Part shown: positions 1-64,000 of the stretch, one piece after another
Layout: every line of letters begins with the position of its first letter
Position numbering within the stretch: the first letter of the stretch is position 1
IMG/VR virus record: IMGVR_UViG_2806310659_000001
Location: 1-64,000 of that record
Strand: one strand, 5' to 3'
Length of the DNA: 64,000 nucleotides
Source: a virus
Taxonomy: Duplodnaviria; Caudoviricetes
The notes under the pieces: generated by a model
Told to the model about the DNA's origin: nothing
What the model saw: only the letters and a program-made list of their open reading frames with translations
Database searches by the model: none
Made by a program: the position numbers and the translations under genes

Positions 1-116
1 GTTCCGGAAAATGCGGTTAGGGCATACCTAACAAATGCGCTGTTTTGCCTAGATAGAGGATTGCATTGCTGCGACAATGTACTGCATTTCCTGCACATTC
101 GATTGGAGATGATTGC

Positions 117-1058
117 ATGACGACGAGCCGCCCCACCCTCCTGTTCGTACTTGGCATGAACAGGTCCGGGACCTCGGCTCTTGCGCGGGTCCTGTCGCTG
201 TGCGGCGGGACACTTCCCGCCAAGCTGGTCGGCGCGATGCCAGACAATCCCCGCGGCCATTGGGAATCGCGGGAGGTGAACTACCTCAACGAGACACTCC
301 TGCGCCGCTACGGCAGCACCATGTTTGACCCGACGCTGCGCCTCCAGGAGGAGCTGACAGGCGAGGCGAGGGCCGACTGTATCGCCGAGGTCCGGAAGCT
401 CCTTTCCACCTTGCCGGCCGCGCCTGTGGTGGTGATCAAGGACCCGAGAATCACTGTTCTCTCAGATGCATGGTTCGGGGCGGCACTCCTGGCCGGCTTC
501 AACGTGGCCACCGTGATAGCGGTGCGCCACCCGCAGGAAGTTGTCGCCTCGGTCGTCGCCAGCGGTGGACTGTCCCCAGAGTTGTCGAGCGCCTTGTGGT
601 TGAAATTCAACCTGGTGGCCGAGCAGAAGACCCGCGGCATTCCCCGGGTGTTTGTCGACTACGCGAATCTGCTCAATGACTGGCGCCAGGAGGTCGGGCG
701 GATCTCCGCCGCGTTGTCCATTGATCTTCATGACCGCAACGGGGATGCCGTCGACGAGTTTCTCACCCGCGATCTTCACCGCCAACGCTCGACCGGCGCC
801 ATCATGGAGCCGTTCGGTACAGGGTGGGTTTCCAACACCTACAGCACTCTCAGTGCGGCAGCGTGCGACTACCCCTGGTCCGAGGCCGTACTAGACCGCG
901 TTTTCGACGCATACCGAACTAGCGAGTCGGGATTCCGGACGGTATTCGAGGACTTTCACCGCTTTCAAAAGCTCAACCGACTGGTCCGACCATCCCTGTT
1001 CAAGCTGTTCTTCGAGGTCGCCGCAATTACTCACCGGCGCCGCGGGACGTGGGCGTGA
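117..1058 (+). CDS. Sulfotransferase family protein
   Basis: 5'-PSB-like motif LFVLGMNRSGTSALARVL, plus IKDPR and VRHPQEVVAS (3'-PB-like). ATG at 117 follows GGAG. Confidence 0.8.
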   Translation: MTTSRPTLLFVLGMNRSGTSALARVLSLCGGTLPAKLVGAMPDNPRGHWESREVNYLNETLLRRYGSTMFDPTLRLQEELTGEARADCIAEVRKLLSTLPAAPVVVIKDPRITVLSDAWFGAALLAGFNVATVIAVRHPQEVVASVVASGGLSPELSSALWLKFNLVAEQKTRGIPRVFVDYANLLNDWRQEVGRISAALSIDLHDRNGDAVDEFLTRDLHRQRSTGAIMEPFGTGWVSNTYSTLSAAACDYPWSEAVLDRVFDAYRTSESGFRTVFEDFHRFQKLNRLVRPSLFKLFFEVAAITHRRRGTWA

Positions 1059-1375
1059 TGATGGACGAACTGGATGAACTCGAACTGCGGGTCGGCGAGA
1101 AGTGGGCCGCTGCCGCCGCGGCACGCATACCGCAGGACTTTGACCTGAGTCACTGGTCGGAAGTATTCGATCTGACCGACTTGCCGCCGGCGACGCCATT
1201 ACCACCCGACTGGCCGCAGTTCCCGCGCGAACAGTGGCTCCGCTACCCGGTCAAACGACAACTGACGCTCGTTCTGTGCGAGAACCTACTGGATCGCAAC
1301 GATGAATTGACCGATGAGCAGTGGATGTTGCTCTGCCTGATGATGCAGTACGGCGGTAAGGTGAGGATCGCATGA
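1058..1375 (+). CDS. Hypothetical protein
   Basis: Start overlaps the upstream stop codon; plausible composition. Confidence 0.55.
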   Translation: MMDELDELELRVGEKWAAAAAARIPQDFDLSHWSEVFDLTDLPPATPLPPDWPQFPREQWLRYPVKRQLTLVLCENLLDRNDELTDEQWMLLCLMMQYGGKVRIA

Positions 1376-1620
1376 CAGAACTGGGAATGACGCCGCACTT
1401 CACCATCCGAGTGTGGGGCAGCCTTGGTGCTGACCATGATCTGTTCCACGATTTACTCGGCGAACCGCGCGGACGTATGCCAGTGGCGGAGATCGAGGTC
1501 GACACCACTCAACCCTTCAACCTGACGATTGATTGTCACCGCGGCCTGGACTTCATTCCGCAGAAGATGCTCACCGCTGCTCCAGTACAACCAACTCTGT
1601 GGCACCAATGTGATGAGTAG
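1372..1620 (+). CDS. Hypothetical protein
   Basis: ATGA overlap with the upstream ORF. Confidence 0.45.
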   Translation: MTELGMTPHFTIRVWGSLGADHDLFHDLLGEPRGRMPVAEIEVDTTQPFNLTIDCHRGLDFIPQKMLTAAPVQPTLWHQCDE

Positions 1621-1623
1621 GCA

Positions 1624-1653
1624 TTGACAATGCACTGCATTGTCCGTCATGAT
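1624..1653 (+). promoter_or_regulatory. Sigma-A-like promoter for the lsr2 operon, overlapped by a 17-bp palindrome
   Basis: TTGACA (1624-1629), 18 nt, CATGAT. Palindrome ACAATGCA-c-TGCATTGT at 1627-1643. Confidence 0.6.
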
Positions 1654-1694
1654 TGCATCCGTTATTCCAATGACAACTCCGAGAGGAACACAGA

Positions 1695-2069
1695 GTGGCA
1701 ACAGAAGTAATTCACCGACTGGTCGATGACCTGGACGGCACTGCCGCGGAGGGGACGGTTGACTTCTCCTACAAGGGCACGGCCTACCAGATCGACCTGT
1801 CCACGGCGAACGACAAGAAGTTCGACAAGGCCATGGAGCAATGGATCTCCAAAGCCCGCAAGAAGGGCAGGGCGGCGACACGTCACCGCACCCGGGTCCG
1901 CTCCCCCCAGGCCAAGGCCGACAACGACGCCATCCGGGCGTGGGCCAAGAAGCAGGGACTACAAGTGTCCGACCGCGGCAAGATCCCGAAAGACGTGGTC
2001 GACAAATTCGAGACCGAGCACACCGACTCCGAGAAGGAGAAGTTGTTCTCCGAGGCCGGCGCGTCATGA
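1695..2069 (+). CDS. lsr2: Lsr2-like nucleoid-associated DNA-bridging protein
   Basis: N-terminal LVDDLDG...YQIDLS dimerisation motif; C-terminal IRAWAKKQGLQVSDRGKIP AT-hook-like motif. Confidence 0.93.
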   Translation: MATEVIHRLVDDLDGTAAEGTVDFSYKGTAYQIDLSTANDKKFDKAMEQWISKARKKGRAATRHRTRVRSPQAKADNDAIRAWAKKQGLQVSDRGKIPKDVVDKFETEHTDSEKEKLFSEAGAS

Positions 2070-2227
2070 TCGTCGCAACCGGACTGGAGGTGACCACCGA
2101 GGGCAACTTCGTGGTCATGAACATCCAGGGCGAGGGCGGTCCCTATTCGATCGGGGTTACGCCGGCGGCGGCCTATCAGTTGCAGGTGGCGTTGTCGATG
2201 AGGGCACGCGAGATCACCTCCCGCTGA
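2066..2227 (+). CDS. Small hypothetical protein
   Basis: ATGA coupling to lsr2. Confidence 0.5.
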   Translation: MIVATGLEVTTEGNFVVMNIQGEGGPYSIGVTPAAAYQLQVALSMRAREITSR

Positions 2228-2517
2228 TGTGGTTCCTCCTGCTGATCGTTTCCTGCGCCGCGGTGCTCTATTGGAAAGCGACCGTACTGGCCCTCAGCGT
2301 CTATCTGGCGTACAAACTCGCGCCGCTGGAGTGGAGGGCCTGGAAACGCAAAATGGCCGCCCAGCGCGAAGCTGAGCGGCAAAGAGTACGGCGATTGGAG
2401 CGCAATGCGGATCGAGAGCACTGGTGGGTGCAGCAGGGGAATGTGAAGGGCATTTACGGCGACTTCCCGCCACCGAGGGAATGCAGAGGATTGGGCATAT
2501 GGCTGACGGAGAAGTGA
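2227..2517 (+). CDS. Membrane protein
   Basis: Hydrophobic N-terminus MWFLLLIVSCAAVLYW; C-terminal RNADREH...GIYGDFPP as seen in mycobacteriophage small membrane proteins. Confidence 0.6.
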   Translation: MWFLLLIVSCAAVLYWKATVLALSVYLAYKLAPLEWRAWKRKMAAQREAERQRVRRLERNADREHWWVQQGNVKGIYGDFPPPRECRGLGIWLTEK

Positions 2518-2783
2518 CGGAGAGGCTGGGGCTTCAATGCCCCTACCCCCGGTGCTGGTTCGCGGTCAGTTCCGATCCAGTACGTGCGCACCAGGCGCTG
2601 CTTGGTCACCTAATGAGGGGTGACCGCAGACATGCGATCGACTACGACGGCGACGCAAAAGGGGTCGGACCGCAACTTAATGAAATCGTCCGACTCCTAT
2701 CCCCGTATCTCGACCGGTGGGGCCACAGTGAGGTGGGCGACCTAGCGCGCGACATCTACCGCGTCATTAACGGCGACAACTGA
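2514..2783 (+). CDS. Hypothetical protein (C-x4-C/H motif)
   Basis: GTGA coupling; CPYPRC...HLMRGDRRH. Confidence 0.5.
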   Translation: MTERLGLQCPYPRCWFAVSSDPVRAHQALLGHLMRGDRRHAIDYDGDAKGVGPQLNEIVRLLSPYLDRWGHSEVGDLARDIYRVINGDN

Positions 2784-2858
2784 ATAACCACTTCAAGACC
2801 CGAGGGGCCGGATTGGACCCCAGACCCCTCGGGCTGCCCCACGGAAAGGAGCACCATC

Positions 2859-3263
2859 ATGATACGTGCCGTGCTAGCGCTGCTGGCCTTCATGGTCGCC
2901 GGCGTGTTCGAGGCCCCCATCGTCGAGGCCGGCCCCCAGGTCAGCGATCGGCAGTTCTGCCAGGCCGTCGAACAAGAGATGGACAGGCATCAGGAGACCG
3001 CCGGCATCCGGGTCAGTGATTGCACGCTGGTCTCCGACGCCGGCAAGGGCTCGTGCAACTACCTGGCCAGTTCGCAGGACTTCATCAAGACAGTCGAGGG
3101 GTTGATGCAGACCTGGAACTGGACCAAGACCATCGCGGCCATCGTGGCGGTCGACGCGGTGGGGGTGTACTGCCCGGAGAACGGGCGCTACCTCCCCCAA
3201 AGCAAACAAGCCCCGCCGCCTCCCTCGGGGAACGTAGGGATGACGACGGGGCTTGTGGTCTGA
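2859..3263 (+). CDS. Secreted DUF732-like protein
   Basis: Signal peptide; D-x-x-F...GKGSC...AVGVYCPE pattern; RBS AAGGAG. Confidence 0.7.
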   Translation: MIRAVLALLAFMVAGVFEAPIVEAGPQVSDRQFCQAVEQEMDRHQETAGIRVSDCTLVSDAGKGSCNYLASSQDFIKTVEGLMQTWNWTKTIAAIVAVDAVGVYCPENGRYLPQSKQAPPPPSGNVGMTTGLVV

Positions 3264-4292
3264 TGGGCCACGCACGGGAGGCGCTGGCGCTCGCGCTGGC
3301 CGGGGTGTGGCATGTCGTGACCGGTCCGCTGCGCCGCTACGGCGCCGATCGCCCATACACGTGGGACGGCGATCCGAAACCGGCGAGATCGGGCCAGCGT
3401 GTTTTGGCGTACAGCAGGACGGTCACTCTAATGCAATGTATGTTTTGACCAATACGCACGGAAACCGCTGGTACCTGACGTGGAACGGCACTGTATTGGA
3501 TGCTTGCGTGGCACCCAACCAGGCCGTCGCGGCACTGATGTTCGCGCCATACCTGCCCGGGAGGGGGCGGTGGGAGGCGGTCAGTGCGGTGCAGTACCGG
3601 TACCGGACATGACGACACAGTAAGGAGTTATCGGTGGAATTCGGACACATTCCCTGCGGGTGCGGGTGTGGTCGCCGCGCGGATGAACACTTGTGCCCGT
3701 GCGGTTGTGGTCACAACTACGACGACGCCGTACGCAACATTATGGGTGGCGTGATGGCGCTCAACTGGTACCAGGCCAGCAGCATCATTGACGAACGTGC
3801 CCATGTCCCGTGCAAATGGTCATAGCGCCTAGTTATCGGCAGAGGAGACACATGGTAGAGACGCTGAAAGAGCGAACCTGGCGGGAGCGCCAGGAAGCTA
3901 AGGCTATCGCGGAGGCGGCACTACGCGACCTCACAGTGGCTCAAGAGGCGGTCCGAGAGGCGCGCCAGCGGTACTGGGACGCCCTGGACGCACAACGGCG
4001 CGCAGTGCAGGCCAACGTGGACGCCTGGCACCCACCCACGACGTAAGAACCCGTTATCAGACAAGGAGTTATCGGTGAATGATCACATGTGGATGTTTCT
4101 CATGCTGCTACCGCTGGTTGGCGTGCCATTCATGCTCACAGTGAAATGAAACGGCTTCTCTGGCGCTACGGCTGGTTCCGCCGCCTGATGACGCCGACCT
4201 ACCAGTGCCCCGAATGCCGCCGCTCATATCACTTCTGCGACTGCTTCGGTGGCCGCGAGATGCCCTGACTTCAGACGAAGGGATTATCAGAC

Positions 4293-4580
4293 ATGGACGC
4301 ACCACAGCGTTACCAGAAGCAGCCCGTCGTGGTCGAGGCGATCCAATGGACCGGAGAGAATAACCCCGCCGTGATCGAGTTCTGCGGGACCAAGACCGAT
4401 GACGAGGGCAACGAGTACCTGCGGTTTGTGCCGCTGGCCTACCCCGAGCCGAAGCTGTGGGTGGACGCCAACGCCTGCTGGGTGCCAATCACGCCGGGCG
4501 AGTGGATCATCCGCGACAAGCTGGGCTTCTACCCATGCAACCCGTTCGTTTTCGCCGAAACCTACCAAGCGGCGAGCTGA
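4293..4580 (+). CDS. Conserved phage protein (K-P-V-V-V-E-A-I-Q-W family)
   Basis: YQKQPVVVEAIQWTGEN...GEWII...FYPC...F.ETY, a widespread phage family of unknown function. Confidence 0.75.
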   Translation: MDAPQRYQKQPVVVEAIQWTGENNPAVIEFCGTKTDDEGNEYLRFVPLAYPEPKLWVDANACWVPITPGEWIIRDKLGFYPCNPFVFAETYQAAS

Positions 4581-4621
4581 CTTCAGGCCCACTTATCAGA
4601 CACTCAGTTGACAGGAACACC

Positions 4622-5110
4622 ATGAGCACCTTGGAACGCATCGTCACCGTTCGGCCCGCCTACGACTGCATCGGGGTCCGGCCCTGCGTCCACGGCTCGG
4701 AGAACTGCAAGCCGGGGACGGGTGGGTCGCACGGCCGGCACAACGCTGAGATGCACATGACGGTGCGTGGCCCCGACGCCGAGGTCACGCTGGTGATTTC
4801 GACCGGCTGGGATCTGCCCACCGTGCCCGCGCATCACCGCCTTGCACGGAATGGTGAATACCCGCGTGGGGCGTTCGTGGAGTTTCACACCGCGCGGCCC
4901 TGCTACGAAGATCAGGACCGCCGTGAACCCCAACCAGGGGATACCTGCTACGGGTGGCCGGGATGCTACGTCAACAGCGGATACACGATGGCCGACGAGC
5001 CAACCCGACTTCTCGTGGAGAGGGGATCGGATGCGGTCTGGGCGTGGCTGGAAAACCAGTATGCCGAGGCCCAGATGGACGTGGCCAAGGTCAACGCCAG
5101 CTTGACATGA
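4622..5110 (+). CDS. Hypothetical protein
   Basis: ATG after AGGAA RBS; 162 aa. Confidence 0.65.
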   Translation: MSTLERIVTVRPAYDCIGVRPCVHGSENCKPGTGGSHGRHNAEMHMTVRGPDAEVTLVISTGWDLPTVPAHHRLARNGEYPRGAFVEFHTARPCYEDQDRREPQPGDTCYGWPGCYVNSGYTMADEPTRLLVERGSDAVWAWLENQYAEAQMDVAKVNASLT

Positions 5111-5491
5111 TCGGACCCTTATCGGTGGGAAGGATTATCACCATGTACGAGCACTTCGGCTGCTGCGACGGCTGCGGGCAGATTTCTATCACCTGCCTGA
5201 TGGTCGAAGTCGCCTCCTGTGTGCGGCGCCGACTCTGCGCTCAGTGCCGACAGTTCGGACCCCCGCGATGACTGAGCCGTTGGGTTTCGTGGTCCTCGCC
5301 CGCAGACCCGGCCAAGCAGACGAACCGGTGAGTGACGTGTTTACCGGGGACAAAGCCTTGGAGCGGGCACAGAACGCGCAGAAATATGGCGCCGGGCGTT
5401 GGGCGCAACCGACACTGGACAATGACCCGGTGAAATATGTCATCGGGCAGATCTTCGCTTACCCCATAGGGTCGGCGTGAATCTTCGGTAA

Positions 5492-5749
5492 CTACGCCGC
5501 CTCGTCGAGCAGCTCGGCCAGGCGGCTAATGTGGTCGTAGCGGAATCCGCTCCAGGACCAGCCGGCGCCATCGCCGAGGTCCACCACCACCACCGGGTAG
5601 GCCAGATGGCCCTCCGACTGGAAACGGGCGACTGTCTCCACGTCGGCGACCACAGTGTCGAACGGGATCTTCTTCTGGCTGAGTCGCAACTTGGTGGAGT
5701 TGCAGTACGTGCAGGGTTCGTCAGGAACGTAGACAGTGACTACTGCCAA
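5492..5749 (-). CDS. NrdH-like glutaredoxin
   Basis: CTYC redox motif, YPVVVV and WSGFR motifs. Confidence 0.85.
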   Translation of the reverse strand: MAVVTVYVPDEPCTYCNSTKLRLSQKKIPFDTVVADVETVARFQSEGHLAYPVVVVDLGDGAGWSWSGFRYDHISRLAELLDEAA

Positions 5750-6159
5750 ATCTTGATGTCCTCGTTTTCGAGTTGGTGATCACGCATCCACTTGTCGCGG
5801 AACTCCAGGAAAGTGACGTGGCGCTCCAGGACGAGCCCATGCTCGCGGGCCAGGAGTTCGTTACGCACATGCCAGTCGTGGTCCATGAGCGTGTAGGCGA
5901 AGTAGCACTCGTCGCGGTAGCGCAGGGCGCGTACCTGTGAGTCGAGGTATTCCACCCGCCGGCGCAAGTCGGTACTCTCTGCCTGGGAGATCGTCCTACG
6001 AGCCCGCCAGATTTTTCCCAGCGGGCCGAGGGCGTCGGCCACGGCGTCGAACGTCAAGGCCAGGGTCCGCACCACGTAGTAGATGCCGATCAGAACGGCG
6101 ATGGTCAGGGTCAGGGTGGGCCAGTGCTCAGTGAGTAGGCGAGCCCACTCTCCCGTCAT
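5740..6159 (-). CDS. Lysis-cassette single-TM membrane protein
   Basis: N-terminal TM segment then coiled-coil; follows the holin. Confidence 0.7.
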   Translation of the reverse strand: MTGEWARLLTEHWPTLTLTIAVLIGIYYVVRTLALTFDAVADALGPLGKIWRARRTISQAESTDLRRRVEYLDSQVRALRYRDECYFAYTLMDHDWHVRNELLAREHGLVLERHVTFLEFRDKWMRDHQLENEDIKIWQ

Positions 6160-6407
6160 GATGCGTTGGGGGTCCAGTAGGTGACGATCCCTGTGGCGAC
6201 CACCGACACGACGGACACGATGCCCTCAACCTGCGGGGGCAGGGGCAGCTTGTCCAGGGCGGCGAGTACACCAAGGCTGGCGCCGGCAACGGCGACGATC
6301 GCCTTGCGGGCAGAGCGGATGGTGTTGGCGACCGGCGCCGGCAGGAAGCCTACCGCGGCGTCCAGCACCTTCGGCCCGAACTTCAGGGCCTCAGTGAGAA
6401 AACTCAT
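6156..6407 (-). CDS. Holin
   Basis: 83 aa, two hydrophobic segments, RKAIVA...VTYWTPN ending typical of actinophage holins. Confidence 0.75.
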   Translation of the reverse strand: MSFLTEALKFGPKVLDAAVGFLPAPVANTIRSARKAIVAVAGASLGVLAALDKLPLPPQVEGIVSVVSVVATGIVTYWTPNAS

Positions 6408-6832
6408 TCCTCTGTCTTTTCCTCTTCTTGAGTTTCGGATGTGGCGTCGACGGGGGGCTCGGCCGGCGACTCATTGCGCGGCTTGCGACCCCGAGCGGGG
6501 CGCTCCTCGTCCTTGCTGTGGCCGGGTAGGATCTTGGTCACCTCATCGACGATCGCCATGGCGTGAGCCGGCTCGCCGTGCACGTAGGACCGCGCCGCGG
6601 GATGCGGGGTGCCCACTGCCCGGCGGAATGCGTCCACCGTGCGGTAGGACTCGCCGTTGGCGACAACCTTGACGACAATGCGGCGGATCTTGCCGCGGTC
6701 GGCGGCGTGCTTGGCCCAGGCATAGTTGCGGGAGAACTTCCGGTCCTTCCGGCCCCCCACATTGGAGACGAGGGTGACTACGTCACCGTCAAAGTCGTCT
6801 CCGACATAATCGGTATCTTCGCTAAACTCCAT
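6404..6832 (-). CDS. Truncated, diverged paralog of the lysin A GH25-like domain
   Basis: SNVGGRKDRKFSRNYAWAKHAADRG aligns by eye with SNDGDYRDQKFAQNYAWCVKACDEG of lysin A. Confidence 0.6.
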   Translation of the reverse strand: MEFSEDTDYVGDDFDGDVVTLVSNVGGRKDRKFSRNYAWAKHAADRGKIRRIVVKVVANGESYRTVDAFRRAVGTPHPAARSYVHGEPAHAMAIVDEVTKILPGHSKDEERPARGRKPRNESPAEPPVDATSETQEEEKTEE

Positions 6833-6845
6833 AATTCTCTCTAGG

Positions 6846-7685
6846 TCAGGCGGCCATGCCGTTCAGGTCGGTAATGAGCGCCGGCTTGTCGAATCCTTCC
6901 GGCGACTTTCCGTCCTTCAGGAACTCCGGACTGAAAATGGCGTAGGCCTCGTCGCAGAACTTTGCCAGGAACTTGGGCGTGATCAACTGAAGCCTCCCCC
7001 AGGTGACGCACACCAGATATCCATTGATGCGACCGATGATCGGCACATAGTGGCCACCAACATTCGGGCTCCAGCCGCGCGGGACATCCCACGGTTGGCC
7101 GGCCTTGAATTGGTTCATCGCCGACATCGGCATTTGAATGCCGACACCCACCGCGGAGAACAACCATGCCGCTTGGGCGATGGCGTCCGGATTGGGGTTG
7201 ATGCGGGCGTATGCCTCGATCTTGTGCAGCGTTCCCTTGGCGTCGGCGATGCCGTACTTCTTGCGGAAGTCCAGCGCCTTGATGACGTTGGTTCCCCGGT
7301 CGGTCGGATTGGGGTCCGGAAGGAACGGGTTGAAGTGGGTACAACTGGCGTACGCGGCGATCACGTTGGCGTCGCTGAAGGTGACGGGCTGGCCGGCCTC
7401 GGCGGTCCAGAGCAGGTGCTCGTGGGCGGCGCCGGCGAACACGCAGTCGCCGTACTTGTCGTTGGCGAGCATCCCCCAGAAGGGGACCGTGTTGTGGTGG
7501 CCGAACTCTGCTGGCGGCGGCGGAACGTTGGCAACGTAGTCGCACAGGCGCAGGGCGGCAGCTTCAGGAGTGGCGGTCAGTTTGCCGAGCTTCAACTCCG
7601 TATCGCCTATCGGCGGGAGTGAGCCGGCAATGCCGGCTGCCGCTCCGATCGCTGCTGCATATCGGAACAGGTCTCGTCGTTTCAA
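6846..7685 (-). CDS. Tat-exported papain-like cysteine protease
   Basis: KRRDLF twin-arginine signal plus hydrophobic stretch; NDKYGDCVFA (Cys), GGHYV (His), VTWG. Confidence 0.75.
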   Translation of the reverse strand: MKRRDLFRYAAAIGAAAGIAGSLPPIGDTELKLGKLTATPEAAALRLCDYVANVPPPPAEFGHHNTVPFWGMLANDKYGDCVFAGAAHEHLLWTAEAGQPVTFSDANVIAAYASCTHFNPFLPDPNPTDRGTNVIKALDFRKKYGIADAKGTLHKIEAYARINPNPDAIAQAAWLFSAVGVGIQMPMSAMNQFKAGQPWDVPRGWSPNVGGHYVPIIGRINGYLVCVTWGRLQLITPKFLAKFCDEAYAIFSPEFLKDGKSPEGFDKPALITDLNGMAA

Positions 7686-8561
7686 CTAGACCTGCGCCAG
7701 AATCCATTCGACCATCGCGGGCACGAATGGGCCGTAGAGCCAGTGAGGCGCCTGGACACCCTGTGCGGCGAAGGTGAGACCATTCACGATGGCCTGCACC
7801 AATGCGACGGTGTTGGCGAGCGGGTGCTCAAACTCCTGAGCGATACCCTTGGCGATGGCCATGATGCCGGTCGAGAGTTTGCCGCTCTGGATGAAGTCGT
7901 AGATCCTGGTCTCGATCTGGCCGACCAGTGGCTCGTTGTGCCAGGGGTCATCCCCGACCGGCGCCGCGGCGTACAGGTCGCCGTCCAATGCGCAACTCAA
8001 TAACCAGTCGGGCGTTTGATCCGGCTTGAGGCAACCCGGGCCGGCGATACCACCGGTGGTGTAGCCATCCAGCTTCTTCGGCATGGGGAGGCCGGCGACC
8101 TTGTTCCCATTGGCGATGCCCGGAGACCTCTTCGGGTCACCGAAATTGACGACGCCCTTCAGATCTGACAGGCGGTCATTCAGCGGACCCTTCGGGTCGA
8201 AGTAGCACTCGACAAGGCAGATGCCGGTTGCGATAGCGCCCTGTGAATAGCCCGAGAGGACGTGCTTCGTGCCCTTGGGACGAGCGAGCACCTGGGCAAC
8301 GATGCCGCCGGTGTCGTCCGAACTGTAGGTACCCGGCTTGCGGTAGACCGCGCCGCGGGCGCTCTTGTCCATACCCATCACCGCGGCGTCGTAGCCGATC
8401 GGTTGCCAGTCGAAGACGTTCGCGAGTTCTGGACCCCAGAAGGAGGCCATCACGTTGTTCCACGGGTCGGTCAGTGCACGGCCAATATCACCGGAGAAGC
8501 CCGGGCCATAAGGGTCCGGGACTCCGGTGCCATTGACGCTGATAAACAGCGGCCGGCTCAT
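7686..8561 (-). CDS. lysB: Lysin B (cutinase-like mycolylarabinogalactan esterase)
   Basis: GYSQG nucleophile motif, FGDP, GDLYA, late His; lies in the lysis cassette. Confidence 0.85.
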   Translation of the reverse strand: MSRPLFISVNGTGVPDPYGPGFSGDIGRALTDPWNNVMASFWGPELANVFDWQPIGYDAAVMGMDKSARGAVYRKPGTYSSDDTGGIVAQVLARPKGTKHVLSGYSQGAIATGICLVECYFDPKGPLNDRLSDLKGVVNFGDPKRSPGIANGNKVAGLPMPKKLDGYTTGGIAGPGCLKPDQTPDWLLSCALDGDLYAAAPVGDDPWHNEPLVGQIETRIYDFIQSGKLSTGIMAIAKGIAQEFEHPLANTVALVQAIVNGLTFAAQGVQAPHWLYGPFVPAMVEWILAQV

Positions 8562-8887
8562 GCGAGGTCCGAAATGTCTACCTTCTGGGCCGCCGCAATG
8601 CGACGCAGGATGGCGTTGTTCTGGTCGGTCTGGTAGGCGATGCGGACGATCCAGTCATAGAGGCCGCGCTTGATCGTCTTGCCATCCGGCTTGCCCTCGG
8701 ACATGGCGCGGAAGCGCAACAGGTCGTGGACAAGGGTGCGGACCCAGCCACGCAAGTCCCAGGCCTTCCACGGAGTAAATCCGTTGTCAGCCTGAGTGGC
8801 GCCTTCGTACACGATGATCGTGTCGGCGGGATTCGCCGGGCTGCCGGGGCCGCCCAGCAGGTTGTTGATGTCGTTGGCGTCAGCCAT
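8558..8887 (-). CDS. Hypothetical protein between lysA and lysB
   Basis: 109-aa ORF coupled to lysB. Confidence 0.65.
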   Translation of the reverse strand: MADANDINNLLGGPGSPANPADTIIVYEGATQADNGFTPWKAWDLRGWVRTLVHDLLRFRAMSEGKPDGKTIKRGLYDWIVRIAYQTDQNNAILRRIAAAQKVDISDLA

Positions 8888-8901
8888 GTAGTGCTTTGCT
8901 C

Positions 8902-10593
8902 CTAATTGCTTGGGGGGCTATACGGGAGACCGAGCTTCTGCCCGATCTCGGCAATGGCCTCGATGGGGGTGCGGCCGTTGAGCATGTCCCAGCGCAAAAG
9001 CAACTGGTCCCATACCTGACTGGTTTGGGTGGCCATGTCTGCCGGCTTGGGAATGGCGGGCGGATTCGACACGGGTACCTCCGGGGTGGGTTTCGGTTGG
9101 GGTGCGTCAGCCACTCCGAGCGCGACAGCGAGTGCATCGGGGCTGTAGCCGTCCGCGGAGTTCATGTCGCAATTGCCGAATGGACTGGCGCCCTCTGGAA
9201 GGCCGCCGCCGTAACCACCGCCATCGGTGTACTGGTGGGCGAACTTGCCCGGGAAGTCCGGGTTCGATCCATACGAGGCGACGATCAGTTGGTCTTCACG
9301 ACGGTTGGACCACATGCTGTTGAGGTCACCGGTGTTGCCGTATGCGACAACTCGCCGGCCATCTCCCAGCCATGACACCAATGCGTCGTCGGTTGCATTC
9401 AGCGCGTCCGAGAAGTCGCCAGGAGGATTGCCGCCGCGTTCGGCGTCGATCATCGAGACCATCTTTGGATGCGGGCCGCCTACGCCCTGGACCACTCGGC
9501 GGTGCGTGTCAACGCAGGTCTGCCAATTGGTGTGCCAGTAGAAGTAGACGAAGAAGCCCTTCAGCTTGCGGAAGACACCCTGGTCGTCAACCCAGCCCTC
9601 ATCGCACGCCTTGACGCACCAGGCGTAGTTCTGTGCGAACTTCTGGTCCCGGTAATCGCCGTCATTCGAGCGAATGGCAATCCACTCGTACTTGTAGGAA
9701 TCGTCGACCGGGACTTGGTGTTCTGACACATCGGCCCAGAGCGTGTCCTGTGGCGCTGCCGGCGCAGGTTCTGGAGCGGGCGGCGGCGCCGGCTGTGGGG
9801 CCGGCGCGACATTGGCGTAGCAGTAGCCCTTGGGCGGGATGAGTGTGGCCACCTGATCGAACGAGCACCAGTAGCCGAACGGAGTGAATCCGGGGTCGGC
9901 AATCCACACTGCGCGCTCGTCAGGGTCGTAGCCCATGCAGGAGACGTAGTGGAATACCGTTCCACCGCCATAACTCGGACTGACCGACCCCTTTACCCCA
10001 CGCGGGTAATTGGAGGGCGGAGCGACGAAATTAAAGACCAATCCGTAGCCGCCGTCGATCGACTGCGTGATGTGCGCCCAAAGCTGGTCCTTGTCGCTCT
10101 GCGTGGGCGGATCATTCGGCATGTAGACCGACTGGTAGTTCGCCTCGGGCAAGTACTGGTTAAGGACCGGGGTGATGTAGGAGATGTCGTTGGTGCCGTC
10201 GACCGTGGTGTGCTCATCGGAGATCAGATCGTTCTCCGACTTGATGACGCCGCGGCCATTCAGGACGACCTGAGTGGATGCCGGCCCACAGTCGTAGTAC
10301 CTCTCCTGGGCGACAATGCTGTGGTCGTATTCGAGCACCCTCTCGCTACCGCCCATGCCGGGGTGATCCGGAACCGGGTTGTCCGACAGGTCGTTGTCGA
10401 GCTGCTCGATGATCGGTTCGCCCCGCTGAAGGAACAGCAGGATCGCATTGAGGACCGAGATGGCCGTGGCGATGATTGCCGCCTTGTCGGGCGGGAGAAC
10501 CTTGACCAGTTCGGCCAGGCCCAATGACGAGATGCTGACAACGGTGCCAGCGATGACTGCCGCCTTATGCCAATAGGGCGTCAGTTTTACCAT
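8902..10593 (-). CDS. lysA: Lysin A: holin-like TM N-terminus, C39-like peptidase, GH25-like muramidase
   Basis: QERYYDCGPAS...FHYVSCMGYD...IADP peptidase; Pro/Ala linker; WADVSEHQ...MIDAE...HQYTD...CDMN muramidase. ATG at 10593 follows GAGGGG. Confidence 0.88.
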   Translation of the reverse strand: MVKLTPYWHKAAVIAGTVVSISSLGLAELVKVLPPDKAAIIATAISVLNAILLFLQRGEPIIEQLDNDLSDNPVPDHPGMGGSERVLEYDHSIVAQERYYDCGPASTQVVLNGRGVIKSENDLISDEHTTVDGTNDISYITPVLNQYLPEANYQSVYMPNDPPTQSDKDQLWAHITQSIDGGYGLVFNFVAPPSNYPRGVKGSVSPSYGGGTVFHYVSCMGYDPDERAVWIADPGFTPFGYWCSFDQVATLIPPKGYCYANVAPAPQPAPPPAPEPAPAAPQDTLWADVSEHQVPVDDSYKYEWIAIRSNDGDYRDQKFAQNYAWCVKACDEGWVDDQGVFRKLKGFFVYFYWHTNWQTCVDTHRRVVQGVGGPHPKMVSMIDAERGGNPPGDFSDALNATDDALVSWLGDGRRVVAYGNTGDLNSMWSNRREDQLIVASYGSNPDFPGKFAHQYTDGGGYGGGLPEGASPFGNCDMNSADGYSPDALAVALGVADAPQPKPTPEVPVSNPPAIPKPADMATQTSQVWDQLLLRWDMLNGRTPIEAIAEIGQKLGLPYSPPSN

Positions 10594-10609
10594 TAAGTTG
10601 TTTCCCCTC

Positions 10610-11560
10610 TTAGTGAGTGCCAACCAGCACGCCATCCTGGGCACGCCAATAGCTGAATCCGGGTCCGGTGAATGGGTTATTGGGAATGAAGTTGAATCCC
10701 GTGTACCGGTACCCAAGGCCGTGTTGAACGGCGATGCCGGATGCGGACATGACCGGCGTAGTGAAGTCGCCGTTGCGATAGACCAGCACCGTGTCCGTGA
10801 GCGAGTTGTAGACCACCGTCACGTTCTCGTTGGTGGTGGTGTTCCGGGTCACCGTCTGCACATTGGTGTAGGCGGTGGGGCCGGTGCCCTTGACGATGTG
10901 CCATCTGTTGTTGCCGGCGGTTGGGCTCATCTCAAAAGTGACACCGATGTAGGAAGTCATTCCCGAGTCGGAGCACAAAACGATGCCGTTCTGCTCGGCC
11001 GCGTTAGGCGTTCCGGACGAACCGAAGACCTTGCAACTGATTGTTACGTCGTCACCATTGAGCGGTGCGTAGAACAATGTCGCTGCCGGGTTTGGTAGCG
11101 CCACCAGGGACTTGTTATTCAAATCGCCGGCGTTCGGCAGGAGCTTGAGTGTGCCATTGATCCGAATCCAGCGCGGTCCGACATCCGTGCGTTGGAAGTC
11201 GTCCTGGAATAGCAGTGCCGTGTCGGAGATATCCGTGGGCGGCGCATCCGGGAATCGCGGCTCCTTGCGGATCGCGGTCCCATAGGACAGCGCTATCGGG
11301 TCGTAGCCGGCGAACTTGACGGTGAACTCGAATGCCGCGCCATGCGGGATATCATCAACGTTCGCCGCTGGCTCATTGAAGACGAAATCCTTGCCGTCCG
11401 GAACGGCGGTGAGTGTGGCGATGACCAACCCGACCGAGTCATAGAAGGTGAGCTTCGCTTGGGCGCCGGCCGGCCAATCGGTGTCGTCGTGAAATGTTGC
11501 CTGGAAACCCATGCCCTTTGTCAGAACAAGGGTGTCCATCTTCGGGTTGATCCCGATCAA
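10610..11560 (-). CDS. Minor tail protein
   Basis: Position at end of tail module; DTLVLTKG...F N-terminus and beta-rich C-terminal domain (FQDDFQR). Confidence 0.7.
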   Translation of the reverse strand: MIGINPKMDTLVLTKGMGFQATFHDDTDWPAGAQAKLTFYDSVGLVIATLTAVPDGKDFVFNEPAANVDDIPHGAAFEFTVKFAGYDPIALSYGTAIRKEPRFPDAPPTDISDTALLFQDDFQRTDVGPRWIRINGTLKLLPNAGDLNNKSLVALPNPAATLFYAPLNGDDVTISCKVFGSSGTPNAAEQNGIVLCSDSGMTSYIGVTFEMSPTAGNNRWHIVKGTGPTAYTNVQTVTRNTTTNENVTVVYNSLTDTVLVYRNGDFTTPVMSASGIAVQHGLGYRYTGFNFIPNNPFTGPGFSYWRAQDGVLVGTH

Positions 11561-11572
11561 GATGGCCTCCTC

Positions 11573-12010
11573 TTAGGCGACGACGACAGTGCCGAAGCCG
11601 GCCGCATCCCAGGAGACGGTGAACGTGCCGGCCGAGACGGCGATGTCAGCACCGAAATCGACGTAGCCGATCAGCGGGCGCGCGGAATCGCCGGAAGGGG
11701 TGGTGTCATAGATGACCGCATACCGGGCGGTGAATGTCGCACTCGTCCACTGCGCGTCGTCACCGTCAATGGTGATGGTGTTGGTCGTCGCGTTGTATGT
11801 GATCTGAATCGATGTCATGCTCACGCCACCGGCGGTATATCCGGTACCGGTGATCTCATTGGTGACATCCGACTTGTAGCGGTGCGTGTCCTGGTTAGGC
11901 GAGTAGGCCGAGGTGCACAACATGACCTTGATCGTGTCGGCGTCGAGGTCGACTTCCTTGTTGAGCACGCTCAGGAAGAACGACGAATAGAATTTAGCTG
12001 TTACAGCCAC
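11573..12010 (-). CDS. Virion structural/minor tail protein
   Basis: VDLDADTIKVML...NEITGTGYTAGG family. Confidence 0.7.
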   Translation of the reverse strand: MAVTAKFYSSFFLSVLNKEVDLDADTIKVMLCTSAYSPNQDTHRYKSDVTNEITGTGYTAGGVSMTSIQITYNATTNTITIDGDDAQWTSATFTARYAVIYDTTPSGDSARPLIGYVDFGADIAVSAGTFTVSWDAAGFGTVVVA

Positions 12011-12042
12011 GGATGACTTCCTGTATTAAGTTGTTGAATGCT

Positions 12043-12474
12043 CTAGGCGAGCGTGAAGACTGGGCTGGGCGAGCCGTCGCTGTCGATCTGGAGGATGTTG
12101 CCCGACAATGCCGTTACATCGGCGGGCGTGGAATCCAGGAGACAGAAGAACGCGATATCGCCGCCCACCTTGTAGATCGCGGCGTATCGGGCCACAATGC
12201 TGCCACCGCTGGCAACCCACGAGGGGTTGGTGGTGAAGGATGCTGTCACACTGGTGGTGCCAGACATCGTGAATGCCACCGCCTGCCCACCGGTGGTGTA
12301 GCCGTTGGCGTTCGCGACCTCGTTGGTGACGCCGGCGTAGGTCGTGCTAGACACGCCCAGGTTGCTCGCAGAAGTGAACAGGGCGACTTTCCATGAGCCG
12401 TTTTGCCAGTCGAACGTTCCATTCAGGATTTTCGTTCGCGTGCTATTTGTGGGCGTCCAAGCGCCTGCTGCCAT
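12043..12474 (-). CDS. Virion structural/minor tail protein (paralog of the 11573-12010 protein)
   Basis: KVALFTS...NEVANANGYTTGG...ARYAAIY. Confidence 0.7.
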   Translation of the reverse strand: MAAGAWTPTNSTRTKILNGTFDWQNGSWKVALFTSASNLGVSSTTYAGVTNEVANANGYTTGGQAVAFTMSGTTSVTASFTTNPSWVASGGSIVARYAAIYKVGGDIAFFCLLDSTPADVTALSGNILQIDSDGSPSPVFTLA

Positions 12475-12492
12475 ATTTAGTTATGCCTTTGC

Positions 12493-13557
12493 TTATGAAC
12501 CACTAAGGACCATGCCTATACCGCCGTACCATTGAATGCCTGCACCGCTAGCCGAGAAGGTGGTCGATGCGCTCGACTCCCTAACCGCTAGCGCGGTATT
12601 GGCGGTGTTGATGTTGGAACGTCCCGTTCCGCCCGAAACCGAAGTGAACGCACCACCAGAGCCCGTGGCCGTTCCGAGTAGGGCATCTAGGAGAAGTTGG
12701 CCGGCCTGTGTTGTGGATAGGGACTGCGAGACAGTTGAACCAGATCCGGTGATGACGGTCGGCGTGGAAACTGCCGTCACGCCCTTATAGGTGATCACCA
12801 CGGCACTGATGTTGGCCGCAAATCCACCACTTAAACTTAGGTTTACGGTCTGGGCGCCGCCCGGGATACCGCTGAGACGATAGGCCCGAATTTGACCCAC
12901 ACCCCAGCCAGTCTGACCGCCGGCCAGTTGGCCGGTAGCGATCTGGGTCATGGCCGTACCGCCATAGGTGGGGGCCCCGACCGTGATCGACTCGTCAGTG
13001 ATGATAAATACGAAAGCGTCAGCGCCGGCGGTGCCAGTATGGTTGGCGGTGGTAGATGTAAAATTGGTAACCGCATCGAAGACGGGTGGGTTAACCGTCG
13101 TCAGGGTGACAACCGGTGTACCGCCGGTTAGATGCAGAGTCGCACCCGAAGGCGCCACATTGATGTAGGCCGTATTGGTGACGACTGGTACGCCCCCGAT
13201 CAGCGCGAGCGTGCTGCCGAACGGCTGAATGAACCGGCCCGCGATGATGGTCGGGGCCTTCATTCCCGCCGAGGAGCCCGGAACAGTGGCCGGCTCTTTG
13301 GTGATCAGCCTCGGCGTTGGAATGGCCAGGTTTGCCGCAAGTTGCTGTGCATTAAGCAGGGTGCGGGTCGTCACGGTCGGTGCCGGCATAGCGGCCGATG
13401 CTCCGGTCACCAAAGGTTGAACCGCATCATTGTTCAATACCGGCCCGAGCAGGGTTGCACTTGCCGATAACTGCGGAACAATCGCACCAACCGCGTTAGG
13501 GCGAACCCATTCCCACTCCCCCGAAGGGAAGTATCGGGGGGAAATCCATCGGCCCAC
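12493..13557 (-). CDS. Minor tail protein
   Basis: Thr/Gly/Ala-rich beta-type sequence in the tail module. Confidence 0.7.
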   Translation of the reverse strand: MGRWISPRYFPSGEWEWVRPNAVGAIVPQLSASATLLGPVLNNDAVQPLVTGASAAMPAPTVTTRTLLNAQQLAANLAIPTPRLITKEPATVPGSSAGMKAPTIIAGRFIQPFGSTLALIGGVPVVTNTAYINVAPSGATLHLTGGTPVVTLTTVNPPVFDAVTNFTSTTANHTGTAGADAFVFIITDESITVGAPTYGGTAMTQIATGQLAGGQTGWGVGQIRAYRLSGIPGGAQTVNLSLSGGFAANISAVVITYKGVTAVSTPTVITGSGSTVSQSLSTTQAGQLLLDALLGTATGSGGAFTSVSGGTGRSNINTANTALAVRESSASTTFSASGAGIQWYGGIGMVLSGS

Positions 13558-13562
13558 TACTT

Positions 13563-15137
13563 CTAACCAACTTTCGTAAATGTCATCCAGGCCACTTGGC
13601 CGAGCGGATCGCCGGTCAGGTTCACGTTGTTGCTGCTCGCAATCGCGATACTTGGCTGCACCACGTCGCCGGCCTTGAGGGCGAGGGCGAAGTCACCGAC
13701 GACGTTGGCCACATTTGTCGGGGAGCCGAACGCGGGAGAGCCCTCGATCACATACAGTCCGCCTAGTAGTTCCGTCCCGTTGTCGACGTAGACCGAGGAA
13801 TACAGGGCAGTGTTAGACGGCGGCGGTGTGCCGAGGAACAGGCTGAACTTCAACATATACATGCCGTCTTTGCTGACGGTGATCTTCGACGTGTGGGTAT
13901 CCCAGGTCAGGTCATCCGTGCAATAGACAACCGTGTCGAAGTAGTCGCCAGGCACCGGATGGTTACCCACCAGTGCCGTTACGGTTCCGGCGCCGAGGCG
14001 CTTAACCTCCATGCCACTACCCACAACACCCGGGGGCGCAAGGTCACGCATAGCCCAGCGGTCGATGAAGGCTGGCGTTGCCTCGCTACTGAATGGACCG
14101 GCGTCGGAGAACATGTCCATACCGCCCTTGCGGTAGCCGGCCCCCTTCTTGGCCTGTGCGGCAGTATCCGTGTAGCCGGCGATCGGCACGCGGTTAAGGA
14201 ACACCTCAATCGCGTTGGCGTCTGTCTCGGTGCCGCATTGCAGCTCTAGCAGTGATCCGACCGGCGGATTACCCGGCAGGGGGAAAGTGTCCCAGACATG
14301 CTTGGTGCCATTGACGACACAACCGATCTCGACCTGGTAGGTATAGAGGCGCGCGTAGATGTAAGAGCTGCCGTTGTCACCCACCCGGCCGCGCAACTGG
14401 TTGCCAGCGACAGTGGCGGGAGTGAAACTGGTGTACTCGATCGTCGTATTCAGAATCATCGAGACGATCTGAAGATCAGACTTCGTCTCGTCAGCCCTAT
14501 ATCCGCCGTAAGTGCGGGCCACACTTCCCGAGTCCTGCCAAACGACCAGGCCGTTACTTATGTATGAGGTACCGTCGCCGGCCGTCGTCCAACCAGCCCC
14601 CCATCCAGCGGCAGTGTTTGTGAGGAACTCGTCGGCGTGGTTAGCCCCCCCGGGGGGGAGTTGCTCGAATCGCATCGACTCGATCGAGGATTGCAGGTCG
14701 ACAACCGTGTTCTTCAGGTCGGTGACCTGGCGGGCCGTGTCGGACCAGTTCACCCCAACGGCGCTCTGACCGGAGATGGAGTTGTAGAGGCCGTCTTGGA
14801 TCTGGCCGAAGCCGTGGAAGATGCCAGCGATGAAGTCGGCAATCGCACCAATTACCTCGACGATGCCGTTCGCGATAGCGCCAATCACGCCGGTAAATCC
14901 GGCGAAGAGGGCGTTGATGAGGTCGGCCAGGCCCTGGGTGACCGCGTTGACAAGGCTGACGAGACCGCCGAAAAGGCCGGCGGCACTGGTCACACCGGGG
15001 TCGTTAGATACCTGCGTGCCATAGCTGCTGGTGACATTTTCCTGCGTCTTGTCGGGCAGGTTTGAGATGCCGGTATTTGTGCTGCCGTCCTTGGCGAAGT
15101 TGGGATCGAGCCCCGCTTCCCCGCTTGGCATAGTCAT
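13563..15137 (-). CDS. Minor tail protein (possible receptor-binding)
   Basis: Amphipathic helical N-terminus followed by beta-sandwich-like domains. Confidence 0.75.
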   Translation of the reverse strand: MTMPSGEAGLDPNFAKDGSTNTGISNLPDKTQENVTSSYGTQVSNDPGVTSAAGLFGGLVSLVNAVTQGLADLINALFAGFTGVIGAIANGIVEVIGAIADFIAGIFHGFGQIQDGLYNSISGQSAVGVNWSDTARQVTDLKNTVVDLQSSIESMRFEQLPPGGANHADEFLTNTAAGWGAGWTTAGDGTSYISNGLVVWQDSGSVARTYGGYRADETKSDLQIVSMILNTTIEYTSFTPATVAGNQLRGRVGDNGSSYIYARLYTYQVEIGCVVNGTKHVWDTFPLPGNPPVGSLLELQCGTETDANAIEVFLNRVPIAGYTDTAAQAKKGAGYRKGGMDMFSDAGPFSSEATPAFIDRWAMRDLAPPGVVGSGMEVKRLGAGTVTALVGNHPVPGDYFDTVVYCTDDLTWDTHTSKITVSKDGMYMLKFSLFLGTPPPSNTALYSSVYVDNGTELLGGLYVIEGSPAFGSPTNVANVVGDFALALKAGDVVQPSIAIASSNNVNLTGDPLGQVAWMTFTKVG

Positions 15138-15598
15138 TCGGTCGGAAACACCTCCATGTGGCGGCTGTGGTTCTTGGCCTGCTCTTGCGCCTCCTGGAGG
15201 CGGGCAAATGCCTCTTGCAGGGCCTCGGTTTGTTCCTTCACCGCCTGGCGGTGGTTTTCCGGAGTGACCTGGGTGAGCTTCTTGGCGATCTCGGGGAACT
15301 CCTCAACGAGGATTTGCTCCATGACCGGTTTGGCGTCGACCAAGTCCCAGGTCTGGAAGTTGCTATAGGGACCGGTCCCCGGTTTAACCCACTTGGTCTG
15401 CAATTCCTCGTGATGCCGGAATCCCAGATCCCAAAGCATCTGCGAGAACGCGGCGAAACAATTCGGGTTGATCATCGGCTGGTTCGGGAACTTCCCCGGG
15501 AGGGTCTTGCCCCTCGGGTCAGGAACCCCCGCGGCGAAAGCCCATGCCGCGAACTGCTCCGGATTCTCCATGTCGCATTGGTCTTGAGTAAGAATGAT
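15134..15598 (-). CDS. Minor tail protein (DUF2744-like)
   Basis: PEQFAAWA...SQMLWDLGFRHHEELQTKW. Start uncertain: ATC/ATT at 15598/15595 or ATG at 15571. Confidence 0.7.
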   Translation of the reverse strand: MILTQDQCDMENPEQFAAWAFAAGVPDPRGKTLPGKFPNQPMINPNCFAAFSQMLWDLGFRHHEELQTKWVKPGTGPYSNFQTWDLVDAKPVMEQILVEEFPEIAKKLTQVTPENHRQAVKEQTEALQEAFARLQEAQEQAKNHSRHMEVFPTE

Positions 15599-15607
15599 TT
15601 CCCCTTG

Positions 15608-15657
15608 TGAAAAGAAAACCGACCCTTGATGGCCGAAGCCAACAGCGGGGCCGGTGT
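15608..15657 (-). terminator. Intrinsic terminator-like hairpin inside the tail operon
   Basis: Minus strand ACCGGCCCC...GGC-TTCG-GCC...GGGTCGG followed by TTTTCTTTT. Confidence 0.55.
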
Positions 15658-15663
15658 TCATGA

Positions 15664-17385
15664 CTAACCTGCGATGAGGCTCACGCCAAGGTTGCTCATC
15701 GCCTCTTTGAACTTCTTCGCCAGGCGTGCCAGTCGCTCGCCCATTGAAAGGTTGCGGTGTGACTTGCCGGCGCGGATCTCCCAGCTATACGGGACGATGT
15801 CGCCCGAGTTGTCCCAAGCCGCGGTCATTTCCTCGACCTGGTTGACAAAGATGATCTGCTCAATGCCTGGTGAGTCGACCGTAGATCCAATACGGTTGCC
15901 GACATCGAAGTGCACGCCGGGGATCGCCCAAAAGTCGTGCAAGGCCATGAGGTGATCGGTCTCTGATTTGCCGACCAGGAACCCACCGCGCAATGCGGCG
16001 AGTGCGGAGAAGGACCAGGCGTTGTTTTCGGCGCCCTGCTGGTACAGCTCCAGGTAGTGAATCCACCCGAGCTGTTGCGCGCGGCCAGTGTTCTTCCATT
16101 CCAGCCAGGCCAAGATGGTTCCGACCAGGAATGGCATGATGGCATCGGCCGCGATCTCACCGGCCGAGGAGAATCCCAGCAGGAAGATGTAACCGAGCAG
16201 GTTGCCGATCACTTCTATGGTCAATCGGGCAATCGCATCCACGAAGGGGTTATCACCGCCCACGATGACCGAGACGTTCTTGCTTGGCCCCCACGACATG
16301 TCGGCGGACTCGATCGGAGTCCACTCGTTATCTCGTATGACGAGCCAGGGGTGCGCGGGGACGGTGCCCAGCCAGCCGTTCGAGTAGTACTCGTCAGGCT
16401 GGAATGCCTCGCTATCGAGCGTGGTGTTGAGCGTGTCCTCGACGAAGCCCTGAAGGTAGATGACGATGCTTCGGAAGAAGCCCTCGAAGACGTTGCCGGC
16501 CTGTGCTGTGCCCTCTTCGCCGTAGGCGTTGGACATGTCGACTACCTCGAAGACGAGGCAACCGTTCTGCACATTGGGGACGCCGGGCACTTCACCGATT
16601 TCGCCGTCACACGTGAGGATGCGGCGGTAGGTGATGGACAACTGCGCGTCGTCCAGAGCGTCGGCCATAACCGAGTCGACCGGGTTCATGCGCGATGCCA
16701 TGAACGTCCACAGCGAACCGTCCTCGAAGAAGGACGGCGATCGGATCAGACACTGCCAATTCGACCAGTCGAAAATCTGGAACCATTGACTCAAGTCGAA
16801 TGGGTCATCTGGTACCTGCCAAAGGTTCCCCTCTTTCCTGATTAGGTTGAGGAGAATAAGAGTGGAGATACACCATTTCGCCGGGCCGGCCAGGAGAAAT
16901 ACCCTGGGGAACTGGAAGATTGGAATGGGCAGCAATGGGTTCGGCGGGCAGAGCAGGTATTGCAGGAAGGTGAGATCGTCGTGGAACGTCATCTCGAAGT
17001 AGCGGACCCCATCGCGATTGCGGATGTTCCACTTGTCGAGAAGTCCCGACCAACGTTTCTTGCCGCCGTAGAAGTCGACCGTGATAAGGACGTTCTTCTT
17101 CCAGGCGTCGTCATTGGGTAGCGCCTTCAAGAACATCGCAATGTAGTGGTCATCGCGAATCTGCAATACGCCCTCGGTGGGGGTGTTGTTCTTGAAGGGG
17201 AATGAGCCCTTGATGGTGTCGGTGTAGTCAATCCGGCCAATGCAGACCGCGCCGGCGGGGATGTTGTGGTCGTCCCCGCGGCCGTCGTTGATCCACATTC
17301 GGATCAGTGGGAAGGATTTGCGCAGCGATTCGTATCGAGCGCGGGTCTCGCCGCAGATGCGCTCGATGTCGTCGAGCTTCATCAT
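15664..17385 (-). CDS. Minor tail (baseplate hub-type) protein
   Basis: RWSGLL, PPNPLLP...QFPRVF...AGPAKW motifs typical of the mycobacteriophage gene after Dit. Confidence 0.85.
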   Translation of the reverse strand: MMKLDDIERICGETRARYESLRKSFPLIRMWINDGRGDDHNIPAGAVCIGRIDYTDTIKGSFPFKNNTPTEGVLQIRDDHYIAMFLKALPNDDAWKKNVLITVDFYGGKKRWSGLLDKWNIRNRDGVRYFEMTFHDDLTFLQYLLCPPNPLLPIPIFQFPRVFLLAGPAKWCISTLILLNLIRKEGNLWQVPDDPFDLSQWFQIFDWSNWQCLIRSPSFFEDGSLWTFMASRMNPVDSVMADALDDAQLSITYRRILTCDGEIGEVPGVPNVQNGCLVFEVVDMSNAYGEEGTAQAGNVFEGFFRSIVIYLQGFVEDTLNTTLDSEAFQPDEYYSNGWLGTVPAHPWLVIRDNEWTPIESADMSWGPSKNVSVIVGGDNPFVDAIARLTIEVIGNLLGYIFLLGFSSAGEIAADAIMPFLVGTILAWLEWKNTGRAQQLGWIHYLELYQQGAENNAWSFSALAALRGGFLVGKSETDHLMALHDFWAIPGVHFDVGNRIGSTVDSPGIEQIIFVNQVEEMTAAWDNSGDIVPYSWEIRAGKSHRNLSMGERLARLAKKFKEAMSNLGVSLIAG

Positions 17386-18272
17386 GACGGCACTCGCACC
17401 ACGTGCGGACGCGACCAAGGCCGGCTAAACCACTTCGGAACGGTAAGGCGTGCCGCGGCGCCGAATGGCGCATTGGAGACGGTCACCGGAATGTTGCCCG
17501 ACTTGCCGGGCATCAGCGGGTAAAGAAGGTCTTGACCCTTCCACCGGTGCTGGACCGGGTTGTCATTGGCCGCGACGATCGTCTGGACTCGCGGGTCGGA
17601 GTCGACGACGACGTTCTCGCCCTCCACCAATTCGGGGAGGTAAACGGTACGGCCCAGGTCGGTCTGCCCGCGGGAGTACATGTCGTTGCCCCACGAGAAG
17701 TCGGGCAGCTTCCACAAGGCCTGGTCGGTGAGCGTCCACCTCAGCCAAACGGGAATGTCACCGTTGTTCTGGACGAAAGGCTTCCAGGTGAAATCAGTGT
17801 TGACCGTGGTGAGGTCGAACTGGTCTGGCTTCTCGACCCAGTACGGGAACTCCGCGGCGGTAGTCATCACCACCGGGTTGTCCGCGGTGATGTGCGGGTC
17901 CTTGTCGTAGTAAGGCTTGGGTGCCTCTAGGAGGCGAAGGCCGATCGATCGTGTGCCATCGGAGGTGGTGACAGAGAGGGTTGCTTCCTCGTCGTAGTCC
18001 CATGCCCATCGCCACTGGGAGTCGATCGTCGCCCACGTGTCCGGGTCGTCGTCGTAGATCTGGACGGCGAAAACCATCTCGCGGCGCTGTACGCGCTTGC
18101 CGGCGTACTGCTGGCCGAAAGGTCCGGGAACCCAGAGGGTCTTAACCGGGGCGTCGATGAAGTTTTGGATGTTGGGCGAAATGGTGATGCCCTGTTGGCC
18201 TGCGCCCGGGCCGGCCAGGCACCAATAGGACCCGTCACGGCCGGTAAGCTCGATTTTGACGTAATCCGTCAA
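17382..18272 (-). CDS. Distal tail (Dit-like) minor tail protein
   Basis: Immediately after the tape measure; IELTGRDGSYWCL...WKLPDFSWG...WFSRPW. Confidence 0.85.
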   Translation of the reverse strand: MTDYVKIELTGRDGSYWCLAGPGAGQQGITISPNIQNFIDAPVKTLWVPGPFGQQYAGKRVQRREMVFAVQIYDDDPDTWATIDSQWRWAWDYDEEATLSVTTSDGTRSIGLRLLEAPKPYYDKDPHITADNPVVMTTAAEFPYWVEKPDQFDLTTVNTDFTWKPFVQNNGDIPVWLRWTLTDQALWKLPDFSWGNDMYSRGQTDLGRTVYLPELVEGENVVVDSDPRVQTIVAANDNPVQHRWKGQDLLYPLMPGKSGNIPVTVSNAPFGAAARLTVPKWFSRPWSRPHVVRVPS

Positions 18273-18374
18273 TGTTCAGTTGTCCTGTATTGAGTTATGC
18301 CTGAAATGCCGCGCACAGCCCCCGAAACGGTGCGGAATTGCACCGAATCGAGGTCTGTGCCTGAGATTTCCTAC

Positions 18375-24122
<5,748 letters not shown>

Positions 24123-24158
24123 CTATTCAATTATGTTGTGTGCCAATCTATTTCGGCA

Positions 24159-24626
24159 CTAAAGTCCTCGACGTTCAGCATTCCTACGCCGTGATGCTTC
24201 GATCGCGTCATCCCGTTTCGATTCGGATTGCTGCTTGCGCATCACAACGGCGGGAATCTTCGGCCGCGGGTAGAACCGGACCTTCTTGGCATCGTGGGCA
24301 CGGCTGGCGATCAACTGGTCGCCCAAGTCGGTGAGCCTGTCAATGAGGTCGCTCCAACCGAACAGGGGCGGTGGTCCGGGCTTGGCCCACTCAGATTCGG
24401 GGATCTTGAGCATCAGCTTGATCGCTTCGGGGTCCTCCATGTAGGAGGCCCAGATGTAAGATCCCTTGACCTTGAGGAAGGTCTGATAGAACCGGATGAG
24501 TTGATCCCAGTTGCGGCCGGGAATGTCGAGGAAGTAGTCGAGTGCGTTGATCCCCTTGTCGGCGAGGTCCCACTCGATTGCGTCCCAGAACCTGTTAACC
24601 AGGCTCCGGACGTAGGCTATTTTCCC
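24159..24626 (-). CDS. Tail assembly chaperone, frameshift extension (GT part)
   Basis: Open -1 frame downstream of the slippery site; continues into the 24159-24440 ORF. Confidence 0.75.
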   Translation of the reverse strand, partial: GKIAYVRSLVNRFWDAIEWDLADKGINALDYFLDIPGRNWDQLIRFYQTFLKVKGSYIWASYMEDPEAIKLMLKIPESEWAKPGPPPLFGWSDLIDRLTDLGDQLIASRAHDAKKVRFYPRPKIPAVVMRKQQSESKRDDAIEASRRRNAERRGL

Positions 24627-24928
24627 GAGTCGGGGTCGCCAAAGAAGTGTGCGTTGTAGCGCTCCATGAACTTGTTCCAGACGAACAGCGATGTGTTGTC
24701 GAACAGTTCCATCGCGGCGTCGTAGTGCTCGCCGAAGATCACGCGCTGGGCTTCCTCTTCGGTGATGCCGGTCCGCTGGAGTTCGCTAACCTGCTTCTTG
24801 GTGGGGCAGTCCAAGACGATATCCGCGGTCACACGCAGCGGCTCGGGCACCCTCACGGTTGCAATGAGTTCTGAGAACAAGTCCTCGAACTCGGCCTTAT
24901 CTGCCGATTGTGATTTCCGGGTGGTAAT
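24617..24928 (-). CDS. Tail assembly chaperone (G part)
   Basis: Between major tail and tape measure; ends ...DSGK*. Probable ATT start after GGGAGA. Confidence 0.8.
   Translation of the reverse strand: MTTRKSQSADKAEFEDLFSELIATVRVPEPLRVTADIVLDCPTKKQVSELQRTGITEEEAQRVIFGEHYDAAMELFDNTSLFVWNKFMERYNAHFFGDPDSGK
24620..24626 (-). promoter_or_regulatory. Programmed -1 frameshift slippery sequence GGGAAAA
   Basis: TCGGGAAAATAG at the 3' end of the chaperone gene. Confidence 0.85.
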
Positions 24929-24950
24929 CGTTTTCTCCCAATAGGTAGGT

Positions 24951-24977
24951 GGAGAGGGGGCCGAAGCCCCCTCCTCC
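24951..24977 (-). terminator. Stable UUCG hairpin after the major tail gene
   Basis: AGGGGGC-TTCG-GCCCCCT on the minus strand; lacks a U-tract. Confidence 0.5.
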
Positions 24978-24992
24978 ATTCCTCAGTTGTTG

Positions 24993-25913
24993 TTAGCTGA
25001 CCGTGGCTGTAACGGTGTCGGTCAGCTCGGTGCCACCAAGCGGCGTGTAGTGCGCCGTGATGACAGCCGAACCGGCAGCAACACCGGTGATCAGGCCGCC
25101 GGCCGAAACCGTCGCCTTCGTCGGGTCCGCGGACGTGAAGGTGCAGTCCGGGGTGTAGTTGACCCCGTTGTCGCCCTCGACCAGCAGTTGCTGGGTGTGG
25201 CTCGCACCGGTGGCAGCGGTCAGGGTCGCGGTCGACGGAGTCGCCGAGATGGCCGTAACCGGAGCAACGAAGCCGGTCTTGTGGACCAGGTCGCGCCAGC
25301 CGGGGCCGGCGAAGCCCTGTGCAACCGAGTAGCCCGTGGTGCCGTCCTTGAACGCCTTCAGCGTCGGGTGGTACTCGATCACGCCGTCGTCGTTGAGCTG
25401 CTGGTTGTCGATGTCGCTCAGCTTCACCTTGGGCAGCAACCAGTACGGCCAGATCTCCCGGTCGTTACGGTCGTCGAGGCCCAGGATGATCGCCCGGTAG
25501 TAGACGTTCTTCGGCACCGGAGGCGCTTCCAGAACCACACCACCGAAGTCGGACGGAACGACGCCAGAGAAGTCCGCGGCCCAGAACAGTTCCAGCACGT
25601 TGCGCTGGTTCTGGTACATCGCGAAGTCGAACGAAGTCGTACGCTTCGAGATGATGGTGCGGATGGGCTCGGGCTCGCCGTACGCCTCGATGTCGGTCGA
25701 GTCGATCTTGTTGGTGAGCGTGACGCCGGCCTTCTTCTCGAAGTGGCCAACCGACACGTATTCGGCCGGAACGTCCAGCCCACCGTCAGTTGCCGACTCC
25801 AGGGTCAGAACCGGGTCAACAGAGTACGGCGCCAGAAGCACCGCGCAGTTGATTGCAGCGATCGTCAGGTCCGCAAAAACGTCCTTGATCGTTACGAAAT
25901 CACGAGAAGTCAT
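24993..25913 (-). CDS. Major tail protein with C-terminal Ig-like domain
   Basis: SVGHFEKKAGVTL...IEAYGEPEPIRTII; C-terminal FTSADPTKATVSAGGLITGVAAG. Confidence 0.9.
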   Translation of the reverse strand: MTSRDFVTIKDVFADLTIAAINCAVLLAPYSVDPVLTLESATDGGLDVPAEYVSVGHFEKKAGVTLTNKIDSTDIEAYGEPEPIRTIISKRTTSFDFAMYQNQRNVLELFWAADFSGVVPSDFGGVVLEAPPVPKNVYYRAIILGLDDRNDREIWPYWLLPKVKLSDIDNQQLNDDGVIEYHPTLKAFKDGTTGYSVAQGFAGPGWRDLVHKTGFVAPVTAISATPSTATLTAATGASHTQQLLVEGDNGVNYTPDCTFTSADPTKATVSAGGLITGVAAGSAVITAHYTPLGGTELTDTVTATVS

Positions 25914-25955
25914 GTCTTGTGAAGTTGTCCTTATTGAATTGTGGTAGCGCGGACC

Positions 25956-26429
25956 TTATAGACCGCTGATGATTTGGTCGTATCGCGTCCTGTTGCGAAG
26001 ACCGACACGGATTCGGAATGTGGCTGGCACGACCCGCGTATCTATCTGCTGCTCATGGGTGAGCAATTCGGGTCCGGATACCTCTTCCGCGCAATGTATC
26101 TGGGCGGTGTATCCGTCGTTCATCTTGAACTTGAGGCCCTCAATGGGAAGAAGTACCGCACGAATCACCGACATCGCCTTGTTGGACAATGTGCGGTCCG
26201 TCGTGATGACGGTGGCCTGGATAAGGCACTCGTCATAGTTCTTCTCGTAGTCGACGTGGCCGCCGGGTAGGCGGATGAACGTCAACAGCGGTTCCGGGTC
26301 TGACTGGTCTAGCCAGTCGTCGTCTTCCCAAATGCCCATCTTGGTTCCCGGAAAGACTTTGCCGAAGAGATCGATCATGAGTTGTTCGATATCGACGAAG
26401 TTGTCCTTGAACCAGTCGGGAATGATCAT
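25956..26429 (-). CDS. Tail terminator
   Basis: Position before the major tail; PDWF..NFVDIEQL. Confidence 0.75.
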   Translation of the reverse strand: MIIPDWFKDNFVDIEQLMIDLFGKVFPGTKMGIWEDDDWLDQSDPEPLLTFIRLPGGHVDYEKNYDECLIQATVITTDRTLSNKAMSVIRAVLLPIEGLKFKMNDGYTAQIHCAEEVSGPELLTHEQQIDTRVVPATFRIRVGLRNRTRYDQIISGL

Positions 26430-26962
26430 GCAGACATCTCCCTAACTACGGTTTGCAGATCCCTTGCCCCGGGGTGTACGCGCGTGCGGCTGCCCCGTTG
26501 TCGCGAGAGCAATGCGTTGGCGTGTTTGCGCGCTAGCGCCCTCTCCGATGGGGATGCCGCCCGGTCCTGTGAAAGCCGGATGAGGCTGTCCAGGCGCCGC
26601 GATTGTGCCGGTGACAGCTCCTGGGCCGGCGTGACACTGTGCGTGCCAAACTCGTGGAAGACCCCGTAGTAGAACTCCTTGCCGGGGTTCGGGTTACGGG
26701 GGCTATTCCAGGTGCTGACAGGCAGGAGCCCACCCACCAGGATCACGCCGACAAGGCGTGGCTGGCCCTTGATCACTCTGCGGAGTTCGACGAAGGACTG
26801 TGCCGACGCGGCGAGCCGTCCGGTCTTCTTTCGCACCTTGGCCTTGTAGAGGTTTGCACCCCTTGCGGCATGAGCGTTCAGAAGGTTCCGGAGGTTTCCG
26901 GTCTTTCCGGTGAGAATGGCATCGAGCGCCGGATTGGGCCGCGGCGCATCGATGTTAACCAT
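26426..26962 (-). CDS. HK97 gp10-like neck protein
   Basis: KKTGRLAAS...YGVFHEFGT. Confidence 0.7.
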   Translation of the reverse strand: MVNIDAPRPNPALDAILTGKTGNLRNLLNAHAARGANLYKAKVRKKTGRLAASAQSFVELRRVIKGQPRLVGVILVGGLLPVSTWNSPRNPNPGKEFYYGVFHEFGTHSVTPAQELSPAQSRRLDSLIRLSQDRAASPSERALARKHANALLSRQRGSRTRVHPGARDLQTVVREMSA

Positions 26963-27299
26963 TCGTGGAAACCACCTGGAAAAGCGTGTAGCCGAAGTCG
27001 CGTCCGGTAATCGGACTGTCCTGGTCCCACATGGAGTGGCCCACGACGGCGTATTCCTGACCGTTGGACCGCAGAATGCGGTCACGCGGCTTCACGTCGC
27101 TGCCCCGTTTAACCCAGAGCTGCGCAGTGACTGTGGCCGATTCCTTGTGGTCCAAATCGAACCGGTATCGACCAGTGCCCCGTGCGCCATATCCCCAACC
27201 GAAGAACCCCTCAACTGTGTGAGTGGTGTTCACCCGGTTGGACATGGTGTCGGTCTTGCCACGCTGGACGGTGAGAGTTTCGGTCTTCTTAGCCCTCAA
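26955..27299 (-). CDS. Head-to-tail stopper
   Basis: GSDVKPRDRI...YAVVG; TTG start. Confidence 0.7.
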   Translation of the reverse strand: MRAKKTETLTVQRGKTDTMSNRVNTTHTVEGFFGWGYGARGTGRYRFDLDHKESATVTAQLWVKRGSDVKPRDRILRSNGQEYAVVGHSMWDQDSPITGRDFGYTLFQVVSTNG

Positions 27300-27303
27300 C
27301 TCG

Positions 27304-27789
27304 TCACCACCCGTAGTAGAACTGTCCGCGTTCGGGCAGCGGCGGAATCGGGTGGAACTGGTCCACCCACTCGGGCAGGTACGGATTGTCCGTGTACCAC
27401 CAGTCGTCGTAGAAGGATTGCTCCCCCCGCGTCGAGCCGATGGTGAACAGGCCGCTCTTGGTCCTGAACCGCCGCAGGATCTGCTGCTCACCCTTGGTGA
27501 ACAGGTCATCCGGATTGTCGACATAGGTGACCCCGAAGGGACCCATGTTCTCGCTTTGGACGTTTTCTTCCTGATCCAGACGTTCCAGAAGCCGCTTGGT
27601 GGCCAACATGACCACGGCTTGGACATCCTGGGGAACGTCGGCGGGGGCGGCCGGCCATACCCGGCCGGCCACCGCCCTTGCCAACGCAGAGACATTCACC
27701 AGAGCGGATTGCGCCTGGGTAAGGTCATCACCAGCGAAGGTCCGTTTCATGAACGCCTGGAGATCCGTAATGGTCGCCAGGGTTGTCAT
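27304..27789 (-). CDS. Head-to-tail adaptor
   Basis: LATITDL...VPQDVQAVV...ENMGPF; follows the capsid gene. Confidence 0.75.
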   Translation of the reverse strand: MTTLATITDLQAFMKRTFAGDDLTQAQSALVNVSALARAVAGRVWPAAPADVPQDVQAVVMLATKRLLERLDQEENVQSENMGPFGVTYVDNPDDLFTKGEQQILRRFRTKSGLFTIGSTRGEQSFYDDWWYTDNPYLPEWVDQFHPIPPLPERGQFYYGW

Positions 27790-27791
27790 GA

Positions 27792-28967
27792 CTAGCTGAC
27801 CGTGATCGCTACCGTGTCGGTGAGGTTGGCACCCGTCTGCGGGTCCACGTAGGTCGCCGTGATGGTCGTCGAACCAGAGGCGACGCCCGTGACCAGGCCG
27901 GTGCTCGCACCAACGGTCGCCTTGGTGGCGTCCGAGCTGGAGTAGGTGCAAGACGAGGTGCGGTTCACACCGTTACTGTCCTTGACCGTGATCTGCTTGG
28001 TGTGGTTGACACCGGCAGAAGCGGTCACCGTAGCGGCGGACGGCAGGGCGGTGATGCCCGTGACGCCCAGCTTCAGCTTGGTCGCACGGATGAAGCGGTC
28101 ACCCATGGCCGGTTCGGTGACGATCTTGTGACCCACGTAGGTGTCGATCAGGGACCGGTCGGTCAGGTTGACGTAGTCGTAGTCCGAGATCCAGCGCAGG
28201 GCGAAGCCCAGGCTCGACATGCTCGCGCCAGCGACCACCGAAGCGGGCTTGACGGGGGCAACGTTGGACAGAACGAACGCGGTCTTGTGGAACAGAACCG
28301 CCTCGTCGGTGGCCAGCGCGTTGGAGCGGATGACCTGCAAGCCGGCGATGTCCATGACGGTCGCGCGACGCAGGGCCTCGTTGCTGGCGTCACCGCTGTA
28401 CTCGAAGTGACGGAGCTGCTTGTCCTTCAGCAGAACGCTCTCGAACGTCGAGCCGACAACCAGGGTGCGGTTGGCGTCCGGAATGTTCTCGTCGTTCAGG
28501 TACTGCCGGGCGTCCACGATCGACGGGAAGGTGTCATCCGCGTCGGTGTAGAAGGTTTCCTCGTAGGGGGCCGCGTTGAACAGGTTCTGGACGGTGTAGT
28601 CCTCCAGACCGTAAGCAACGGCGTCAGCCTGCGGAACGAGCACCTGCTGGGTGAAGGACGCGATGTCCAACGTCAACTGCTCGTCGGTCAGGTTGACCGC
28701 GGAGTAAACGACGTTGTCCAGCGTCACCGGCAGGACGTACTCGATCAGGTCGTCCGCGGTGACGTTTCGGGCGGCGCCGGTACCACGGAAGGTACGCTCG
28801 CGCGACGCCAGAATGGCCGGGATGCGAACGTTGATGGTGTCGTTTGACGACCCACCGAAGTTAGCGATCGGGTTGGTCCAGATCAACTGCGGCAGGACGA
28901 TCTTGCGCCGAAGCTGCGTCAGGCCGATTTCGGCCAGAAGCGACGGCTTCTGAAACACGTGTGCCAT
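27792..28967 (-). CDS. Major capsid protein with C-terminal Ig-like domain
   Basis: Follows the scaffold; DTINVRIP...VTLD...LTDEQLTLDI (P22-coat-like family). Confidence 0.88.
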   Translation of the reverse strand: MAHVFQKPSLLAEIGLTQLRRKIVLPQLIWTNPIANFGGSSNDTINVRIPAILASRERTFRGTGAARNVTADDLIEYVLPVTLDNVVYSAVNLTDEQLTLDIASFTQQVLVPQADAVAYGLEDYTVQNLFNAAPYEETFYTDADDTFPSIVDARQYLNDENIPDANRTLVVGSTFESVLLKDKQLRHFEYSGDASNEALRRATVMDIAGLQVIRSNALATDEAVLFHKTAFVLSNVAPVKPASVVAGASMSSLGFALRWISDYDYVNLTDRSLIDTYVGHKIVTEPAMGDRFIRATKLKLGVTGITALPSAATVTASAGVNHTKQITVKDSNGVNRTSSCTYSSSDATKATVGASTGLVTGVASGSTTITATYVDPQTGANLTDTVAITVS

Positions 28968-29007
28968 GTTTAGTTGTGTTTGTCCTATTTAGTTGTGCGT
29001 GATGGAT

Positions 29008-29580
29008 TTAACTGGTGAAAGAGGGATCAAACGACCGAATTACATCTGCGGCGGACATTTCCGTACCGCCATCATCGCCACTCGGGGTGACCTTGATCGT
29101 CCCATCCCGGGGTGGCTTCTTCTCGTTCTTCGGAAGCGCTTCCAAGAGAACGTCGATATCGGCGAGGATCTCTTCCTCTGATTCACCGCGGACACGATCC
29201 CAGAACTTGCGAGGGAGTTCCTTCTCGTCCGCCAGAGAGGCGACGAGCTTCTCGCGCTCGAATCCCTTGATCATGTTCTCCCGCTCCGCTAATGCGGCGG
29301 TCAGTTCTTGCAACTTTCTGTCGCGCTTTTCGTCCTCGGACAGCTTCTCGCTCTCAAACTGGTGGACAATGCCCTCCAGTTCGGCGATGCGTGCCGTGGC
29401 CTTCTTTTCCGCGGCCTTCTCGGCGCGTGAAATCCGCCCTTTGATAGCGGCGTCGAACTCAGCCTGCGATGTGATCGGTTTGAACGACTCACTTGCATCG
29501 GACTCCACGTGGTTGCCCGATTCCTCTGTGGCGGTTTCGGCCGCCGGCGCAGACTCAGTAGTGCCAGTTTCTTCTGACAA
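29008..29580 (-). CDS. Scaffolding protein
   Basis: Acidic coiled-coil; FKPITSQAEFD...I..R. Confidence 0.85.
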   Translation of the reverse strand: MSEETGTTESAPAAETATEESGNHVESDASESFKPITSQAEFDAAIKGRISRAEKAAEKKATARIAELEGIVHQFESEKLSEDEKRDRKLQELTAALAERENMIKGFEREKLVASLADEKELPRKFWDRVRGESEEEILADIDVLLEALPKNEKKPPRDGTIKVTPSGDDGGTEMSAADVIRSFDPSFTS

Positions 29581-29640
29581 GGTGTATTTCCTTTGACCTG
29601 CCGTTATGCGTGGCAGTTAACGCTTCCTGGCTTGTGCCAG

Positions 29641-29898
29641 TTACTTGTGGTTCTTGCCCTCGGCGTCCCGCACCTGCTTTGCATGGGTGGCGGGCCAGAT
29701 ACCCAGGGCGTCGTGGTGGCGTTCGGCGCAGTACCCTTCCGGGTCTTTCACCTTGCCTTCGAGATGGGTGACGCAGCGGGCAAAGTCGCCGGGGGTTCCC
29801 CAGCCGATCTGGGCTGCGCCCTCGCCATGACTCCAGTACCAACGAAGCCTGTCGGTCGCCTTGCGATCCGCGGGCGTTACGTTCTTCCCTGCGGTCAA
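29641..29898 (-). CDS. Conserved small head-module protein
   Basis: RLRWYW..GEGAAQIGWGTPGDFARCV..L...GYCAERH..ALG.WP motif. Confidence 0.7.
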   Translation of the reverse strand: MTAGKNVTPADRKATDRLRWYWSHGEGAAQIGWGTPGDFARCVTHLEGKVKDPEGYCAERHHDALGIWPATHAKQVRDAEGKNHK

Positions 29899-29907
29899 GG
29901 CGTCCTC

Positions 29908-30897
29908 CTAGCTAGCATTTAGCTTCGCGATCGTGTCGTCATAGAACTGAACTTGTGGGGAGTCCTCCCCGAACCCGAGATTGATAAGGCGCTCTCGGTT
30001 GGCGCGCACGTTGCCCAAGTCGACGACTGGGGCGTCTTCGTAGGGCGGGGGCGGGACGTAGCCACGGCGGAAAGCCTTGACGGCGTCCTTCCCGCTCGAA
30101 TTGGCAGTGAGTTTGTCCCACTGAGCCTTGAAGTATTTGGCTCGCTCGTCCATCGAGTCCTCCGTGCGGAAGACTGGACGTAGCGAGCACTTGCAGTGGT
30201 CGTGCACCGCGGCGATGTTGTTGCCAAAGTGCTTACTGACCTCGATGAACGAGTCCTGCTTGTAGACGGCGCCCCGTGAGGCGAGCATTGCGCAGAAATA
30301 GCACGGATTGGAGTCCGTGAACCGCGCGTATCCGATCACCCTGCGTTCACGCCGGCTGGACAGTTCCGATTCCGGAACCACCTCGGCGAGCTGTGTGGAC
30401 TGCCGAACGGCCTCGCGACCGCCCTCAGTAGCCTCTTTCACGCCGGCGCCGGTGGATGTCGTCTTGGCGTTGGCCATCGTCTGCCGCTCGATGCCGGCGG
30501 TCATCTCTTCGTTGTTGAGCGCCAGTACCCGGGTCGCGTGTTTGATCGCGGCCGGCCCCGTTACGGTCATCGACGCCCGGACTGAATCTGCCGGGAACGG
30601 GATGTATGGCGTGGGGATTTGACCCGCGGTGGGGTCAATTGCCCACAGCGAGTGCTGGACGAACCGAGTTCCGAGAGTGACTGACTTGGTGAACTGCTTT
30701 TCGAGTTCCAGCATCGCTGCGTGCAACCACGGTGGCGTGCTGCCGTTGAGGTCAGCGAACTTCAGGATCGGAAACAGGATGCCGAGGCCGGCCGCGGTTT
30801 GGGCGGCCAGTGCCTCTTGGTCCATTTGGTGTTGGAAGGCCAGCCAGAGCGCCAAGTCCTGCAATGGTTGCGGCTGGCTCTGCTGGGGCTGGGTCAT
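29908..30897 (-). CDS. Head morphogenesis (MuF-like / capsid maturation) protein
   Basis: YARF...CYFCAMLASRG...HDHCKC; follows the portal. Confidence 0.8.
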   Translation of the reverse strand: MTQPQQSQPQPLQDLALWLAFQHQMDQEALAAQTAAGLGILFPILKFADLNGSTPPWLHAAMLELEKQFTKSVTLGTRFVQHSLWAIDPTAGQIPTPYIPFPADSVRASMTVTGPAAIKHATRVLALNNEEMTAGIERQTMANAKTTSTGAGVKEATEGGREAVRQSTQLAEVVPESELSSRRERRVIGYARFTDSNPCYFCAMLASRGAVYKQDSFIEVSKHFGNNIAAVHDHCKCSLRPVFRTEDSMDERAKYFKAQWDKLTANSSGKDAVKAFRRGYVPPPPYEDAPVVDLGNVRANRERLINLGFGEDSPQVQFYDDTIAKLNAS

Positions 30898-32318
30898 GCC
30901 GTCTGTACCGCCCGGTTACCGGGCTGCCGGTTCGGCTGGGGCGCGTTGGCACCCTCGCCGGCGGGGACAGGCTGGTTAACGCCCCAGTACTTGAGTTCCT
31001 TGTCCGTTGGATCGTCGGACTCGAAGTACTCATCCCACTCGGCGGCTTCCTCCTGCGTGGTGATCTTGCGCCACAGCGCGCGGGCGGGAGCACCCAGCAG
31101 GGCGTGGGCCTTACCCCAGGCATCGACGAGCTGGCCGAGGGAGCGCACGTCGGCGTCGATCCACGTCACGGAGGCGTGGTAGTCGTTGGCCGCGGCCTCA
31201 TCACCCTCGATCCTGGCGCCGAGGCGCAGGAGCGTGTTGTGGCCGTCGCCGAATGTGACCTGGCGGGCTGCGATCTTGTTGCGGGTGTTGGCTCGCATCT
31301 GCTCCAGGGCGTCCGGACCGACGTTGGAGGCGCCGCCGCTCCAGTTCGGGGGGAGCTGGGCGGAGTCCTCAAGGTCGCTGAGGTCGCGCTCGTAGGCCTG
31401 GATGATGTCGCCCATGGGGGTCGCGTCCAGGGTTCCGAAGCGGCTTTCGACGCTCGTGCTGACCAGGGTTTCGGACTGGGAGAGCTGCTGGAGGAATTTA
31501 TCCTGGCTCACGTCGGAGTCGGTGTTGTCCAGGCCGGTGGCCCAGCGCACGCGCCAACTGTTGAAGTGCTGAATCAGCAGGCGGTCAAATTTGGTCTTGT
31601 CCAGGCAGGAGGCGACGGAGATGAGGTCTTCGACCTCGCCCTTGATAATCCCGTCGAGGTCGATCGTGTTGACGTAGCGCACGATCGGCGTCACGCCGAT
31701 GTTGTGCTCGGTCGTCGTAATGGGCGCGTTCTCGGGGAACATGCCGAGCTTCGACATGGGGATGTCGTAGTACTCGTGGTCGTTATAGAAGCGGACCGTC
31801 GATCCGTTGGGCAAGATCTCCAGCGCGTACACCGGGTAGTCGTCGGCGACCTGGTCCTCGTAGAGGCCGAAGCAGCGCATCGGAGACAGGCCTCGAAGAA
31901 CCGCCTTGGCGCCCTCCTCTTCGCCGGGCAGTGCGCGGCCGAAGGCGAAGCCGTACCGCAGTGCGGCGCGGTGGATGGACATTTGGCGTGCGTGCATCCG
32001 GTTGGCGTTCCAGGTCTCCCACGGGCCGGCGACGTTTCCTGTCGAGCCCTGGGTGCGGTAACCGTCGACCAATAGCGTCTGGGTGAAGGCCTCGACCACC
32101 AGGGCGAGCCAGGGGGTCTTGGCGAGGTTCATCAGCGCCCGCTTCTCCTTGCTCGCGTGAGCGGGGACAAGGAACTCGGGCTTGTTGATGTTGCGCGACC
32201 AGGCGTGGATGTATTCCAGCCGCTGTCGCTGCTTCTCGAAGTGCTCCCACACGACATCGTTCAGGTACTGCCTGACGTTGGAGGCGTTGATGTCGGCCGG
32301 GATCTCAATGCTGGCCAT
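30894..32318 (-). CDS. Portal protein
   Basis: Follows the terminase; W..NRM..RQ..IHRAAL.YG, P.VRY.N. Confidence 0.9.
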   Translation of the reverse strand: MASIEIPADINASNVRQYLNDVVWEHFEKQRQRLEYIHAWSRNINKPEFLVPAHASKEKRALMNLAKTPWLALVVEAFTQTLLVDGYRTQGSTGNVAGPWETWNANRMHARQMSIHRAALRYGFAFGRALPGEEEGAKAVLRGLSPMRCFGLYEDQVADDYPVYALEILPNGSTVRFYNDHEYYDIPMSKLGMFPENAPITTTEHNIGVTPIVRYVNTIDLDGIIKGEVEDLISVASCLDKTKFDRLLIQHFNSWRVRWATGLDNTDSDVSQDKFLQQLSQSETLVSTSVESRFGTLDATPMGDIIQAYERDLSDLEDSAQLPPNWSGGASNVGPDALEQMRANTRNKIAARQVTFGDGHNTLLRLGARIEGDEAAANDYHASVTWIDADVRSLGQLVDAWGKAHALLGAPARALWRKITTQEEAAEWDEYFESDDPTDKELKYWGVNQPVPAGEGANAPQPNRQPGNRAVQTA

Positions 32319-33817
32319 CAGGAGACCCCACCGATCAGTAGGCGCCCCGGCTTTTTGGTGTTCAGGGTTTCTTCAACTCCTTCAAGAGTCAGAGCGCGGT
32401 TCGCATAGGAACACGCCACAATCCCGGTGATGTCGATGGAGGTGGACTTGCGTAGCCAGCCCCAGCCCCCGACAAAGTCGGGATTGCCGATGTTGTATTT
32501 GGAGGCACCCGCGAGGCCGGCCAGAAGTGCCGGATCGTCGATGTGGGTGACCTGCGCCCCGTAGATGTCGTCCTCGAACTGCATCGTCGCGTGCGCAACG
32601 TCGGTGGTGCCGAAGTACTTGACCTTGTAACCGATCTGCTCCAGCTCGGGTCCAAAGACGCCGGCCTGTCCGCCAAGTTGCACGACGGCGACCTTGGGCG
32701 GGTTGGAGGAGGTGATCAGTTTCTGGGCGGTCGGGATAATCCAGTTGGTCCCCGAGTCCGCGGCGACAACCTCGACGTGCCGGCGGCCATCGGGCCACCA
32801 TTCGGCAATCGCAATCGAGCCCCGCTGGCGGTCCGGTGACACGTCCACGCAGATTGCGCGGTTGAGTCCGTCATCCGGCGCCATGTCGACCGTGCAGTTC
32901 TTCCACGCATTCAAGTCGATGATCGCGCTCATGGCCGGGTCGTCCCACATGCCAAGGTGCTCGCGGGCGAACTCCTTGATGCCGAGCTTGTGCTCGTACT
33001 CTTCCCGCAGGAAGTCGACCGGGCAGATGCCACGGACACCCAGTGACGGGTTGGCCCGCTTCCAGTTCTCGAAGTCGTGCGGGTCTGACCCCTCTTCGCA
33101 GGACCATTCGGCGAACATGAGGCTCGCTTCCGGGTCCGGATTGGCGTGCAGCAGCTTCCCGCGCTCGCGGATACGGATCAGGACTTCGGAGCCCTCGGTG
33201 CCGGCCGACGTGGTGTACCACGTTTGCGGATTGATCGAGGCCTGCTGAAGCGATGACAGGGAGCCCATCATCACGTCCTCAAGGGCGAAAGCCTCGTCGA
33301 GGACCATCAGATCAATCTTCGTTCGACCACGCTTAGCGTTCTTCCCGCGGGCCACGTAGTGGATGAATCCGGCCTTCTTGTTGCCCTTGGTCGGGTCGTG
33401 GCGAATCGACATCTCTGCGGCGCCCGTTTTGTGGGGCGTAATGCACTCGTCTTCAAGCTCCTCGCAGTTGCCAATGAAGGTGGTCAACTCGCGAAAAGCG
33501 TCGCGTGCAGTGTCGAACTCGTGGGCGGAGTGCATGATGCGCTCGCCGAGCAGGAATAGGCCGGCCAATTGGCGGGCATAGACGCAAACGTTCTTGCCGT
33601 TCTGCCGCGGCGCGATCAGAAGAACCGATTTGGCGCACCAGCGGGTGTCGACGTTCTGCCCCATCGACTTGCGAACGATCATTTCCTCCCACGGGAGGAG
33701 TTCGAGACCGCAAATGCCAGCTAGGTCGATCGCGTCGTCGCCGAGAGTGGTGAAGTATGCAGGGTAGTGTTCGAGGCGCGGGGTCTGATATCCAATCAGA
33801 CCGTCCATGGCACCCAT
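32318..33817 (-). CDS. Terminase large subunit
   Basis: APRQNGKN Walker A, LMVLDEA Walker B, ANPSLG, nuclease Asp motifs. Confidence 0.95.
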   Translation of the reverse strand: MGAMDGLIGYQTPRLEHYPAYFTTLGDDAIDLAGICGLELLPWEEMIVRKSMGQNVDTRWCAKSVLLIAPRQNGKNVCVYARQLAGLFLLGERIMHSAHEFDTARDAFRELTTFIGNCEELEDECITPHKTGAAEMSIRHDPTKGNKKAGFIHYVARGKNAKRGRTKIDLMVLDEAFALEDVMMGSLSSLQQASINPQTWYTTSAGTEGSEVLIRIRERGKLLHANPDPEASLMFAEWSCEEGSDPHDFENWKRANPSLGVRGICPVDFLREEYEHKLGIKEFAREHLGMWDDPAMSAIIDLNAWKNCTVDMAPDDGLNRAICVDVSPDRQRGSIAIAEWWPDGRRHVEVVAADSGTNWIIPTAQKLITSSNPPKVAVVQLGGQAGVFGPELEQIGYKVKYFGTTDVAHATMQFEDDIYGAQVTHIDDPALLAGLAGASKYNIGNPDFVGGWGWLRKSTSIDITGIVACSYANRALTLEGVEETLNTKKPGRLLIGGVS

Positions 33818-33871
33818 GGCGCGTCAGGCTCGATGGTAAGGAAGCCGACCTCTGTGTATTCGTCGGGCCAT

Positions 33872-34222
33872 TCACTGTCCTGCGGCACGCTTCTCCCTCT
33901 TTTCCCGCTGCTCGGCCAGGCGATCGGCCACTGAGACCTTCTCGCCGGCAGTTGGCAGCTCCTTGAAGCCCATCCGGGTCAAGATGGCGGACAACGCGGC
34001 CAACTGCTGACGCTGCTCAGGGATCAGGGGATTGATGATCTCTGTTCCCTGCTTGTTCACGTCAGTGAGGCCGCGACGCGGGATCTCTTTGTCTATTTCG
34101 TCCAAGCGGTCGGCAATCCGGCAGGCATTCAGGAGGAGAGTCTTGTGCGGGACCGAAAGTTCCCGGTCTTTACTGACCTCATCCCATAATGCTTGGCCGG
34201 CTTCCCCGAGGCCGTCCGTCAA
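33872..34222 (-). CDS. Terminase small subunit
   Basis: LGEAGQALW...ACRIADRLD...E.RQQ; upstream of TerL. Confidence 0.8.
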   Translation of the reverse strand: MTDGLGEAGQALWDEVSKDRELSVPHKTLLLNACRIADRLDEIDKEIPRRGLTDVNKQGTEIINPLIPEQRQQLAALSAILTRMGFKELPTAGEKVSVADRLAEQREKREKRAAGQ

Positions 34223-34244
34223 TGGAACCTCCTGGTTTGTCGGG

Positions 34245-35903
34245 CTACTTCGTCAGTTGAACGACGAAATAGCTGGAATGATCGAAGGTGTAGACCCGCA
34301 GCACGTCAACCTCATTCGGCAAGGTGGTCAACGACAGCGGAACAGGAACGGCATAGGCATTTTCGGGCAGCGTTACCGTCCCGGGCGCTCCAGAGCCGGG
34401 CTGAATGAGCAGAAGGTCGTAGACCGCGTGACCAGTAAGGCCAGTGTTCTCAAAGGTGAGCGTGTTGTTGCCGTTGGCGAGCTGAGTGATAAAGGCATTG
34501 CCGCTCTCCAGGTGGACCGTGCCGTTATCAACGAAACCGGCGCCACCGGACATCGCGCCGCCATAGGAGAGGGTCTGCGGTGAGACCATCCGCCCGAATG
34601 TGGCGTCGATATTCCTGAACCCGGCGAAGCTGAACCAGCCATGCTGTGTGCCGGCGGTCCAGTCGCTAAAGCCGGTGACACGGAAGAAGTTGATGATGCC
34701 GCTGGCCCAGATGAAGGCGCCTGCGCCGAGGTTCAGCGTGACGTGCCCCGGAGTAGCACTTTCCGCCATGCCACCGTTCTCGATTCCAATGAACAATTGG
34801 CAGGTTTCAATCCGCGCCGTGTCCGAATCGGTGGCGCCAACGGTGAGGGCCACGCCCGTATTGGTATCGGAGGCCGTCAAGGTCTCATTGCGGGTGCCGA
34901 AGCCGCCACTGGCGTGGCAGTTGTAGCAGTTTCCGCGGATGGTCAAAGACGAATGGGTCATGATGCCGTTGCGGATGACAACGCCGTTCTGGTTGGCGTA
35001 TGCCTTGATCGTGAACGACCAGTCACTATAGGAGAAACTGGGGTCTCCAGTCACGCTGTGCTCGAAGACCACCGCGGTGTCGCAGTTGTCGATCGTGGCG
35101 GCGCATTGGGCGCGCTCGCTGAGCTGCTTGGTGTTCTCCAGTCGGATTCCCACGCAGCCCGCCGCGGCAAAGTCGCAAATCCACACATCGCGGATACGCA
35201 TGTTGTAAAGGTCGCCGGCATGGATACCGGTGCTGTTGGCGCCGGCGGAGAAGCCCATGATCTTCAGGCCCGAGATGAGGCCGGTCTTTGAGGGCGGGAA
35301 GATCGTATCCGGATCGTAGAGTCGAATGCAGTCGCCCGTCCCTACCCAGTCAAGTGTCGTCTGCTCGATGCCCTGCCCCTTGAGGGCCTGGTTTCCGGCG
35401 AGGGTAATCGTTTGGGAGAGGGTGTACTTACCGATGCCGAATTGCAGAATGCCCGGGCTCGACCCCATCGCGTCCAGCGCCGCCGCTACCGCGGCGTCCG
35501 AATGCACGGTCCCCGTGGCGTCGGCGCCAAAGCTGTCCACGTGGTATATCCGGGCCTCCTCGCCCTCACCGACCTCCACGGCGCCGTCGTGCGACCAGTA
35601 GAGAGCGCGGGCGACCTTGCGGACCTCGAAAATGACCTGCTGTCCGCGGCTCGACAATGTCACCGGAGCAGCGCTGCCGTCCAGGAAGGCGTCACCCGGC
35701 GCCGGCGAAATAGACACGGCATTGGCGGAGCCGTCCACCTTGCGAACCACTACGGTGTCGCCCGGGCGGACGCTCGACAAGTTCGGCAGTGCCGGCGAAA
35801 GGGGGCCGGCCGATGCGTCGTACGGATTGACCAAGCCAGCGAATGGCGGGGTGGATGTCGAGCGGACTGAAGTAGTACCTAAACGGTCAACCTGAGCTGT
35901 CAA
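34245..35903 (-). CDS. Pectate-lyase-like parallel beta-helix protein (depolymerase/tailspike-like)
   Basis: VDSFGADATG...SDAAVAAAL...G.Y.L...L.GQG...T.L signature. Confidence 0.75.
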   Translation of the reverse strand: MTAQVDRLGTTSVRSTSTPPFAGLVNPYDASAGPLSPALPNLSSVRPGDTVVVRKVDGSANAVSISPAPGDAFLDGSAAPVTLSSRGQQVIFEVRKVARALYWSHDGAVEVGEGEEARIYHVDSFGADATGTVHSDAAVAAALDAMGSSPGILQFGIGKYTLSQTITLAGNQALKGQGIEQTTLDWVGTGDCIRLYDPDTIFPPSKTGLISGLKIMGFSAGANSTGIHAGDLYNMRIRDVWICDFAAAGCVGIRLENTKQLSERAQCAATIDNCDTAVVFEHSVTGDPSFSYSDWSFTIKAYANQNGVVIRNGIMTHSSLTIRGNCYNCHASGGFGTRNETLTASDTNTGVALTVGATDSDTARIETCQLFIGIENGGMAESATPGHVTLNLGAGAFIWASGIINFFRVTGFSDWTAGTQHGWFSFAGFRNIDATFGRMVSPQTLSYGGAMSGGAGFVDNGTVHLESGNAFITQLANGNNTLTFENTGLTGHAVYDLLLIQPGSGAPGTVTLPENAYAVPVPLSLTTLPNEVDVLRVYTFDHSSYFVVQLTK

Positions 35904-36215
35904 GGGGGGACCTCTTTCGGGTCATTGGGGGCTGAATTGACAGCCGATTTCCCGGGAAAATCTGGTGGAGAGAGAGCGGGCGCTGTGCGGATCGAGGCGG
36001 GCGCGCTGGGCGCGGAGGGGTACCCGCCAGGGGTGGTGACCATCTACCTGCACGGATGGTCGCAATGGCCTCTCATTTGCCCGCTGGCGCACGTTCAGGC
36101 GTTGCCCTTGTCATCGGTCATGCCCATCCCTATTCGTCGCTGTGTGTGCATGGGCAGAGCGTTGTGCGGTAGGTACTGATTGCATGATGTGTTGAAAGAA
36201 TTTCTTGCGTATGAG

Positions 36216-36245
36216 TTGACACATACCCATGCATGGGCGTAGTGT
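36216..36245 (+). promoter_or_regulatory. Sigma-A-like promoter, probably giving a leaderless transcript
   Basis: TTGACA, 18 nt, TAGTGT; ATG at 36253; palindrome CCCATGCATGGG in the spacer. Confidence 0.7.
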
Positions 36246-36252
36246 CCTATGC

Positions 36253-38170
36253 ATGAGCACCAAGAGCGCGCGAGACCTACGAGCTGGCGACGTGGTACAG
36301 GTCAATGCACAGACCGCATGGCGTATCACCGAGATCACCCGTCTCACCGACAAGGCGATCAGCTACAACGCAACGTATGTGCAATGCGACTGGTCGCCAG
36401 CACGGATCGGCACTACGGTCACGTACAGGCATCGACTCGGTACACAGGTGGTCGTGCGATGACCGCCACTATCCGCGAGATCAAGCCCCAAGAGTTTGTG
36501 ATCCGCTATGACGGGCACACACTGAGGCAGCACTACTTCACACGCCCGGCCGCTGAGTATGCGGCAGCACAGTTAGGGGTTATGCGATGAACGTTTCACA
36601 CACCATCACGATTACAGATGACCGCGACGGTTGCACCTACACCCGCGACTACATCAACTCGGCCGACTGGTCGCACGACGTACACGACATGCTGGGCATT
36701 GTTCTGCCGGGCGTTGTCCCCCACTTCGCAGACCTCCGTAATTCCTACGGTGGCGGCGAGGCTAGCGGGCCGCTATTCGACGCTGATGGCGTTATCGTGG
36801 GCCGCTACGAATCCAAAGACTTGGGCACCAAGTAACCACAACCACGGAGGGGTAACACCATGTCACAGCAAGCCACCCGGTTACGTCGCAAGTACACGCG
36901 GGCACAGATACGGACGGATCTTAATGCGCGGGAGTATGCGCGGGAGGTTTACTACTACCAGAGGAAGGCGGTTTAGCCCATGGACCCGAATGCAACGCTC
37001 GAAATGATCCGCGAACAACTCAAGGCCTTCTATGCGGAGCGCGATGCGGAGTTCGACGCTATCGCACTGGCCGACATGGTGGCAGCGCTAGATGACTGGT
37101 TGTCGCGCGGCGGTTTCCTGCCGGACGCATGGAAGGGTCAAACCTACTCGCGGCCAGATATCGTTAACGGTACCGGCTGGACACGCGGTGCGCGCTTTAG
37201 GCAGGTCTGACATGTCCTACCTCGCCCGCTACTCAGTAGCCATCTTCGCCATTGCGTCGGCATTGTTCGGCCTCGGCATGGGTGCGAGCGGCATAGACCA
37301 GCTCGCGCAGTATCAACACCAGCATCCCGAAATATCAATCTGAGCACTACCCCCACGGAATAGGGAGTTAGAACCATGGCACGGCAGCACACTACCGGCA
37401 GTATTTGCGTTGACTGCCTCATGTTGACGGCTAACGGTGAAATGCCGCCCGACCTTACCGAGTCGCAGTGTCACAATTACGTACGAGCAATCGAGTCGCA
37501 TCCCAACTACGGGGCAGAGATGACGCTAGGTCACCTGCACGATAGCCCTGACGCTCAGTGCTGGCACGCTGGCGAAGAATGCGGGGATGACTGCGAGTGT
37601 GAGCGGACTACGTTTAGCTCACGCGAGTGCGACGTGTGCGGCTCAGACTTGGCCGGCGAACGCCACGACGTGACATTTTGGTGGGACGAATGACCGCCAT
37701 GTCCGAGCTAGCCACAGAGCTAGACCTTAACTGGATCGAGACCCATGATGGTTACGAACACATCAGCGGTGAATACGTCATGCTGTGGTGGAACAGTAAC
37801 CGGGAGAATGTGAGCCTTTACCGCATGGTGAGGGGTGAGCTGCGATTGCTTGACAGCGGCAGCGTGTCGGACGCGCTCGCGGTGGTGCGATGGGAGTCGG
37901 GACGGTGATTGAACGCGGTAGGACGGTTCATGTTCGTAACACGCGGCCGAGCGGGTGGGTCGGCACTGTCCGGTCACTGACCGGGACGACGTACACGATT
38001 GTCGCGCCGAATGGCGCGCGGAAGTTTGTCGACTACACGAGGCAGGAGGTTACAGCGCTGTGACGAAGTTTCTGGTGTCGCTGATGATTGGGTGCGTCAT
38101 TGCCATCGCGGCATTGCCAAGTGATCAAGAGCTGGCCAGTGTGCCGGCCTATTCGGAGGAGCAACCATGA
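36253..38170 (+). other. Small early-type ORFs (36253-36462, 36459-36590, 36587-36835, 36860-36976, 36980-37210, 37212-37343, 37376-37693 Cys-rich, 37690-37908)
   Basis: Co-oriented, mostly translationally coupled short ORFs behind the promoter. Confidence 0.65.
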
Positions 38171-38580
38171 CCGATCAGACGCTTAACGACCAGATGGAAT
38201 TCGGCCGTGTTATCCAAGTCCACGCGGACGGTACCGTTACCCACCCGAAGGGCGTTTACGGCCCCGAAGTTGTCTATGTAGAGCTGGACAGTGACGGGCA
38301 GATGATCGGCAGTGACAGCCGCGACGGAACCGATGTGCTCGTGGACAGGTGGGACGGCTGGGAGTACATGCAGGGCTATACCGGACAGTATCTGAGTACT
38401 AGCCGAAGTTTCATCATGCATGCGTCCGAATATATCGGCGGACGAATGGAGCGCGACATACTGGCGCGGCCGGGCTATTACGTCGCGGTGGTCGTTGACG
38501 GCCTGCCGCCTACGGAGGAGTTCAACCCTAACGAGGATTACAACGTAGGCTGGGCTGTCGCATATCAGCGTATGCCTTGA
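38167..38580 (+). CDS. Hypothetical early protein
   Basis: GGAG RBS; GYTGQY...MHASEYIGG motif. Confidence 0.7.
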   Translation: MTDQTLNDQMEFGRVIQVHADGTVTHPKGVYGPEVVYVELDSDGQMIGSDSRDGTDVLVDRWDGWEYMQGYTGQYLSTSRSFIMHASEYIGGRMERDILARPGYYVAVVVDGLPPTEEFNPNEDYNVGWAVAYQRMP

Positions 38581-38605
38581 CACATACGCACCTATCTACT
38601 ACCAT
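38577..38605 (+). promoter_or_regulatory. Second sigma-A-like promoter
   Basis: TTGACA, 17 nt, TACCAT; shares TTGACACATAC with the 36216 promoter. Confidence 0.7.
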
Positions 38606-38639
38606 CAGAGATACCAACACCACGGAAGGGTGACAGACA

Positions 38640-39011
38640 ATGAGTGAACGAGACCGCGAAATACTCGCAAAGCACGTTGAGGGCACGGCCAACACCATTC
38701 GCCAGTATGTAGACATACTGGAAGGCGAATCATCGCCAGCCGGCCGAGAGGCTATTTACGCGCTGGCGCACGATGAGGGCGTAGACCCCGACGACTTCGA
38801 CTACACGGAGTCATTGCAGGAATGGCCGCTCGAAATCGTTGACGAGCGCGGCCGAGAGTTCGCCGTGGTCCTGTCAACAGGCGGTCCGCATGTCGAGGTA
38901 GTGGCGGACGGTCTGTCTAGCCCGCGCCTTGAGGGCTATTGGGGCGGTGAGCGGGTTACCCGTTACGGCGACTACCTGAGCACGTTTCTCGACTACTTTA
39001 TTGAGCGCTAG
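38640..39011 (+). CDS. Acidic hypothetical early protein
   Basis: LSTGGP...GYWGG motif; D/E-rich. Confidence 0.7.
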   Translation: MSERDREILAKHVEGTANTIRQYVDILEGESSPAGREAIYALAHDEGVDPDDFDYTESLQEWPLEIVDERGREFAVVLSTGGPHVEVVADGLSSPRLEGYWGGERVTRYGDYLSTFLDYFIER

Positions 39012-39024
39012 GGAGGTTTTAACG

Positions 39025-39456
39025 ATGAATATCAGAGAGTACGTCGAAGCTAAGGGCTGGCACGTCGAGGTATTAGAAGATCACGGCTTACAGGATCGCG
39101 ACCCGTTCAACTACGTTGACGCTCCGCCGGCGAAATGGCAGCACTACAGCTACCGGGTGCGTGTCCACAACGGCAACGGTCAGCATTTCGACAGCCCATG
39201 GGCGCAAGGCACCGCGATTACGGCCAGCCCTACCGAGCAGGTCGCCGAGATTGTCGATAGCCTACTTAGCGACGTATGGTCGTACCAGCAGGCGCGCGAC
39301 TTTGAAGATTGGGCGCTGGACTTCGGATACGACACAGACTCGCGCAAGGCCGAGAAGCTGTACCGGCAGATAGCGGCAATGGAACCGGGCGTCGTGGCAC
39401 TGTTTGGCGATCAAGACGAGTTTGAACGTGTCGCTACCGAAGTAGAGAGGCTGTGA
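39025..39456 (+). CDS. Hypothetical early protein
   Basis: FEDWA.DFGYDTDSRKAEK.Y motif. Confidence 0.7.
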   Translation: MNIREYVEAKGWHVEVLEDHGLQDRDPFNYVDAPPAKWQHYSYRVRVHNGNGQHFDSPWAQGTAITASPTEQVAEIVDSLLSDVWSYQQARDFEDWALDFGYDTDSRKAEKLYRQIAAMEPGVVALFGDQDEFERVATEVERL

Positions 39457-40103
39457 CCATGCACGAACTTGACTCGCAAACGATCGACACACCGGCCGGC
39501 GAATACCGCGTGACGTGGTATCACGACGAGGACGCCAACCAGCCAGAGGACGAAGGGTTTAACCTCTTGGTCCACGGCTGGGAACGTTACGGCGCGGATA
39601 GCCGGATTGACATTGAATACGGCGGAGGGCATCTAGCCGGCGAGGTTATGTCGGTACTCCTCACCAGCGGAACGAATCGCGAGGACTCGTGGCCGTGGGA
39701 GCTGCGTAGTGGCGCGGCATTAGTCCGCTATCTACGGCTGAAGGACCGCAAGGGTGTCACGCTGGTTGACCTCGACTATCGTCCCGTAGAGCCGTCTAGC
39801 GACCGCTGGCAGCGTGTCTACGGCGTCGCGTGGTCGCCGGATGACGCGACCGATCCTGACGAGTACGTGAAAAACCGTCTAGCCGAATGGCGTGCATGGG
39901 CCGAGGGCGATTGCTTCGGGTGGGTAGTGACCGACCCGACCGGTAGGGAGATTGAGTATGGGTCCGTTTGGGGTTATTACGGCTTTTGGGACGGCGGTCG
40001 CGAATGGTCGCTGGAAGATGCCAAGGGCGAAGCCATAGCGGACGCCGAAAGCAGGATCGAGCAGGCTAACCGTGTTGGTGCCGGGATAGTGGGGTTAGTG
40101 TGA
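39453..40103 (+). CDS. Acidic hypothetical early protein
   Basis: WAEGDCFG...SVWGYYG motif. Confidence 0.7.
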   Translation: MTMHELDSQTIDTPAGEYRVTWYHDEDANQPEDEGFNLLVHGWERYGADSRIDIEYGGGHLAGEVMSVLLTSGTNREDSWPWELRSGAALVRYLRLKDRKGVTLVDLDYRPVEPSSDRWQRVYGVAWSPDDATDPDEYVKNRLAEWRAWAEGDCFGWVVTDPTGREIEYGSVWGYYGFWDGGREWSLEDAKGEAIADAESRIEQANRVGAGIVGLV

Positions 40104-40867
40104 TGGCCCACGAGTTTAAGCCCTACGCCGATAACCCTGACTACTGCGTAGCGGAACTGCCAGATAGTGGTGACACGTGCAATCGGCCGCGCGAAGATCA
40201 CACCGTGCACTGGACCGTAACAGATTTCAAGGGCAATAGCGTCCAGTTTGACGGTGGGCGCGACTTACACATCGCCCTGGACATAGCCTATGGTCAATAC
40301 CGAGTGTCGCTTTACGGCAACGCTGAGCATTGGGAAATTGTTAATAGTGCCGGTGACCGATACCCGCGCGAGTCTGAATATGACTGGCAGGTTAATGAGT
40401 ACGGGTATGAGCGATGACTGAGCTATGGGAGATTCTGTTTCCGGGGCACAGTTGTCACGTCGGGGCTGTCTATTTGCCATGCGGCGCGCCAGATGGCGAT
40501 GTAATCCGCGCGGCCAAAGATCGATACGGCCGAAGGGCTCTTGCCTACCGCCGTAGCGGTGACGAGACATGGACGACGATTGAGCACGAGAGGATTTACT
40601 AGCATGGTCAAGATCTACAAGACTCTAACCCCGCGCCAGTATGTGCGCGAGTATGGCGCACGAGTGCCCATCGGAATCCAGACAGTGAAGGTGCCCGTTT
40701 TCAATGTACGTCTAGCCAAGCATGGCAGAACGCACAAGCAGGACGGCGACCGCGATGGCGATTACACCGTATGCGGGCTGCCGATTACTCCTGACGCGGT
40801 AGCGGGCAGGGAAGTTACGTGCCAGGGATGCATCCGCGGGCTGCGCGCTTGGATCGATCAGCCATGA
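40100..40867 (+). other. Small ORFs (40100-40417, 40414-40602, 40604-40867)
   Basis: Coupled short ORFs. Confidence 0.6.
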
Positions 40868-41091
40868 CCGTAGACCTTAAAGCCATCCGCACTACCGCCG
40901 GCCTCACCCCGACAGAGATGGCCGCGCAATTGGGGCTCAGCCCTCGCAGCGGGCGCATAACCGTCTCGTTGATGGAGGGCCGGGACGATTGGCTACTGTC
41001 GTCGCTGTCCGCCTACTTCAAGGCGTGCGGGGCGGTAGCGGAGTTGGTTGTGACGGTAGAAGGTGACGAGTTTAGGTTTACCGTCGCGTAG
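40864..41091 (+). CDS. XRE-type helix-turn-helix DNA-binding protein
   Basis: LKAIRTTAGLTPTEMAAQLG...VSLMEGR.D..LSSLSAYF.A.G. Confidence 0.75.
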   Translation: MTVDLKAIRTTAGLTPTEMAAQLGLSPRSGRITVSLMEGRDDWLLSSLSAYFKACGAVAELVVTVEGDEFRFTVA

Positions 41092-41127
41092 GGACGGTTT
41101 GATTACCCACGGAAGGGAGTAAGTAAC

Positions 41128-42520
41128 ATGGGAAACCCGGCAATGTACAGCGGTATGCTGGCCGAACTGCTAGACAACGTGCTAGGCGAATTTGAGGAGA
41201 CAACGGCCAACCTGGGAGAAGAAGCGTCAATCGAGGATTACGCGGCCGATGTTGTCAGCATGCTAAACCGTTACTACCTAGAACCGGACCCGCTCGCGGA
41301 CCGGAATGAGAGCTACAAACCACCAACGTTCATTGTGGACGTGATGGGTGACGACGCATGACCACCGGAATCGTCCTCCTGGCGACGTTCTCGCCAATCT
41401 GGATACAACTATTGGTCAATGGCGCAAAGTGGCCCAGCGGGCGAATCACGGTCGTTAAGCGGCGCGGGGAGATTTGGATAGGGCGCGTGGGATTCTTCTA
41501 TCACAAGCTGTACGGCGTCGAGACTCCGCGATTCTCGCTATACGGTCCATCGCCGAAGTTCAAACGGGAGCTTGAACGGATTAGGATGGGGCGATGAGTA
41601 TGCGTTCCGTAGGCCGTAAGGCTATGTTCTGCGTACTCGCGGCGCTAGTGTTCCTGTCGGCGCCCGACGCTAAGGCTGACCCGAGCTGTCACCCTGGCGC
41701 GTGGAACAACACGTGCGGGACATGGCCCGGGCAATTACAGCCAACATGGGAAGTACCGCCCTACGGCGGATGGGGCTACGGGCCGCGGTCACCGATCGCG
41801 TGCAATCCGATTGACCTCACCTGCCAGCCGTACACATGATCTGGCTTATCGTCGGCCTCGTCGGGGTCGGGCTGATCATCCTTGGCCATGTTGCCGAAGG
41901 GTGGCAGGTTGAACCTGTGGACGACGACCAGCCGGAACCGGACGAGACGCCAACCGAAGTGCTCGACTGGAATGGCGACCCGATAGTGGACTTGGATCTG
42001 TAAGGAGGGTATGAAAGTGAGTCACGTTACCTGGACGGAGGACACCCCGAGGGGGGTTGTGCAGGTTACATGGAACGGTGTCACATACATGGTGGACGGG
42101 GTAGTTGTGCCGCCAGAACGCTACACTGTGGCCATTGCGACGGGGAATTGGTGATGAGGATGCGCAGCGGCCGGCGCAGAAGGGGCAGCGCGGGCCAGGG
42201 GGCGAAGGGCGTGCTGGCCGGCATAGCGGTTGTGCTAGCCCTGTCAGCGGGTACACATGCCTGTGACGAGCAGAGAGCGATACACCAGGAGGTCCGTAGT
42301 GTCGAACGATAGTGTCTACGTAGCGCACATCGTAGCTATTAACGGCATTGGCTACATGAGTGCCCACCGCTCATTCCAAACGGCAGAGCAGGCACTCGTA
42401 GACAAGGCGATTGATTGGGGGTTCAATAGCCACGGCGAACGACTTGAGGTTGTAGACGACCTGGACGACAACCCCTACGTCCGCAGTTACGGCGTCAGCC
42501 ATCTTCCGATCGAAGCGTAG
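41128..42520 (+). other. Small ORFs (41128-41361 acidic, 41358-41597, 41594-41839 secreted Cys/Pro-rich, 42154-42312, ~42299-42520)
   Basis: Short co-oriented ORFs; signal-peptide-like AKADP in 41594-41839. Confidence 0.55.
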
Positions 42521-42613
42521 GGCTACATCATGCAGGTTGACTATTGGCCGTACGCGGTGGCGTCGCTATTCGTCATACTGCTGATCGGAATGAAGAAGTT
42601 CGGATAGGAGGCA

Positions 42614-44385
42614 CTATGTTGCACTACCTGCTGGTGATGGTCCGCCGGGGACTGTTTCAACAGCCCCGCAAGCATGGCTAAACGTCGCGCTGTACGGAGA
42701 TGACACCGCGCGAGGAGCCACTATCGGCACCCCACAAGCAGACGGGGCTGTCCGCCGGCCAGTCGGGCACGGCGTCAACCAGGCTGCGCAGATCGGCCAG
42801 CGTCCAGTTCTCGCGGACAACCTCGTGAATGTCGCGGGTGGTGTCAGCCATTTGATCCCTTCAACTTCTTGATCGGTAGCCAGTCGCTCACACAACACGA
42901 CACCGCGATAGCGCCGGGGTAGGCGGCTGCGGTCTCGTGGGCGAGCACTTCGGAAGCGACGCGCACGACGCGGTTCAGGTCGGGGTATTGCACGCCGTAC
43001 CAGGTTCGGACGGTCGGGAGAATCTGCACGTCAAAGTCCTTCACAATCGCCAGACCTGCCCGCACGAGCAGTGAACCAGATAGAGCCACATCGTCTTGTC
43101 GAGGTGTTGGCGGTGTCGACACACGCTGCGGTGCCACCACATGAGGAGTTCGATCATTCGTCATCCTCGAAGTAATGGGTGCCACGACCGCAACCGCAAT
43201 CACCATTGTCAGCGATTGGGAAGTTGCACTCGGTGCAGTAGAAGGGGCTCATTCGGCCCACGCTGCGTCGTGAACGTTGTCAACGATCAGACAGAACCAT
43301 TCCGGATCTGTTGCACGGCCTGCGACGACAATCCACACCGAGTCGTCCCGGCAGTAGTCGTCGACCGTAACCGGCAGGCCGAGCAGTGAGCGATAGACAC
43401 TATCGCGCGGACCCATCGTCAAGGGGCCTCGGATTAGGTCAGATGATGCACTCGCCGGCGTGTTCACATCGCCACCATTCGCATTTGTCGTCGTTGCAAA
43501 TGTTGATCGGCTTGGTGTCGATCAATTCGAGAAGGTCAGCGTCGTCAACGTCCACGCGGATCACCTTCCAGATAGAAACCGTGCTCTGCCATGTGCTCAA
43601 CCAGGCGGCCCTCTGCCGCGGCGCGGTTGATATCCTCCTGGCCCCACCGGGGTCCAAGGAACACATCCCTACCGGGGATTAGGGCGGGGCCGAGGTCATT
43701 CACCGCAGAACCAATCCCATGCCGACTCGGCTAAATCGCCCAACGATGATTCGCAAAACCAATTCCATGATGATTCGGCCAGCCCCACGCGGTCACTCAC
43801 GATCCCACCAACACTCGCCGGGCGATACGCTCCACATTGAAGTTGGACACGTTGCCGGCCAGGGTCGAGGTGGGAACGTCCACGTCGCTTTCGGTCCACT
43901 GGCCGTTCTTGGCGCGCTTACCGCGACGCTCAGTGCGAACGGTCTGCTTGTTGGCCAGGAGCGACCCGAGAATCTGTTGGTCGATGAGGTTGGCTTTCGC
44001 AACCGGCTTGGGGGTCATCGGCGGCGCTTCCGGTAGGGGCATTCGGGGAGTTTCGTCTTGTTGCCGAACACATCTTCGGCCGGCATGTAGCCGATCGTCT
44101 TGTTGCAATGCGGACACTTGTTCATGCGAAATCGTCCTCCTCGTCTTCGCCCTCTTCTTCGGACATGAACTGGTGGAACATTTCCAGATAGGTTGGCGAC
44201 AAGGTGAAAGCGCGAGCCCACTCGATCAGCTCAAGCGCCTTGCCCATCTCGATATCTTCGCCGTCGCCCCCGTAGCTGAAGTCGTCCTTATGGATCACCC
44301 CATCGGCGTCCATGTATTCGACAACCCTGATGACGTTGAGGATCACCGCCGACTTTGGGACAAGTTTCGTAAGGTCATCTCTCAT
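42614..44385 (-). other. Small minus-strand ORFs (42614-42851, 42844-43206, 43249-43467, 43439-43666, 43696-43800, 43797-44018, 44015-44125, 44122-44385)
   Basis: Coupled short ORFs converging on the early cluster. Confidence 0.5.
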
Positions 44386-44801
44386 TGGAACCAGTCCTTG
44401 CTCGTGCGGGGTTGCTGCTTGTCGTTGCCGGCGCCGCGGCTGATGTTGCACCGCAGGTGAGTGGCTTCCAGGTTGCGCGGATCGGTTAGAAGAGGCGACC
44501 CGGGCGGGAGCTTGTCGACGGGAATCTTGTGGTCGGCGGAGGCGGACCAGGGGTTCGGCTTGCGGCCGTGCGACTTGTCGCAGTCAGGTCCGCAAATGGT
44601 CGGAATCTCGTGGGCGGTGTCGACGGTGTATGCGGAGGTGTCCACGCGCCGGCAGATCGGGCGGAGCTTCTTGTCGATGGCCTGACCACAGCGGGCGCAA
44701 ATCGAAGAACCGTTGATGACTATTCGGCGCGAGCGGAGGTAATCCTTCTCGCTGACGCCGCTATACTTTCCGCCGGCCTTGCGTCTGAGGTTTCCGGGCA
44801 A
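44382..44801 (-). CDS. HNH endonuclease (packaging-associated type)
   Basis: CARCG...ADHKIP...NLEATHLRCNISRG. Confidence 0.85.
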   Translation of the reverse strand: MPGNLRRKAGGKYSGVSEKDYLRSRRIVINGSSICARCGQAIDKKLRPICRRVDTSAYTVDTAHEIPTICGPDCDKSHGRKPNPWSASADHKIPVDKLPPGSPLLTDPRNLEATHLRCNISRGAGNDKQQPRTSKDWFQ

Positions 44802-46048
44802 GCGACCTCTTTCAAGTTCAACGGCTCCGCAAGCATCAACTGCACAAAGTGCTGGCGCAGAACTTTGGCCACCAGCGAGAGCGCGCCATCGTCGTAGGCG
44901 TGGGTCAGCTCTCCCGAATAGACGGTGGGCCTGCGCTTCGTGGTACCGCACTGAAATTCACCGATGGTCCAGTCGTACGTGTACTCCCCGGCGTCGGTCA
45001 TGGGCTCGTCGCGACGGACGATAGCCACCTCGCCGATTTGGGTGGAGTTCACCATCAGCGGGAACCAGAGGGCCATTTACCTACCGAACGGAAACGGAAT
45101 CAGGCTCTTGATGCCACTCACCACAGAAGACACGATGGAGGTAACCGATCCGGTGACCGTCTGTCCGAGCGTGGTGATCACGTCATCGGCGCTCGCACTG
45201 ATGTCCTTGCTCAGCGTGTCAATGGTGTGACTGGCGGCCTCGTCGATACGGCCGGAAACCTCATCCGCCACCACATGGGCGAACTTTGCGAGGCGGGCGT
45301 CGAACCACGCATTGAACTTGTCCACTACTCCCCCTTGAGGAATGCCAACACCGGCAGAGGCTTGCGGTCGAACTTCCCGCGTGCCATGCGGGTCGGCGAG
45401 AATCCACCCGTCCGCGGCCGGCGGAATGTGCGACGCCGGCGGCTGCGCAAATGCTGGCCCCACTGGCTGATGAAGCGACGACGGGCGGCACGATTCGGGA
45501 TCGGCGTCCAAACGTCGTCGTCGGAGGGCTCGTATTCGATAAGGGCGTTCAGGCGGTCGCTATCGCTCTTGACTTCGGCGACAGTCACAGGGACTGCCCA
45601 CCGCTCGGTATCCCCGGCTCGACAACCACAATCATCGGAGGGGGCTCGATTGTCACGTCTTGGCCGTATTGTTCGCGGAGTGGCCTGTCCTGGCGGTCCT
45701 TGTATTCCTTCACCTGTTCCCCGGTTTCCTAAGTCCCATGTCCCTCGCCCACGAGCGTTTGGGCTTCCCGGGCTTAGGTTGTCCATACAGATTTGCCATC
45801 GTGGGCGCTTCCGTCATAGTGATGCGCAATTCCCACCGCGGGAAGCGATTCTCCCAGCGGAGGTGGTCGTACTTGCCATTGAGGGGGCGGTACTCCTGCT
45901 CAAGCTCGACGTTGTTGATGACGAATGACGTACCGCGAGCCTTGATAATCGAGGCATAGCCGTGGTGCTCCAGGTTGATGTAATCCCGAAGATCGCCGCA
46001 GGGCATGGCGTCGAGCATTTCCTGACAGGCGCGAGTTACGACGGGCAT
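44720..46048 (-). other. Small hypothetical ORFs (44720-45076, 45077-45325, 45325-45588 Arg-rich, 45710-46048)
   Basis: Packed short ORFs. Confidence 0.55.
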
Positions 46049-46842
46049 CAGACCGGCCGCAGCTCGGTTGTGTAGAGCATGCGCCTACCCTTGTTCCACT
46101 TGCCGCATGGGCAGAGATAACGCGGGTACTTGTACGAGGTTGTGTACTGGTAACCCCTGCGCTGCATCTCCGACTCGGGACGGCTGCACTGCGTGCAACG
46201 GATCTCGCCATCGCCGGCGGTGTCCTCGTACAGGGCGAAGTTCTCACCAATCCACGGCAGATCGTTCTCGAACAAATCCTCGGTGATCTTCACGTCGTGG
46301 ATGTTGTACTGCTTCATGGTCCGCTGTGCGGCGCGGCGGGTGGCCCGATTGCCGTAACGGATGTCGTCCCAGAGATCCGTGCCGCCGTGCTTGACCTTCT
46401 CGTCATGCAAGACGTGCCGGGCCGACCAGTTCAGGGACTGGCTCATCAGGCCGCGGGAGAAGTTCTTCTTGGAGATCTTCTTCAGGTCGATGCTGCGGTA
46501 GGGTGCCGGCCGGCGCCCCCAGAGGCGGCGGAACTCGGCCTGGAACCATTGCAGATCGAACACGTCGCCATTGAACGTAACGACGAAGTCAGCCTCGTCG
46601 AGCAGATCGAACGCCACTTGGAGCATGGCCTCGTACTGTTCGGGGATGACGTGGTAGTTTTCGTCTTCGTCCCAGGCGGCCTTGAAGATCGTCTTATCCT
46701 CGCCGCGCCACTTTGCGGCGAAGCAGAGAATGCGCGTCGGGACCAGGATTCGGTCCTCGTGAATGTAGTTGGAGAAGCGGTCGAAGACGCCGGCGATACC
46801 TCGCTGAGTCTCGATATCGACGGTGAGTATTTTCGCGGTCAA
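46048..46842 (-). CDS. DnaQ/RNase H-like 3'-5' exonuclease with C-terminal Zn ribbon
   Basis: VDIET, FNGDVFD, YNIHDV (Exo I/II/III); CTQC...CPCG. Confidence 0.85.
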   Translation of the reverse strand: MTAKILTVDIETQRGIAGVFDRFSNYIHEDRILVPTRILCFAAKWRGEDKTIFKAAWDEDENYHVIPEQYEAMLQVAFDLLDEADFVVTFNGDVFDLQWFQAEFRRLWGRRPAPYRSIDLKKISKKNFSRGLMSQSLNWSARHVLHDEKVKHGGTDLWDDIRYGNRATRRAAQRTMKQYNIHDVKITEDLFENDLPWIGENFALYEDTAGDGEIRCTQCSRPESEMQRRGYQYTTSYKYPRYLCPCGKWNKGRRMLYTTELRPV

Positions 46843-46854
46843 ACCGCTGTCCCC

Positions 46855-47373
46855 CTATTCCGGGATGATCTCGGTGAACGGCCCCGACTCGTCGTACTCG
46901 GTAAGGCACTCCCCGGCAAGGGTGCTGCCCCACCGCCAGTGGCCGTCAACATACGTCCAGGTATCACCGTCCGCGTCGATTACCTTGACATCGGTCGGAA
47001 CCTCAAGCATCGACCCCCAAACGCGCGGCTTGCGTTCGCCGGCGTCGTAGAGAAGGGCGAACTTGATATTTCCGGTGTCAAAATTCACACTAGTGAAGTC
47101 GAACTTCTTCGGCTCTGTCGCGATCTCCCCGCCAAGGGCGAGGTAGCCGGCGCCGTCGACCCAACTGTCCACATGGTCCGGAGAGGTGAGTAGTCGGGCG
47201 ACCTTGACCTGGTTCATGCAGAGGGCAACCTGCTCGGGTGTGACCGTGGTGCCCAAGATCGGCTCCCACAGCTTTCCGATGCGGGTGAAATTGTCCCGCA
47301 TGTTGCCGTACGCCTCTTCACGGTCACCGCAAATGAGCGATGCCGCGGTGGTCAGAATCTCGTCCTTCTTCAT
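46855..47373 (-). CDS. DUF6378-like protein with a C-terminal extra module
   Basis: GDREEAYG...NF.RI..LW...KVAR...DSWVDGAGY.ALGGE. Confidence 0.8.
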   Translation of the reverse strand: MKKDEILTTAASLICGDREEAYGNMRDNFTRIGKLWEPILGTTVTPEQVALCMNQVKVARLLTSPDHVDSWVDGAGYLALGGEIATEPKKFDFTSVNFDTGNIKFALLYDAGERKPRVWGSMLEVPTDVKVIDADGDTWTYVDGHWRWGSTLAGECLTEYDESGPFTEIIPE

Positions 47374-47852
47374 GCGTATTCCCCGCAGCCGTTGTGATGG
47401 GTGAAGTAGCGCCAGTGGACCCAGCCCTTCGGGCACCAGAAGCCCCACTCGCGGAGCTTGGGTCCGGTAATGATCAGGGTCCAGACCGGCTTTTCGCGGC
47501 CGGCGACATCGGGCAGGAGTTGTATCCGGTGAGTCCAATCGGCGGACCGATAGGCAATAGACCAGCGACTGCGCCACCGCAGACCGGTCACGCCAGAAGG
47601 GGCGGCCGGGTCGTCTACTGGAACGTGCTCCAGATACTCGCCCTTCAGGATCCAACTGAAGAACCACCAAGGGTGGTCATGCAACGCCCGGTCCTCGTCG
47701 GAGCGGAGGAACTTGTGAAGGTAAATTTTCAGGAGGCGGTTATGCGGGAGCACGAACCAGCGCAGCAGGTAAGGATCGTCTGCCTCGCCAATTACATCAT
47801 GCGGCTCGAACCGCAACCACTTCCGAAACCAATGATGGTTTTCGTTTGCCAC
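47370..47852 (-). CDS. Cupin-like hypothetical protein
   Basis: IYLHKFLRSDEDRALHDHPW...ILKGEY.E...HRIQL...REWGF. Confidence 0.7.
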   Translation of the reverse strand: MANENHHWFRKWLRFEPHDVIGEADDPYLLRWFVLPHNRLLKIYLHKFLRSDEDRALHDHPWWFFSWILKGEYLEHVPVDDPAAPSGVTGLRWRSRWSIAYRSADWTHRIQLLPDVAGREKPVWTLIITGPKLREWGFWCPKGWVHWRYFTHHNGCGEYA

Positions 47853-47873
47853 AAGTTCCCCTTTGTGGACGGA

Positions 47874-48101
47874 TTAAGAGAAGATCGCTTTCCAGAGGCG
47901 CTTACCGATCGGATCGGCCCACCACGGGAGCGAGTTGAGGAGGTGCAATGCAACCCCTGCAATGACCACCCGGGTCAGGATTGGGTGGGTCAATAGCCAT
48001 TCGTCGACAACGACGGAAAGTAGTTGGTCCTCTTCGCACGAGAACTCGTAGGCGATGATGCCCGCGGCCATGATTGCCCAGGCCTGCTTGCCGGTGATCA
48101 C
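47874..48101 (-). CDS. Small membrane protein
   Basis: AW..MAAGIIAYE...LLS..VD...ALHLLN..P.WADP. Confidence 0.7.
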   Translation of the reverse strand: MITGKQAWAIMAAGIIAYEFSCEEDQLLSVVVDEWLLTHPILTRVVIAGVALHLLNSLPWWADPIGKRLWKAIFS

Positions 48102-48295
48102 GAGACCAGCCAAGGGCGCGGGGCTCCGAAGATCAGCTCCCAAAACTCAGGTTCCGGGAGGGCCGTGTCGTCCTTGCGGGAAGCCATGCATACGCGACGG
48201 TCCCTGGTCTTGTCGGGCCACTGCCGGCGCCAGTGCGAGCCCCCCATCCACGATGGGCGTCCAGCTCCGCAGTCGGGGCAGGTTTCGGCGAACAT
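48098..48295 (-). CDS. Small Cys-containing protein
   Basis: ATG after AGGGAG; CPDCG. Confidence 0.55.
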   Translation of the reverse strand: MFAETCPDCGAGRPSWMGGSHWRRQWPDKTRDRRVCMASRKDDTALPEPEFWELIFGAPRPWLVS

Positions 48296-48315
48296 CGGTA
48301 CTCCCTGGATCGGGG

Positions 48316-48571
48316 GTTGCAAGTTGAGGCCGGCCCGTGGCGCGCGAACAGGGGCCGGCCGGGGCGCTTCGACCCGCGGGGAGCGCCCAGCCTGGAAGTT
48401 GGAAGGAGCCTTTTGGTAACCCGGTGACTCACGCAGGGTGGCGGCCACTCGACAGCCTCTCTGGGGCTGTTCGCCTGCACTCATCCGGGACCGCGGAGTT
48501 AAAGGGATAACCCACCACTAGCCGCGGGGTTCGGCGTTTTGTCAGGCGGAGCCGTTCCAAATCAACCGCCC
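48316..48571 (-). ncRNA. Unassigned structured RNA segment downstream of the mini-tmRNA
   Basis: Nested helices CCGCGG/CCGCGG, CCCGG/CCGGG, GUGCAGG/CCUGCGU, ACAGCC/GGCUGU, GGGCGCU/AGCGCCC, GGCCGGCCC/GGGCCGGCC; no credible ORF. Confidence 0.5.
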
Positions 48572-48572
48572 G

Positions 48573-48654
48573 TGGAGATGTTCGGTGCTGCCCCGAAGTC
48601 TTGCCTGGTGCCGCGTGCGGCTTTCGTCAGACAATCGAACCTGGTCGCATCCCC
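48573..48654 (-). ncRNA. Mini-tmRNA: tRNA-like domain only
   Basis: GGGGAUG/CAUCUCC-A acceptor stem (G3-U70, A73); 13-nt stemless D-loop ending UUCGA; helix UUGUCUG/CAGGCAA; GAC linker; T-arm UUCGG-GGCAGCA-CCGAA. Confidence 0.82.
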
Positions 48655-48665
48655 TAGTTTGGAAC

Positions 48666-49436
48666 CGGGCTGAGAATACACCCGTCCACAGTGACCTTTA
48701 CCGGATTATTGGTTCCCGGCTTTTCCACGTCATTCCTGAACGTAGTCACCACGCCCGGTCGGTTACGCCGACCACTCGTTACACCGAAAGCTACTCCGCG
48801 ACGTTTGTTTCACACTGGATTCGCGGGTCCAGCGCTGCACTACTTGTCTACGAACCACCGTCGCCTTGCGGGCTCGTGATGGCCCTGGTTCCGTAACGGC
48901 CAGGGATTAGAGGCGCTTTTGCTCCTCGGCGGGGGAAGAACTTTGGCTTGTTTCTGTTCTCAAAACAGGAAATGGTGAAATATAAGCAATTTCGTTCTAA
49001 CTAGAGACGTGCTTCCCCATGAAGGTCCGCACCCTTTTGAGGTACAGAATGCTTCACGCCTCTCGTGCTTCAGGCTGGCGACCTGTTTCGCACTCTACTC
49101 AGCCGTTCCCGAGCCGTCGCCCGTTACTAAGCGTTTTCATGGAACCCGCCCTTGCCCGCCAAGGCTTGGACTGAGACCCCCTCCGCACCACAAGGAGCTT
49201 GACCGATAGCCGTTTCTTCCCGCACGTACGGGTTGGTGGTCCCACTGGTTCACAGCCCTGGACCCTGGCGTATCTCGCCCCCTGGCAGCCCCCGAAGGAA
49301 CTGCTCAAGGATTGGATTGCATGGGGTACCCTCTCGGGCGGCAAGGTTGTCAGCCTCGCCTTTCAGCATCTTGCGATGCCTTATCCGCCATGCCGGAAAT
49401 GTGCCCGTTCAGTCGGTGGGCTAACCGATGCAATCC
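48666..49436 (-). ncRNA. GOLLD-like large non-coding RNA
   Basis: ~770 nt dense in GNRA/UUCG hairpins; motifs I recall from GOLLD (CUCAAAAGG, GUAACGAGUGG, terminal GUGUAUUCUCAGC); GGGGAAG/CUUCCCC long-range pairing. Confidence 0.8.
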
Positions 49437-49469
49437 TCACTATATGAACCGAAATCCTCGAATAGTGAA
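49437..49469 (-). promoter_or_regulatory. Putative promoter of the ncRNA cluster with overlapping inverted repeat
   Basis: TTCACT, 19 nt, TATAGT on the minus strand; inverted repeat TCACTAT (49437-49443) / ATAGTGA (49462-49468). Confidence 0.5.
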
Positions 49470-49633
49470 CATTGCATACGTTTACAGCTCGTTTGAGGCC
49501 TGTCCCTGCCTCACCCCGTGAGCCACGCGGGGGCCGTCCGTTCTGGACACCCTTCAGGACAATCAGGTGCTCTCTCGGTCACGGCAACCGCCACGTTTTC
49601 TCTGCGCAACGGCGAAACGTGGAAACCGGGTCT

Positions 49634-50002
49634 TTAGGTCTGCATCAGTTCGGTGAGCGATTCCCGCTCGCGCCTGACGCGCTCATACTCTTGCTCAACA
49701 TCCCTCGGCAGTGTTGGCCCCTGCGCGATGACGGGACGGCCCGACCAGACGAGGTTGTCTTTGTGGGGGTCCTTGCCGGCGCGGAACTTGACACGGTATC
49801 CGCGGCACATGGGATGGCCGTAGTAGGCGCGGGCCACAAGGTCGTGGACCATGCAGGTGGATTTACCGATGTCGACCTGGAGTGAGCCATTGGCAGCACG
49901 GCGCAGTTTCTTGAACCGGCGCCGGCGCTCGTCCCATATCCGGCCGTCTGGCGTTGCCCGGTAGCCGGCATAGCCGGGGATGGCGGCTAACTGCTCATCC
50001 AT
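49634..50002 (-). CDS. NUMOD4/HNH-like protein, probably degenerate
   Basis: IPGYAGY.AT.DGRI...VHDLVARAY.G...DNLVW. Confidence 0.65.
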   Translation of the reverse strand: MDEQLAAIPGYAGYRATPDGRIWDERRRRFKKLRRAANGSLQVDIGKSTCMVHDLVARAYYGHPMCRGYRVKFRAGKDPHKDNLVWSGRPVIAQGPTLPRDVEQEYERVRRERESLTELMQT

Positions 50003-50064
50003 ATTCGATTTTGGGTAGCAAGTCTCTACCTTCTAGTTAAGCATGCTTGAGCATTCTCACGGTT

Positions 50065-50700
50065 TCACTCGGAGTCGCCTATCGGCACCACCGCCGGGTA
50101 GCTCGTGTCCTCGTCCACATACCACTCGCCGGCGTCATAGTCGGCGTGGGCAAAGTCGTTCTGCGGCGCCTCCTCCAATGCCTGGAATATGGCGTCGTCC
50201 TCGGAATCGGCCTCAACCTCGACGACAGTTGAACCGACGAACTGGATACATACGCGGTACTTCATTCGCGACCCTTTTCAGTAACGGGACCATGGAACCT
50301 CAAACGGTTCCGTGTCCACCCCTTTGGACGCCCACACGAACACCTGCGTCCGATATAGCCAGCCGGTGTGAACCTCAATGCGCCCCCAGTCGGTTAGCAC
50401 CGCGGCAACGCGCGTTGGCTCGCGTAACCCTTGCCAGGCCTTGCGGGTGACCGTGAACCGCTCCTCGTGCCAGCCGTCCTTGTCGGACCATCTGATTACA
50501 AAAACGTAATCGGTGGGCCAGTCGGCGGGCATACCAGGGACTTTGACCTCGACCTGCCTCACCTCAACTTGGCGAATCGGTGGCCTTTTCACCACGATTT
50601 CCGATAGGTCGGCGTCATCCGGCAGGAAACAGGGCTCCATCTGCTCATACAAATTACAGCGCCACACAGTCCTACCTCCCCGCCCGATAGGCCAGGACAT
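50065..50700 (-). other. Two small hypothetical ORFs (50065-50265, 50278-50700)
   Basis: ORF packing; VEVEADSEDDAI. Confidence 0.55.
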
Positions 50701-51004
50701 CGCCCAGCCGGAATAGCGTCCTGCCGTCTTGCTTGTGCTTTGGGATCAAATCCGGATGCCGGCGTGCCCAGTCGTGAACATTCCAGGGCTGGAGTCCGAA
50801 CTCTTCGGCGATCTCTTTCGCCGACATCAGTCGGTTTACGTCAACCGGCGTTTCCGAACAGACCCAGCCCTGGCCCCAGTCCCGCATGTTGTCGTCGACA
50901 ATCCCGCAGACCGAGGCATCGCACAGCATCAGGTTCTCGCGGTAGAAGTCAATGATTCGACGTAGGCGGTCCTGGGCGCTGTCCTGCGGCCAGGGCCAAG
51001 TCAA
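50672..51004 (-). CDS. Helix-turn-helix DNA-binding protein
   Basis: MSAKEIAEEFGLQPWNVHDWARR...FRLGDV. Confidence 0.7.
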   Translation of the reverse strand: MTWPWPQDSAQDRLRRIIDFYRENLMLCDASVCGIVDDNMRDWGQGWVCSETPVDVNRLMSAKEIAEEFGLQPWNVHDWARRHPDLIPKHKQDGRTLFRLGDVLAYRAGR

Positions 51005-51273
51005 GCCGCCAACACCCGCTGAAACAGCTCGATTACCTCATCCTCGGTGCGGTTGGGCTCACGCTCCCATTCCAGGACGGGCTCACCCAGCTCGTCGGAC
51101 AGGACGTTGAGGGCCTCGATATAGCCGTCGAACGCCTCCAGATTGGTCCATGCCAGCGTGGTCTCAGTGAGGGAGTCGTGGATGCACCACCCCACAGCGT
51201 AGGGGTCGACGATCCACGGCGGGCTCCAGCCGTCCTCCAGAAGGAGCTGGAGCGCCAACCTAACCGATCTCAT
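51001..51273 (-). CDS. Hypothetical protein
   Basis: Coupled ORF; W...P.RT.DEVIELF. Confidence 0.55.
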   Translation of the reverse strand: MRSVRLALQLLLEDGWSPPWIVDPYAVGWCIHDSLTETTLAWTNLEAFDGYIEALNVLSDELGEPVLEWEREPNRTEDEVIELFQRVLAA

Positions 51274-51955
51274 CGACGAATCCGATCTCCAGCGCCTCCG
51301 TGGCGCTCAGCCACCAATCCTTACGGGTCCAGCGCGTCCGGAACTCGTCGGCGGTGATCCTGCCGCCCGAGCGGGCCACGAAGATGTCGGCCACGCCGGC
51401 GCGGACCATCTGAATCCACTCCAGAGTGTCCTCGATCTCCCCTACCTTGCCGCGGGCGCCAGAGGCCGGCTCGTGCACGAGAAGATGGGCATGGCGGCCG
51501 ATCACGCGCCAATCGGCGGCCTGGAGCAGGATCGCGGCCATGCTGGCGGCGTAACCCCGAACCGTCATGGTAACGAAGTGGCTACCACCGCCGCGGGTCG
51601 AGTAGTTGTGGATCTCGTCGAACAAGTGCATCCCCTCCACCGTCGAACCGCCCGGGGAGTTGATGGTGATGTTCATCGGGCAGAACGGGTGCAGGCGGTC
51701 CCAAGCCTGGAGAGTGGTCAGGGCCTGGTAGACGTTGTCGATCCTCACCTCCCCGTAGAAGAGGTGATGGAATTGCAGGTAGTCCTGCGTCGTGGCCAGA
51801 TCCTCGGCGCGGCGACGCTCCGCCAAATAGATCTCCCGGATATCGGCGTCAGCCCTCTTCTCGCGGAGCTGCTCCCGGTAGAGGTCGGCCTCGGCCTCCA
51901 GATTGGCGATCAGCGCGGCCTCGTGGGCGGGGCTGACGGCGAGCTTGTCGTTCAC
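51260..51955 (-). CDS. ClpP-like protease
   Basis: INSPGG, AASMA (Ser), LVHEP (His), DWWLSATEALEIGFVDEI. Confidence 0.9.
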   Translation of the reverse strand: MNDKLAVSPAHEAALIANLEAEADLYREQLREKRADADIREIYLAERRRAEDLATTQDYLQFHHLFYGEVRIDNVYQALTTLQAWDRLHPFCPMNITINSPGGSTVEGMHLFDEIHNYSTRGGGSHFVTMTVRGYAASMAAILLQAADWRVIGRHAHLLVHEPASGARGKVGEIEDTLEWIQMVRAGVADIFVARSGGRITADEFRTRWTRKDWWLSATEALEIGFVDEIG

Positions 51956-52185
51956 TGGTCTCCTAGCAGTTCGAGAATCTTGTTCGCGAGTTCACGGGCG
52001 TCCTCGTCGAGAAGCGTGAACAACGCCTCGTCACCGGCGGGGCCGGCCTGGCGGATACGGGTCACGACAACGTCCGAGTTGAGCAATTCGACATATGGAC
52101 TACCGCCGGGGAAAAACGCCCTTGCATCGACGTGCTCGACCGTGCAGCGGCCGAAGTCGTAGCGAGTGCTCGTGGTGGCGCTCAT
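51952..52185 (-). CDS. Hypothetical protein
   Basis: ATG after GGAG; coupled. Confidence 0.5.
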   Translation of the reverse strand: MSATTSTRYDFGRCTVEHVDARAFFPGGSPYVELLNSDVVVTRIRQAGPAGDEALFTLLDEDARELANKILELLGDQ

Positions 52186-52895
52186 GCTGCACTCTCCTGA
52201 AGGGCGGTTACATCTGCGAGGGTCAGACCGGTTTCGTATTTCCATTGGCGGTACTCGCGCAACTCCGCCGCCATCTTTCGTCGGTCCATCGTTACATGAC
52301 ACTTCCTACACATCGGCATGTAGAACTCGGGATAGAGCGAATACCGCATTAGTGAGCCAGAGCCCGACCCCTTACCAGGCCCCAATATCTCGGCCGGATC
52401 AGTCCCGTCATAAGCCCAGTCCTTAGCGTTTTCCCCGCACTCAATGCACCGGTAGCGGCTTGCAGGTCCCCATAATGTCCGAACCCTGACGTGCGCGGCG
52501 GTGAAGTCGCAAGGACTGGCCAGCGTATTGCGAATGGGCGCGTCAACGGAAAGCGACGTATCTCCGCGTGCGCGAGACCAATGCAATCGGCAATATCCGT
52601 GCGCCTTATGCTTTCGATCGCACCCCTCGATCCGGCATCCGCGATCAGGATCAAAGATCCTAAGCGGGCCGTCGATATCACACCCCTGGCGGAAGCGTTC
52701 GTAGTGGCCACGGCAGTAGCCCCTGACCGTGGACAGGCGGTCACACCCCTTGGCTGTGCACAGCTCGGGATAGTCGGGAACGCGATGTCGCTGGTTCATA
52801 TCAGCTCCGCGGCGCGCCCGCTGGTAATGAGCACTGCAATAGCCGAGCGATCGGACCTTGCGGTCGCACCAGTCCACTTTACAGATACTTGTCAC
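52182..52895 (-). CDS. Zn-finger-repeat HNH-like protein
   Basis: Three C-x4-C-x9-C-x2-H repeats, then CIECG...MCRKCH. Confidence 0.7.
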   Translation of the reverse strand: MTSICKVDWCDRKVRSLGYCSAHYQRARRGADMNQRHRVPDYPELCTAKGCDRLSTVRGYCRGHYERFRQGCDIDGPLRIFDPDRGCRIEGCDRKHKAHGYCRLHWSRARGDTSLSVDAPIRNTLASPCDFTAAHVRVRTLWGPASRYRCIECGENAKDWAYDGTDPAEILGPGKGSGSGSLMRYSLYPEFYMPMCRKCHVTMDRRKMAAELREYRQWKYETGLTLADVTALQESAA

Positions 52896-54214
52896 GCGAC
52901 CGATTCCATGTCCAGCTCGCCCCTGTCGAGCAGCTTCGTTTCGTGTTCGAGGAATACTTGTGACTTGGCCTTTAGCAAGACCGGAACCAGGCCCTCCTGA
53001 CGAATTACCACTCCCTCGTCGACCGTCTTGGGGTCGGATAGGGGAAGCACATCAGGATTGACCTCACCGTACAACTCGGCATAACTCCGGTCCATGAACG
53101 AGTCGACAATGTCGTCCGTGGTGTCACCGGTGGTGTCGTATTCCGGATCGAAGTCATGGATGAAACGGAACAATTCCGGTGTCCACTTCAGCCCGCGCTC
53201 CTGGCAAAACTGCTTAACGCCATCCCACGAGAGGTCGCTTAGGTGACCCTGTCGGTTGATGTGAGCGACGCGATAAACGTATAGTTCCGCTTCGTTCCGA
53301 GCCAAGTGATACGTGTAACCCCTTTGAAGAGGAGCACCGTCAGGCGTCCAGCCGATAAGCTCGCCATAGACAATGAATCCTTCCGGGATTAGGTTGGCAA
53401 CCCTCTTGCCGTATTCGGTCCAGAGGTCGAATTTGTAGAAATGCTCCTGGTTCGGGTTGTTCGGGTCCTTGATAACCTTTCGTGAGCCGAAAACCACGTC
53501 GTACTCCCACTCGGGGATGTTCACGCCGAGGCGCTTGAGCAGCTTCTCATACCACTTCAACTGGCGAAGGACCGGAACCCTCCCGCCACGCCAGGATGTC
53601 CCGTGGAGCTTCTGCGTGATGACCACTTCCCGGCCGGCGCGCAAGACGTGCCTGGAACGGAAGTAACTGTCAGTTTCGAGGTGCTCGGGAAAGACTTTCT
53701 TGTCCACGCGCTTAAACGCCCGCTCCACCTTCGACCTGGCGGGCTGGCCGGCCTTGCGGGGCAGCTCGTACTTCTTGCAGATCTCGTGGTCGCCGATCTT
53801 GTCGAACAGCACCACCGGGTGGCTTACGTCGGCCAGCTCGGCACGCAGCTTGTCGATGTCCAGGCCGGTGTAGGCCAGGGACTCCAGCGGCATGAGGAGT
53901 GCGTTGGAGCGGTGCCCGCGGAGTTTCAGCGCCTTGATGCGGCGGTTGTCCTCCAGGTAACCCGTCTCGCCCTCGTCCTTGTTCAGGTCGGCATGGCGGA
54001 ACAGGTTGTTCTGGTGGGCGTAGTCGTCGCTCAGTTGCGTTTCCGCGGTGAACAGCACGCGGAGTTCCCCGGCCTCAATCCCCCGCTGTGTGAGGGCCTG
54101 GTGACCGAGAATGGGGATGCCGACAAGGTTGTCCAGCCCGGGCAGGTCCACCGGGGCGGGAACACGGACGATGGTGGCCGCGTAGTTGACGTTGGCCGGC
54201 TGGTCGAATTTCAT
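52892..54214 (-). CDS. RNA ligase (Rnl2-like)
   Basis: TQKLHGTS motif I, VYGEL, EGVVIR, LKAKS; N-terminal LKLRGHRS. Confidence 0.85.
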   Translation of the reverse strand: MKFDQPANVNYAATIVRVPAPVDLPGLDNLVGIPILGHQALTQRGIEAGELRVLFTAETQLSDDYAHQNNLFRHADLNKDEGETGYLEDNRRIKALKLRGHRSNALLMPLESLAYTGLDIDKLRAELADVSHPVVLFDKIGDHEICKKYELPRKAGQPARSKVERAFKRVDKKVFPEHLETDSYFRSRHVLRAGREVVITQKLHGTSWRGGRVPVLRQLKWYEKLLKRLGVNIPEWEYDVVFGSRKVIKDPNNPNQEHFYKFDLWTEYGKRVANLIPEGFIVYGELIGWTPDGAPLQRGYTYHLARNEAELYVYRVAHINRQGHLSDLSWDGVKQFCQERGLKWTPELFRFIHDFDPEYDTTGDTTDDIVDSFMDRSYAELYGEVNPDVLPLSDPKTVDEGVVIRQEGLVPVLLKAKSQVFLEHETKLLDRGELDMESVA

Positions 54215-56105
54215 CAGTGCTCCCGTGCGCGTATTTCCTGTTCCGTACCAACGAGCACATCCACCAAGAGGCGGTGACTCAGCACGGAAGCGTCATAGTC
54301 GATCAACCAGCGCAGTTTCACGCCGTTTACATCCAAGTAGCCACCGCCAAGGACCGGACTACCCTTGAGGACCCGGCCGGCGCGAGCCACGATCAGTTCT
54401 GCGTCGCCAACACTCTCGCGAAACCCATCGGCCACAGATCGGACGGCCGGGACGAGCCAGGTCCGCGCGAACGTCAGCGGGCGCATCTCCAGGGACTCAT
54501 CGTCGAGGTGCATAACGGAATAGAGCTGGTACTCCAACCTGACTAATCCCGCGCCGACATAGACCAGGTCGCCCGGGCAGGAGCCCCTATCCGAGCGCGA
54601 ATCGAGAATTCTGTCGCCGATGGGAAATAGCCACTCCGCAGTCCCTGCGAGGCATTCGTTTGCGGTATCGCTCACCAGGCCGAAAATGTCAAACATTACT
54701 CGTCGATCAATCCTTCAATTTGACGCTTCAGGTAGCGCAAGTCGAGTTCGGACATCGCGTACAACCGCCCGCGGCCATCAGTGATGAGCATGAGCGCGTA
54801 CTCCGCGATCCCCTCCTCGCCGTCCTCCACCTTGTACTGCGCTCCAGAGACGACGCCGACATAGTCGGGGTTGTGGATGGGGCTCATTCGATGGTGGCCT
54901 GGATCGCCGCGGCCAGACCGGCGGTGTCGTCGTACTCGTAGTCGTCATCGAACAGGTCGTAAGTCATAAGTTCTCTAGTCCCAGATTGTGTTGAGGTTTT
55001 CCCGCAGCAAGTCCCACGCAATGTCGGGAATCTGCAAGTCGTCGTACTCGTCGCGCGTGGAGAATCCGTCGTGGATCTCCAGCAGAATGTCCAGCCACTC
55101 CTCGCGGGTCATCCTCACGGGCCAGCCGTGGTTGTGGACGAAATGCCAGTAGGCGGTGCCGGCGATCACATCGGCGAGATAGTCCCCGCCATTCCACATG
55201 TCGAATTGCGAATAGCCACGCGCGGCCCGTTCGATCCAGTGGCGTAGTGCCCGTACCGGGATGCGGAACCACTCCTGCCACCACTTGCGGGTGAATGGTC
55301 GGTAGTGGTTGGAGTAGATCCACCCATCGGCGCCGGTCATTCTTCTTCGGGGTCGCGGACCTCCAGTGCCCCGTTCACGATGGACACCTCGGCATCCCAG
55401 TTGAGGCCACCAAGCTCGCCGTATAGATCGTCAACCGTGTCGCCCGGCTCCAACTCGATGCGGGCGAACCTCTTACTAGCAACCTTCATGTCAGACCCCC
55501 AGCAGCGACTTGATGTTGCCGGCGACGGTGGTGGCCAGTTCGTGCTCGGCCTTGTGCTCGTCGCTCTGAGCCGAGTAGGCAGTGGCGAGAACCAGCTTGC
55601 GGTCGGCCTGCTGCAACTGCTCCTCTGCGTGGCGCTCCAGCTCGGCGACGGTGTCGTGCAGCTTGGCGGTGATCGTCTCAACGCTCTTGGGTGCGGGCGC
55701 GGGAACGCGCTTGGACTTGCGCATGTGTATCTCCTGTTACTTCGCTTGATCGGACCCGACAAGCACGAGTGATCCCCGCCTGTCGAGTTGGGTACGGAGG
55801 TAATCCATTGCCTCCGGTAAGACGACCGGGTAAACGTCATTCCGGCCCTGTTTGAGTGCGAGCGTGGCCGCCAAACTCTCCGTCTTCTTGTTGAGGGCGG
55901 ATTTGGTCACCACGTAGTCGGCGTCGTCTGGCAAGTTGAGCCGGCCGACCGCTCCGGACTGGCGGGATTCGTTGATGTCGACCCGCGGCGGCTTACTGCA
56001 ATCGGTGATCTCGATGACGTGGTACTGGTAGCCCTCGAATGCCTTGCGGATGGCGGAGCGGATTGTGTCGTCGGTCGAATAGAGGGTGACCTTCTGTTTG
56101 ATCAC
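54214..56105 (-). other. Hypothetical ORFs (54214-54696, 54696-54887, 54975-55340, 55337-55489, 55491-55724, 55737-56105)
   Basis: Coupled short ORFs. Confidence 0.6.
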
Positions 56106-56758
56106 GACTGGCGGGGAACCCGCTTATAGGGGCCGCACCAACCCGAGACAACCTTGTTGCGCCCGGAGCTGTAGTTGCCATCCTCCAGAAGGAGCGCATA
56201 GCCGGCGCCGCGGTCGTCTTCGAGCCAGTGCCACCGGTCACCGTCCTCGTCGTCCCAGTCGTAGTCACGGTCAGCAGCCGTGAGCTGGTCGCGGGTTGGG
56301 GGCGGAATCTCACGGTAGGGGCCATAGCCTTCCCAGCAGCCGGTGTCTTCCCATACGTCGCCATCCGGTTCGGTCCTGACCCACCACCGGTTGGCAGCGT
56401 CCCAGTGGTACTCGTCGCCCAGGGTGTCGACCCAGTGGGCGTCGCGCTCGTTCAGGCCGAGTTCTTGGACCTCCCGCGGGCCGTCCTCCTCGTGCACGTA
56501 GTCGTGGACCTCGTCGATGACATCGGACAGGTCGTCGAATGGGACCAACTCGGCGGCGGCGCACACGAGGGACTGCGCAAAGTCGTCGTCGTCAACCGTC
56601 TCTAGCCAGACATGGTCCTCGTCGTAGATGTAAGTGACGGGGGTGGAGTAGTCGTGGCCCAACGCCATCAGGGCGTTGACCATCTTGACCAGATCGCCGA
56701 TCGTCACGGCATCGCGCCATTTGGGCTTGGCGGATTCGACGGCTACTTTGTGGCTCAT
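56102..56758 (-). CDS. Acidic protein with two D-x-x-G-D...GPY modules
   Basis: WVDTLGDEYHW...GPYREI and WDDEDGDRWHW...GPYKRV. Confidence 0.65.
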   Translation of the reverse strand: MSHKVAVESAKPKWRDAVTIGDLVKMVNALMALGHDYSTPVTYIYDEDHVWLETVDDDDFAQSLVCAAAELVPFDDLSDVIDEVHDYVHEEDGPREVQELGLNERDAHWVDTLGDEYHWDAANRWWVRTEPDGDVWEDTGCWEGYGPYREIPPPTRDQLTAADRDYDWDDEDGDRWHWLEDDRGAGYALLLEDGNYSSGRNKVVSGWCGPYKRVPRQS

Positions 56759-57183
56759 GCGGCGGACAACCTTTCAATTTCTTTCAGGACTACATGGCCG
56801 GGGCAGTCGAATAGTTCACCTCGGCCAGGAAGGCGGTATTGGGCAAGTGCGGCATGAAGGACCGCCTCGGCTACGAAGCCCCCGGGGAGGGTGGCCGTAA
56901 AGGTGGGCTCCCCGTACTCGGTCTTGAGATCCTTCAATCGCGATTTCAGGTACTTATTGGAGTTGGAGTAGCCGACCTTTACGAGCCCATTCGGCAATCC
57001 GATTGCATAGCAGATGCCGGGGAATGAATCGAGAGGATTGAACCGCGCGGCTCTCCGCGCCTCGACAGACATCTTGGCGACGAGTGCGAGCTTGTGCTCG
57101 TCACACAACATGAAGTTGTGGAAGAAGCTCGCTTCCCTGCCGCACGGCGGCACCTCGCGCCCCCGATAGACACAGGACTCGAT
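56755..57183 (-). CDS. GIY-YIG / T5orf172-like protein with N-terminal Zn finger
   Basis: ICYAI...VKVGYS...RL..L...E..LH..L...GELF. Probable ATC start after AAGGGG. Confidence 0.7.
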   Translation of the reverse strand: MESCVYRGREVPPCGREASFFHNFMLCDEHKLALVAKMSVEARRAARFNPLDSFPGICYAIGLPNGLVKVGYSNSNKYLKSRLKDLKTEYGEPTFTATLPGGFVAEAVLHAALAQYRLPGRGELFDCPGHVVLKEIERLSAA

Positions 57184-57213
57184 TTCGCGTCCCCTTCTTC
57201 ACTTTAAGGCAGT

Positions 57214-57246
57214 GAAACCACCCCTCCTTCGGAGGGGGTGGTTTTC
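57214..57246. terminator. Strong hairpin, possibly a bidirectional terminator
   Basis: AAACCACCCCTCC-TTC-GGAGGGGGTGGTTTT. Confidence 0.6.
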
Positions 57247-57374
57247 GTCTTTGCCTTTAATGGTTAGCTTCTATCCCCTGGAACGCCTGGTGAGCTGCGG
57301 AAACGTGTTCCGAACTCGTTACCTTCGCTAAGGAAAGGTTTTCCCGGGCAAATCCTGGGGGAAAAAATTGCAGA

Positions 57375-58808
57375 TCAGAGCAGGTTTTCGTTTATCTTTG
57401 GCTCCGATATTTGGGCCAGGAACCACGCCGTAGGAACGCTTCCGCCCTGTCCGCCACGGTGCCCGTCGACTTTCGTCAAGACCCCTCGCTTGACGAGCTT
57501 GTCGAGCTGCCGCTGCGCCTTCTTGCACTGCGCATCAGTGGGGCGGGGGGTGTCGTACAACTGCTTGGCAGCCTCCTTGGCGGTCAGCCCGTCCGGGCCG
57601 GCGCCGTTGACCGCTTTCGTGAAGTCGAACTTCACCACCTCCATCCGCCCCTCCTCGGGGAAGTAGTGGAGATGCCAGGGACCCACCTCGTTGGCGGGCT
57701 GCTTGACGTGGTGGAACCTCACCACCAGATCACCCGGGTCGCCGGTCAACTGAATGACCGAGCCGGCCCCAGAGGTCAGCCACGTCGAGCCGAACACGTC
57801 GTTGATCCCGACCGGTCCGTTCTGCGGGTTGGCCTTCCTGTTGTGGTGCAGCTCGCAGATCTGCACGCCGCGTGCCAGCAGTGCTTGTCTGGCCCGGTTG
57901 TAGGCCGCGGCCGTGGCGTCCTCGGACAGCCCCACCACCGCGTCCTTGAGCGAGTCCACGTACACCGTGCCGGCGCCAGCCTCCAGCGCCATCCTTGCCA
58001 GCAGGGATGGGTCCACTGCCAGGTCGGAGATGGGCGGACCGGGGCGGAACAGTAGCCGGCCCGTAACTCCTGCCATCTCCTCGGCATCGAACTGCCGTCT
58101 CATCGAGCGGCGGATCTGTCGTGGGCGGTCCATCGCCAGGTACAGGATGGGTCTCTCGGAGCAGGCGATAGGCAGACCGAGGACCGTGCTGTCGAGCCCG
58201 AGCTGTCCGCGGACGAGCATCCCGGCGAGGGTGGTCTTACCCAGCCCCATACCGCCGGCGATCATCAGTGCCTCGCCCTCGGCCCAGAGGATGTCATCGC
58301 CGTCGCCCCACACGATCACGCTGCGATCGTCGGCACCGAACATCCACTCCGCGCCGTCAACGGGAGGGAAGTTTCCCCAGACATCGATTGCTGGAGCGGA
58401 ATCGCCTTCCACTGGCCGCTGGGGACCTCCCCCGATAGATGACACCGGCGAGGGCGTAGCGGCGCGCTCAGGGACCATGCGGGCGCCGACCTTCGCATCG
58501 GCCCCGGCGAAGCCCGAACGAATGGTGGCCTCGATCTCATGGTCGTCCAGGCCGGCATTGCGGGCGGCTAGTGTGAGAGTGTCCTCGACGGTATGTTTGT
58601 CGATGGCCCCGGCGTTAATCAGGCCCCCCATATTGAACGCTGCTACGTTCAGGGTGTGATTGCGCACCCCTTCCGGGGCCACCTCCACATTGCGCGCCTC
58701 TAACTGGAGGGCTGCCGCGGCGTAGGCGTTGTTCGGGGCGACCGGGTTGGCGATCTTCCTGGGCTCGGGCTTGGGCTGTTCAACGCGCTGAAGGAAGCCG
58801 GTAGTCAA
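57375..58808 (-). CDS. RepA/AAA_25-type DNA helicase with N-terminal PriCT-like domain
   Basis: GVRNHTLNVAAF; GGMGLGKTT Walker A; VYVDSL; LHHNRK. Confidence 0.88.
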   Translation of the reverse strand: MTTGFLQRVEQPKPEPRKIANPVAPNNAYAAAALQLEARNVEVAPEGVRNHTLNVAAFNMGGLINAGAIDKHTVEDTLTLAARNAGLDDHEIEATIRSGFAGADAKVGARMVPERAATPSPVSSIGGGPQRPVEGDSAPAIDVWGNFPPVDGAEWMFGADDRSVIVWGDGDDILWAEGEALMIAGGMGLGKTTLAGMLVRGQLGLDSTVLGLPIACSERPILYLAMDRPRQIRRSMRRQFDAEEMAGVTGRLLFRPGPPISDLAVDPSLLARMALEAGAGTVYVDSLKDAVVGLSEDATAAAYNRARQALLARGVQICELHHNRKANPQNGPVGINDVFGSTWLTSGAGSVIQLTGDPGDLVVRFHHVKQPANEVGPWHLHYFPEEGRMEVVKFDFTKAVNGAGPDGLTAKEAAKQLYDTPRPTDAQCKKAQRQLDKLVKRGVLTKVDGHRGGQGGSVPTAWFLAQISEPKINENLL

Positions 58809-60297
58809 GTCCCTCCTCCAGTACGCGCTGCACGTCCTCGAATGTCTGCCAGCTCAGGAACTGGCCGTCCTGCCAGACGGGCTGGAGCAGGCTTCGTCGT
58901 TCCGCAGACTCGCCGGCCTCCTGAACCAGGACGAGGCCCCCGCCAAAGGCATTCGCCCGGCGTCCTACCGCGAGCCGGCCGGTAGCACTCGTCTTGGTGC
59001 CGTCATCGGTGATCGGGTCCTTCTTGAGGTTCACGCCCTCGCCGTCGACCTCCGCCCAGGTGGCTTTCATCGCCGAACCGAACGTGTCGCGGGTCTGGTA
59101 CTGGTAGCTGAACGAGCCCACGCCGAACACCACGTTGGTCGAGGCGTAGCACAGTTGCCGCATCCTCTCGGTGATCGAGCGGGCGCGGTCGAGCGTGATC
59201 GAGTCGCCGTAGATGGCGCCGACGTGCGAGTCCAGTTCGATGAAGCCTCGGGCGTTCTTGTGCCCGCCGAAGGTGTTGTAGAGCAGGTTCAGCACGCCCC
59301 ACCACTCGTGGGACATGTATGGCGCCTGCGGGTTACCACAGAGGATCTTCTCCGGGTCGCCCGAGTCGGGGCGGATCACCAGCTTGCCCTCACGTGTGAG
59401 GATCTTGTTCTTCAGCGCCGGCAGGTAGGTGGCCAGCACACGCCACAGGTCGAACGTGTCGGACACGATCGAGACCGTCCCCTTGGGGTACAGGTCCAGC
59501 AGACGGTTGATCGTCTCCAGCTCCCCCACGGTGGCGATTCCGGTGCACATGACCGAGTGCTCGGTGGCCGGGACCGACTGGGCGGAGTAGAACCCGCCGT
59601 AGTAGCGGTCGATCCAGTCCAGGGAGACCAGGGAGTCGGTGCCGAAGAATGACAGCAGGTGGCCGGCGCCCGACGCCGCGGCGGACTCGTGCGAAGACAT
59701 CCCCCGGTAGGAGAAGTCGTGGCACTGGTAGTTCACGGCCGAAGGGGCGGCGCCGGTCAGCTTGGCCGCCTCCTCCAGGATCTTGCGATACTCACGGGCG
59801 ATCGTCGCCGAGGTGGACGCCTGCCAGATGCCGGCCGACAGCCCGGTCTCGACGAAGTTTGTCAGCCAGAAGAACCGCGGGTCGGTGTTCTCCACCGTGA
59901 AGGACGGGATGCCGATCGGAACCGGCGTGCCCTCGGGGATCGAGCAGAACCGCAGGGGCAGGTACCCCAGCTTCCATAGCTCCCGAACGTGCTCCGAACC
60001 GATCGACTCGGCGGCCGGGATACCGAGCACCTGCGCGATGCGCCCCTCGTAGAGGTCGCACACCTCGTCCACATCCGACTCGAAGAACGGCTCCCACTCC
60101 TCCATCAGGTACTTGCGGAGGTAGGCCTGCAATCCGAAGTGGACCACGTGGTTGACGCCGGGTATGCGCGACTTGCGGTTGGTGTAGTTGGAGTAGACGC
60201 GGGTGACGTTGCCGCTCAGTTGGTATTGCCGAAGATGGTCCAGCTTGTAGGCGTCAGTGCGAAACAGGGGGGCAACTGGCTCGTAGAGCGTGTTCAC
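58780..60297 (-). CDS. Nicotinamide phosphoribosyltransferase-like protein (Namat/NadV family)
   Basis: TDAYKLDH, HDFSYRG, SVPATEHSVM, SIVSDTFD, VIRPDSGDP, IYGDSIT, TRDTFG.A.KAT. Confidence 0.93.
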   Translation of the reverse strand: MNTLYEPVAPLFRTDAYKLDHLRQYQLSGNVTRVYSNYTNRKSRIPGVNHVVHFGLQAYLRKYLMEEWEPFFESDVDEVCDLYEGRIAQVLGIPAAESIGSEHVRELWKLGYLPLRFCSIPEGTPVPIGIPSFTVENTDPRFFWLTNFVETGLSAGIWQASTSATIAREYRKILEEAAKLTGAAPSAVNYQCHDFSYRGMSSHESAAASGAGHLLSFFGTDSLVSLDWIDRYYGGFYSAQSVPATEHSVMCTGIATVGELETINRLLDLYPKGTVSIVSDTFDLWRVLATYLPALKNKILTREGKLVIRPDSGDPEKILCGNPQAPYMSHEWWGVLNLLYNTFGGHKNARGFIELDSHVGAIYGDSITLDRARSITERMRQLCYASTNVVFGVGSFSYQYQTRDTFGSAMKATWAEVDGEGVNLKKDPITDDGTKTSATGRLAVGRRANAFGGGLVLVQEAGESAERRSLLQPVWQDGQFLSWQTFEDVQRVLEEGLDYRLPSAR

Positions 60298-61141
60298 TGA
60301 AGTCCTTCACGTGTTGAAGCATGTACGTTTCGGTCGGCACGATCACCGTGGCCACGCCCACCCTGTTGTGCCCGGGGTGGGAGTCGGTGGTGTAGATGTG
60401 CCGGTAGTGCTCGCGCAGGTCATAGGCGCGACCGGAAAAGATCCCGTGCGTCACCCATAGGCCGAGCTGGTCGCGATGCAGGCCGGTCTCTTTTGCCAGG
60501 CCCATGAACGTCCCGCCGCCGTCGCAGATGTCGTCGACCACCAGGTAGCGACCGTGCCGCGGGAGGTGGTCTTTCATCTCGATGCCGAGGATCTTCCCGG
60601 TATCGAACTCGCGGACCTTCTCCGCGCGGTAGAAATCGAGCCCCAGCTCGTGGGCCGCCGTGTAGGCGCGCTGAGCGGCACCCTTGTCAGGTGAGATCAC
60701 ACCGTCGTACCGCTCCCGGTGATCGGCGTCCTGTAGCGCTCGTAGCAGCAGGGGGAACGGATCTAGCTGCGTCAGGTTTCGCAGGTAGCGACCAATCATC
60801 GGCGAGTGTGCATCGATGCCGATAACCTGCTGCGGGTTCATGGAGTTGATCAGCTCCGCATACACTCTGGCGCCTTCCGGCTCGCCGCGGTCAGCCCGGG
60901 CGGCCGGCAAGTAGGGCAGCATCAGAACGAACGGCATCTGCCGCTGGTGGGCGACGTTGGCCCACAGTGCCGCCTTGACGAGATCATCGGCACTTGCCCC
61001 GCGGACATCGGCCACCCACACTGCCGCGGCTCCCACGCTCGGCAGGTCGCGCAGATGGTGCTCGCCGCCAGGGAAGGTGAACGAATCGCCCACACCTTTG
61101 AGGTAGCCGTTGGGGGTGTGTAAGCGGAGGTGGACGGTCAT
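60254..61141 (-). CDS. Ribose-phosphate pyrophosphokinase-like protein (Adps/Prs family)
   Basis: FPGGE, PYLPAARADR, DAHS, SPDKGA, VVDDICDGGGTF, VTHGIFS. Confidence 0.92.
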   Translation of the reverse strand: MTVHLRLHTPNGYLKGVGDSFTFPGGEHHLRDLPSVGAAAVWVADVRGASADDLVKAALWANVAHQRQMPFVLMLPYLPAARADRGEPEGARVYAELINSMNPQQVIGIDAHSPMIGRYLRNLTQLDPFPLLLRALQDADHRERYDGVISPDKGAAQRAYTAAHELGLDFYRAEKVREFDTGKILGIEMKDHLPRHGRYLVVDDICDGGGTFMGLAKETGLHRDQLGLWVTHGIFSGRAYDLREHYRHIYTTDSHPGHNRVGVATVIVPTETYMLQHVKDFSEHALRASCPPVSH

Positions 61142-61827
61142 GCGGACTTCCTGATCTCGGGTGAGGGTTGGATGAGCCACGAGTAACGCCGATCGCCGAT
61201 CGCCGATGGCGGGGCGCACACGTAACCGCCGGCGCCGCGGTAGTCGATGCCCGGCTTAACACCCGCGCGGTTGCCGTCGCCCGTGGGCGAGACGTAGTAA
61301 TGAGTCCCTCTTGGGGTGTCCACCTTGCCGTGGACATCTGGCAATGCATCGGGTCCAAGTTGGGCCAGTGATGCCACCCCGGTCGGTCCGTCGATGTCGA
61401 TCACGTCGAACATCACTCCCGTGGCCAGACCGATGTTGGAGTCGGGCATATCGGTCCACCATCTACGGACCTGGTCTGGGTCCAATGTTGCGTCCTTGAA
61501 ACCGCGGGTGTGCGGGTAGGGCTTCTTGCCATCACCGAGGAAGTCGGGCCGCCTCGGATCGGTGTAGCCAACGGGTGCGAGCGGGAAGACCGGCCAGCCC
61601 TGTTTGGCGTACCAGAGGGCGGACGGACCCAGCTTGGCGGGACGGTCGTGCTTGTCGATCTCCGCCTGGAGTCGATTAGCCTCGGTTACGTCGTCACGCT
61701 GAGCGGCGTCACACCACTGCTGAGTTAGGGTGAACACCTCCGTGGGCTTGCACGTCGGGTGAGACGTTTGGCCCACGAAGGTGACCTCCATGACGCCGGC
61801 GCAGTCCGAACAGGTCGAGTAGAACAT
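61138..61827 (-). CDS. Bifunctional primase/polymerase (Prim-Pol) domain protein
   Basis: WPVFPL...GFKDAT.D...WW...NIGLATG...VIDID...TPRGTHYY...DYRG.GGYV.APPS. Confidence 0.9.
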   Translation of the reverse strand: MFYSTCSDCAGVMEVTFVGQTSHPTCKPTEVFTLTQQWCDAAQRDDVTEANRLQAEIDKHDRPAKLGPSALWYAKQGWPVFPLAPVGYTDPRRPDFLGDGKKPYPHTRGFKDATLDPDQVRRWWTDMPDSNIGLATGVMFDVIDIDGPTGVASLAQLGPDALPDVHGKVDTPRGTHYYVSPTGDGNRAGVKPGIDYRGAGGYVCAPPSAIGDRRYSWLIQPSPEIRKSA

Positions 61828-61843
61828 CGGACTGCCCTTCCGT

Positions 61844-62023
61844 TTAGTGGAACTGCCAGATGGATTCGATGTCGTCGAGGTTCAGATAGAGCGGGTCGGG
61901 GTTCATGCCCTCCCATTCGGCGGAGGTCAGACCCGAGCCGTTGTACTTGAACTTGAAGGACTCGCACGAAACGACCATTGACTTGCCCGACCGGTAGTTG
62001 ATCTGGACGGTGTGCTTCGCCAC
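61844..62023 (-). CDS. Small hypothetical protein
   Basis: 59-aa ORF starting at the stop codon of the SSB-like gene. Confidence 0.5.
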   Translation of the reverse strand: MAKHTVQINYRSGKSMVVSCESFKFKYNGSGLTSAEWEGMNPDPLYLNLDDIESIWQFH

Positions 62024-62490
62024 TAGAAGGGGCGTTCCTCGGAGAACCCTCCGCCGCTGAAGCCCTGCTGCTGGGCGGGCGATTGGTTGAACTGCTGCTG
62101 AGGCTCGGCCGGCGCACCTACGCCACGGGCAACCTTGACCTCGAAGTTCTTCACCGTGTTGCCATTGCGAGTGTTGGAGACACCAGTCAACGTGACCTTG
62201 ACCAGGTCGCCGCGCTTCAGGTTGGCCTCGATGATGTCGCGCTCCAGTTGGTACTGGGCGGCCGTCAAGGTGACAACCGTTCCGGCGTCGTAGTTGGTGC
62301 GCTGCCCCTTCGTGAAGGACGCGGCCGGCTCTGTCAGCTCAATCGCCAACTCCGGGCAAGGGCCGGCGTTGTTCATCTTCTGACCGGTGCCAACATGGAT
62401 CACCTTGCCAGTGACGTGTTGACCCTCCTGAGTTCCCCAGCCAATGAAGGCGACTGAACTCGGGGCCGACACAGTTTCCCATTCGGGCAT
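62023..62490 (-). CDS. Single-stranded DNA-binding-like protein
   Basis: Beta-rich core, Gln/Gly linker, C-terminal SEERPF. Confidence 0.65.
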   Translation of the reverse strand: MPEWETVSAPSSVAFIGWGTQEGQHVTGKVIHVGTGQKMNNAGPCPELAIELTEPAASFTKGQRTNYDAGTVVTLTAAQYQLERDIIEANLKRGDLVKVTLTGVSNTRNGNTVKNFEVKVARGVGAPAEPQQQFNQSPAQQQGFSGGGFSEERPF

Positions 62491-63117
62491 CTACTTCTTA
62501 CCTTTCCTGTGCTCATCGAGGACGAGCTTGTCGTAATCGTTGCGCGGAAACGAGATGGCGCAGTCCGCGTTACTGCAATGAATCGCGTCCTCGCCCGACC
62601 ACTGGCCAAGCGTGGGTAGTGAACATTTCGGGCAGGGAATGTGGCGTCGCTGCCACGTGCGGGACAGGCCGATGATCTGATCGGCCTTGCGCCAGCACGC
62701 ACGGATGTAGAGAGCCCGCTCCACTCCGTCGAGGTAGGTCTCGCGCATTCTGCCGCGGCGCCACAGGGTGAACTTCTCCGCCGGCCGATTGATCAAGTCC
62801 GCCACTGCAACGTTGCCAGCCCGGCGGACTACCTCGTCGATCTCGTCCATCAAGTCAAGCGCCCGCAGGTTGATGGGTACGGACGGCTCCGGGGTGGAGT
62901 TGACTTTCGAGCCCTGACTTGTCGTCGGGGAAACGCCGAGGAACGACCGCAGTGCGTCACGGATGACGGGGAGCTGTTCCAGATAGTCCTGGAGTTGCTT
63001 CACACAGCCGTTGCAGATCGTGGCCGGCTTCGACGTGATGGCGGAACCGTCTGGCGTTATCCCGACGCAGCGGTCCAGGCTGCGGCAGCGGTGGTGCGGG
63101 TCATCCAACTGCGGCAC
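62491..63117 (-). CDS. Cys-rich hypothetical protein
   Basis: CRSLDRC...CNGC and CPKC...C...C. Confidence 0.7.
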   Translation of the reverse strand: MPQLDDPHHRCRSLDRCVGITPDGSAITSKPATICNGCVKQLQDYLEQLPVIRDALRSFLGVSPTTSQGSKVNSTPEPSVPINLRALDLMDEIDEVVRRAGNVAVADLINRPAEKFTLWRRGRMRETYLDGVERALYIRACWRKADQIIGLSRTWQRRHIPCPKCSLPTLGQWSGEDAIHCSNADCAISFPRNDYDKLVLDEHRKGKK

Positions 63118-63412
63118 CCACGTGCACGGTCATTTTCAAGCCGAGGACGGTTACGCCGTCGAGCTTGTTGAGCCACCACTTATGGCCCGCCTGTTCGACC
63201 GGCTGTAGGCTAAGCAGCCTTCCGCCCCGATGCCAGCCGATGAACAGCTCGTGGTTGCGGAACTTCTCCTGGATGGAGAAGCCTGGGTCTGCGACCGGCC
63301 GCAGCACATTGTCATCGTCGAAGTGAAATTCCACAAACGTGAGCCCGCTCGCGCGCTTGTAGTGGCCGTCTTCGGTCCTCTTGTAGATGGCCATGTCGTA
63401 GCCACCGCTCAT
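63101..63412 (-). CDS. Hypothetical protein
   Basis: Coupled ORF. Confidence 0.55.
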   Translation of the reverse strand: MSGGYDMAIYKRTEDGHYKRASGLTFVEFHFDDDNVLRPVADPGFSIQEKFRNHELFIGWHRGGRLLSLQPVEQAGHKWWLNKLDGVTVLGLKMTVHVGAAVG

Positions 63413-63912
63413 GCCGCTGCCCCCTCAAACAGTCTCGACAATGTGGCAGCGGGGTCCGAGGATCGCCACTGCTCAAGATTGTGTTCGTACCTGGCCTGCT
63501 GACCGTCCCCGGTGTCCACGCAATTCAGTACCCATTCGAGGTTGTCCGCAGCGCAGTTGGTCACATCGCCATCCTTGAATCGCAGCTTCCACCTGTGCAC
63601 GTCGGCGATGTCGAATCGATCAAACGGCAGTCCGTGGAAGGTTGCGGCCACCAGGTAGGCAACTCGCATCTGATACTTGTTCTCCTTGGCGCGCGACCCG
63701 CCGAAGGAAATGCCCACAATCATCTGCTTGGGTGCCCGGGGATGTGTGGCAGCGAACCTCTGCTTGAGGATGCGCCCGGGGACGGTACGCCGACGCAGTT
63801 GGTCGCGCCACTGATGCTCGATCTCGTACGTGCGGGTGCGGATCTCGCCGTCGCGAGTCGCCTCAAACCTCTCAGGCAGTATCGGTATGCGGTGCCACTG
63901 CTCGTCGCTCAT
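63409..63912 (-). CDS. NUMOD4/HNH-like protein
   Basis: EQWHRIP...G.IR...VAYLVAATFHG...DGDVTNCAADNLEW. Confidence 0.7.
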   Translation of the reverse strand: MSDEQWHRIPILPERFEATRDGEIRTRTYEIEHQWRDQLRRRTVPGRILKQRFAATHPRAPKQMIVGISFGGSRAKENKYQMRVAYLVAATFHGLPFDRFDIADVHRWKLRFKDGDVTNCAADNLEWVLNCVDTGDGQQARYEHNLEQWRSSDPAATLSRLFEGAAA

Positions 63913-64000
63913 GCGCTCTCCGCCATGGTCGCACCGCCGTACAGCCGGGTCCGCTCTCGCGCGGTCGTGTTCCCCCAGATGCCGTAGCGATGGGCCGGGT
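63909..64000 (-). CDS. WhiB-family regulator, 3' end only
   Basis: YGIWGNTTARER resembles the WhiB G[IV]WGG turn motif; cut by the window edge. Confidence 0.65.
   Translation of the reverse strand, partial: PAHRYGIWGNTTARERTRLYGGATMAESA

Follow-up and report, generated by a model that had tools for sequence, protein, structure and literature searches.

What does the long gene-free gap of this phage locus encode, and why do the RNAs in it stand side by side? The locus lies in a window, meaning the whole 64,000-nt stretch of viral DNA analyzed here, and is carried by a contig of 77 kb, phage-derived and part of a mycobacterial-type genome. An initial annotation had read the gap as one transcript of three RNAs: a GOLLD-like RNA, a mini-tmRNA and an unknown third RNA. 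The first two were recovered as a pair on the minus strand; the third was not. The same annotation had counted about 1.1 kb without a credible open reading frame (ORF), and this is borne out: a non-coding gap of ~1.3 kb extends from the stop of an HNH-like gene (49634) to the start of a 65-aa ORF (48295), with codon-phase GC signal absent across 48295-49634.

Both flanking genes are also encoded on the minus strand. The upstream gene (49634..50002) encodes a 122-aa HNH-endonuclease-like protein that matches PHROG phrog_959 (HNH endonuclease; E 1.8e-12). A Pfam search with this protein returned no match, similarity to the HNH protein of Bongo is absent, and an IMG/VR search anchored on it found nothing. 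The small downstream ORF (48098..48295) has a Shine-Dalgarno-like GGGAG 6 nt upstream, and its product has neither a Pfam nor a PHROG match. A putative promoter (49439..49469, minus strand) was read by eye as a -10-like hexamer (49439-49444) and a weak -35-like hexamer (49464-49469) with 19 nt between them. A consensus promoter scan did not report it and it is not conserved in provirus G425, the nearest GOLLD relative, which reduces the promoter-like element of the initial annotation to a -10-like hexamer with a poor -35. Elsewhere, the contig has portal, tail and primase homologues in common with Mycobacterium phage DS6A and an RNA ligase in common with G425. It carries 0 tRNA genes; the host tmRNA and smpB genes are on contig C3 and neither is on the phage contig.

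The larger RNA is a GOLLD RNA of ~736 nt (48667..49402, minus strand), identified by Rfam family RF02032 and by homology. A cmsearch with the Rfam model matched the conserved 3' domain at 48667-49064 (minus strand) with 215.6 bits over model positions 1-416 of 416, clearing the gathering score of 150 bits across the whole domain. The 5' domain, from 49064 to ~49394-49402 on the same strand, is homologous to phage GOLLDs, and "GOLLD-like" was therefore the right description. By blastn, 32 records of cluster M-type mycobacteriophages cover 49402..48668, and G425 is 75-78% identical over 49394..48668. The length also agrees with the features by which GOLLD RNAs are recognized, a variable 5' domain upstream and a total of ~700-800 nt. 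Contigs of four sequencing runs, at 80% likeness, match parts of GOLLD; one X2 contig fits 48655-48879 and one X6 contig fits 48653-48699, both diverging from the window beyond these limits. No contig among the four runs covers 48529-48622, which is not evidence of absence. Among the runs listed as containing the stretch, none is an RNA run.

Relative to mycobacterial and cluster M GOLLD loci (RF02032), the window likewise features a full 3' domain, a homologous 5' domain and a probable phage context. The HNH endonuclease gene just upstream is also shared, this being the arrangement of mycobacterial GOLLD loci described by Behra et al. 2019 (PMC6582537). Unlike those loci, the window contig lacks any tRNA and has a mini-tmRNA in the slot after GOLLD; unlike prophi86-1, G419 and G425, it has no embedded tRNA in the GOLLD linker (~48950-48999).

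This mini-tmRNA is an 82-nt element (48573..48654, minus strand) that starts at G48654 and ends at A48573. Judged by comparison of sequences, it is a tag-less tmRNA homologue of the same family as the DS6A "TLD only" tmRNA, in which only the tRNA-like domain (TLD) is present. It is ordered as a tRNA or tmRNA and is not permuted. The acceptor stem has 7 bp with G3:U70 and a discriminator A, and the D loop is 13 nt long and stemless. A conserved 20-nt internal loop and 4-bp capping hairpin lie between the strands of the 7-bp P2 helix. The T arm combines a 5-bp stem with a variant 7-nt loop that is without the canonical T54, psi55 and A58 and keeps only the third-position C. The capping hairpin stands in place of the tmRNA pseudoknots and tag reading frame, and the mRNA-like domain (resume codon, tag reading frame, pseudoknots) is absent from the element.

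The initial annotation had proposed checking this call with the Rfam tmRNA model and ARAGORN, and neither makes it. RF00023 has no match in the window at gathering and none at E up to 10 in 48100-49700, and ARAGORN calls no tmRNA or tRNA at 48573-48654. The Rfam tRNA model likewise does not match the element, in which the anticodon arm is replaced by P2 and the hairpin. The call therefore needed comparative work, and on that evidence the initial annotation had named the mini-tmRNA correctly. A covariance model built from 10 relatives with the window left out (R2) gives the element 93.3 bits (E 4e-20); the runner-up match within the 64-kb window has 13.8 bits. The 3' 34 nt agree at 26/34 positions with the 3' end of a full-length phage tmRNA (L039), a score reached by 0/2000 shuffles, and 12 of the 15 differences from the nearest relative (L078) form six compensatory pair changes. 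Fold energy, by comparison with shuffles, does not support the three abutting structured modules claimed at the outset: z is -1.14 for the TLD alone, +0.53 with the complementary flanks described below and -0.11 for the third stretch.

Other identities were tried and rejected. For chance resemblance, the matter is settled by the family covariance model with the window left out; 11 copies of the tmRNA-like 5' motif are present in 10 Mb of this genome, both strands counted, and the acceptor-plus-T-hairpin geometry recurs 1052 times in 10 Mb. An attP-type tmRNA fragment was rejected from the sequence because the element has both of its ends and its P2 helix closes. Bacterial Y RNAs (YrlA) also occur in mycobacteriophages, and RNase P cleaves the YrlA of M. 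smegmatis (Chen et al. 2014, PMC4201824). YrlA resembles the window locus in that a terminal stem of 5' and 3' flanks encloses the tRNA-like domain, and differs in that it is circularly permuted relative to tRNA and sits beside a Ro60/TROVE gene. A Y RNA was rejected here, as the domain is not permuted, a PF05731 (Ro60/TROVE) match is absent in the whole genome and there is no Rfam Y-RNA match.

A search for relatives of the element found 17, including the DS6A "TLD only" tmRNA, which we located at JN698994 28478-28557. Members were retrieved by a core motif from the window and DS6A. This pattern yielded 3 further IMG/VR members as well as 11 of the 11 true metagenome members, and blastn added the Streptomyces phages LuckySocke and BRock. 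A covariance model (R1) identifies 18 full-length elements in 39 sources and scores DS6A at 88.3 bits. In a MAFFT alignment of 11 members (A3), 99.2% of cells are paired and 14/23 pairs have double changes; 0/500 shuffles did as well, and slid controls gave 30-49%. The covariance-model alignment of 19 distinct rows is 97.6% paired, with G3:U70 in 19/19 rows and covariation in the acceptor, P2 and T stems alike. Because the core motif was used for retrieval, core conservation is partly by construction; the stems are exempt. Directly 3' of the discriminator, 17/17 members have a C, and the host tmRNA gene is likewise without a full CCA. The variant T loop defines a five-member subgroup, comprising the window element and four metagenomic or IMG/VR members, whose T stems covary. 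Of the 18 family elements, 8 are above the cut-off of the Rfam tmRNA model. With 30 candidates scored per genome, R1 detected the element in its own genome only among 150 genus genomes. The core motif has two matches in the genome contigs, both coding and neither a TLD, and a first IMG/VR pattern based on the 5' motif returned six matches, all in coding DNA.

The closest named counterpart, the "TLD only" tmRNA of DS6A, had been catalogued before by Hudson et al. 2014 (PMC4131195) and the tmRNA Website. It is 80 nt long compared with 82 nt in the window and shares G3:U70, the discriminator A and a D loop ending in UCGA; the internal loop and capping hairpin are near-identical, with one compensatory pair. 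Overall identity is 57%. The variant T loop and an 8-bp leader/trailer clamp are found on the window side, and the DS6A copy is not beside GOLLD. Full-length tmRNAs of cluster M-type phages (Bongo, prophi86-1, L039) are homologous to the window element at the 5' end (acceptor strand and D-loop motif) and over the 3' 34 nt. They sit in the same RNA-gene cluster as GOLLD, upstream of it, and possess the pseudoknots and tag frame (e.g., a tag ending in YALAA), whereas the window element is without this interior of ~280 nt and without any tag frame. Reduction of this kind has occurred elsewhere. In jakobid mitochondria, CDS-less tmRNAs are likewise cut down to the tRNA-like domain. The same is described for some plastids (PMC11915505). 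These organellar forms differ from the window element in being of independent origin, and are believed to assist ribosome rescue jointly with imported SmpB, in contrast to a competitor of viral origin.

How, then, are the two RNAs connected? The spacer between them is a C/A-rich 12 nt (48655..48666, minus strand). The close adjacency noted in the initial annotation holds, although its 11 nt becomes 12 nt when counted to the Rfam GOLLD end. In five lineages a genuine tRNA starts 8-14 nt past GOLLD, and the window element occupies this same slot. For example, the tRNA of Bongo, prophi86-1 and G419 starts 8-10 nt past the Rfam GOLLD end, after spacers alike in length and composition, and in 9/11 IMG/VR GOLLD loci a tRNA starts 9-14 nt past the terminal motif. 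The loci G425 and G269 have GOLLD without a downstream tRNA, and a TLD-like fold is also absent downstream. Cluster M-type relatives surround GOLLD with a full tmRNA and at least 17 tRNAs. Conservation of the linkage in related phages, on which the initial annotation had made its proposal depend, was not found: none of the 17 other TLD-only loci has GOLLD beside it, and the suggested survey of GOLLD loci revealed no TLD-only element beside or downstream of GOLLD in the 15 others. Among the loci compared, the linkage is seen in the window locus alone.

The flanks of the mini-tmRNA contain two further 8-nt features on the minus strand, a clamp 5' arm within the spacer (48658..48665) and a clamp 3' arm 11 nt past the discriminator base (48554..48561). 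The arms are exact complements, as initially described, and an 8-bp run occurs in 1/300 shuffles. In the centroid fold, clamp and cloverleaf form together. It is not a family feature, with no comparable run in the 16 other family members. By placing the RNase P leader in a helix, the clamp could hinder cleavage.

Beyond the mini-tmRNA, a non-coding stretch of 277 nt (48296..48572, minus strand) had been taken for the third RNA and is unsupported as a discrete RNA. That it is a separate structured RNA we regard as decidedly unlikely. It is non-coding by codon-phase GC, has a GC-rich hairpin (48328-48360) that lacks a U tract, and resembles contigs in two soil runs at 48406-48490. Against a third RNA, fold energy is no better than that of shuffles, and Rfam reports no family, its sole match being a sub-threshold plus-strand PtaRNA1 (24 bits vs 47) that we judged a GC-hairpin artefact. 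Homologues are absent in phages, IMG/VR, 400 genus genomes and the surroundings of 16 family members. Specifically, the downstream 385 nt matched one phage record over 36 nt (E 0.1) and, among 61 relatives, their own genome plus one 25-nt match only. They matched five of the 400 genus genomes including their own; of the other four, three match the GOLLD part alone and G400 a 57-nt downstream piece alone. A 20-mer from the stretch had 0 matches in IMG/VR, and the sequence past GOLLD in G425 gave no significant alignment with the window downstream region. A decayed full-length tmRNA was also considered and rejected, as 48296-48666 aligned with host and phage tmRNAs no better than shuffles and the 277 nt have no similarity to tmRNA interiors.

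The reading that we favor, and consider probably correct, is that cleavage by RNase P at 48654 sets the 3' end of GOLLD, and that the mini-tmRNA set free in this way is a competitor for SmpB. One minus-strand transcript would carry GOLLD and the mini-tmRNA, and host RNase P would cleave just before G48654, in the manner expected for the tRNA after GOLLD in relatives, producing both the GOLLD 3' end and the free element. Once its 3' end was trimmed and the CCA completed, the mini-tmRNA would be recognizable by alanyl-tRNA synthetase and host SmpB. Because it has no tag frame, it could not complete trans-translation and would thus compete with host tmRNA for SmpB, so that ribosome rescue would be dampened or diverted during phage development. 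Given the variant T loop, RNase P, SmpB or modification enzymes that recognize the elbow may deal with this element otherwise than with DS6A-type molecules.

The processing step has an analogy in MALAT1/mascRNA, where a tRNA-like fold serves as the 3'-end processing signal of a long non-coding RNA. That system is eukaryotic and unrelated in sequence; the likeness is that a tRNA-like fold right after a long RNA could let RNase P make the 3' end, and the TLD may mature the GOLLD 3' end in this way. The competition step also has a precedent. Strong inhibition of tmRNA by a molecule resembling the DS6A TLD is reported by Hudson et al. 2014 (PMC4131195), with SmpB titration as a possible cause, and a 2025 tmRNA database paper (PMC11915505) repeats the inhibition of endogenous tmRNA in E. 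coli; in both, the inhibition is that of a similar molecule in E. coli and not of the window RNA. Interference with SmpB and ribosome rescue is therefore not new, a precedent having been published for a DS6A-type molecule. The initial annotation knew of no description of such a combination; this does not hold for the rescue part (PMC4131195). The combination with GOLLD was found nowhere else among the loci compared.

If the mini-tmRNA served solely as a processing handle, it would stand in for a tRNA so that RNase P could still define the 3' end of GOLLD after the phage had lost its tRNA array, and the released 82-nt RNA would have no role. The 12-nt spacing in the tRNA slot (8-14 nt for the tRNAs of relatives) and the tRNA-free contig fit this idea, and the variant T loop hints that tRNA-like function has been relaxed. 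We nevertheless consider it unlikely. The TLD-only family persists without GOLLD in 17/17 other loci, some with their own terminator, so selection acts on the TLD-only RNA itself; G3:U70 and the capping hairpin are invariant though not needed for RNase P; and GOLLD does not need a tRNA-like element, since G425 and G269 have none downstream. Some of the same observations could instead point to decay, the element being a non-functional remnant of a lost tmRNA or tRNA array. Cluster M-type relatives carry the full tmRNA and tRNA set that the window contig is without, the T loop is non-canonical and the fold energy is not better than shuffles. All helices are intact, however, with most differences from the nearest relative compensatory, and the variant T loop is common to five members with covarying T stems. 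That DS6A and the Streptomyces phages have the same capping hairpin speaks for long maintenance of the lineage and against a recent local deletion. We judge a relic most improbable.

The clamp invites a different arrangement, in which the mini-tmRNA stays tethered to GOLLD because the clamp buries the RNase P site, and the multimer, displaying many tRNA-like domains, lures or traps SmpB or stalled ribosomes. The leader/trailer helix is window-specific, rare among shuffles and compatible with the cloverleaf. Kretsch et al. (bioRxiv 10.1101/2024.12.08.627333) describe GOLLD as a 14-mer cage, refer to binding of ribosomes in pull-down experiments, and depict cages on which tRNAs, linked covalently, are exposed. 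We hold this to be very unlikely: there is just one such locus, the clamp is not shared by other family members, and a complementary run of 8 bp could arise by chance in one sequence. A weaker form would have GOLLD loci generally use a downstream tRNA-like fold as an obligatory partner. If the tethered arrangement were true, a multivalent trap would tie the function of GOLLD to ribosome rescue.

Tag-less phage tmRNAs are known so far from one listed example and are thought to interfere with host ribosome rescue. The DS6A oddity now belongs to a family that is conserved and covaries, with at least 18 members from Mycobacterium and Streptomyces phages and metagenome contigs. Most of these are unannotated, one subgroup has lost the canonical T loop, and standard tmRNA and tRNA finders overlook part of the family. 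To our knowledge, GOLLD has been an RNA without a known function since 2009. Here, GOLLD and a tag-less tmRNA adjoin, with the latter in the slot used by a tRNA elsewhere. Their pairing raises two questions: whether RNase P makes the GOLLD 3' end, and whether phage mini-tmRNAs bind SmpB and shut down trans-translation in infected cells.

Judged from its sequence, C44, the 77,141-bp contig whose first 64 kb make up the window (genome 5.0 Mb, 94 contigs), is phage-derived; it encodes portal, tail, primase and other proteins homologous to those of mycobacteriophage DS6A, and has an RNA ligase region in common with the IMG/VR provirus G425. ARAGORN calls neither a tRNA nor a tmRNA anywhere on C44. 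The host tmRNA lies on contig C3, adjoining smpB, and its tag, ADSHQRDYALAA, is typical of mycobacteria.

The initial annotation's GOLLD-like RNA was borne out by an Rfam search: the GOLLD model, which represents the conserved 3' domain only, is covered in full by 48667-49064 on the minus strand at 215.6 bits (gathering score 150). By blastn, 32 records of Mycobacterium phages in the group of Bongo, PegLeg, Rey and prophi86-1 cover 49402..48668 at 68-72% identity, and G425, the closest GOLLD relative found, is 75-78% identical over 49394..48668. Because homology extends to ~49394-49402, the GOLLD RNA spans ~736 nt. At its 3' end, similarity to the 32 phage records breaks off exactly. The GOLLD linker of relatives holds an embedded tRNA or tRNA-like gene, namely tRNA-Gln(ttg) in G425 (L058 8928-8999) and prophi86-1, and "tRNA-His(atg)" in the congeneric genome G419 (linker coordinates also L001:2915-2988 and L007:1737-1810); at that place the window linker (48950-48999) is merely 50 nt and A/U-rich.

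The tRNA-like element past GOLLD (48573-48654) is called neither by ARAGORN nor by the Rfam tmRNA model, the checks proposed initially, and it has no Rfam match at E up to 10. Its minimum-energy fold is cloverleaf-like, with an energy no better than that of shuffles (z -1.14). In an ungapped alignment, 26/34 positions of its 3' end match the 3' terminus of a full-length phage tmRNA (L039), a score that 0/2000 shuffles reach, and the 5' 23 nt show a weaker likeness to phage tmRNA 5' ends (17/2000 shuffles for Bongo). "Mycobacterium phage DS6A (TLD only)" is listed among tmRNAs in Hudson, Lau & Williams (2014), and an acceptor-plus-T-arm scan placed this tag-less, tRNA-like-domain-only element at 28478-28557 of DS6A (L062). 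Its layout is the same as that of the window element, and what lies between the P2 strands, an internal loop plus a capping hairpin, is near-identical in the two, with one compensatory pair as the difference. A covariance model of the TLD-only family built without the window element (R2) scores it at 93.3 bits (E 4e-20), with the next best match in the 64 kb at 13.8 bits, which upholds the mini-tmRNA claim. The nearest relative, L078, is 81.7% identical, and 12 of the 15 window differences make up six compensatory pair changes. Sequence and conserved structure together place the window element in the TLD-only tmRNA family.

In IMG/VR, a 20-base core pattern common to the window and DS6A recovered DS6A again, three new members and one chance match. 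Extended by the D-loop end, the pattern matched true members throughout in metagenome contigs (11/11) and had only two matches in species-representative genomes, both by chance. A blastn search with one member returned DS6A and the Streptomyces phages LuckySocke, GiJojo, BRock and pSt2308, where the element lies unannotated within tRNA arrays, with RNA ligase genes nearby. The GenBank records of DS6A, LuckySocke (L083:3001-3078) and BRock (L084:2991-3068) carry no annotation of it, and its place in GiJojo is annotated "hypothetical protein". Overall, covariance model R1 yielded 18 full-length elements from 39 sources searched. In a MAFFT alignment of 11 sequences, 99.2% of cells pair and 14/23 pairs show both-side changes; shuffles never reach any of the five measures (0/500), and slid controls pair at 30-49%. 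No member departs from G3:U70, the discriminator A or the D-loop UCGA, and a C directly follows the discriminator 3' in 17/17 members; conservation of the core motif, but not of the stems, is partly by construction, the core being the search motif.

The Rfam tmRNA model scores 8/18 elements above its cut-off (57-68 bits) and fails to detect DS6A, four further members and the whole five-member subgroup with a variant T loop (the window element, L066, L072, L077 and L078). This subgroup matches the canonical T loop only at the third loop base (C), and its T stems covary; the variant loop is therefore maintained and not a sign of decay. Four metagenome contigs carry a near-perfect 19-nt palindrome no more than 30 nt from the TLD-only gene, upstream in L072, L076 and L081 and downstream in L080; it may serve as an operator or a terminator.

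By sequence position, the window mini-tmRNA occupies the slot in which relatives of the GOLLD locus carry a tRNA. For example, a tRNA-Arg starts 10 nt past the Rfam GOLLD end in Bongo, and a tRNA-Phe in prophi86-1 and a tRNA-Trp in G419 each start 8 nt past it. A GOLLD pattern gave 36 matches in IMG/VR, 11 verified as GOLLD by nhmmer, and in 9/11 loci ARAGORN calls a tRNA 9-14 nt past the terminal hairpin motif; seven among the 11 closely copy the prophi86-1 type, and the loci therefore represent about five independent lineages. The slot holds Bongo-like sequence with no ARAGORN call in L030 and no ARAGORN tRNA in L035 (G425), and no tRNA-like fold was found downstream of GOLLD in G425 or G269. 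In cluster M-type arrays a full-length tmRNA lies 0.8-1.7 kb upstream of GOLLD. Directly past the full-length tmRNAs of such phages (L001:1114-1150, L002:2031-2070, L028 and L039) sits a solitary T-arm-like hairpin whose T loop is canonical and for which there is no matching acceptor strand; the hairpin may be a tRNA 3'-half remnant. That GOLLD occurs in tRNA clusters of mycobacteria together with an HNH endonuclease has been published (Behra et al. 2019, PMC6582537).

Conservation of the linkage in relatives did not hold in the survey of loci. GOLLD is found in 0/17 other TLD-only loci, many of them short contigs (1.1-5 kb), and no TLD-only element in 15 other GOLLD loci or the whole G425 provirus at E 0.01, except for a weak partial match of 50 nt in L043, a prophi86-type IMG/VR provirus. 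That match (R1, 1118-1167) falls in a 740-nt gap (721-1457) with no ARAGORN tmRNA, where close relatives carry a full tmRNA; the L043 tmRNA may be disrupted or divergent. The juxtaposition is, on these sequences, unique to the window so far. Since tRNAs are present in the examined stretch of 5/17 other TLD-only loci, the family resembles a passenger of tRNA arrays in its behavior.

Every gene around the locus is on the minus strand, and the non-coding gap (48296-49633) has none of the codon-phase GC asymmetry of its flanks. Just upstream are an RNA ligase (52892-54214; PF09414, E 9e-12), a second HNH-like ORF (52182-52895) and a ClpP-family protease (51260-51955; PF00574, E 3e-23), followed by an HNH-endonuclease-like ORF (49634-50002). 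Beyond the gap are a 65-aa ORF (48098-48295), a DUF7427 ORF (47874-48143), a DUF6378 ORF and an exonuclease-like ORF (46048-46842). LuckySocke and BRock also have RNA ligase genes close to their TLD-only elements, and DS6A encodes an RtcB-like ligase. Clp proteases are the destination of proteins bearing tmRNA tags, hence the interest of the ClpP neighbour. In metagenome or IMG/VR loci, homologues of the DUF7427 ORF lie ~0.3 kb or less from the element (L075, 2293-2505; L068, 1919-2110) and those of the exonuclease-like ORF ~1.3 kb or less (L075, 2574-3200; L080, 1341-2018), and may represent a conserved neighbourhood or partners.

The complementary arms proposed to clamp the element (48658-48665 and 48554-48561) are exact complements, and the spacer from GOLLD is 12 nt, not 11. 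Such an 8-bp complement is unusual for the window sequence (1/300 shuffles), and 16 other members have no counterpart; L078 comes closest with 6 bp, a length that 30/300 shuffles reach. The observation is largely real, and two modules, GOLLD and mini-tmRNA, were named correctly. For the third, the 277 nt past the element (48296-48572), a discrete RNA is not supported. These nucleotides are non-coding by composition, have a fold energy on a par with shuffles (z -0.11), match no Rfam family, have no detected relatives or similarity to tmRNA interiors, and end in a GC-rich hairpin (48328-48360) without a U tract. Within them, 48406-48490 resembles contigs of two soil runs (X2, 85 nt with four changed letters and five gaps; X7, 31 nt with one change), with flanks unlike on both sides.

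GOLLD and the mini-tmRNA would be co-transcribed, given the same strand, the 12-nt gap and no terminator between them. RNase P would cleave at 48654, also setting the GOLLD 3' end, and the mini-tmRNA would be completed with CCA, recognized by AlaRS (G3:U70, A73) and by host SmpB, and, by analogy, could compete with host tmRNA; this last step draws on a DS6A-like molecule in E. coli, as described in citing sentences (PMC4131195; PMC11915505). Less probably, the tRNA-like domain could be displayed tethered on a GOLLD cage. The cage preprint leaves room for this reading: it mentions linker-borne tRNAs of GOLLD and pull-downs in which ribosomes are bound, and draws cages with linked tRNAs exposed (10.1101/2024.12.08.627333).

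The literature searched, available in part, holds no description of GOLLD beside a TLD-only tmRNA or of the wider TLD-only family, and the BRock genome paper names tmRNA in a reference only. Overall, GOLLD and the TLD-only tmRNA are known kinds of component; the new details are that the two stand side by side, that a subgroup has a variant T loop, and how large the family is.

What the first reader, a model, noticed from the sequence alone, without database searches (positions are those of the whole stretch)
48573..48654. 82-nt tmRNA reduced to its tRNA-like domain
Seen: GGGGAUG CGACCAGGUUCGA UUGUCUG ACGAAA GCCG-CACG-CGGC AC CAGGCAA GAC UUCGG-GGCAGCA-CCGAA CAUCUCC A. It has the G3-U70/A73 alanine identity, a stemless 13-nt D-loop ending UUCGA, helix 2a and the GAC linker. 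The whole mRNA/pseudoknot region is replaced by a 20-nt insert, and CCA is not encoded. The T-loop resembles the GGCAGUA loop of alphaproteobacterial tmRNAs rather than UUCRANY. Established: this domain binds SmpB and is alanylated. From memory, a similarly reduced tmRNA was noted in mycobacteriophage DS6A (verify). Inference: an SmpB sponge blocking trans-translation, or tag-free ribosome rescue with no anticodon loop for anticodon nucleases to cut.
Basis: partly seen in the sequence, partly recalled or inferred. Interest (0 to 1): 0.85.

Follow-up and report, generated by a model that had tools for sequence, protein, structure and literature searches.

The report
Prophage mini-tmRNA next to GOLLD RNA
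A prophage encodes an 82-base RNA that keeps only the alanine-accepting, tRNA-like end of the bacterial ribosome-rescue RNA (tmRNA); it belongs to a little-noticed but widespread phage family and here sits directly behind a giant GOLLD RNA.

Summary
On the minus strand, 48654..48573 folds exactly as described, with no tag frame, no pseudoknots and no encoded CCA. It is homologous to the published "TLD only" tmRNA of mycobacteriophage DS6A: the two share the 20-nt insert almost letter for letter, while all helices differ by compensating changes. A covariance model built from 51 relatives without the window scores it 75.2 bits; nothing else in the 12 sources searched with that model exceeds 30.

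I found the family in well over 100 viral contigs, in Streptomyces phages where it is unannotated, and in 3 bacterial genomes. G1-C72, G2-C71 and G3.U70 are invariant (51 of 51).

The window's copy belongs to a subclass with a GGCRGYA T-loop and a matching D-loop change. Rfam and ARAGORN miss this subclass.

The element starts 12 nt after a GOLLD RNA, in the slot where mycobacterial GOLLDs normally carry a tRNA. No other copy examined lies next to GOLLD.

Function was not tested here. The best reading is a processed, alanylated RNA that binds SmpB and competes with host tmRNA. The sponge idea is already in print for DS6A. It is a new variant of a known kind, of moderate to high interest.

The parts
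48573..48654 (-). Gene for the 82-nt TLD-only mini-tmRNA, from acceptor 5' end G at 48654 to discriminator A at 48573
   Evidence: Sequence. Fold. Leave-one-out model R2: 75.2 bits. Alignment with DS6A.
48648..48654 (-). Acceptor stem, 5' strand. It pairs with 48574-48580 and carries G1-C72, G2-C71 and G3.U70.
   Evidence: Sequence. These three pairs are invariant in 51 of 51 relatives, while pairs 4-7 covary.
48635..48647 (-). Stemless tmRNA-type D-loop ending UUCGA, with A-G at the two positions where members with a canonical T-loop have G-G
   Evidence: A-G is present in 22 of 23 unique members with a GGCRGYA T-loop.
48628..48634 (-). Helix 2a, 5' strand. It pairs with 48601-48607.
   Evidence: All 7 pairs of this helix show changes on both sides across the family. 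My structural filter did not require this helix, but A4 and A6 were aligned to a model that holds it.
48608..48627 (-). 20-nt cap that replaces the mRNA-like and pseudoknot domains: a 6-nt purine-rich bulge, a 4-bp hairpin with a CACG loop, then AC
   Evidence: 18 of 20 positions are identical to DS6A, and the 2 differences form a compensating pair change. In a scan that did not specify the cap, the same hairpin core occurs in 28 of 87 members and other small hairpins in 59.
48598..48600 (-). GAC linker between helix 2a and the T arm
   Evidence: Sequence. G-A-C is conserved in the family alignment. PMC1168896 describes the tandem G.A pairs of this region in tmRNA.
48581..48597 (-). T arm: 5-bp stem and 7-nt loop GGCAGCA (non-canonical)
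   Evidence: Sequence. The T stem covaries. The GGCRGYA loop recurs in 23 unique members, window included.
48574..48580 (-). Acceptor stem, 3' strand. Discriminator A is at 48573, followed by CGG (no encoded CCA).
   Evidence: Sequence. The host tmRNA gene also lacks an encoded CCA.
48655..48666 (-). 12-nt spacer between the GOLLD 3' end and the mini-tmRNA. It would be the 5' leader removed by RNase P.
   Evidence: The comparable spacers are 8-10 nt in 8 other mycobacterial GOLLD loci.
48667..49064 (-). GOLLD RNA (Rfam RF02032), full model match, with no tRNA embedded in its linker
   Evidence: 215.6 bits against a gathering score of 150. No tRNA in the window.
49634..50002 (-). HNH endonuclease gene upstream of GOLLD. 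This neighbour is also reported for mycobacterial tRNA-array/GOLLD islands.
   Evidence: phrog_959, E 1.8e-12. PMC6582537 passages. Rey and Nanosmite annotation.
52892..54214 (-). RNA ligase gene 4 kb upstream on the same strand. It is context rather than a proven partner.
   Evidence: PF09414, E 9e-12. phrog_968, E 1.3e-117. RNA ligase genes also lie near the homologues in Streptomyces phages LuckySocke and BRock.

Best explanation
The element is a functional gene for a 'TLD-only' mini-tmRNA of the kind first noted in mycobacteriophage DS6A.

Inferred pathway, not shown here:
1. It is transcribed on the minus strand together with, or just after, the GOLLD RNA.
2. Host RNase P cuts at G48654, which would also free the GOLLD 3' end.
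3. The 3' end is trimmed and CCA is added, as must happen for the host's own tmRNA.
4. Host AlaRS charges it with alanine through G3.U70, A73 and G2-C71.
5. Host SmpB binds its elbow.

The Ala-RNA/SmpB/EF-Tu complex then competes with host tmRNA for SmpB and for ribosomes stalled on broken mRNAs. Because there is no tag reading frame, the nascent chain gets at most alanine(s) and not the host degradation tag. During phage growth, ribosome rescue is therefore either blocked or uncoupled from tagging. Which of the two happens is open.

The short capped helix 2a plays the part of a tRNA long variable arm. The unusual T-loop is matched by a D-loop change that should preserve the elbow.
For: Shown here:
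- It is homologous to the DS6A element. The cap is identical at 18 of 20 positions and all four helices differ by compensating changes.
- It scores 75.2 bits with a model built without it.
- Covariation supports all four helices.
- The full alanine identity set (G1-C72, G2-C71, G3.U70, A73) is invariant in 51 of 51 relatives, while stem pairs 4-7 vary freely. A scan that did not constrain the acceptor stem gave GGG...UCC-A in 86 of 87. This argues that charging is under selection.
- The tmRNA-specific D-loop and GAC linker are kept.
- The D-loop A-G goes with the GGC T-loop in 22 of 23 members, and G-G goes with UUC in 25 of 27 canonical members of the less-biased set. This argues that the elbow, which is the SmpB site, is under selection.
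- 18 of 22 other members pass Rfam's own tmRNA threshold as roughly 80-nt matches spanning both model ends.
- The host has one smpB and a normal tmRNA without an encoded CCA.
- None of 5 cultured phages carrying the RNA encodes SmpB, so host SmpB must be used.

From papers (passages only):
- SmpB binds the TLD elbow, and helix 2 mimics a long variable arm (PMC3968760).
- A TLD fragment with SmpB supports alanine polymerisation without mRNA in vitro (PMC3929946).
- DS6A's TLD-only form is reported to inhibit the endogenous tmRNA in E. coli (PMC11915505; PMC4131195).
Against: - Nothing about expression, processing, charging or SmpB binding was measured.
- The consensus scan found no terminator-like site on the minus strand in 47800-50400. 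Its single promoter-like match lies inside GOLLD and is no more than the shuffles give.
- The window's T-loop departs from the canonical loop at three of seven positions. Neither the Rfam tmRNA model nor ARAGORN recognises the element, so binding to host factors is less certain than for canonical members.
- In this host I found only two RF-1-domain proteins and no ArfB-like one. Simple blockade of trans-translation might therefore hurt phage translation as well.
- The position directly behind GOLLD fits a different, cis-acting role (see rivals).
- Several scans specified parts of the motif, so counts of conservation for those parts are biased. This applies to the cap, to UCCA, and to the G-G D-loop with the canonical T-loop.
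Confidence: 0.6

Rival explanations
1. GOLLD handle. The element's main job here is in cis. It is the tRNA-shaped structure that mycobacterial GOLLD RNAs carry at their 3' end. It would serve either as the RNase P (and RNase Z-type) processing signal that defines the GOLLD 3' end, or as an appendage that stays attached to GOLLD. Any effect on SmpB would be secondary.
For: - The element starts 12 nt after the GOLLD model's last base.
- Of 10 other mycobacterial GOLLD loci, 8 have a called tRNA starting 8-10 nt after GOLLD. One (Reindeer) has an uncalled tRNA-like element there, and one (L015) has nothing.
- Several of these slot elements look unfit for decoding. Three reach only 33-34 bits, matching tRNA-model positions 9-63. 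Three fall below Rfam's tRNA threshold. Their folds show 3- to 5-nt 'anticodon' loops.
- The window has no true tRNA at all, yet the slot is filled.
- Kretsch et al. (bioRxiv 10.1101/2024.12.08.627333, passages) draw tRNAs covalently linked to GOLLD cages.
Against: - The family exists without GOLLD. None of 39 other TLD-only loci examined with Rfam has a GOLLD within the fetched flanks. DS6A has none in its whole genome.
- A scan for the GOLLD-end/TLD-start junction gave 71 pattern hits, none of them a TLD.
- A mere processing handle would need neither the alanine identity set nor the tmRNA-type D-loop and cap, and all of these are intact here.
- The two roles are not exclusive.
Confidence: 0.15
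2. Non-ribosomal use. The RNA works outside ribosome rescue. It could be a decoy or competitor for host nucleases that act on tRNA or tmRNA (RNase R, anticodon nucleases, accessory nucleases of CRISPR type III). Alternatively it could be a dedicated alanine donor for a tRNA-dependent transferase.
For: - It lies in a gene block with an RNA ligase. RNA ligase genes also neighbour the homologues in LuckySocke and BRock, and DS6A encodes an RtcB-like ligase. Family members often sit in phage tRNA arrays.
- PMC11662646 (passages) reports that an anti-CRISPR protein co-purifies with fragments of tRNAs and of tmRNA about 90 nt long, and that these RNAs bind RNase R.
- The lack of an anticodon loop would make the RNA immune to anticodon nucleases.
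Against: - No conserved protein partner was found. The recurrent neighbours are replication genes: exonuclease, helicase, primase, endonuclease VII and deaminase.
- The features that are conserved are the TLD features that reviews tie to SmpB binding (the D-loop/T-loop elbow) and to tmRNA structure (the G.A pairs next to the GAC linker). They do not look like those of a generic decoy.
Confidence: 0.15
3. Relic. The element is an inactive remnant of a phage tmRNA or tRNA-Ala gene left by an internal deletion.
For: - Rfam and ARAGORN do not call it.
- The T-loop is non-canonical.
- No expression data exist.
- The rest of the usual tRNA array is missing from this prophage.
Against: - All 23 pairs are intact.
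- The cap matches DS6A, and a model built without the element scores it 75.2 bits.
- The T-loop variant recurs in 22 other unique sequences with the matching D-loop change. That is not the pattern of decay.
Confidence: 0.05
4. Y RNA. The element is the tRNA-like module of a bacterial Y RNA (YrlA type) that works with a Ro60/Rsr protein.
For: - YrlA RNAs mimic tRNA, occur in mycobacteria and mycobacteriophages, and the M. smegmatis one is cut by RNase P and receives CCA (PMC4201824, passages).
- Streptomyces phage Riptide has a Ro-like protein gene about 2 kb from its TLD-only element.
Against: - There is no TROVE/Ro60 domain anywhere in the 5.0-Mb genome.
- No Rfam family other than GOLLD matches at E below 0.6 in 48400-49700.
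- The element has a free acceptor end with alanine identity rather than a Ro-binding stem.
Confidence: 0.02

Closest known systems
TLD-only tmRNA of mycobacteriophage DS6A (JN698994 28478-28557; 'Mycobacterium phage DS6A (TLD only)' in Hudson, Lau and Williams 2014, PMC4131195; 'Phage__Mycobacterium.9' in PMC11915505)
   Same: The architecture and length are the same (80 nt against 82). Both have G3.U70, A73, a tmRNA-type D-loop, a short helix 2a and no tag frame. The cap is the same at 18 of 20 positions. Neither encodes CCA.
   Different: The window's T-loop is GGCAGCA with A-G in the D-loop, whereas DS6A has the canonical UUCGAUU. DS6A scores 43.2 bits with Rfam's tmRNA model, while the window gets no match. 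DS6A has no GOLLD, and its element lies between gp33 and a DNA polymerase III gene. The window's copy lies directly behind GOLLD in a prophage.
Full-length tmRNA (Rfam RF00023), including the host's own and those of cluster M and cluster C mycobacteriophages
   Same: The tRNA-like domain is shared: an acceptor stem with G3.U70, a stemless D-loop ending (U)UCGA, the start of helix 2a, the GAC linker and a T arm. The host copy likewise lacks an encoded CCA.
   Different: The element has no mRNA-like domain, tag frame or pseudoknots. It measures 82 nt against 353-376 nt and falls below every Rfam threshold.
Mitochondrial tmRNA of jakobids (Reclinomonas americana) and other CDS-less organellar tmRNAs
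   Same: These are natural tmRNAs that lost the tag frame. In the Reclinomonas RNA the two T-loop uridines are replaced by two guanines, as here (PMC1168896; PMC11915505).
   Different: They are organellar, of alphaproteobacterial two-piece descent and 189 nt long. There is no Rfam mt-tmRNA or alpha_tmRNA match to the window. I did not compare the sequences directly.
Synthetic TLD fragments used for SmpB co-crystals and in vitro assays
   Same: The design is the same: the 5' and 3' ends of tmRNA joined by a short capped helix 2a. The reviews report that such fragments bind SmpB and support alanine polymerisation without mRNA (PMC3929946).
   Different: They are laboratory constructs with a UUCG cap. 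The natural family has its own conserved purine-rich bulge and hairpin.
tRNAs attached to GOLLD RNAs in mycobacterial tRNA arrays (PMC6582537; Morgado et al. 2020, seen only as a reference title; Kretsch et al. bioRxiv 10.1101/2024.12.08.627333)
   Same: It occupies the same slot, 8-12 nt after the GOLLD 3' end, with an HNH endonuclease gene nearby.
   Different: Here the slot holds a tmRNA-derived element rather than a tRNA. There is no tRNA array and no tRNA in the GOLLD linker.
MALAT1/mascRNA-type tRNA-like 3' processing signals of long non-coding RNAs (recalled from memory, no call)
   Same: A tRNA-like structure directly downstream of a large structured RNA could let RNase P create that RNA's 3' end.
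   Different: That system is eukaryotic. This is an analogy only and was not tested.

Membership tests
TLD-only (mini) tmRNA, DS6A type | 7-bp acceptor stem with G1-C72, G2-C71 and G3.U70, and discriminator A | tested here: met
   Sequence. The same set is invariant in 51 of 51 relatives.
TLD-only (mini) tmRNA, DS6A type | Stemless tmRNA-type D-loop ending (U)UCGA, and a G-A-C linker before the T arm | tested here: met
TLD-only (mini) tmRNA, DS6A type | Helix 2a closed by a short cap (purine-rich bulge plus small hairpin) in place of the mRNA-like and pseudoknot domains | tested here: met
   The cap is identical to DS6A at 18 of 20 positions. Helix 2a covaries at 7 of 7 pairs.
TLD-only (mini) tmRNA, DS6A type | Significant score with a covariance model of the family built without the candidate | tested here: met
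   R2: 75.2 bits, rough E 2.3e-17. The next best hits, tRNAs and tmRNA ends, score at most 29.8 bits.
TLD-only (mini) tmRNA, DS6A type | Canonical T-loop (UUCGANU) | tested here: not met
   The loop is GGCAGCA. This is not unique: 23 unique sequences, window included, have GGCRGYA, and 22 of them have the co-varying D-loop A-G. I therefore treat it as a subclass and not as an exclusion.
TLD-only (mini) tmRNA, DS6A type | Processed by RNase P, receives CCA, is charged with alanine, binds SmpB and inhibits or alters trans-translation | not testable with these tools
   No RNA data could be found. The experimental claim exists only for DS6A, as cited in PMC11915505 and PMC4131195. I did not see the primary paper, Mao et al. 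2009.
tmRNA (Rfam RF00023) | Score at or above the Rfam gathering threshold (47 bits) | tested here: not met
   No match at E <= 10, and the element is not among the whole-genome tmRNA-model matches. 18 of 22 other family members do pass, at 49.6-75 bits.
tmRNA (Rfam RF00023) | mRNA-like domain with a tag reading frame and stop codon, plus pseudoknots | tested here: not met
   Only 20 nt lie between the two strands of helix 2a. ARAGORN finds no tag peptide.
tRNA (tRNA-Ala) | D stem, and an anticodon arm with a 7-nt loop | tested here: not met
   No ARAGORN call and no Rfam tRNA match at E <= 10. The arm in that position is helix 2a with a 4-nt loop.
GOLLD-linked tRNA slot | A tRNA-shaped element starting about 8-12 nt after the GOLLD 3' end on the same strand | tested here: met
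   The spacer is 12 nt. It is 8-10 nt in 8 of 10 other loci, a tRNA-like element fills the slot in a ninth, and the tenth has none.
Bacterial Y RNA (YrlA) | A Ro60/Rsr (TROVE) protein encoded nearby, and a Ro-binding stem | tested here: not met
   No TROVE domain in the whole genome. Nothing near significance apart from GOLLD in 48400-49700.
Two-piece alphaproteobacterial or mitochondrial tmRNA | Match to Rfam alpha_tmRNA or mt-tmRNA, and a permuted two-piece gene | tested here: not met
   No match at E <= 10. The only resemblance is the G-G start of the T-loop (PMC1168896).

The most novel reading that the evidence does not exclude
GOLLD and the mini-tmRNA form one functional unit. Mycobacterial GOLLD RNAs would need a tRNA-shaped 3' appendage that need not decode. 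In this prophage that appendage is an alanine-accepting, SmpB-binding TLD. A GOLLD assembly, or its precursor, would then carry or release many copies of a ribosome-rescue mimic, linking the still function-less GOLLD nanocage to stalled ribosomes and trans-translation.

A second bold reading that is also not excluded: with SmpB, the RNA adds template-free alanine tails to stalled chains in vivo.
Probability: 0.15. Interest if true: 0.85.

Novelty: new variant of a known kind. Interest (0 to 1): 0.6.

Why it matters
In the library I searched, TLD-only tmRNAs appear as a curiosity of one mycobacteriophage and a few organelles.

This window and the searches it prompted show three things:
- They form a sizeable phage family with a conserved cap and an invariant alanine identity.
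- One whole subclass, with a GGCRGYA T-loop, goes unseen by ARAGORN and falls below Rfam's tmRNA threshold wherever I tested them.
- Copies in cultured Streptomyces phages are unannotated.

If these RNAs divert or block SmpB-dependent rescue, they are a common phage tactic against a host quality-control pathway. I found no ArfB-type back-up for that pathway in this host.

The placement directly behind GOLLD also offers a concrete experimental handle on GOLLD. Its structure is now known but its function is not. One can ask whether its 3' tRNA-like neighbour is needed for its maturation or activity.

Tried and rejected
- Megablast of 48400-49700 against phage records found no match. Distant BLAST of the element alone gave only chance-level hits at E about 4.
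- Folding energy alone is not significant.
- Expression: no RNA holder was listed for the region, and I did not lay reads.
- Earlier findings of this scan were not open.
- Conserved protein partner: an all-against-all comparison of ORFs within 5 kb of 24 family members found only replication-type neighbours and phage-lineage synteny.
- Phage-encoded SmpB: none in 5 cultured phages and none in the window, since the only smpB lies on contig C3.
- Prophage-encoded release factor, ArfB or peptidyl-tRNA hydrolase: none in the window.
- Y RNA reading: rejected because the genome has no TROVE protein.
- Recurrence of the GOLLD-TLD junction: 71 pattern hits in viral contigs, 0 of them real.
- Bacterial genomes: of 72 pattern hits, only 3 are family members. 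In 150 other genomes of the genus, model R1 found none, but only 30 candidates per genome were scored.
- Chance matches: L021 (read by eye; no R1 match) and L102 and L130 (no R1 match).
- Script error: the D-loop counter used a wrong offset. I recomputed it.
- Not run: the metagenome scan, structure prediction and complex prediction, because no protein question arose.
- A 9-base identity between helix 2a's 3' strand and the host tmRNA's first pseudoknot region is probably chance, because other members differ there.
Full report
**1. What is there**

The feature is therefore on the minus strand, which is the strand of almost all genes of this prophage region.

It has these parts:
- a 7-bp acceptor stem with G3.U70 and discriminator A;
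- a 13-nt D-loop ending UUCGA;
- a 7-bp helix 2a;
- a 20-nt cap: a 6-nt purine-rich bulge, a 4-bp hairpin with a CACG loop, then AC;
- a GAC linker;
- a 5-bp T stem with the 7-nt loop GGCAGCA.

CGG follows the discriminator, so no CCA is encoded. RNAfold reproduces the four helices, but the energy is unremarkable (z = -1.14). ARAGORN finds no tRNA or tmRNA anywhere in the window. Rfam gives no tmRNA or tRNA match even at E <= 10.

**2.

Rfam finds a full-length GOLLD RNA at 48667-49064 on the minus strand, at 215.6 bits against a gathering score of 150. The element begins 12 nt after the last GOLLD base.

The window is part of contig C44 of a 5.0-Mb, 94-contig genome. The host tmRNA is of a normal one-piece type. 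I read its tag by eye as ADSHQRDYALAA, and it also has no encoded CCA. There is one smpB.

Genes upstream on the same strand:
- an HNH endonuclease (49634-50002);
- a ClpP-like protease (51260-51955);
- an RNA ligase (52892-54214);
- a helicase (57375-58808);
- a nicotinamide phosphoribosyltransferase (58780-60297) and a ribose-phosphate pyrophosphokinase (60254-61219).

Genes downstream:
- a DUF7427 protein (47874-48143);
- a DUF6378 protein (46855-47670);
- an exonuclease-like protein (46048-46842).

**3. Homology to DS6A**

Hudson, Lau and Williams 2014 (PMC4131195, passages) list 'Mycobacterium phage DS6A (TLD only)'. [quoted passage not shown]

I located the element at JN698994 28478-28560. 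It scores 43.2 bits with Rfam's tmRNA model, below the threshold of 47, and it is unannotated in the record.

Aligned with the window, the cap is identical at 18 of 20 positions, and the two differences form one compensating pair change. The acceptor, helix 2a and T stems differ at many positions but stay paired.

**4. The family**

Pattern scans of IMG/VR, filtered by structure and by a covariance model seeded with four sequences (R1), gave:
- 24 matches in 98 sources;
- 9 more strong matches in 48 further sources, whose scores duplicate those of matches, except L127 and L134.

tRNAs and full tmRNAs score at most 23.7 bits there.

Further members:
- Streptomyces phages LuckySocke, BRock, Shaeky and Riptide. 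All are unannotated at that spot and lie inside tRNA arrays. BLAST also hits GiJojo, pSt2308 and Alone3, which I did not check further.
- 3 of 72 pattern hits in bacterial genomes: a Nocardioidaceae MAG, a Pseudonocardia and a Sideroxyarcus MAG.

- Of 90 unique sequences, 87 have a perfect 7-bp acceptor stem.
- 86 of those 87 have the form GGG...UCC-A.
- 28 of the 87 carry the same hairpin core as the window. The other 59 carry other small hairpins, which in the printed list usually follow a purine-rich bulge.

Within the genus, R1 found the element only in the window's own genome, 1 of 151, with only 30 candidates scored per genome.

**5. Structure support**

On 51 relatives without the window (alignment A6):
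- 95.8% of cells pair, against 66.1% in shuffles and at most 48.5% when partners are slid.
- 19 of 23 pairs change on both sides.
- Helix 2a changes on both sides at 7 of 7 pairs. My structural filter never required this helix.
- G1-C72, G2-C71 and G3.U70 are each 51 of 51.

The alignment was fitted to the model's structure, and some scans fixed UCCA, so these figures lean somewhat towards the structure. The acceptor-free scan gives the same picture.

A model built from A6 (R2) scores the window's element 75.2 bits, rough E 2.3e-17, with the next best hits at or below 29.8 bits.

**6. The odd T-loop is a subclass**

Rfam's tmRNA model passes 18 of 22 other members at 49.6-75 bits. The four it misses include all three with a GGCRGYA T-loop.

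A scan for that loop found 62 loci. It yields 23 unique sequences with intact acceptor stems, the window among them. 22 of the 23 have A-G at the two D-loop positions. At those positions, in the set where neither the D-loop nor the T-loop was fixed by the search, 25 of 27 members with a canonical T-loop have G-G.

None of 17 loci of this subclass gets an Rfam tmRNA hit at the gathering score.

In tRNA terms, which I take from recalled textbook knowledge, these D-loop bases contact T-loop positions 55 and 56. The joint change therefore suggests that the elbow is preserved. The elbow is where SmpB binds (PMC3968760).

PMC1168896 reports the same UU-to-GG change in the tag-less Reclinomonas mitochondrial tmRNA, and a U-to-G change in Caulobacter.

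One contig (L272) carries one copy of each class.

**7. The GOLLD slot**

The other GOLLD loci were found by BLAST and Rfam. GOLLD-like DNA occurs in 32 phage records, all from Mycobacterium phages, and in 4 of 400 genus genomes, own included.

In 10 other mycobacterial GOLLD loci (Rfam):
- 8 have a called tRNA starting 8-10 nt after GOLLD;
- Reindeer has an uncalled tRNA-like element there, with a 3-bp, 4-nt-loop stub in place of the anticodon arm;
- one genomic locus (L015) has none.

Of the nine slot elements, only three score above 50 bits as tRNA. Three score 33-34 bits and match only model positions 9-63. Three fall below Rfam's threshold.

The slot therefore seems to need a tRNA shape more than a decoder, and in this tRNA-free prophage the mini-tmRNA fills it.

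Against a GOLLD-specific role:
- none of 39 other TLD-only loci has a GOLLD in the fetched flanks;
- DS6A has none in its whole genome;
- a junction-pattern scan found none.

**8. Mechanism**

Established from reviews, of which I read passages only:
- tmRNA is cut by RNase P, charged by AlaRS and bound at the elbow by SmpB, and helix 2 mimics a long variable arm (PMC3968760).
- A TLD fragment with SmpB supports polyalanine synthesis without mRNA in vitro (PMC3929946).
- The DS6A form is reported to inhibit the endogenous tmRNA in E. coli (PMC11915505, citing Mao et al. 2009, which I did not see).

Shown here:
- The alanine identity set and the elbow are under strong constraint.
- Five cultured phages with the RNA encode no SmpB.
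- The host has a single smpB, two RF-1-domain proteins and no ArfB-like protein.

Inferred: the RNA is matured and charged by host enzymes, and it competes with host tmRNA for SmpB and stalled ribosomes.

The invariant charging identity argues for action on the ribosome rather than passive titration alone. Whether the outcome is blockade, tag-free rescue or alanine tailing cannot be decided from sequence.

**9. Novelty and limits**

I found no description of the wider family, the cap module, the T-loop subclass or the GOLLD adjacency. My searches were in the held library. Only DS6A, jakobid and plastid cases surfaced.

Supplements are closed, the tmRNA database itself is not searchable here and subscription papers are missing, so prior description cannot be excluded.

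The kind is known (DS6A: a 2009 study seen only as a citation, and papers of 2014 and 2025). This copy is a new variant in a new context.

Noticed in passing
window 48667-49064 (-): There is a full-length GOLLD RNA (215.6 bits) in a prophage that has no tRNA genes at all, and no tRNA in the GOLLD linker. In the 7 Mycobacterium phage records and 1 genus genome (L014) where I looked at the surroundings, the other GOLLDs sit inside tRNA arrays, and 6 of the 10 I examined carry a tRNA in the linker.
   Followed up: partly
L153 (Mycobacterium phage Reindeer) about 1142-1209; L003 2952-3024 (Rey); L151 1140-1211 (PegLeg); L002 2905-2985 (Nanosmite): The tRNA-like element directly behind GOLLD in cluster M phages is often aberrant. 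Reindeer's is unannotated and has a 3-bp, 4-nt-loop stub for an anticodon arm. Rey's 'tRNA-Ala' matches only the core of the tRNA model. PegLeg's 'tRNA-Gln' is not among the Rfam tRNA matches at gathering score, and Nanosmite's is annotated as undetermined.
   Followed up: partly
window 58780-60297 (-) and 60254-61219 (-): The prophage encodes a nicotinamide phosphoribosyltransferase (phrog_448, E 2.4e-176) next to a ribose-phosphate pyrophosphokinase (phrog_619). This is an NAD-salvage pair of a kind I recall being linked to phage counter-defence (recalled, not checked).
   Followed up: no
window 51260-51955 (-): A ClpP-family protease gene (Pfam CLP_protease, E 2.6e-23; PHROG 'head maturation protease') lies in the early, non-structural gene block, far from the capsid and tail genes at about 5-36 kb. 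I did not check whether it is the capsid protease or a separate enzyme.
   Followed up: no
window 52892-54214 (-); L229 4179-5078; L230 4534-5058; L018 49300-50000: RNA ligase genes recur in genomes that carry TLD-only RNAs: an Rnl-type ligase in the window, in LuckySocke and in BRock, and an RtcB-like ligase in DS6A. I made no statistical test of the association.
   Followed up: no
L229 2501-2578, L230 2491-2568, L231 2491-2569, L232 2477-2553: Cultured Streptomyces phages LuckySocke, BRock, Shaeky and Riptide carry TLD-only mini-tmRNAs that are not annotated in their GenBank records. In GiJojo the matching stretch is annotated as a hypothetical protein gene.
   Followed up: partly
L272 5-81 and 1317-1392: One viral contig encodes two mini-tmRNAs about 1.2 kb apart, one with the GGCAGUA T-loop and one with a canonical T-loop.
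   Followed up: no
L070 10221-10616: ARAGORN calls a 396-nt tmRNA with an implausible 24-residue tag. Its end coincides with an 80-nt TLD-only element, so the call looks like an over-extension.
   Followed up: no
L106 2012-2114: Two bases after a TLD-only element lies a second, weaker match to the model (37.6 bits, 103 nt). In the pair counts it appears to be the one row with A-U instead of G.U at pair 3-70. Its nature is unknown.
   Followed up: no
L232 1-335 (Streptomyces phage Riptide): A Ro-like RNA-binding protein gene lies about 2 kb upstream of that phage's mini-tmRNA. The window's genome has no Ro60 homologue.
   Followed up: partly

Follow-up and report, generated by a model that had tools for sequence, protein, structure and literature searches.

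Does the DNA between positions 48,667 and 49,436 encode a genuine and intact member of the GOLLD family of giant RNAs, and what could such an RNA do in a phage devoid of tRNA genes? The question goes back to a first-pass annotation of the window, by which we mean the whole 64 kb stretch of DNA analysed here (bases 1-64000 of a 77,141-base contig, C44). That annotation had proposed a GOLLD-like giant RNA in a mycobacterial prophage, and had indicated the Rfam covariance model as the means of checking it. When the whole 64 kb window was scanned against Rfam at the curated thresholds, GOLLD was the sole family matched. Specifically, the GOLLD model RF02032 matches positions 49064-48667 of the minus strand with 215.6 bits (E 1.3e-59), compared to a curated cut-off of 150 bits, and the match is untruncated, spanning model positions 1-416 of 416. 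The proposal is therefore borne out by a significant, full-model match. A single GOLLD is found in the whole 5.0 Mb genome. Seven phage GOLLD copies scored in the same way gave 182.5-216.4 bits, with one of the seven above the window copy, which is therefore as good as those of free-living phages. The 770-nt RNA folds with a minimum free energy (MFE) of -312.6 kcal/mol (z -4.55), a value reached by none of 20 shuffles.

All together, these data indicate that the stretch encodes a genuine GOLLD RNA, belonging to an already known family, on the minus strand of a Mycobacterium prophage. More fully, we read the locus, with a probability of about 0.9, as an intact GOLLD gene of ~736-770 nt on the minus strand of a ~72 kb temperate siphovirus-type Mycobacterium prophage. 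Table 1 reports the features on which the following description is based.

Table 1. Features of the GOLLD RNA and of its surroundings (positions refer to the 64 kb window unless a contig is named).
Feature	Position	Strand	Basis or remark
Proposed whole GOLLD RNA	48667..49436	-	770 nt if the start is the 5' end given in the first-pass annotation
Part conserved with relatives	49402-48667	-	736 nt; in alignments A1 and A2 conservation begins near 49402
9-bp 5' closing helix GGAUUGCAU/AUGCAAUCC	49436-49428 with 49322-49314	-	Present in the MFE fold
Conserved 5' domain, ~340 nt	49065..49402	-	Covariation on A2
Hairpin with loop GCAUGG (49393-49388)	49396-49385	-	5' domain
Hairpin GGCAUC-GCAA-GAUGCU	49380-49365	-	Named in the first-pass annotation
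Helix	49360-49354 with 49346-49340	-	5' domain
Hairpin GCCC-GAGA-GGGU	49339-49328	-	Named in the first-pass annotation
CCAUGC, near-invariant	49324-49319	-	Complementary to the near-invariant loop GCAUGG
Hairpin GCAGUUCC-UUCG-GGGGCUGC	49304-49285	-	Named in the first-pass annotation; more helices follow
Long hairpin, loop UCAAAAG	49003..49064	-	Rfam alignment, model positions 1-62; includes GGGGAAG
Helix GGGGAAG/CUUCCCC closing the linker	49018-49012 with 48938-48932	-	Conserved
AU-rich variable linker, 63 nt	48941..49003	-	tRNA-free
Putative relic anticodon stem-loop CUGUUUUGAGAACAGAA	48968-48952	-	Match to an embedded tRNA-Ser(UGA)
Pseudoknot CGCCGAGG with UUUCGGUG	48931-48924 with 48789-48782	-	Rfam consensus brackets
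Hairpin GCGCUGGA-CCCGCGAA-UCCAGUGU	48835-48812	-	Loop 48827-48820, palindrome CGCG 48825-48822
Hairpin GGUCGG-CGUAA-CCGACC	48773-48757	-	Agrees with the Rfam consensus hairpin GgUuggccUAAccaAcC
3' terminal hairpin GGGUGUAUUCUCAGCCC	48683-48667	-	Last Rfam model element, positions 400-416
TATAGT, possible -10 box	49439..49444	-	Read from the sequence; putative
TTCACT, 19 nt upstream of TATAGT	49469-49464	-	Read from the sequence
Two G+C-rich hairpins, ~280 nt downstream of the RNA	48388-48362, 48360-48328	-	Read from the sequence
HNH endonuclease gene, just upstream of the RNA	49634..50002	-	phrog_959, E 1.8e-12
Likely small gene, 65 aa, CPDC motif, AGGGAG ahead	48098..48295	-	Translation; first coding sequence downstream
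RNA ligase gene	52892-54214	-	PF09414; phrog_968, E 1.3e-117
Polynucleotide kinase-phosphatase (PNKP) gene	Contig C44, 65441-66352	-	PF25109, E 2.2e-46, plus AAA_33

Of the 5' half, the Rfam model includes just the final hairpin, to which it adds the linker and the 3' domain. The ~340-370 nt upstream of the Rfam match constitute a 5' domain common to 26 distinct relatives and found in GOLLD RNAs of mycobacteriophages, of Gordonia and of two metagenome-assembled genomes (MAGs). On A2, the alignment of this domain with 27 distinct sequences including the window, we scored 47 pairs, corresponding to 41 nested pairs and a 6-bp loop pairing added by hand. Over these pairs 96.7% of the cells are paired, compared to 82.0% in shuffles, compensatory changes occur in 26 of the 47, and none of 500 shuffles reaches any of the five covariation measures. 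As a control, sliding the partners by 1-3 columns left 35-43% paired. The hairpins predicted by RNAalifold on A2 include three of those named in the first-pass annotation, and these three covary across the 27 sequences. The window itself forms 46 of the 47 consensus pairs; the differences from its closest relative (L021) amount to 6 compensatory changes and 5 one-sided ones, and 2 pairs are unpaired in either sequence.

All the helices and hairpins that the first-pass annotation had named were found on the minus strand at the coordinates it gave them. As GOLLD motifs, the hairpins and the long-range helix were confirmed, whereas the 9-bp helix said to close the 5' domain, though it can be formed in the window, is not a motif of the family. 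Nine base pairs are reached by 7 of 300 shuffles of the window, and in 23 relatives no counterpart of this helix stands out from their own shuffles. In addition, its 3' strand overlaps CCAUGC, whose conserved partner is the loop GCAUGG, a pairing that across the 27 sequences shows four U-G and one G-U wobbles, one U-A compensatory change and one mismatch. Because of both its absence above shuffles in the relatives and this overlap, the closing helix is best regarded as a lineage-specific feature or a product of chance. The two pairings are mutually exclusive, which places the 5' end of the RNA between 49436 and 49402.

Around this boundary, the TATAGT hexamer would put the transcript start near 49436-49431. 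A consensus scan for promoters and terminators gave nothing ahead of the RNA or immediately after it, and no U-tract terminator; its one promoter-like match falls inside the RNA. In Bongo, a tRNA-Asn ends a few bases ahead of the conserved 5' start. In Rey and Estes (L007 1309-1383 and L008 1426-1500; alignment columns 170-230) the stretch preceding the start resembles a tRNA 5' half, GUAGCUCAGUC.GG.AGAGCG, and ARAGORN called no tRNA at either stretch. On the other side of the RNA, the two G+C-rich hairpins could serve as terminators or as leader structures for the gene that follows; a further structured RNA in the 523 nt downstream was considered and rejected, since the fold is no better than shuffles (z +0.42).

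Turning to the part covered by Rfam, the long-range GGGGAAG/CUUCCCC helix exists as the first-pass annotation had described it, and it is conserved, with at least 7 bp in 25 of the 25 sequences with letters there and in 7 sequence versions, among them GGAAGAG/CUCUUCC and GGUGGAG/CUCCACC. The AU-rich linker was likewise located, at about 49003-48941, and the 3' end singled out in the annotation (GGGUGUAUUCUCAGCCC) proved to be the final element of the Rfam model. The pseudoknot comprises 8 bp in the window, 5 of them Watson-Crick, and at least 6 bp in 24 of 25 sequences; its versions covary, as in CGACGAC/GUCGUCG and GGCUCGGUGU/GCAUCGAGCC. A similar behaviour was observed for the palindromic loop: 23 of the 25 sequences carry a palindrome (GGCC in 21, CGCG in the window only, UAGCUA in one) and two carry none, and the changes in both pseudoknot and loop preserve pairing. 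In conclusion, the 3' domain is that of a GOLLD family member, with a covarying linker-closing helix, a retained pseudoknot and a self-complementary loop.

Most relatives in the clade carry a tRNA or a tRNA-like element in the linker. In the window linker no tRNA was found by ARAGORN, nor by Rfam at E up to 10. The tRNA-Ser(UGA) embedded in one relative (L018) has an anticodon arm that agrees with the segment 48968-48952 in 16 of 17 positions, a match equalled by none of 500 shuffles; against the anticodon arm in Estes (L008) the segment is identical in 13 of 15, with 2 of 500 shuffles doing as well. For six other embedded tRNAs the matches were weaker, 36 to 408 of 500 shuffles reaching the same score. 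These comparisons suggest that, of the tRNA which relatives have embedded here, the window linker retains just a relic anticodon arm, with the D and T arms gone. In Nanosmite, nearly the entire linker has been lost.

The region is also covered by open reading frames of 51-103 aa on both strands, similar to ORFs recorded as hypothetical proteins in related phage records, so that a protein-coding region with an incidental match to the RNA model had to be considered. We give this reading practically no credit. Nine ORFs at the locus (8 overlapping the RNA and 1 just downstream) show no match to any Pfam or PHROG family, and the sole ORF passing the third-position GC filter has a second-position GC of 0.62, which is atypical. 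Moreover, the substitution pattern is one of base-pair covariation, and the Rfam match has an E of 1.3e-59. The remark in the first-pass annotation that gene callers would fill the region with spurious ORFs thus holds, and in relatives the same place carries 'hypothetical protein' or odd tRNA calls. Among the 30 GenBank phage records listed (of 32 matching), the GOLLD stretch is annotated as 'hypothetical protein', tRNA or tRNA-OTHER or is left unannotated, and none of these 30 has an ncRNA feature over it.

The immediate flanks of the RNA share nothing with the loci of relatives beyond three matches of 16-33 nt (E 0.12-0.57), and no tRNA relic was detected by Rfam at E up to 10 between 47600 and 50100. 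A conserved HNH-GOLLD module was rejected, the upstream HNH gene being unlike the HNH beside GOLLD in Nanosmite and prophi86-1. The product of the 65-aa CPDC-motif gene (48098..48295) matched no Pfam or PHROG family.

As regards the carrier, the mycobacterial prophage setting put forward in the first-pass annotation was substantiated. The host genome contains 31 PPE and 10 PE matches, which we take as marking it as Mycobacterium, and capsid, portal, tape measure, lysin and serine integrase genes surround the RNA. The carrier is a ~72 kb siphovirus-type prophage with a GC content of ~61% in the window, compared to 67.2% for the genome. Its contig encodes capsid, portal, tape measure, lysin A and a cutinase-type lysin B, together with a DnaQ-like exonuclease, a helicase, NAMPT, PRPP synthetase and several HNH endonucleases, and the serine integrase gene maps to the contig end. 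The closest capsids, at 51.8% aa, are those of several mycobacteriophages; when 24 kb of the contig were searched at the DNA level, no phage record exceeded 5% coverage. Near the left end of the contig, a gene for an Lsr2-type nucleoid protein with both Pfam domains (1695-2069, plus strand) lies beside a DUF732 gene. Adjoining genes for nicotinamide phosphoribosyltransferase and ribose-phosphate pyrophosphokinase (58780-61219, minus strand) match phrog_448 (E 2.4e-176) and phrog_619 (E 6.4e-72), respectively; NAD-salvage gene pairs of this kind may help phages to counter NAD-depleting defence.

Neighbouring tRNA genes, a frequent but not a defining companion of GOLLD, are absent for the window copy. 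No tRNA gene was found in the 64 kb window by Rfam or ARAGORN, nor on the 77 kb contig by ARAGORN, which called 40 tRNA/tmRNA genes in the genome as a whole. An RNA ligase and a PNKP are encoded in this phage without tRNA genes; in T4, such a pair of enzymes repairs cut tRNAs. The five 19 kb loci of phages with the closest RNA ligase (36-53% aa) contain 0-5 tRNAs (1-5 in four of the five) and no GOLLD. Three of the viral contigs examined (L041-L043, 75-77 kb) encode an RNA ligase with 50-53% aa and a NAMPT with 58-68% aa identity to those of the window phage; 1-5 tRNAs follow the ligase gene at 4-8 kb further downstream, and GOLLD is absent from the 19 kb. The idea that GOLLD replaced a tRNA cluster at a syntenic site was rejected, because gene order differs among the ligase-related phages, and therefore no site equivalence can be claimed.

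We then compared the locus with its relatives. A blastn search of phage records gave 32 matches, all to Mycobacterium phages, with 60-80% identity from ~49402 to 48668. A 40-letter pattern from the conserved start retrieved 10 loci from species genomes and another 13 from viral contigs; these pattern loci, together with other loci, make up the 27 distinct sequences including the window. Over the RNA, the identity of the relatives to the window is 46-73%. ARAGORN called 8-21 tRNA/tmRNA genes in 17 loci of mycobacteriophage type, abscessus-prophage type and related kinds (including L027, an unassigned metagenome viral contig). The count is 5 in L017 and drops to 0-1 in eight loci of Gordonia or MAG type. 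Where relatives are annotated, an RtcB ligase, a peptidyl-tRNA hydrolase and a tmRNA lie beside the tRNA arrays.

Within the same genus, RF02032 gave no hit in 150 other genomes under stricter filters, and in the family it gave one in 150, under the cut-off. When the genus was searched at the DNA level, 3 of 399 other genomes were positive (one genome was not scored). One genome (G538) carries a 188.2-bit GOLLD inside 32 tRNAs. Another (G429; L047, C1:51000-70999) contains two GOLLD fragments of 77.1 and 66.6 bits among 28 tRNAs; they lie 1.3 kb apart, the 77.1-bit one matching the model end to end and the 66.6-bit one model positions 299-415, which looks like a broken or interrupted copy. A third genome (G388; L046, C38:1-20000) has a 185.1-bit GOLLD at 10227-10660, among P450, AraC, aldo-keto reductase and cupin genes; its 20 kb locus contains no tRNA, and none of the 19 ORFs scanned there is a phage gene. 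A tRNA-free GOLLD is therefore not unique to the window, though the window copy is the only one seen inside a phage in this survey.

GOLLD-like RNAs of 133.9-144.5 bits, just below the cut-off of 150 and with the covarying 5' domain, are present in Gordonia species and one Actinomycetes MAG. The copies are full at L005/L015, L011, L012, L014 and L020; L016 has an internal deletion (75.8 bits) and L019 is cut by the locus end. They lie outside prophages among chromosomal neighbours (Fur with catalase-peroxidase, an MFS transporter, a sigma factor, an M24 peptidase) and without a tRNA array. A tRNA-like element, where found, is embedded in the linker (five of these loci plus L013); L011 and L016 have none.

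The lack of tRNA genes raises the question of whether the window copy still functions. A decaying, non-functional remnant in a phage lineage that lost its tRNA array would account for a 77 kb contig without any tRNA gene and for a linker that keeps just a 17-nt relic of an embedded tRNA, features which could mark a module on its way out. Decayed copies do exist, as the G429 fragments and the L016 deletion demonstrate. Nonetheless, we hold this explanation to be very unlikely: the score of 215.6 bits is on a par with those of free-living phage copies, 46 of the 47 pairs of the 5' domain form, the differences from L021 are mostly compensatory or wobble, and both the pseudoknot and the loop palindrome have changed with pairing kept. 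In addition, Nanosmite and Bongo are also without an embedded tRNA, and around the 185.1-bit copy of G388 no tRNA gene lies in 20 kb, so that tRNA neighbours are not a requirement.

If the gene is intact, as we conclude, a second possibility concerns its cargo, namely that the cage holds or releases tRNA, a role already proposed for members whose linker contains a tRNA, either by capturing host tRNAs in trans or by offering the relic anticodon arm as bait to anticodon-cutting nucleases. The linker faces the cage interior, where tRNAs sit in many members (PMC12286853, PMC12990946). Most clade relatives keep a tRNA or tRNA-like element in the linker, the sole leftover in the window is an apparent anticodon arm with 16 of 17 positions as in L018, and the phage carries tRNA-repair-type enzymes. 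On the other hand, selection on the relic cannot be read from one sequence, since a partial deletion would leave the same picture, and the Nanosmite linker lost nearly everything; we know of no experimental link between GOLLD and any nuclease. This explanation thus appears very unlikely. What does follow from the absence of tRNA in both linker and phage is that storage of its own covalently linked tRNA is not the whole function of the RNA.

As to how an intact GOLLD RNA would work, published structures offer a framework. The GOLLD cage was described in 2025 from cryo-EM of multimers (PMC12286853), and its architecture is also treated in PMC12990946. Kretsch et al., who collected 806 non-redundant GOLLD sequences, report that the J13/15 kissing loop, earlier found by covariation, is an intermolecular bridge, and that self-pairing loops join two half-shells, one of them switching between palindromic cores (PMC12286853). 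By position, we infer that the pseudoknot and the palindromic loop of the window could correspond to these published chain-to-chain bridges, the loop being the counterpart of the L21 loops. By analogy with the two solved GOLLD RNAs, the transcript would fold into a 5' 'cap' and a 3' 'ring' domain, and 10 to 14 copies, held together by kissing loops and A-minor contacts, would build a hollow cage that encloses the linker; the bridges from chain to chain would be formed by the pseudoknot and the palindromic loop. Published work on other members suggests that the RNA would be made mainly in lytic growth.

Regarding its role, it is possible, but far from assured, that the cage acts in trans on the host translation apparatus (tRNAs or ribosomes), sustaining translation under host attack, a guess that draws solely on the gene neighbourhood (the RNA ligase and PNKP in the prophage). 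A more elaborate version, to which we attach quite a low likelihood, would see GOLLD as a self-sufficient module without a tRNA cargo of its own. In it, the embedded tRNA would have been reduced to its anticodon arm, and a cage of 10-14 chains, each presenting one such arm, would make a multivalent decoy for anticodon nucleases of the host, alongside the RNA ligase and the kinase-phosphatase that sustain translation in infection.

For an RNA class with a striking solved structure, natural variants without a usual companion provide cheap clues to function. An intact copy in a tRNA-free phage, together with the non-phage, tRNA-free copy of G388, argues that the cage does more than package tRNAs encoded alongside it. 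A phage setting free of tRNA genes, a putative remnant of an anticodon arm and a loop palindrome of its own give functional clues of modest yet practical value, and a compact actinobacterial construct of 736-770 nt with its own kissing-loop palindrome suits experiments on assembly and specificity. The comparison also exposes an annotation gap: across the 30 listed mycobacteriophage records (of 32 matching), GOLLD either has no annotation or bears a wrong one, protein or tRNA, and the Gordonia copies lie just under the Rfam cut-off.

Both the RNA class and the host group were known before, and the window copy adds a member. GOLLD in mycobacteria has been known since publications of 2019-2020. 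Morgado et al. 2020 reportedly described it in mycobacterial tRNA arrays, and may already list tRNA-less copies. Behra et al. 2019 found it in a cluster of 32 tRNAs of Mycobacterium aubagnense; the RNA contained a pseudo-tRNA and was weakly expressed on northern blots (PMC6582537). Mycobacterial GOLLD has also been described as acquired by horizontal transfer and located together with tRNA clusters and an HNH gene (PMC9569102), and Weinberg et al. 2017 place GOLLD in prophages and near tRNAs often, though not in every case (PMC5737381). A literature search for GOLLD with mycobacteriophage returned no relevant paper.

Among known systems, ROOL is likewise a large RNA of phages and prophages that often occurs close to tRNAs and builds a cage made of RNA only (PMC12286853; PMC5737381), but its sequence and fold are unrelated and the window has no ROOL match. 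The GOLLD RNAs of Mclasvirinae phages (Bongo, Rey, Nanosmite, Estes) and of M. abscessus prophages (prophi86-1, prophiGD54-2) are 63-73% identical to the window copy over the whole RNA, and have in common with it the 5' and 3' domains, the linker-closing helix and the pseudoknot. Those RNAs lie in arrays of 8-21 tRNA/tmRNA genes near RtcB and peptidyl-tRNA hydrolase, of which the window contig has none; their carriers are unrelated to the window phage at the DNA level, with nothing shared in the flanks, and their loop palindrome is GGCC, compared to CGCG in the window. The solved GOLLD members are env-38, a 14-mer cage, and that of Streptococcus agalactiae, a 12-mer; the window copy, a putative cage former, has no nearby tRNA. 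With respect to the Rfam family, the 5' domain of the window is of an actinobacterial type lying outside the model, and a single hairpin with a palindromic loop occupies the place of two consensus hairpins. The order of elements is nevertheless the same (long hairpin, variable linker, pseudoknot, GNRA hairpins and terminal UCUCA hairpin), and the window copy has in common with the GOLLD family its two-domain layout, its length of 736-770 nt and its location in a prophage.
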